A stretch of 64,000 bases of DNA from Heterodontus francisci. Its lineage: Eukaryota. The stretch lies in the NCBI RefSeq assembly GCF_036365525.1, contig NW_027140800.1, positions 1,178,001-1,242,000 of the forward strand, written 5' to 3'. Below, piece by piece: positions 1 through 64,000 of this stretch (position 1 is the first letter of the stretch; each line of letters begins with the position of its first letter). The notes under the pieces were generated by a model. The model did not search any database, was not told the DNA's origin, and saw only the letters and a list, made by a program, of their open reading frames with translations. The position numbers were made by a program, and so were the translations under genes.

Positions 1-27214
<27,214 letters not shown>

Positions 27215-27544
27215 GGCCTTTCATTGCAGCAGCTTTTTCGGGAGCAGAGAGTGAGCTAGTGAGCAGCTGGGAAGCTCAGTTTGAAAGTAAATTTAATTTC
27301 CTTTTGTTTTTCGGCGGAGGCCAGGGGGCTGCTGGGTAAGTAAAACACTATATATTTGGGCGGTTTCTGAACCCGAGACACCACATTTGTCGTGTCTCCC
27401 ACCCGCCCTCCTCCTCTAACCAAAAAAAAAGGACTCGGTGGGGTGTTTATAAGGTAAGGCTTTTTCGATTTCTCTGGTTTTATTGTGATTGGTAAAAACT
27501 TTTCGTTCCTTTTTCATTTAACTAAGTTAAGCTTAAGATTAAAA
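27215..27544 (+). promoter_or_regulatory. CR1 5' UTR / putative internal Pol II promoter
   Basis: Non-satellite sequence upstream of the ORF1 ATG, with GC boxes (GGGCGG ~27358, CCCGCCC ~27402) and ATTGG ~27488. Promoter function is inferred from general LINE biology. Confidence 0.5.
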
Positions 27545-28492
27545 ATGGCAGGAGATCTCAGACCCGTGTCATGCTCCTCTTGCTCAATGTGGGAGCTCAG
27601 GGACACGGCTGATGTCCCTGACTCCTTCACGTGCAGTAAGTGTGTCCAGCTGCAGCTCTTGTTAGACCGCATGACGGCTCTCGAGCTGCGGATGGACTCA
27701 CTTTGGAGCATGCGCGATGCTGAGGAGGTCGTGGATTGCACGTTTAGTGAATTGGTCACACCGCAGATTAGGATTGCTGAGGGAGAAAGGGAATGGGTGA
27801 CCAAAAGGCAGAGAAAGAGCAGGAAGGCAGCGCAGGAGTCCCCTGCGGTCTTCTCCCTCCAAAACAAGTATACCGTTTTGGATACTGTTGGGGGAGATGG
27901 CTCACCAGGGGAAGGCAGCAGTAGCCAGGTCCATGGCACCGTGGCTGGCTCTGCTGTTCAGTAGGGCGGGAAAAAGAGTGGAAGGGCTATAGTCGTAGGG
28001 GATTCTTTTGTAAGGGGAGTAGATAGGCGGTTCTGTGGTCGAAAACGAGGCTCCCGAATGGTATGTTGCCTCCCAGGTGCACGGGTCAGGGATGTCTCAG
28101 ATCGGCTGCAGAACATTCTAAAGGGGGAGGGTGAACAGCCAGTTGTCATTGTGCACATAGGCACTAATGATATAGGTAAAAAACGGGATGAGGTCCTACA
28201 AGCAGAGTTTAGGGAGTTAGGAGCCAAGTTAAAAAGTAGGACCTCAGAGGTAGTAATCTCAGGATTACTACCAGTGCCACGTGATAGTCAGAGTAAAAAT
28301 GAAAGAATAGTCAGGATGAATGCGTGGCTTGAGAGATGGTGCAGGAAGGAGGGGTTCAGATTTTTGGGACATTGGGACCGGTTCTGGGGGAGGTGGGACT
28401 ATTACAAATTGGACGGTCTACACCTGGGCCGGACTGGAACCAATGTCCTTGGAGGTGCTTTTGCTAACGCTGTTGGGGAGGGTTTAAACTAA
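27545..28492 (+). pseudogene. CR1 ORF1 (Cys4 zinc finger/leucine zipper + SGNH/GDSL esterase), one in-frame stop
   Basis: MAGDLRPVSCSSC..CSKC followed by a Leu-rich coil LQLLLDRMTALELRMDSL. After TAG at 27962-27964 the same frame continues AIVVGDS...LPGA...HIGTND...DGLHL (SGNH blocks) to TAA at 28490-28492. Confidence 0.92.
28483..28489 (+). promoter_or_regulatory. Candidate -1 ribosomal frameshift heptamer T_TTA_AAC at the ORF1/ORF2 junction
   Basis: ORF1 ends GGT TTA AAC TAA. The -1 frame TTT AAA CTA ATG TGG is ORF2. The motif fits X_XXY_YYZ; its function is inferred. Confidence 0.5.
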
Positions 28493-31446
28493 TGTGGCAG
28501 GGGGATGGGAACCAATTGAGGTCAGTTGACAGTAAGGAGTTAGTAACAAAAGCTTGTAAGGAACTAGATAATGAAGTCAGTGTGACTAAGGGGAAGAACA
28601 GGCAGGGAGCAGATGATGAATATAAAGGGACTGGTGGTCTGAGGTGCATTTGTTTTAATGCAAGAAGTGTAGTAGGTAAGGTAGATGAACTTAGGGCTTG
28701 GATTAGTACCTGGGAGTATGATGTTATTGCTATTACTGAGACTTGGTTGAGGGAAGGGCATGATTGGCAACTAAATATCCCAGGATATCGATGCTTCAGG
28801 CGGGATAGAGAGGGAGGTAAAAGGGGTGGAGGAGTTGCATTACTGGTCAAAGAGGATATCACAGCTGTGCTGAAGGAGGGCACTATGGAGGACTCGAGCA
28901 GTGAGGCAATATGGACAGAACTCAGAAATAGGAAGGGTGCGGTAACAATGTTAGGGCTGTACTACAGGCCTCCCAACAGCGAGCGTGAGATAGAGGTACA
29001 AATATGTAAACAGATTATGGAAAGATGTAGGAGCAACAGGGTGGTGGTGATAGGAGATTTTAATTTTCCCAACATTGACTGGGATTCGCTTAGTGTTAGA
29101 GGTCCAGGTGGAGCAGAATTTGTAAGGAGCATCCAGGAAGGTTTTCTAGAGCAGTATGTAAATAGTCCAACTCGGGAAGGGGCCATACTAGACCTGGTGT
29201 TGGGGAATGAGCCCGGCCAGGCTGTTGAAGTTTCAGTAGGGGACTACTTTGAGAATAGTGATCACAATTCCGTAAGCTTTAAAATACTCATGGACAAAGA
29301 CGAGAGTGGTCCTAAAGGAAGAGTGCTAATTTGGGGGAAGGCCAACTATACCAAAATTCGGCAGGAGCTGGGAAATGTAGATTGGGAGCAGCTGTTTGAA
29401 GGTAAATCCACATGTGATATGTGGGAGGCTTTTAAAGAGAGGTTGATTAGCGTTCAGGAGAGACATGTTCCTGTGAAAATGAGGGATAAAAATGGCAAGA
29501 TTAGGGAACCATGGATGACAGGTGAAATTGTGAGACTAGCTAAGAGGAAAAAGGAAGCATACATAAGGTGTAGGCGGCTGATGAAAGACGAAGCTTTGAA
29601 AGAATATCGGGAATGTAGGACCAATCTGAAACGAGGAATTAAGAGGGCTAAAAGGGGTCATGAAATATCTTTAGCAAACAGGGTTAAGGAAAATCCCAAA
29701 GCCTTTTATTCATATATAAGGAGAAAGAGGGTAACTAGAGAAAGGATTGGCCCACTAAAGGACAAAGGAGGAATGTTATGCTTGGACTCAGAGAAAATGG
29801 GTGAGATTCTAAACGAGTACTTTGCATCGGTATTCACCGAGGAGAGGGACATGACGGATGTTGAGGTTAGGAACAGATGTTTGATTACTCTAGGTCAAGT
29901 CGGCATAAGGAGGGAGGAAGTGTTGGGTATTCTAAAGGGCATTAAGGTGGACAAGTCCCCAGGTCCGGATGGGATCTATCCCAGGTTACTGAGGGAAGCG
30001 AGAGAGGAAATAGCTGGGGCCTTAACAGATATCTTTGCAGCATCCTTAAACATGGGTGAGGTCCCGGAGGACTGGAGAATTGCTAATGTTGTCCCCTTGT
30101 TTAAGAAGGGTAGCAGGGATAATCCACGTAATTATAGACCGGTGAGCCTGACGTCAGTGGTAGGGAAGCTGCTGGAGAAGATACTGAGGGATAGGATCTA
30201 TTCCCATTTGGAAGAAAATGGGCTCATCAGTGATAGGCAACATGGTTTTGTGCAGGGAAGGTCATGTCTTACCAACTTAATAGAATTCTTTGAGGAAGTG
30301 ACAACGTTGATTGATGAGGGAAGGGCTGTCGATGTCATATACATGGACTTCAGTAAGGCGTTTGATAAGGTTCCCCATGGCAGGCTGATGGAGAAAGTGA
30401 AGGCGCTTGGGGTCCAAGGTGTACTAGCTAGATGGATAAAGAACTGGCTGGGCAACAGGAGACAGAGAGTAGCAGTAGAAGGGAGTTTCTCAAAATGGAG
30501 ACGTGTGACCAGTGGTGTTCCACAGGGATCCGTGCTGGGACCACTGTTGTTTGTGATATACATTAATGATTTGGAGGAAAGTATAGGTGGACTGATTAGC
30601 AAGTTTGCAGACGACACTAATATTGGTGGAGTAGCAGATCGTGAAGGGGACTGTCAGAGAATACAGCAGAATGTAGATAGATTAGAGAGTTGGGCAGAGA
30701 AATGGTAGATGGAGTTCAATCAGGGCAAATGCGAGGTGATGCATTTTGGAAGATCCAATTCAAGAGTGAACTATACAGTAAATGGAAAAGTCCTGGGGAA
30801 AATTGATGTCCAGAGAGATTTGGGTGTTCAGGTCCACTGTTCCCTGAAGGTGGCAACGCAGGTAAATAGAGTGGTCAAGAAGGCATACGGCATGCTTTCC
30901 TTCATCGGACGGGGCATTGAGTACAAGAGTTGGCAGGTCATGTTACAGTTGTATAGGACTTTGGTTCGGCCACATTTGGAATACTGCGTACAGTTCTGGT
31001 CGCCACATTATCAAAAGGATGTGGATGCTTTGGAGAGGGTGCAGAGGAGGTTCACCAGGATGTTGCCTGGTATGGAGGGCGCTAGCTATGAAGAGAGGTT
31101 GAGCAGATTAGGATTATTTTCATTAGAAAGACGGAGGTTGAGGGGGGACCTGATTGAGGTGTACAAAATCATGAGAGGTATAGACAGAGTGGACAGCAAG
31201 AGGATTTTTCCCAGAGAGGGGGTTTCAATTACTAGAGGACACGAGTTCAAAGTGAAAGGGGAAATGTTTAGGGGGGATATGCGTGGAAGGTTCTTTACGC
31301 AGAGGGTGGTGGGCACCTGGAACGCGTTGCCAGCGGAGGTGGTAGACGCGGGCACGATGGAGTCTTTTAAGATGTATCTAGACAGATACATGAATGGGCA
31401 GGAAGAAAAGAGATACAGAACCTTAGAAAATAGGCGACATGTTTAG
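28492..31446 (+). pseudogene. CR1 ORF2 (AP-like endonuclease + reverse transcriptase), one in-frame stop
   Basis: Endonuclease motifs FNARS, ITETW, GDFN, LDL, SDH; RT motifs NYRPVSLTS, DFSKAFD, GVPQGSVLGP, FADD; CR1-type C-terminus RPHLEYC..WSP. TAG at 30706-30708 replaces Gln (KW*MEFN versus RWQMEFN in the other copies). Confidence 0.95.
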
Positions 31447-31458
31447 AGAGAGGATCTG

Positions 31459-31528
31459 GATCGGCGCAGGCTTGGAGGGCCGAAGGGCCTGTTCCTGTGC
31501 TGTAATTATCTTTGTTCTTTGTTCTTTG
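31459..31528 (+). other. CR1 3' UTR conserved stem-loop and (TCTTTGT)3 tail
   Basis: GATCGGCGCA...GGCC-GAAG-GGCC hairpin (31478-31489), shared with the other two elements; 7-bp tail repeats at 31509-31528. Confidence 0.8.
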
Positions 31529-33683
31529 AGATTCACTCAGTTATCCTGCCTGCTGCTACATCAGTGAGTTCACACTGGGGAGAGACGGTTCATCTGCTCA
31601 GAGTGTCGGAAGAGATTCACTCAGTCATTCTACCTTTTGATGCACCAGTGAGTTCACACTGGCGAGAGACCAGTCAGCTGCTCAGAGTGTGGGATGAGAT
31701 TCACTCAGTCATCCTGTCTGCTGATACACCAGTGTGTTCACACTTGGCAGAGTCCGTTCACCTGTTCACAGGGTGGGATTTGATTCACTCAGTCATCCTA
31801 CCTGCTGATACACCAGTGAGTTCACACAGGGGAGAGACCGTTCACCTGCTCGGAGTGATGGATGAGATTCACTCAGTCATTCTACCTGCTGATACACCAG
31901 TGAGTTCACAATGGGGAGAGACTTTTCACCTGCTCAGAGTGTGGACAGAGATTCACTTAGTCATCCTACCTGCTGATACACCACTGAGTTAACACTGGGG
32001 AGAGACCGTTCACCTTTTCAGAGTGTCGGAAAAGATTCACTCAGTCATCCTGCCTTCTGATACACCAGTGAGTTCACACTGGGGAGAGACAATTGACCTG
32101 CTCAGAGTCTGGTAGGAAATTCACTCAGTCATCCTATCTGCTGAAACAACAGTGAGTTCACAATGGGGAGAGACCATTCACCTGCTCAGAATGTGGGAAT
32201 AGATTCACTCAGTCATCCAACCTGCTGATATACCAGTACTTCACTTTGGGGAGAGACCGTTCACCTTTCAGAGTGTCGGAAAAGATTCACTCAGTCATCC
32301 TGCCTTCTGATACACCAGTGAGTTCACACTGGGGAGAGTCCATTCAGCTGCTCAGAGTGTGGGATGAGATTCACTCAGTCATCCTGCCTGCTGAAACACC
32401 AGTCAATTCACACATGGGAGAGACCGTTCACCTGTTCAGAGTGTGGGACGGGATTCACTCTGTCATCCTACCTGCTGATACACCAGTGAGTTCACACAGG
32501 TGAGAGACCTTTCACCTGCTCAGAGTTTTGGATGAGATTCACTCAGTCATCCTACCTGCTGATACACCAGTGAGTTCACACTGGGGAGAGACCATTCAGC
32601 AGCTCAGAGTCAGTTTGGAGATTCACTCAGTCATCCTGCCTGCTGTTACACCATTGAGTTCACAAAAGGGGAGAGACCATTCACCTGCTCAGAGTGTGGG
32701 AAGAGATTCACTCAGTCATCATAACTGCTGATACAACAGTGATTTGACAATGGGGACAGACCGTTCACGAGCTCAGAGTGTGGGCAAGAGATTCACTCTG
32801 TCATCCTACCTGCTGATACACCAGTGAGTTGACACTGGGGAGAGAGAGTTCACCTACTCTGAGTGTGGACAGAGATTCACTCAGTCATCCGACCAGCTGA
32901 TACACCAGTGAGTTATCACTGGGGAGAGACCGTTCAACTGCTCAGAGTGTCGGAAGAGATTCACTCAGTCATCCTACCTTCTGAGACACCAGTGAGTTCA
33001 CACTGGGGAGAGACCATTCACCTTTTCAGAGTGTGGAAGGGATTCACTCAATCATCCTACCTGCTGACAAACCAGTGAGTTCATACTGGGGAGAGACCGT
33101 TCACCTGCTCCAAGTGTGGGAAGAGATTCACTCAGTCATCCTACCTGCAGATATACATGTGATTTCACATTGGGGAGAGACCGTTCACCAGCTCAGTGTT
33201 CGGGAAGAGGTTCACTCAGTCATCCTACCTGCTGATACACCAGTGCGTTCACACTGGGGAGAGACGATACCCCTATCAGACTGTTGGAAAGGATTTACTC
33301 AGTCATCCTACCTGCTGATACACCAGTGAGTTCACACTGGGGAGAGAAGATTCACCTGCTCAGAGTCAGGTAGTAGATTCACTCAGTCATCCTAACTGCT
33401 GATACAACAGTGATTTGACAATGGGGACATACCGTTCACCTGCTCAGAGTGTGGGAAGAGATTCACTCAGTCATCCAACCTGCTGATATACCAGTGAGTT
33501 CACACTGGGGAGAGACCGTTCACCTCCACAGAGAGTCGGAAGAGATTCACTCAGCCATCCTACCTTCTGATACACCAGTGAGTTCACACCGGGGGGAGAC
33601 CATTCAGCTGCTCAGAGTGTGGGATGAGATTCACTCAGTCATCCTGCCTGCTGATACACCAGTGAGTTCACACTTGGGAGAGA
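31529..33683 (+). repeat. ZNF-derived 84-bp satellite, segment 2
   Basis: Same monomer, lying between the first and second LINE insertions. Confidence 0.97.
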
Positions 33684-35714
33684 GTATGTACCTGTCAGGC
33701 AGGGAGGAAGTTGTCGAGCGAGGGAGCCGTGGTTTACTCAAGAAGTTGAAGCGCTTGTCAAGAGGAAGAGGGCGGCTTATGTTAGGATGAGACGTGAAGG
33801 CTCAGTTAGGGCGCTTGAGAGTTACAAGCTAGCCAGGAAGGATCTAAAGGGAGGGCTAAGAAGAGCAAGGAGAGGACACGAGAAGTCATTGGCGGATAGG
33901 ATCAAAGAAAACCCTAAGGCTTTCTATAGGTATATCAGGAATAAACGAATGATAAGAGTTAGAACAGGGCCAATCAAGGATAGTAGTGGGAAGTTGTGTG
34001 CGGAATCAGAGGAGATAGGGGAAGCGTTAAATGAATATTTTTCGTCAGTATTTACAGTAGAGAAAGAAAATGTTGCCGAGGAGATTACTGAGATACAGCC
34101 TACTAGGCTAGATGGGATTGAGATTCACAAGGAGGAGGTGTTAGCAATTTTGGAAAGAGTGAAAATAGATAAGTCCCCTGGGCCAGATGGGATTTATCCT
34201 AGGATTCTCTGGGAAGCCAGGGAGGAGATTGCAGAGCCGTTGTTGTTGATCTTTAAGTCGTCATTGTCGACAGGAGTAGTGCCGGAGGACTGGAGGATAG
34301 CAAATGTTGTCCCCTTGTTCAAGAAGGGGAGTAGAGACAGCCCTGGTAATTATAGACCTGTGAGCCTTACCTCGGTTGTGGGTAAAATGTTGGAAAAGGT
34401 TATAAGAGACAGGATTTATAATCATCTTGAAAAGAATAAGTTCATTTGCGATAGTCAGCACGGTTTTGTGAAAGGTAGGTCGTGCCTCACAAACCTTATT
34501 GAGTTTTTCGAGAAGGTGACCAAACAGGTGGATGAGGGTAAAGCCGTGGATGTGGTGTATATGGATTTCAGTAAGGCGTTTGATAAGGTTCCCCACGGTA
34601 GGCGATTGCAGAAAATACGCAAGTATGGGGTTGAAGGTGATTTAGAGCTTTGGATCAGAAATTGGCTAGCTGAAAGAAGACAGAGGGTGGTGGTTGATGG
34701 CAAATGTTCATCCTGGAGTTTAGTTACTAGTGGTGTACCGCAAGGTTCTGTTTTGGGGCCACTGCTGTTTGTCATTTTTATAAACGACCTGGATGAGGGT
34801 GTAGAAGGGTGGGTTAGTAAATTTGCGGATGACACGAAGGTCGGTGGAGTTGTGGATAGTGTCGAAGGGTGTTGTAGGGTACAGAGGGACATAGATAGGC
34901 TGCAGAGCTGGGCTGAGAGATGGCAAATGGAGTTTAATGCGGAGAAGTGTGAGGTGATTCACTTTGGAAGGAGTAACAGCAATGCAGAGTACTGGGCTAA
35001 TGGGAAGATTCTTGGTAGTGTAGATGAGCAGAGAGATCTTGGTATCCAGGTACATGAATCCCTGAAAGTTGCTACCCAGGTTAATAGGGCTGTTAAGAAG
35101 GCATATGGTGTGTTAGCCTTTATTAGTAGGGGGATCGAGTTTCGGAGCCACGGGGTCATGATGCAGCTGTACAAAACTCTGGTGAGGCCGCACCTGGAGT
35201 ATTGCGTGCAATTCTGGTCACCGCATTATAGGAAGGATGTCGAAGCTTTGGAAAGGGTGCAGAGGAGATTTACTAGGATGTTGCCTGGTATGGAAGGAAG
35301 GTCTTACGAGGAAAGGCTGAGGGACTTGGGGTTGTTTTCGTTAGAGAGAAGGAGGAGGAGAGGTGACTTAATAGAGACATACAAGATAATCAGAGGGTTA
35401 GATAGGGTGGATAGTGAGAGTCTTTTTCCTCGGATGAGGATGGCAAACACGAGGGGACATAGCTTTAAGTTGAGGGGTGAAAGATATAGGACAGATGTCA
35501 GAGGTAGTTTCTTGACGCAGAGAGTAGTAGGGGCGTGGAACGCCCTGCCTGCAACAGTAGTAGACTCGCCAACTTTAAGGGCATTTAAGTGGTCATTGGA
35601 TAGACATATGGATGTAAATGGAATAGTGTAGGTCAGATGATCGGCGCAACATCGAGGGCCGAAGGGCCTGTACTGCGCTGTAATATTCTAATTCTAATTC
35701 TAATTCTAATTCTA
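33684..35714 (+). mobile_element. CR1-clade LINE, 5'-truncated, subfamily B (copy 1)
   Basis: Starts in mid-ORF2 (YVPVRQGG). Has the 3' hairpin at 35657-35668 and an (ATTCTA)5 tail at 35685-35714. Colinear with 61279-63303 at offset 27595. Confidence 0.95.
33685..35631 (+). pseudogene. Uninterrupted but 5'-truncated CR1 ORF2 (RT domain, no endonuclease)
   Basis: Open frame with NYRPVSLTS, DFSKAFD, GVPQGSVLGP, FADDTK, RPHLEYC. The endonuclease domain was lost by truncation. Confidence 0.9.
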
Positions 35715-38700
35715 ATTCACTTATTCAGAGTGTGGGAAGGGATTCACACAATCATCCTACCTGCTGTTACACCAGTGAGTTCATACTGGGGCGAGACCGT
35801 TCACCTGCTCATAGTGTGGGAAGAGATTCACTCAGTCGTCCTACCTTCTGGTATATCAGTGATTTCACATTGGGGAGAGACCGTTCACCAGCTCAGTGTA
35901 CGGGAAGAGGTTCACTCAATCTTCCTACCTGCTGATACACCAGTGAGTTCACACTGGGGAGATACCATTCACCTGCTCAGAGTCTGGTAGGAGATTCACT
36001 CAGAAATCCTACCCGCTGTAACAACAGTGAGTTCACAATGGGGAGAGACCATTCACCTGCTCAGAGTCTGGTAGGAGATTCACTCAGACATCCAACTTGC
36101 TGATACACCAGTGAGTTCACACTGGGGAGAGACCGTTCACCTGCTCAGAGTGTTGGATGAGATTCACTCAGTCATCCTGCCTGCTGTTGTAAAAGTGAGT
36201 TCACACTGGGGAGAGACCATTCACCTGCTCAGAGTCTGGTAGGAGATACAGTCAGTCATTCTACCTGCTGAATCAACAATGAGTTCACAATGGGGAGAGA
36301 CCATTCACCTGCTCAGAGTGTGGGAATAGAATCACTCAGTCATCCTGACTGCTGATACAACAGTGAGTTGACAATGGGGACAGACCGTTCACCTGCTCAG
36401 AGTGTGGGAAGTGATTCACTCAGTCATCCAACCTGCTGATATACCAGTGAGTTTACACTGGGGAGAGACCGTTCAACTCATCAGAGTGTCGGAAGAGATT
36501 CACTCAGTCACCTTACCTTCTGATACACCAGTGAGTTCACACTTGGGAGAGACCGTTCACCTGTTCAGAGTGTGGGAAGGGATTCACTCAGTCATCCTAC
36601 CTGCTGATACACCAGTGAGTTCACACTGGGAAGAGACCAGTCCCCTCTCAGAGTGTAGGAAAGGATTTACTCAGTCATCCTACCTGCTGATACAACAGTG
36701 AGTTCACACTGGGGACAGACCATTCACGTGCTCAGAGTCTGGTTGGAGATTCACTCAGACATCCTACCTGCTGAAACTAAAGTGAGTTCACAATGGGGAG
36801 AGACCATTCATCTGCTCAGAGTGTTGGAAGTGATTCACTGAGTCATCCAACCTGCTGATACACCAGTGAGTTCACACTGGGGAGAGACCGTTCACCCGCT
36901 CAGAGTGTCGGAAGAGATTCACTCAGTCATCCTCCCCTCTGATACACCAGTGAGTTCACACTGGGGAAAGACCATTCAACTGCTCAGACTGTGGGATGAG
37001 ATTCACTCAGTCATCCTACCCGCTGATACACCAGTGAGTTATCACTGGGGAGAGACCGTTAACCTTTTCAGAGTGTGGGTGGGATTCACTCAGTCATCCT
37101 ACCTGTTGATACACCAGTGAGTTCACACTGGGGAGAGACCGTTCACCCGCTCAGTGTGTCGGAAGAGATGCACTCAGTCATCCTCCCCTCTGATACACCA
37201 GTGAGTTCACACTGGGGAGAGACCATTCACCTGCTCAGAGTGTGGGAAGAGAATCACTCAGTCATCCTGACTGCTGATACAACAGTGTGTTGACAATGGG
37301 GACAGACCGTTCATCTGCTCAGAGTGTGCGAAGACATTCACTCAGTCATCCAACCTGCTGATATACCAGTGAGTTTACACTGGGGAGAGACCGTTTACCT
37401 CATCAGACTGTCGGAAGAGATTCAATCAGTCATCCTACCTTCTGATACACCAGTGATTTCACGCTGGGGAGAGACCATTCAGCTGCTCAGAGTATGGGAT
37501 GAGATTCACTCAGTCATCCTCCCCTCTGATACACCAGTGAGTTCACACTGGGGAGAGACCATTCAACTGCTCAGACTGTGGGATGAGATTCACTCAGTCT
37601 TCCAAACTGCTGATACACTAGTGAGTTCACACTGGGGAGAGACCTTTCACCTGCTCTGATTGTGGGAAAGAGATTCACTCTGTCATCCTACCTACTGATA
37701 AACCAGTGAGTTAACACTGGGGAGAGACCGTTCACCTGCTCAGAGTGTGGACGGAGATTCACTCAGTCATCCTACCCGCTGATACACCAGTGAGTTATCA
37801 CTGGGGAGAGACCGTTCACCTTTTCAGAGTGTGGGTGGTATTCACTCAGTCATCCTACCTGTTGATACACCAGTGAGTTCACACTGGGGAGAGACCGTTC
37901 ACCCGCTCAGAGTGTCGGAAGAGATGCACTCAGTCATCCTCCCCTCTGATACACCAGTGAGTTCACACTGGGGAGAGACCATTCACCTGCTCAGAGTGTG
38001 GGAAGAGAATCACTCAGTCATCCTGACTGCTGATACAACAGTGAGTTGACAATGGGGACAGACCGTTCATCTGCTCAGAGTGTGGGAAGAGATTCACTCA
38101 GTCATCCAACCTGCTGATATACCAGTGAGTTTACACTGGGGAGAGACCGTTCACCTCGTCAGACTGTCGGAAGAGATTCAATCAGTCATCCTACCTGCTG
38201 ATACACCAGTGAGTTCACACTGGAGAGAGACCGATCACCTGCTCTGAGTGTGGAAGGGATTCACTCAGTCATCCTGCCTGCTGAGATACCAGTGAGTTCA
38301 CACTTGGGAGAGACCGTTCACCTATTCAGAGTGTGGGAAGGGATTCACTCAGTCATCCTACCTGCTGATACACCAGTGAGTTCACACTGGGAAGAGACCG
38401 ATCACCTGCTCTGAGTGTGGAAGGGATTCACTCAGTCATCCTGCCTGCTGAGATACCAGAGAGTTCACACTGGGGAGAGACCGATCACCTGCTCAGAGTG
38501 TGGAAGGGATTCACTAAGTCATTCTACCTGCTGATACACCAGTGGGTTCACACTGGGAAGAGACCAGTCCGCTCTCAGAGTGTAGGGAAGTAATTACTCA
38601 GTCATCCTACCTGCTGATACAACAGTGAGTTCACACTGGGGAGAGACCATTCACGTGCTCAGAGTCTGGTTGGAGATTCACTCAGACATCCTACCTGCTG

Positions 38701-39216
38701 AAACAACAGTGAGTTCACAATGGGGAGAGACTATTCATCTGCTCAGAGTGTGGGAAGTGATTCACTGAGTCATCCAACCTGCTGATACACCAGTGAGTTC
38801 ACACTGGGGAGAGACCGTTCACCCGCTCAGAGTGTCGGATGAGATTCACTCAGTCATCCTCCCCTCTGATACACCAGTGAGTTCACACTGGGGAGAGACC
38901 ATTCAACTGCTCAGACTGTGGGATGAGATTCACTCACTCTTCCAAACTGCTGATACAACAGTGAGTTCACACTGGGGAGAGACCTTTCACCTGCTCTGAG
39001 TGTGGGAAAGAGATTCACTCTGTCATCCTACCTGCTGATAAACCAGTGAGTTAACACTGGGGAGGGACCGTTCACCTGCTCAGAGTGTGGACGGAGATTC
39101 ACTCAGTCATCCTACCTGCTGATACACCAGTGAGTTATCACTGGGGAGAGACCGTTCACCTTTTCAGAGTGTGGGTGGGATTCACTCAGTCATCCTACCT
39201 GTTGATACACCAGTGA

Positions 39217-49317
<10,101 letters not shown>

Positions 49318-50370
49318 AGTGTCGGACGAGATTCACTCAGCCATCCTACCTTCTGATACACCAGTGAGTTCACAATGGGGAGAGACCATGCAGCTGCACA
49401 GAGTGTGGGATGAGATTCACTCAGTCATCCTGCCTGCTGATGCACCAGTGAGTTCACACTTGGGAGAGACCGTTCACCTGTTCAGAGTGTGGGAAGGGAT
49501 TCACTCAGTCATCCTACCTGCTGATACACCAGTGAGTTCACACAGGGGATATACCGTTCACCTGCTCAGAGTGTGGGATGAGATTGACTCAGTCATCCTA
49601 CCTGCTGATACGCCAGTGAGTTCACACTGGGGAGAGACCATTCAGCAGCTCAGAGTGTGGGATGTGATTCACTCAGTCATCCTACCTGCTGATACACCAG
49701 TGAGATCACACTGTGGAGAGACCGTTCACCTGCACAGTGTACGGGAAGAGTTTCACTCAGTCATCCTACCTGCTGATACACCAGTGAGTCAACACTGGGC
49801 AGAGATCATTCCCCTTTCGGAGTGTGGGAAAGGATTTCCTCAGTCATCCTACCTGCTGATACACCAGTGAGTTCAAACTGGGGAGAGACCATTCACCTGC
49901 TCAGAGTCTGGTAGGAGATTCACTCAGACATCCTACCTGCTGAAACAAAAGTGAGTTCACAATGGGGAGAGACCATTCACCTGCTCAGAGTGTGGGAATT
50001 GATTCACTCAGTCATGCAACCTGCTGATACACCAGTGAGTTCTCAATGGGGAGAGACCGTTCACCTGCTCAGAGTGTGTGATGAGATTCACTCAGTCATG
50101 CTGCCTGCTGATACACCAGTGAGTTCACACTGGGGAGATCCCATTCACCTGCTCAGACTCTGGTAGGAGATTCACTCAGTCATCCTACCTGCTTATACAA
50201 CAGTGAGTTGACAATGGGGAGAGACCATTCAGCTGCTCAGAGTGTGGGAGGTGATTCACTCAGTCATTCAACCTGCTGATATACCAGTGGGTTCACACTG
50301 GGGAGAGACCGTTCACCTGCTCAGTGTACGGGAAGAGGTTCACTCAGTCATCCTACCTGCTGATACATAA

Positions 50371-50538
<168 letters not shown>

Positions 50539-51147
50539 TGAGTTCACAATGGGGAGAGACCATTCACTTGATCAGAGAGTTGGAAGAGATTCACTCAGTC
50601 ATCCTAACTGCTGATACAACAGTGAGTTAACAATGGGGACAGACCGTTCACCTGCTCAGAGTGTGGGAAGTGATTCACTCAGTCATCCAACCTGCTAATA
50701 TACCAGTGAGTTAACACTGGGGAGAGACCGTTCACCTGCTCTGAGTGAGGACAGAGATTCACTCAGTAATCCTAACAGCTGATACACCAGTGAGTTATCA
50801 ATGGGGAGAGACCGCTCACCTGTTCAGATTGTGGGATGTGATTCACTCAGTCATCCTACCTTCTGATACACCAGTGGGTTTTCACTGGGGAGAGACCATT
50901 AAACTGCTCAGAGTGTGGGATGAGATTCAGTCACTCATCCTGCCTGCTGATACAACAGTGAGTTCTCACTGGGGAGAGACCGTTCACCTGCTCAGAGTGT
51001 AGGAAGAGATTCACTCAGTCATCCTACCTTCTGATACACCAGTGAGTTCACACTGGGGAGAGACCATTCAGCTGCTCAGAGTGTGGGAGGTGATTCACTC
51101 AGTCATCTCGCCTGCTCATACACAAGTGAGTTCACACTTGGGAGTGA

Positions 51148-51294
<147 letters not shown>

Positions 51295-54200
51295 TGAGTT
51301 CACACTTGGGAGAGACCATTCCCCTGCTCAGGGTGTTGGATGAGATTCACTCAGTCATCCTGCCTGCTGTTACACCAGTGAGTTCACACTGGGGAGAGAC
51401 CATTCAGCAGCTCAGAGTGTGGGATGAGATTCACTCAGTCATCCTACCTTTTGATACACCAGTGAGTTCACACTGGGGAGAGAACATTCAGCTGCTCAGA
51501 GTGTAGGATGAGATTCACTCAGTCATCCTACCTGCTGATACACCAGTGAGTTCACACTGGGGAGAGACCATTCAGCAGCTCAGAGTGTGGGATGAGATTC
51601 ACTCAGTCATCCTACCTTTTGATACACCAGTGAGTTCACACTGGGGAGAGACCATTCAGCAGCTCAGAGTGTGGGATGAGATTCACTCAGTCATCCTGCC
51701 TGCTGATACACAAGTGAGTTCACACTGGGGAGATACCTTTCACCTTTTCAGAGTGTTGGAATAGATGCACTCAGTCATCCTACCTGCTGATACACCAGTG
51801 AGTTCAAAATGGGGAGAGACCATTCACCTGCTCAGAGTGTGGGATGAGATTCACTCAGTCATCCAAACTGCTGATACACCAGTGAGTTCACACTGGGGAG
51901 AGACATTAAACCTGCTCAGAGTGTGGGAAAGAGATTCACTCTGTCATCCTAACTGCTGATACAACAGTGAGTTAACAATGGGGACAGACCGTTCACCTGC
52001 TCAGAGTGTGGGAAGTGATTCACTCAGTCATCCCACCTTTTGATACACCAGTGAGTTCACACTGGGGAGAGAACATTCAGCTGCTCAGAGTGTGGGATGA
52101 GATTTACTCAGTCATCCTTCCAGCTGATACACCAGTGAGTTCACACTTGGGAGAGACCGTTCACCTGTTCAGAGTGTGGGAAGGGATTCACTCAGTCATA
52201 TTAACTGCTGATACACCAGTGAGTTCACACAAGTGAGATACCGTTCACCTTTTCAGAGTGTGGGATGAGATTCACTCAGTCATACTGCCTGCTGATACAC
52301 AAGTGAGTTCACACTGGGGAGATACCTTTCACCTTTTCAGAGTGTCGGAAGAGATGCACTCAGTCATCCTACCTGCTGATACACCAGTGAGTTCAAACTG
52401 GGGAGAGACCATTCACCTGCTCAGAGTGTGGGATGAGATTCACTCAGTCATCCAAAGGGCTGATACACCAGTGAGTTCACACTGGGGAGAGACATTAAAC
52501 CTGCTCGGAGTGTGGGAAAGAGATTCACTCTGTCATCCTACCTGCTGATAAACCACTGAGTTAACACTGGGGATAGACCGTTCACCAGGTCAGAGTGTGG
52601 ACGGAGATTCACTCAGTCATCCTACCAGCTGATGCACCAGTTAGTTATCACTGGGGAGAGACCGTTCACCAGCTCAGAGTGTGGGAAGTGATTCACTCAG
52701 TCATCCAACCTGCTGATAGACCAGTGAATTCACACTGGGGAGAGACCGTTCACCTGCTCAGACTGTCGGAAGAGATTCACTCAGTCTTTCTATCTTCTGA
52801 TACACTAGGGAGTTCACACAGGGGAGAGACCATTCCCCTGCTCAGAGTGTTGGATGAGATTCACTCAGTCATCCTGCCTGCTGTTACACCAATGAGTTCA
52901 CACTTTAGAGAGACCATTCACGTGCTCAGAGTCTGGTAGGAGATTCAGTCAGGCATCCTACCTGCTGACACAACAGTGAGTTCACAATGGTGAGAGACCA
53001 TTCATTTGCTCAGAGTGTGGGAAGAGATTCACTCAGTCATCCTAACTGCTGATACAACAGTGAGTTAACAATGGGGACAGACCATTCACCTGCTCAGAGT
53101 GTGGGAAGTGATTCACTCAGTCATCCAACCTGCTGATATACAAGTGTGTTCACAATGGGGAGAGACATTTCACCTGCTCAGAGTGTGGGAAAGAGATTCA
53201 CTCTGTCATCCTACCTGCTGATACACCAGTGAGTTAACACTGGGAAGAGACCATTCAGCTGCTCAGAGTGTGGGAGGTGATTCACTCAGTCATCTCGCCT
53301 GCTGATACACAAGTGAGTTCACACTTGGGAGAGACCGTTCACCTGTTCAGAGTGTGGGAAGAGATTCACTCAGTCATCCTACCTGCTGATACACCAGTGA
53401 GTTCTCACTGGGGGAGACCGTTCACCTGCTCAGAGTGTCGGAAGAGCTTCACGCAGTCATCCTACCTTCTGATACACCAGTGAGTTCACACTGGGGAGAG
53501 ACCAATTACCTGCTCAGACTGGGATGACATTCACTCAGTCATCCAAACCGCTGATACACCAGTGAGTTCACACTGGTGAGAGACCTTTCACCAGCTCATA
53601 GTGTGGGAACGAGATTCACTCTGTCATCCTACCTGCAGATACACCAGTGAGTTAACACTGGTCAGAGACCGTTCATCTGTTCTGAGTGTGGACAGAGATT
53701 CACTCAGTCATCCTACCAGCTGATACAACAGTGAGTTATCACTGGTGAGAGACCGTTCACCTGTTCAGATTGTGGGAAGGGATTCACTCAGTCATCCTAC
53801 CTTCTGATACACCAGTGAGTTCACACTGGGGATAGACCATTCAACTGCTCAGCGTCTGGTAGGAGATTCAGTCAGGCATTCTGCCTGCTGAAACAACAGT
53901 GAGTTCACAATGGGTAGAGACCATTCACTTTCTCAGAGTCTGGGAAGAGATTCACTCAGTCATCCTAACTGCTGATACATCAGTGAGTTAACAATGGGGA
54001 CAGACCGTTCACCTGCTCAGAGTGAGGGAAGTGATTCACTCAGTCATCCAAACTGCTGAAAAACCAGTGAGTTCACACTGGGGAGAGACCGTTCACCTGC
54101 TCAGAGTGTCGGACGAGATTCACTCTGCCATCCTACCTTCTGATACACCAGTGAGTTCACACCGGGGAGAGACATTAAACCTGCTCAGAGTGTGGGAAAG

Positions 54201-55416
54201 AGATTCACTCTGTCATCCTTCCTGCTGATAAACCACTGAGTTAACACTGGGGATAGACCGTTCACCTGGTCAGAGTGTGGACGGAGATTCACTCAGTCAT
54301 CCTACCAGCTGATGCACCAGTTAGTTATCACTGGGGAGAGACCGTTCACCTGTTCAGATTGTGGGAAGGGATTCACTCAGTCATCCAACCTTCTGATATA
54401 CCAGTGAGTTCACACTGGTGAGAGACCATTCACCTGCTCAAAGTGTGGTAGGAGATTCACTCTGTCATCCAACCTGCTGATACAACAGTTAGTTGACAAT
54501 GGGGAGAGACCGTACACCTGCTCAGAGTGTGGGAAGTGATTCACTCAATCATCCAACCTGCTGATAGACCAGTGAATTCACACTGGGGAGAGACCATTCA
54601 CCTGCTCAGAGTGTGGTAGGAGATTCACTCTGTCATCCAACCTGCTGATACAACAGTTAGTTGACAATGGGGAGAGACCGTTCACCTGCTCAGAGTGTCG
54701 GAAGAGATTCACTCAGTCTTTCTATCTTCTGATACACTAGGGAGTTCACACAGGGGAGAGACCATTCCCCTGCTCAGTGTGTTGGATGAGATTCACTCAG
54801 TCATCCTGCCTGCTGTTACACCAGTGAGTTCACACTTTAGAGAGACCATTCACCTGCTCAGAGTCTGGTAGGAGATTCAGTCAGGCATCCTACCTGCTGA
54901 AACAACAGTGAGTTCACAATGGTGAGAGACCATTCATTTGCTCAGAGTGTGGGAAGAGATTCACTCAGTCATCCTAACTGCTGATACAACAGTGAGTTAA
55001 CAATGGGGACAGACCATTCACCTGCTCAGAGTGTGGGAAGTGATTCACTCAGTCATCCAACCTGCTGATATACAAGTGAGTTCACAATGGGGAGAGACAT
55101 TTCACCTGCTCAGAGTGTGGGAAAGAGATTCACTCTGTCATCCTACCTGCTGATACACCAGTGAGTTAACACTGGGGAGAGACCGTTCACCTGCTCTGAG
55201 TGAGGACAGAGATTCACTCAGTCATCCTACCAGCTGATACACCAGTGAGTTATCACTGGGGAGAGACCGTTCACCTGTTCAGATTGTGGGAAGGGATTCA
55301 CTCAGTCATACTACCTTCTGATACACCAGTGAGTTCACACTGGGGAGAGACCATTCAGCTGCTCAGAGTGTGGGAGGTGATTCACTCAGTCATCTCGCCT
55401 GCTGATACACAAGTGA

Positions 55417-55545
<129 letters not shown>

Positions 55546-57664
55546 TGATTCACTCAGTCATCCTGCCTGCTGATACACAAGTGAGTTCACACTTGGGAGA
55601 GACCGTTCACCTGTTCAGCGTGTGGAAGGGATTCACTCAGTCATCCTACCTGCTGATACACCAGTGCGTTCACACAGGGGAGAGACCGTTCACCTGCTCA
55701 GAGTGTGGGATGAGATTCACTCAGTCATCCTACCAGCTGATACAACAGTGAGTTATCACTGATGAGAGACCGTTCACCTGTTCAGATTGTGGGAAGGGAT
55801 TCACTCAGTCATCCTACCTTCTGATACACCGGTGAGTTCACACTGGGGATAGACCATTCAACTGCTCAGCGTCTGGTAGGAGATTCAGTCAGGCATCCTG
55901 CCTGCTGAAACAACAGTGAGTTCACAATGGGTAGAGACCATTCACTTGCTCAGAGTGTGGGAAGAGATTCACTCAGTCATCCTAACTGCTGATACATCAG
56001 TGAGTTAACAATGGGGACAGACCGTTCACCTGCTGAGAGTGAGGGAAGTGATTCACTCAGTCATCCAAACTGCTGAAAAACCAGTGAGTTCACACTGGGG
56101 AGAGACCGTTCACCTGCTCGGAGTGTCGGACGAGATTCACTCTGCCATCCTAACTTCTGATACACCAGTGCGTTCACACTGGGGAGAGACATTAAACCTG
56201 CTCAGAGTGTGGGAAGAGATTCACTCAGTCATCCTAACTGCTGATACATCAGTGAGTTAACAATGGGGACAGACCGTTCACCTGCTGAGAGTGAGGGAAG
56301 TGATTCACTCAGTCATCCTTCCTGCTGATAAACCAGTGAGTTCACACTGGGGATAGACCGTTCACCTGGTCAGAGTGTGGACGGAGATTCACTCAGTCAT
56401 CCTACCAGCTGATGCACCAGTTAGTTATCACTGGGGAGAGACCGTTCACCTGTTCAGATTGTGGGAAGGGATTCACTCAGTCATCCAACCTTCTGATATA
56501 CCAGTGAGTTCACACTGGGGAGAGACCATTCACCTGCTCAGAGTGTGGTAGGAGATTCACTCTGTCATCCTACCTGCTGATACAACAGTGAGTTGACAAT
56601 GGGGAGAGACCGTTCACCTGCTCAGAGTGTCGGAAGAGATTCACTCAGTCTTTCTATCTTCTGATACACTAGGGAGTTTACACAGGGGAGAGACCATTCC
56701 CCTGCTCAGTGTGTTGGATGAGATTCACTCAGTCATCCTACCTGCTGAAACAACAGTGAGTTCACAATGGGGAGAGTCCATTCATTTGCTCAGAGTGTTG
56801 GAAGAGATTCACTCAGTCATCCTAACTGCTGATATACAAGTGAGTTCACAATGGGGAGAGACATTTCACCTGCTCAGAGTGTGGGAAATAGATTCACTCA
56901 GTCATCCTACCTGCTGATACACCAGTGAGTTAACACTGGGGAGAGACCGTTCACCTGCTCTGAGTGAGGACAGAGATTCACTCAGTCATCCTACCTGCTG
57001 ATACACAAGTGAGTTCACACTTGGGAGAGACCGTTCACCTGTTCAGAGTGTGGGAAGAGATTCACTAAGTCATCCTACCTGCTGATACACCAGTGCGTTC
57101 ACACAGGGGAGAGACCGTTCACCTGCTCAGAGTGTGGGAGGTGATTCACTCAGTCATCCTGCCTTCTGATACACCAGTGAGTTCACACTGGGGAGAGACC
57201 AATTACCTGCTCAGACTGGGATGAGATTCACTCAGTCATCCAAACTGCTGATACACCAGTGAGTTCACACTGGTGAGAGACCTTTCACCAGCTCATAGTG
57301 TGGGAAAGAGATTCACTCTGTCATCCTACCTGCAGATACACCAGTGAGTTAACACTGGTCAGAGACCGTTCACCTGTTCTGAGTGTGGACAGAGATTCAC
57401 TCAGTCATCCTACCAGCTGATACAACAGTGAGTTATCACTGGTGAGAGACCGTTCACCTGTTCAGATTGTGGGAAGGGATTCACTCAGTCATCCTACCTT
57501 CTGATACACCAGTGAGTTCACACTGGGGATAGACCATTCAACTGCTCAGCCTCTGGTAGGAGGTTCAGTCAGGCATCCTGCCTGCTGAAACAACAGTGAG
57601 TTCACAATGGGTAGAGACCATTCACTTGCTCAGAGTCTGGGAAGCGATTCACTCAGTCATCCAA

Positions 57665-60050
57665 CCTGCTGATATACCAGTGAGTTCACACTGGGGAGAG
57701 ACCGTTCACCTGCTCAGTGTACGGGCAGAGGTTCACTCTGTCATCCTAACTGCTGATACATCAGTGAGTTAACAATGGGGAGAGACCGTTCACCTGCTCA
57801 GAGTGTGGGAAGTGATTCACTCAGTCATCCAAACTGCTGATATACCAGTGAGGTCACACTGGGGAGAGACCGTTCACCTGCTTAGAGTGTCGGACGAGAT
57901 TCACTCTGCCATCCTACCTTCTGATACACCAGTGAGTTCACACTGGGGAGAGACCATTCAGCTGCGCAGAGTTTGGGATGAGATTCACTCAGTCATCCTG
58001 CCTGCTGATGCACCAGTGAGTTCACACTTGGGAGAGACCTTTCACCTGTTCAGAGTGTGGGAAGGGATTCACTCAGTCATCCTACCTGCTGATACACCAG
58101 TGAGTTCACACAGGGGATATACCGTTCACCTGCTCAGTGTACGGGAAGAGTTTCACTCAGTCATCCTACCTGCTGATACACCATTGATTCACACTGGGGA
58201 GAGATCATTCCCCTTTCGGAGTGTGGGAAAGGATTTCCTTAGTCATCCTACCTGCTGATACACCAGTGAGTTCACACTGGGGAGAGACCATTCACCTGCT
58301 CAGAGTCTGGTAGGAGATTCACTCAGACATCCTACCTGCTGAAACAAAAGTGAGTTCACAATGGGGAGAGACCATTCACCTGCTCAGAGTGTGGGAAGTG
58401 ATTCACTCAGTCATGCAACCTGCTGATACACCAGTGAGTTCTCAATGGGGAGAGACCGTTCACCTGCTCAGAGTGTCGGAATGGATTCACTCAGTCATCC
58501 TACCATCTGAAACACCAGTGAGTTCACATTGGGGCGAGACCATTCACCAGCTCAGAGTGTGGGAAAGAGATTCACTCTGTCATCCTACCTGCAGATACAC
58601 CAGTGAGTTAACACTGGTCAGAGACCGTTCACCTGTTGTGAGTGTGGACAGAGATTCACTCAGTCATCCTACCAGCTGATACACCAGTGACTTATCACTG
58701 GTGAGTGACCGTTCACCTGTTCAGACTCTGGTAGGAGATTCACTCAGTCATCCTACCTGCTGATATACCAGTGAGTTCACACTGGGGAGAGACCGTTCAC
58801 CTGCTCAGTGTACGGGCAGAGGTTCACTCTGTCATCCTAACTGCTGATACATCAGTGAGTTAACAATGGGGACAGACAGTTCACCTGCTCAGAGTGTGGG
58901 AAGTGATTCACTCAGTCATCCAAACTGCTGATATACCAGTGAGGTCACACTGGGGAGAGACCGTTCACCTGCTTAGAGTGTCGGACGAGATTCACTCTGC
59001 CATCCTACCTTCTGATACACCAGTGAGTTCACACTGGGGAGAGACCATTCAGCTGCGCAGAGTGTGGGATGAGATTCAATCAGTCATCCTGCCTGCTGAT
59101 GCACCAGTGAGTTCACACTTGGGAGAGACCTTTCACCTGTTCAGAGTGTGGGAAGGGATTCACTCAGTCAACCTACCTGCTGATACACCAGTGAGTTCAC
59201 ACAGGGGATATACCGTTCACCTGCTCAGTGTACGGGAAGAGTTTCACTCAGTCATCCTACCTGCTGATACACCAGTGATTCACACTGGGGAGAGATCATT
59301 CCCCTTTCGGAGTGTGGGAAAGGATTTCCTCAGTCATCCTACCTGCTGATACACCAGTGAGTTCACACTGGGGAGAGACCATTCACCTGCTCAGAGTCTG
59401 GTAGGAGATTCACTCAGACATCCTACCTGCTGAAACAAAAGTGAGTTCACAATGGGGAGAGACCATTCACCTGCTCAGAGTGTGGGAAGTGATTCACTCA
59501 GTCATGCAACCTGCTGATACACCAGTGAGTTCTCAATGGGGAGAGACCGTTCACCTGCTCAGAGTGTCGGAATGGATTCACTCAGTCATCCTACCATCTG
59601 AAACACCAGTGAGTTCACACTGGGGCGAGACCATTCACCAGCTCAGAGTGTGGGAAAGAGATTCACTCTGTCATCCTACCTGCAGATACACCAGTGAGTT
59701 AACACTGGTCAGAGACCGTTCACCTGTTGTGAGTGTGGACAGAGATTCACTCAGTCATGCTACCAGATGATACACCAGTGACTTATCACTGGTGAGTGAC
59801 CGTTCACCTGTTCAGACTCTGGTAGGAGATTCACTCAGTCATCCTACCTGCTGATATACCAGTGAGTTCACACTGGGGAGAGACCGTTCACCTGCTCAGT
59901 GTACGGGCAGAGGTTCACTCTGTCATCCTAACTGCTGATACAACAGTGAGTTAACAATGGGGACAGACAGTTCACCTGCTCAGAGTGTGGGAAGTGATTC
60001 ACTCAGTCATCCAACCTGCTGATATACCAGTGAGTTCACACTGGGGAGAG
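57665..60050 (+). repeat. 13-monomer (1091-bp) higher-order repeat, ~2.2 copies
   Basis: Offset 1091 (57803/58894/59985; 58350/59441). Boundaries are approximate. Confidence 0.85.
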
Positions 60051-60135
60051 ACCATTCACCTGCTCAGAGTGTGTGATGAGATTCACTCAGTCATGCTGCT
60101 TGCTGATACACCAGTGAGTTCACACTGGGGAGATA

Positions 60136-60342
60136 GCGAAGAGAGGAATAGGGAGAGAGAGGAGTTGAACACGTGGCTGCAGGGATGGAGTAGGAGGGAG
60201 GGTTTTGGTTTCCTGGATAATTGGGGCTCTTTCTGGGGTAGGTGGGACCTCTACAAACAGGATGGTCTTCACCTGAACCAGAGGGGTACCAATATCCTGG
60301 GGGGGGAGATTTGTTAGTGCTCTTCGGGGGGGTTTAAACTAA
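60136..60342 (+). pseudogene. CR1 ORF1 C-terminal fragment (SGNH esterase end)
   Basis: LNTWLQGWSRREGFGFLDNWGSFWGRWDLYKQDGLHL is homologous to element A ORF1. There is one extra G in the G8 run at 60299-60306; removing it gives ...GGRFVSALRGGLN* ending at 60342. Confidence 0.85.
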
Positions 60343-63226
60343 ATCAGCAGGGGAATGGGAACCTAAATTGCAGTGCCAGTGTACAGGCTGTTGAGAGTAG
60401 TGAGGTAGGGGATAAGGTTACAGGGACGCAAGAGGGCACTGGCAAGCAAGAACTTGGTTTAAAGTGTGTCTACTTCAACGCCAGGAGCATCCGGAATAAG
60501 GTGGGTGAGCTTGCAGCATGGGTTGGTACCTGGGATCCTGATGTTGTGGCCATTTCGGAGACATGGGTAGAGCAGGGGCAGGAATGGATGTTGCAGGTTC
60601 CGGGATTTAGATGTTTCAGAAAGAACAGAGAAGAGGGTAAAAGAGGGGGGAGGGTGTGGCATTGTTAATCAAGGAAAGTATTACAGCGGCAGAAAGGACG
60701 TTTGAGGACTCGTCTACTGAGGTAGTATGGGCCAAGGTTAGAAACAGGAGAGGAGAGGTCACCCTGTTGGGAGTTTTCTATAGACCTCCGAATAGTTCCA
60801 GAGATGTAGAGGAAAGGATAGCGAAGATGATTCTCGACAGGAGCGAGAGTAACAGGGTAGTGGTTATGGGGGACTTTAACTTTCCAAATATTGACTGGAA
60901 ATACTATAGTTCGAGTACTTTAGATGGGTCTGTTTTTGTCCAGTGTGTGCAGGAGGGTTTTCTGACACAGTATGTGGACAGGCCAACCAGGGGCGATGCC
61001 ACATTGGATTTGGTACTGGGTAATGAACCCGGCCAGGTGTTCGATTTAGATGTAGGTGAGCACTTTGGCGATAGTGATCACAATTCGGTTAGGTTTACCT
61101 TAGCGATGGGCAGGGACAGGTATATACCACAGGGCAAGAATTATAGCTGGGGGAAAGGAAATTATGACGCGATTAGGCAAGATTTAGGATGTGTAGGATG
61201 GGGAAGGAAACTGCAGGGGATGGGCACAAACGAAATGTGGAGCTTATTCAAGGAGCAGCTAATGCGTGTCCTTGATAAGTATGTACCTGTCAGGCAGGGA
61301 GGAAGTTGTCGAGCAAGGGAGCCGTGGTTTACTCAAGAAGTTGAAGCGCTTGTCAAGAGGAAGAGGGCGGCTTATGTTAGGATGAGACGTGAAGGCTCAG
61401 TTAGGGCGCTTGAGAGTTACAAGCTAGCCAGGAAGGATCTAAAGGGAGGGCTAAGAAGAGCAAGGAGAGGACACGAGAAGTCATTGGCGGATAGGATCAA
61501 AGAAAACCCTAAGGCTTTCTATAGGTATATCAGGAATAAACGAATGATAAGAGTTAGAACAGGGCCAATCAAGGATAGTAGTGGGAAGTTGTGTGCGGAA
61601 TCAGAGGAGATAGGGGAAGCGTTAAATGAATATTTTTCGTCAGTATTTACAGTAGAGAAAGAAAATGTTGCCGAGGAGATTACTGAGATACAGCCTACTA
61701 GGCTAGATGGGATTGAGATTCACAAGGAGGAGGTGTTAGCAATTTTGGAAAGAGTGAAAATAGATAAGTCCCCTGGGCCAGATGGGATTTATCCTAGGAT
61801 TCTCTGGGAAGCCAGGGAGGAGATTGCAGAGCCGTTGTTGTTGATCTTTAAGTCGTCATTGTCGACAGGAGTAGTGCCGGAGGACTGGAGGATAGCAAAT
61901 GTTGTCCCCTTGTTCAAGAAGGGGAGTAGAGACAGCCCTGGTAATTATAGACCTGTGAGCCTTACTTCGGTTGTGGGTAAAATGTTGGAAAAGGTTATAA
62001 GAGACAGGATTTATAATCATCTTGAAAAGAATAAGTTCATTTGCGATAGTCAGCACGGTTTTGTGAAAGGTAGGTCGTGCCTCACAAACCTTATTGAGTT
62101 TTTCGAGAAGGTGACCAAACAGGTGGATGAGGGTAAAGCCGTGGATGTGGTGTATATGGATTTCAGTAAGGCGTTTGATAAGGTTCCCCACGGTAGGCTA
62201 TTGCAGAAAATACGCAAGTATGGGGTTGAAGGTGATTTAGAGCTTTGGATCAGAAATTGGCTAGCTGAAAGAAGACAGAGGGTGGTGGTTGATGGCAAAT
62301 GTTCATCCTGGAGTTTAGTTACTAGTGGTGTACCGCAAGGTTCTGTTTTGGGGCCACTGCTGTTTGTCATTTTTATAAACGACCTGGATGAGGGTGTAGA
62401 AGGGTGGGTTAGTAAATTTGCGGATGACACGAAGGTCGGTGGAGTTGTGGATAGTGTCGAAGGGTGTTGTAGGGTACAGAGGGACATAGATAGGCTGCAG
62501 AGCTGGGCTGAGAGATGGCAAATGGAGTTTAATGCGGAGAAGTGTGAGGTGATTCACTTTGGAAGGAGTAACAGCAATGCAGAGTACTGGGCTAATGGGA
62601 AGATTCTTGGTAGTGTAGATGAGCAGAGAGATCTTGGTATCCAGGTACATAAATCCCTGAAAGTTGCTACCCAGGTTAATAGGGCTGTTAAGAAGGCATA
62701 TGGTGTGTTAGCCTTTATTAGTAGGGGGATCGAGTTTCAGAGCCACGGGGTCATGATGCAGCTGTACAAAACTCTGGTGAGGCCGCACCTGGAGTATTGC
62801 GTGCAGTTCTGGTCACCGCATTATAGGAAGGATGTCGAAGCTTTGGAAAGGGTGCAGAGGAGATTTACTAGGATGTTGCCTGGTATGGAAGGAAGGTCTT
62901 ACGAGGAAAGGCTGAGGGACTTGGGGTTGTTTTCGTTAGAGAGAAGGAGGAGGAGAGGTGACTTAATAGAGACATACAAGATAATCAGAGGGTTAGATAG
63001 GGTGGATAGTGAGAGTCTTTTTCCTCGGATGAGGATGGCAAACACGAGGGGACATAGCTTTAAGTTGAGGGGTGAAAGATATCGGACAGATGTCAGAGGT
63101 AGTTTCTTTACACAGAGAGTAGTAGGGGCGTGGAACGCCCTGCCTGCAACAGTAGTAGACTCGCCAACTTTAAGGGCATTTAAGTGGTCATTGGATAGAC
63201 ATATGGATGTAAATGGAATAGTGTAG
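60333..63226 (+). pseudogene. CR1 ORF2 (endonuclease + RT), intact except for a frameshift in G-runs at ~60645-60654
   Basis: The frame from 60333 encodes LKCVYFNARS..ISETW..PGFRCFRKNREEGKR. Two extra G then shift the reading to the 856-aa frame (VALL...GDFN...SDH...FADDTK...NGIV*). Confidence 0.9.
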
Positions 63227-63303
63227 GTCAGATGATCGGCGCAACATCGAGGGCCGAAGGGCCTGTACTGCGCTATAATATTCTAATTCTAATTCTAATT
63301 CTA

Positions 63304-64000
<697 letters not shown>

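Follow-up and report, generated by a model that had tools for sequence, protein, structure and literature searches.

A conserved slippery heptamer at the ORF1/ORF2 junction of CR1 LINEs with an esterase ORF1 is a likely programmed −1 frameshift site

Known frameshifting systems and the CR1 copies in the window

How LINEs translate ORF2 is a long-standing question (PMC3894237). The closest described parallel lies in Dictyostelium, where TRE5-A and TRE3-A, APE-type non-LTR elements with an ORF1 and an APE-RT ORF2, are said to need a −1 frameshift for ORF2 (PMC5911963), a precedent for CR1. They differ from CR1 in clade, host and ORF1, and the legend text of that source gives neither a slippery site nor a test, whereas CR1 shows the exchange of one slippery heptamer for another. 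The −1 frameshift sites of coronavirus ORF1a/1b (U_UUA_AAC in IBV) and retroviral gag-pol (U_UUU_UUA for the HIV-1 type) share with CR1 the heptamers, the register, the −1 overlap and the order of a structural protein upstream and a polymerase downstream. Unlike these viral systems, CR1 is a non-LTR element whose Pfam matches include no protease domain, its ORF1 stop adjoins the site, and the copies studied here have no pseudoknot or hairpin 5 to 9 nt downstream.

CR1 is the dominant retrotransposon group in most vertebrates (PMC13343379). Vertebrate CR1_7 (type IVB), whose ORF1 combines a zinc finger/leucine zipper with an esterase, has the ORF1/ORF2 layout that we describe below, as well as a 3' hairpin and a short repeat tail (PMC4120745). 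In ZfL2-1, an L2 element of zebrafish, the esterase binds membranes (PMC3905857). The word "frameshift" is absent from the main text of PMC4120745, PMC13343379, PMC4316615 and PMC3905857, and a literature search found no publication on CR1 frameshifting; the CR1 descriptions of 1997 and 2001 may contain a remark on it.

The window, by which we mean the whole 64-kb stretch of DNA analysed, contains three CR1 copies on the + strand. Copy A (27215 to 31527), delimited by its ORFs, Pfam matches and satellite edges, is near full length and is inserted into an 84-bp satellite whose arrays stop at 27214 and restart at 31528. Its ORF1 (27545 to 28492), beginning with the ATG at 27545, encodes an N-terminal Cys-rich region followed by an SGNH/GDSL esterase (Pfam Lipase_GDSL_2, PF13472, E 4.8e-14) and ends in G-L-N-stop, written GGT TTA AAC TAA at 28481 to 28492. 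The esterase has a confident predicted structure (pLDDT 90.7), with the terminal G-L-N (residues 173 to 175) lying outside the confident fold (pLDDT <50), and protein relatives of this ORF1, one of them named from a sawshark, are 72 to 74% identical. ORF2 (28483 to 31446) lies in the −1 frame and consists of a 56-codon linker, an APE endonuclease (motif from 28651) and a reverse transcriptase, the domains being identified by PF03372, PF14529 and PF00078. At the 3' end, the region from 31463 to 31527 holds a hairpin (3' arm 31488 to 31502) in the 3' UTR and then a short tandem repeat tail without poly(A), a described feature of CR1 (PMC4316615). With an esterase ORF1, an APE-RT ORF2 and this 3' hairpin and repeat tail, the element is a CR1 LINE with an esterase ORF1. 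Copy B (60134 to 63305) belongs to a divergent subfamily, is 5' truncated inside ORF1 and carries further frame breaks; copy A has premature TAG stops in ORF1 (27962 to 27964) and ORF2 (30706 to 30708), and both copies are dead. The third copy (33684 to 35724), with a 3' end similar to that of copy B, is truncated inside ORF2 and has no junction.

The heptamer and its conservation among CR1 relatives

The preliminary description of this DNA had pointed to an in-frame TTTAAAC at the end of ORF1, from which a −1 slip would enter ORF2, and to an identical site in the divergent subfamily; both observations hold. In copy A, the predicted shift site T_TTA_AAC (28483 to 28489, + strand) stands in the X_XXY_YYZ register, and the −1 reading, TTT AAA CTA ATG TGG, is the ORF2 frame. 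In copy B, the heptamer and the following TAA occupy 60333 to 60342 (+ strand), and the longer string GGTTTAAACTAA is found again at 60331 to 60342. Within the window, the + strand holds TTTAAAC at two places, each of them a CR1 junction; on the minus strand there are three matches, and two of these coincide with the junctions because GTTTAAAC is palindromic. The palindrome itself was rejected as a conserved feature, being absent in amniote-type and other families. A second canonical heptamer, G_GGT_TTA, overlaps the first in copy A (28480 to 28486, + strand) and in copy B (60330 to 60336) and is lost in more distant families. As a background value, a canonical heptamer falls in register at 39 of 7001 codon positions (0.56%) in the ORF bodies of these elements.

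Relative loci were fetched through an endonuclease pattern or by alignment, so that the heptamer played no part in their selection. Of the 31 loci positive for the esterase HMM, all but L047 and L099 (29 loci) close ORF1 with a canonical heptamer in register, either T_TTA_AAC or T_TTT_TTA, a count that excludes six of the 39 curated copies (L035, L038, L058, L063, L085 and L090), which have no esterase HMM match and were identified by their tail; L075 was dropped as a duplicate of L027. The other endonuclease-positive loci were truncated before ORF1, had a different ORF1 type or had no readable ORF1. The −1 phase is constant in 32 of the 39 copies, the remaining seven having broken frames. Among non-esterase ORF1 controls, nine of ten loci (two nearly identical) lacked an in-register heptamer in an open linker; the exception, L044, carries A_AAA_AAC there.

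Of 19 curated families, 10 carry T_TTA_AAC, eight carry T_TTT_TTA and one is degraded. The Leu codon of the heptamer is TTA in 19/19 (background 0.16) and the base before the triplet is T in 19/19 (background 0.36); the Asn codon is AAC in 10/10 families (background 0.33), and AAT, although silent in both frames, is absent. As an internal control, Leu-Asn pairs fell on T_TTA_AAC in 0/45 cases and Phe-Leu pairs on a heptamer in 3/22. The preliminary description had named free synonymous variation in the Gly-Leu-Asn codons as an argument against frameshifting; the Leu and Asn codons proved fixed, whereas Gly varies and keeps only its third-base T. The 19 families are not independent, because the endonuclease tree, which covers the fetched loci only and includes no reference elements, joins F07 with F08 and F13 to F15 with F19; they represent about 11 deep lineages, and the inner branches are mostly weak. 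Counts of changes on the tree were left out, since the label 'noEst' combined truncated copies and a duplicate.

Related ORF1 proteins carry a trace of the same pattern. Of 148, 94 end in x-L-N, and at the protein level x is a residue without a T-ending codon in 1/94 (background 18%); 11 end in x-G-N, with x being Q in nine, as G_GGA_AAC predicts. After dereplication, again at the protein level, the contrast is 0/30 (L-N) against 7/8 (G-N) (Fisher p 6e-7); the dereplicated internal control (9/97) does not differ clearly from 0/30, and half of the dereplicated set (38 of 76) has neither an L-N nor a G-N ending and is uninformative as protein alone. In each of three DNA runs, 28480 to 28501 was the deepest of 30 bins.

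Other searches added no further junctions. Esterase protein and alignment scans of viral and genome contigs gave no CR1 junctions; one of them returned 10 loci, and none of the three examined had an endonuclease. Viral contigs scanned for the endonuclease gave no matches. A search for natural single-ORF esterase-endonuclease-RT proteins of 617 to 2000 aa, a weak negative, yielded one unrelated gene model in 8000 scored candidates. An in-frame ORF1-to-ORF2 read-through, P0039, was set aside, since it probably represents one damaged copy or a gene model.

The start of ORF2 and rival explanations

The linker between the heptamer and the endonuclease is open in the ORF2 frame and often has no start codon. 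Across the 17 families whose linker is intact there are 0 stops in 1139 codons, against 92 and 200 in the other frames; the linker is free of ATG in 11 of them and has one somewhere in six. The ORF2 frame opens only 1 to 16 codons ahead of the heptamer and has no stop from there to the endonuclease. In copy A, its final stop lies five codons 5' of the heptamer (28465 to 28467, + strand), so ORF2 cannot begin further upstream. In the intact element L133, ORF2 is 962 codons long when counted from the heptamer, and the first Met comes at codon 59, past the NARS motif; in copy B, the first ATG is codon 86 (60588), beyond the endonuclease motifs YFNARS and SETW. Since ORF2 usually has no start codon and the slippery site is kept, the reverse transcriptase is likely made through −1 slippage, in the manner of retroviruses. 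Judging from the sequence comparisons, we put the probability that the heptamer is a programmed −1 frameshift site giving an ORF1-ORF2 fusion at roughly 0.85.

An absent AUG alone does not prove frameshifting, because L1 makes its ORF2 protein without needing one: the preliminary description had attributed L1 ORF2 to reinitiation, whereas PMC5009743 describes an initiation of unknown type that is independent of AUG. Applied to CR1, such termination-reinitiation would restart translation near the ORF1 stop at a non-AUG codon of the −1 frame, with the conserved letters serving termination or restart. This would fit the ORF1 stop, which comes directly after the heptamer or one codon later in 17 of the 19 families, and an open linker would be expected here as well; it predicts neither X_XXY_YYZ in slippage register, nor the exchange of T_TTA_AAC for T_TTT_TTA, nor the residue pattern preceding L-N and G-N, nor the constant −1 phase, and we regard it as unlikely. 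A restart coupled to the stop at an overlapping UAAUG, as described for SART1 (PMC3894237), would yield a separate ORF2 protein, and the preliminary description had noted the TAATG that would allow it. Copy A does carry this overlap in the ORF2 frame (28490 to 28494, + strand, the ATG at 28492 to 28494), but CR1 copies and families do not conserve it: it is present in 1/39 compared junctions, and copy B reads TAAATC instead. Even in copy A, the only variant among those listed in 28469 to 28515 is the one that removes the ATG: at 28494, the share of contig depth with T in place of G is 41%, 59% and 71% in the three DNA runs. Minor variants beyond those listed may occur, also within the heptamer. 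SART1, moreover, requires a downstream structure (PMC3894237), and none folds in the window copies. Such a restart could still contribute output in ATG-bearing subfamilies; as the explanation of the junction, it is scarcely probable.

The motif might also be another RNA or DNA signal (a splice acceptor, an internal promoter, or a packaging or reverse transcription signal), with ORF2 made from another transcript. A G follows T_TTT_TTA in seven of eight families, resembling a 3' splice site, and the G-tract of copy A could pair with the 3' UTR. Against this, L049 has no such G, the shark-type junction shows TAA there instead of an AG, no splice joint was found among those listed in one RNA run (73 reads), and register and phase are properties specific to ribosomes; we consider such a signal very unlikely. 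That the esterase simply requires a C-terminal Leu-Asn would account for the invariance of L and N in 33/33 aligned ORF1s. The fixed synonymous codons contradict this constraint, eight families end in F-L-x instead, and the ORF1 tail is predicted with low confidence, leaving protein constraint alone with an almost negligible probability.

A possible mechanism, candidate stimulators and significance

Under programmed −1 frameshifting, a minority of ribosomes would slip at U_UUA_AAC and go on in the ORF2 frame, producing a fusion of ORF1, endonuclease and reverse transcriptase; the others would halt at the adjoining UAA and release ORF1p. On mammalian ribosomes, U_UUA_AAC and G_GGA_AAC are listed with the sites most prone to shifting (PMC5009743). 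The tRNA-Leu and tRNA-Asn would presumably slip in tandem, and the fusion would continue from the 0-frame residues up to G-L-N into L-M-W-Q-G (copy A) or L-N-Q-Q-G (copy B). ORF1p would be in excess, like Gag relative to Gag-Pol, and the reverse transcriptase may be brought in cis into an ORF1p particle.

A heptamer alone is usually poor at shifting, and the window copies appear to offer only the adjoining stop and a G-tract near it. In copy A, this conserved G-rich block, a candidate stimulator (28497 to 28513, + strand), has a G at +8 and a G-run at +11 to +15 past the heptamer; related copies, judged by loose read ends, part from copy A just after 28513. As the preliminary description had reported, the downstream CAGGGG..ATGGGAACC is common to copies A and B and no convincing structure follows: ViennaRNA, which does not model pseudoknots, gave no local hairpin 5 to 9 nt downstream in copy A (z +0.64 and +1.29) or copy B (z +1.11 and +0.11). 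Some distant families have a hairpin 8 to 11 nt downstream, and in four related T_TTT_TTA families it is paired in 32/32 cells with two compensatory changes, a score that 30 of 500 shuffles equalled. In the window copies, a protein might bind the G-tract (+8 to +15), or the tract might pair with the hairpin of the 3' UTR. Its pairing with the 3' UTR ranked 1 to 6 of about 79 sites in copy A, 2 to 4 of about 73 in L133 and 16 to 26 of about 78 in copy B, and showed no cognate specificity. A G-quadruplex was rejected as a general stimulator, there being too few G-runs in copy B and family F07. In the protein-stimulated frameshifting of arteriviruses and cardioviruses, the stimulator is spaced at 11 to 14 nt (PMC5009743), which matches the CR1 G-run; the likeness is confined to spacing, the G-rich CR1 motif being a candidate only. 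It is tempting, if rather doubtful, to extend this to all esterase-ORF1 CR1 LINEs (sharks, amniotes and invertebrate-type): every one of them might obtain its reverse transcriptase by −1 frameshifting, as part of a Gag-Pol-like ORF1-ORF2 fusion. In the vertebrate lineage, the conserved G-tract would then stimulate the shift by pairing with the 3'-terminal hairpin some 3 kb away or by binding a protein, and reverse transcriptase would come from full-length RNA alone.

Because the slippery site lies at a fixed place, translation of CR1 ORF2 becomes directly testable. If the frameshift reading is correct, CR1 would yield an ORF1-ORF2 fusion, with a set ratio of ORF1p to reverse transcriptase and the reverse transcriptase tethered to the esterase. 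The annotation of CR1 ORF2 and the design of active CR1 constructs would then change, since a usable AUG is missing in most families, and CR1 elements would constitute many natural frameshift cassettes for vertebrate ribosomes.

The junction in its genomic setting

The window consists of an 84-bp satellite (4-27214, 31528-33683, 35725-60133, and 63306-64000; more than 600 copies of the unit, about 83% matches) broken by three plus-strand LINE copies, all damaged or truncated. Some satellite stretches read open for 150 to 230 codons, and one might guess that the unit arose from a coding repeat, e.g., a zinc-finger array; a block of about 4,950 bp is present twice (39761 and 44711). The near full-length copy A (27215-31527) has an ORF1 with a Cys-rich N terminus and an SGNH esterase, an ORF2 with an APE endonuclease and a reverse transcriptase (RT), and, at its 3' end, a hairpin followed by a short repeat tail, a layout that fits the vertebrate CR1 elements whose ORF1 is of type IVB (PMC4120745). 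Among named proteins, the nearest relatives of its ORF1 belong to sharks and rays, which points to a cartilaginous fish as the source.

ORF1 of copy A ends in GGT TTA AAC TAA (28481-28492). As the preliminary description held, TTTAAAC (28483-28489) lies in the X_XXY_YYZ register with ORF2 in its -1 frame, the same 12 letters recur in the divergent, truncated copy B (60331-60342), and a G-rich block downstream is common to both. The ORF2 frame of copy A is closed by a TAA at 28465-28467, five codons 5' of the heptamer. A second canonical heptamer, G_GGT_TTA, overlaps one codon upstream (28480-28486 in A, 60330-60336 in B). The junction feature is real and well conserved, its register, phase, and conservation, like the loss of the AUG, being observed directly. 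Comparison of sequences suggests, with a probability of about 0.85, that it is a site of -1 programmed frameshifting: the ribosome would slip -1 in tandem on U_UUA_AAC, so that most of the output would be ORF1p and a smaller part an ORF1-endonuclease-RT fusion that continues in the -1 frame. We infer this slippage, the fusion protein and its efficiency, and a stimulator.

Constraint on the site and competing explanations

Relative loci were fetched via the endonuclease start, the heptamer being absent from the query: 38 from metagenomes (of about 600 estimated) and 24 and 30 from genome contigs, where CR1-like loci are probably host DNA inside bacterial assemblies. One 17.8-Mb bacterial assembly (G001, with loci L076-L101 and L103-L137) gave more than 100 matches to LINE RT, and a shark-like ORF1 (P0009) appears under the name of a bacterium; these records are contaminated with animal DNA. 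An upstream esterase HMM match was found in 31 distinct loci, 29 of which have a canonical heptamer where ORF1 ends; the exceptions are L047, which reads TTTACGA and has a broken frame, and L099, which reads TTTAAAG. Adding copies A and B and another six identified from their tail gives 39 curated copies in 19 families. The site is T_TTA_AAC followed directly by a stop in 10 families, T_TTT_TTA in 8 (in 7 of these, one codon and then a stop follow), and degraded in 1.

With the 1988 codons of these ORF1s as background, TTA encodes the junction Leu in 19/19 families (background frequency, 0.16), the base before it is T in 19/19 (0.36), and AAC encodes the junction Asn in 10/10 (0.33); the free synonymous variation that the preliminary description had named as evidence against its proposal was not found at these Leu and Asn codons. 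Internal ORF1 pairs lie on a heptamer in 0/45 Leu-Asn and 3/22 Phe-Leu cases. The endonuclease tree, whose inner branches are weakly supported, indicates that the 19 families are not independent and reduce to about 11 deep lineages; the codon fixation holds at that number. A change of AAC to AAT would be silent in either frame, because CTA and TTA both encode Leu, and so the constraint on AAC acts on the RNA. As an explanation of the junction, another RNA signal or splicing is very unlikely, and we give almost no weight to a constraint on the protein; the last three ORF1 residues have a pLDDT below 50 in the predicted structure, a weak sign that the fold does not need them.

The -1 frame is open from heptamer to endonuclease in 31 of 39 copies. 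Across 17 families this stretch has 0 stops in 1139 codons, against 92 and 200 in the two remaining frames, and the ORF2 frame opens just 1 to 16 codons 5' of the heptamer. ATG is absent between heptamer and endonuclease in 11 of the 17. Copy B has none at the junction, its first ORF2-frame ATG being codon 86, beyond YFNARS and SETW; the intact element L133 (ORF1 open for 365 codons, ORF2 for 962 counted from the heptamer) has its first ORF2 Met at 59, past NARS. The TAATG overlap raised earlier is present in copy A, the only one of the 39 junction copies examined with a stop-overlapping ATG, and copy B lacks it; UAAUG coupling is very unlikely. Reinitiation independent of AUG is unlikely.

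Frameshifting also agrees with the protein C termini, readable for the esterase in 148 of 213 proteins (76 after dereplication). Of the 148, 94 end in x-L-N, and in 1/94 x is a residue that no codon ending in T encodes (E, Q, K, M, or W), versus 18% nearby; the dereplicated count is 0/30. Eleven end in x-G-N with Q as x in nine (7/8 dereplicated), which fits G_GGA_AAC because that heptamer requires a codon ending in G. Against this, the dereplicated internal x-L-N control gives 9/97, a search for DNA of the G-N group found none, and the remaining 38/76 end neither way and are not judgeable from protein. A named lizard ORF1 ends in R-A-L-N, and loci with this end are therefore termed amniote-type.

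Three DNA runs, each from a different organism, and an RNA run, which contributed only 73 reads, supplied contigs for comparison with 28150-28800; run X1 among them may derive from the source organism. Bin 28480-28501 is the deepest of 30 in each DNA run (1.46 million versus 0.79 and 0.56 million in adjoining bins, 251 thousand versus 52 and 86 thousand, and 415 thousand versus 87 and 147 thousand), where contig depth does not equal copy number, and loose contig ends accumulate directly 3' of 28513. The junction is thus the stretch most common to divergent subfamilies. Among the variants listed, a single one falls within 28469-28515: G>T at 28494, the last base of the ATG (41%, 59%, and 71% of depth).

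Candidate stimulators

Downstream of the site, copies A and B fold no better than shuffles, in line with the earlier impression that no convincing structure follows. Four related T_TTT_TTA families share an 8-bp hairpin beginning after 11 nt (32/32 cells paired, two compensatory changes; 30/500 shuffles as high), and in one relative locus (L035) a hairpin begins after 8 nt. In the 11 families with TTTA, the base at +8 after the heptamer is G in 10, and +11 to +14 are each G in 9, a spacing that agrees with the 11 to 14 nt of protein-stimulated viral frameshifts (PMC5009743). The element's own 3' hairpin is a further possible partner: by predicted pairing with the junction, the 3' UTR ranked 1, 4, and 6 among roughly 79 sites in copy A (three query lengths), 2 to 4 of about 73 in L133, and 16 to 26 of about 78 in copy B; the register is the same in A and B, yet cognate pairs were no better than noncognate ones.

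Reported and possible recoding in other LINEs

Six loci of another LINE group have a long esterase ORF1, TAG, and ORF2 in the same frame (L139:2410-2412, L146:2389-2391, L149:2250-2252, and L158:1806-1808 on the plus strand; L143:1216-1218 and L154:1237-1239 on the minus strand) and are candidates for stop-codon read-through, the other gag-pol strategy. Five of the six ORF1s end in a Cys/His knuckle, ORF2 is open for 198 to 412 codons behind the TAG, and three loci have an identical small GGCA/TGCC hairpin 6 nt past the stop. In L060, L088, and L089, a nonesterase ORF1 is in frame with ORF2 across TGA then CAA, a leaky-stop context, with ATG absent or a single one at the endonuclease motif. 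The ORF2 N-terminal region of L098 holds a 2A-like motif, DVHPNPGP, upstream of the endonuclease; such motifs are reported for non-LTR elements (PMC3708506).

A review (PMC5911963) states that TRE5-A and TRE3-A of Dictyostelium need a -1 frameshift to reach ORF2; for the LINEs of Paramecium, a +1 shift or read-through has been suggested (PMC5405496). Frameshifting in a LINE is therefore not new in kind. Our literature search, which covered some texts in part, found no paper on a CR1 junction frameshift, although an earlier remark in print is possible, and CR1 is absent from the searched portion of a frameshifting review (300,000 of 449,034 characters). If the CR1 site is a programmed frameshift, as is probable, it varies a known mechanism within one of the major groups of vertebrate LINEs. 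Nine of ten loci with another ORF1 type have no in-register linker heptamer; the tenth, L044, carries A_AAA_AAC in register, 201 nt upstream of its endonuclease motif, where a nonesterase ORF1 overlaps a -1-frame ORF2 that lacks an ATG, and frameshifting may reach beyond the esterase CR1s.
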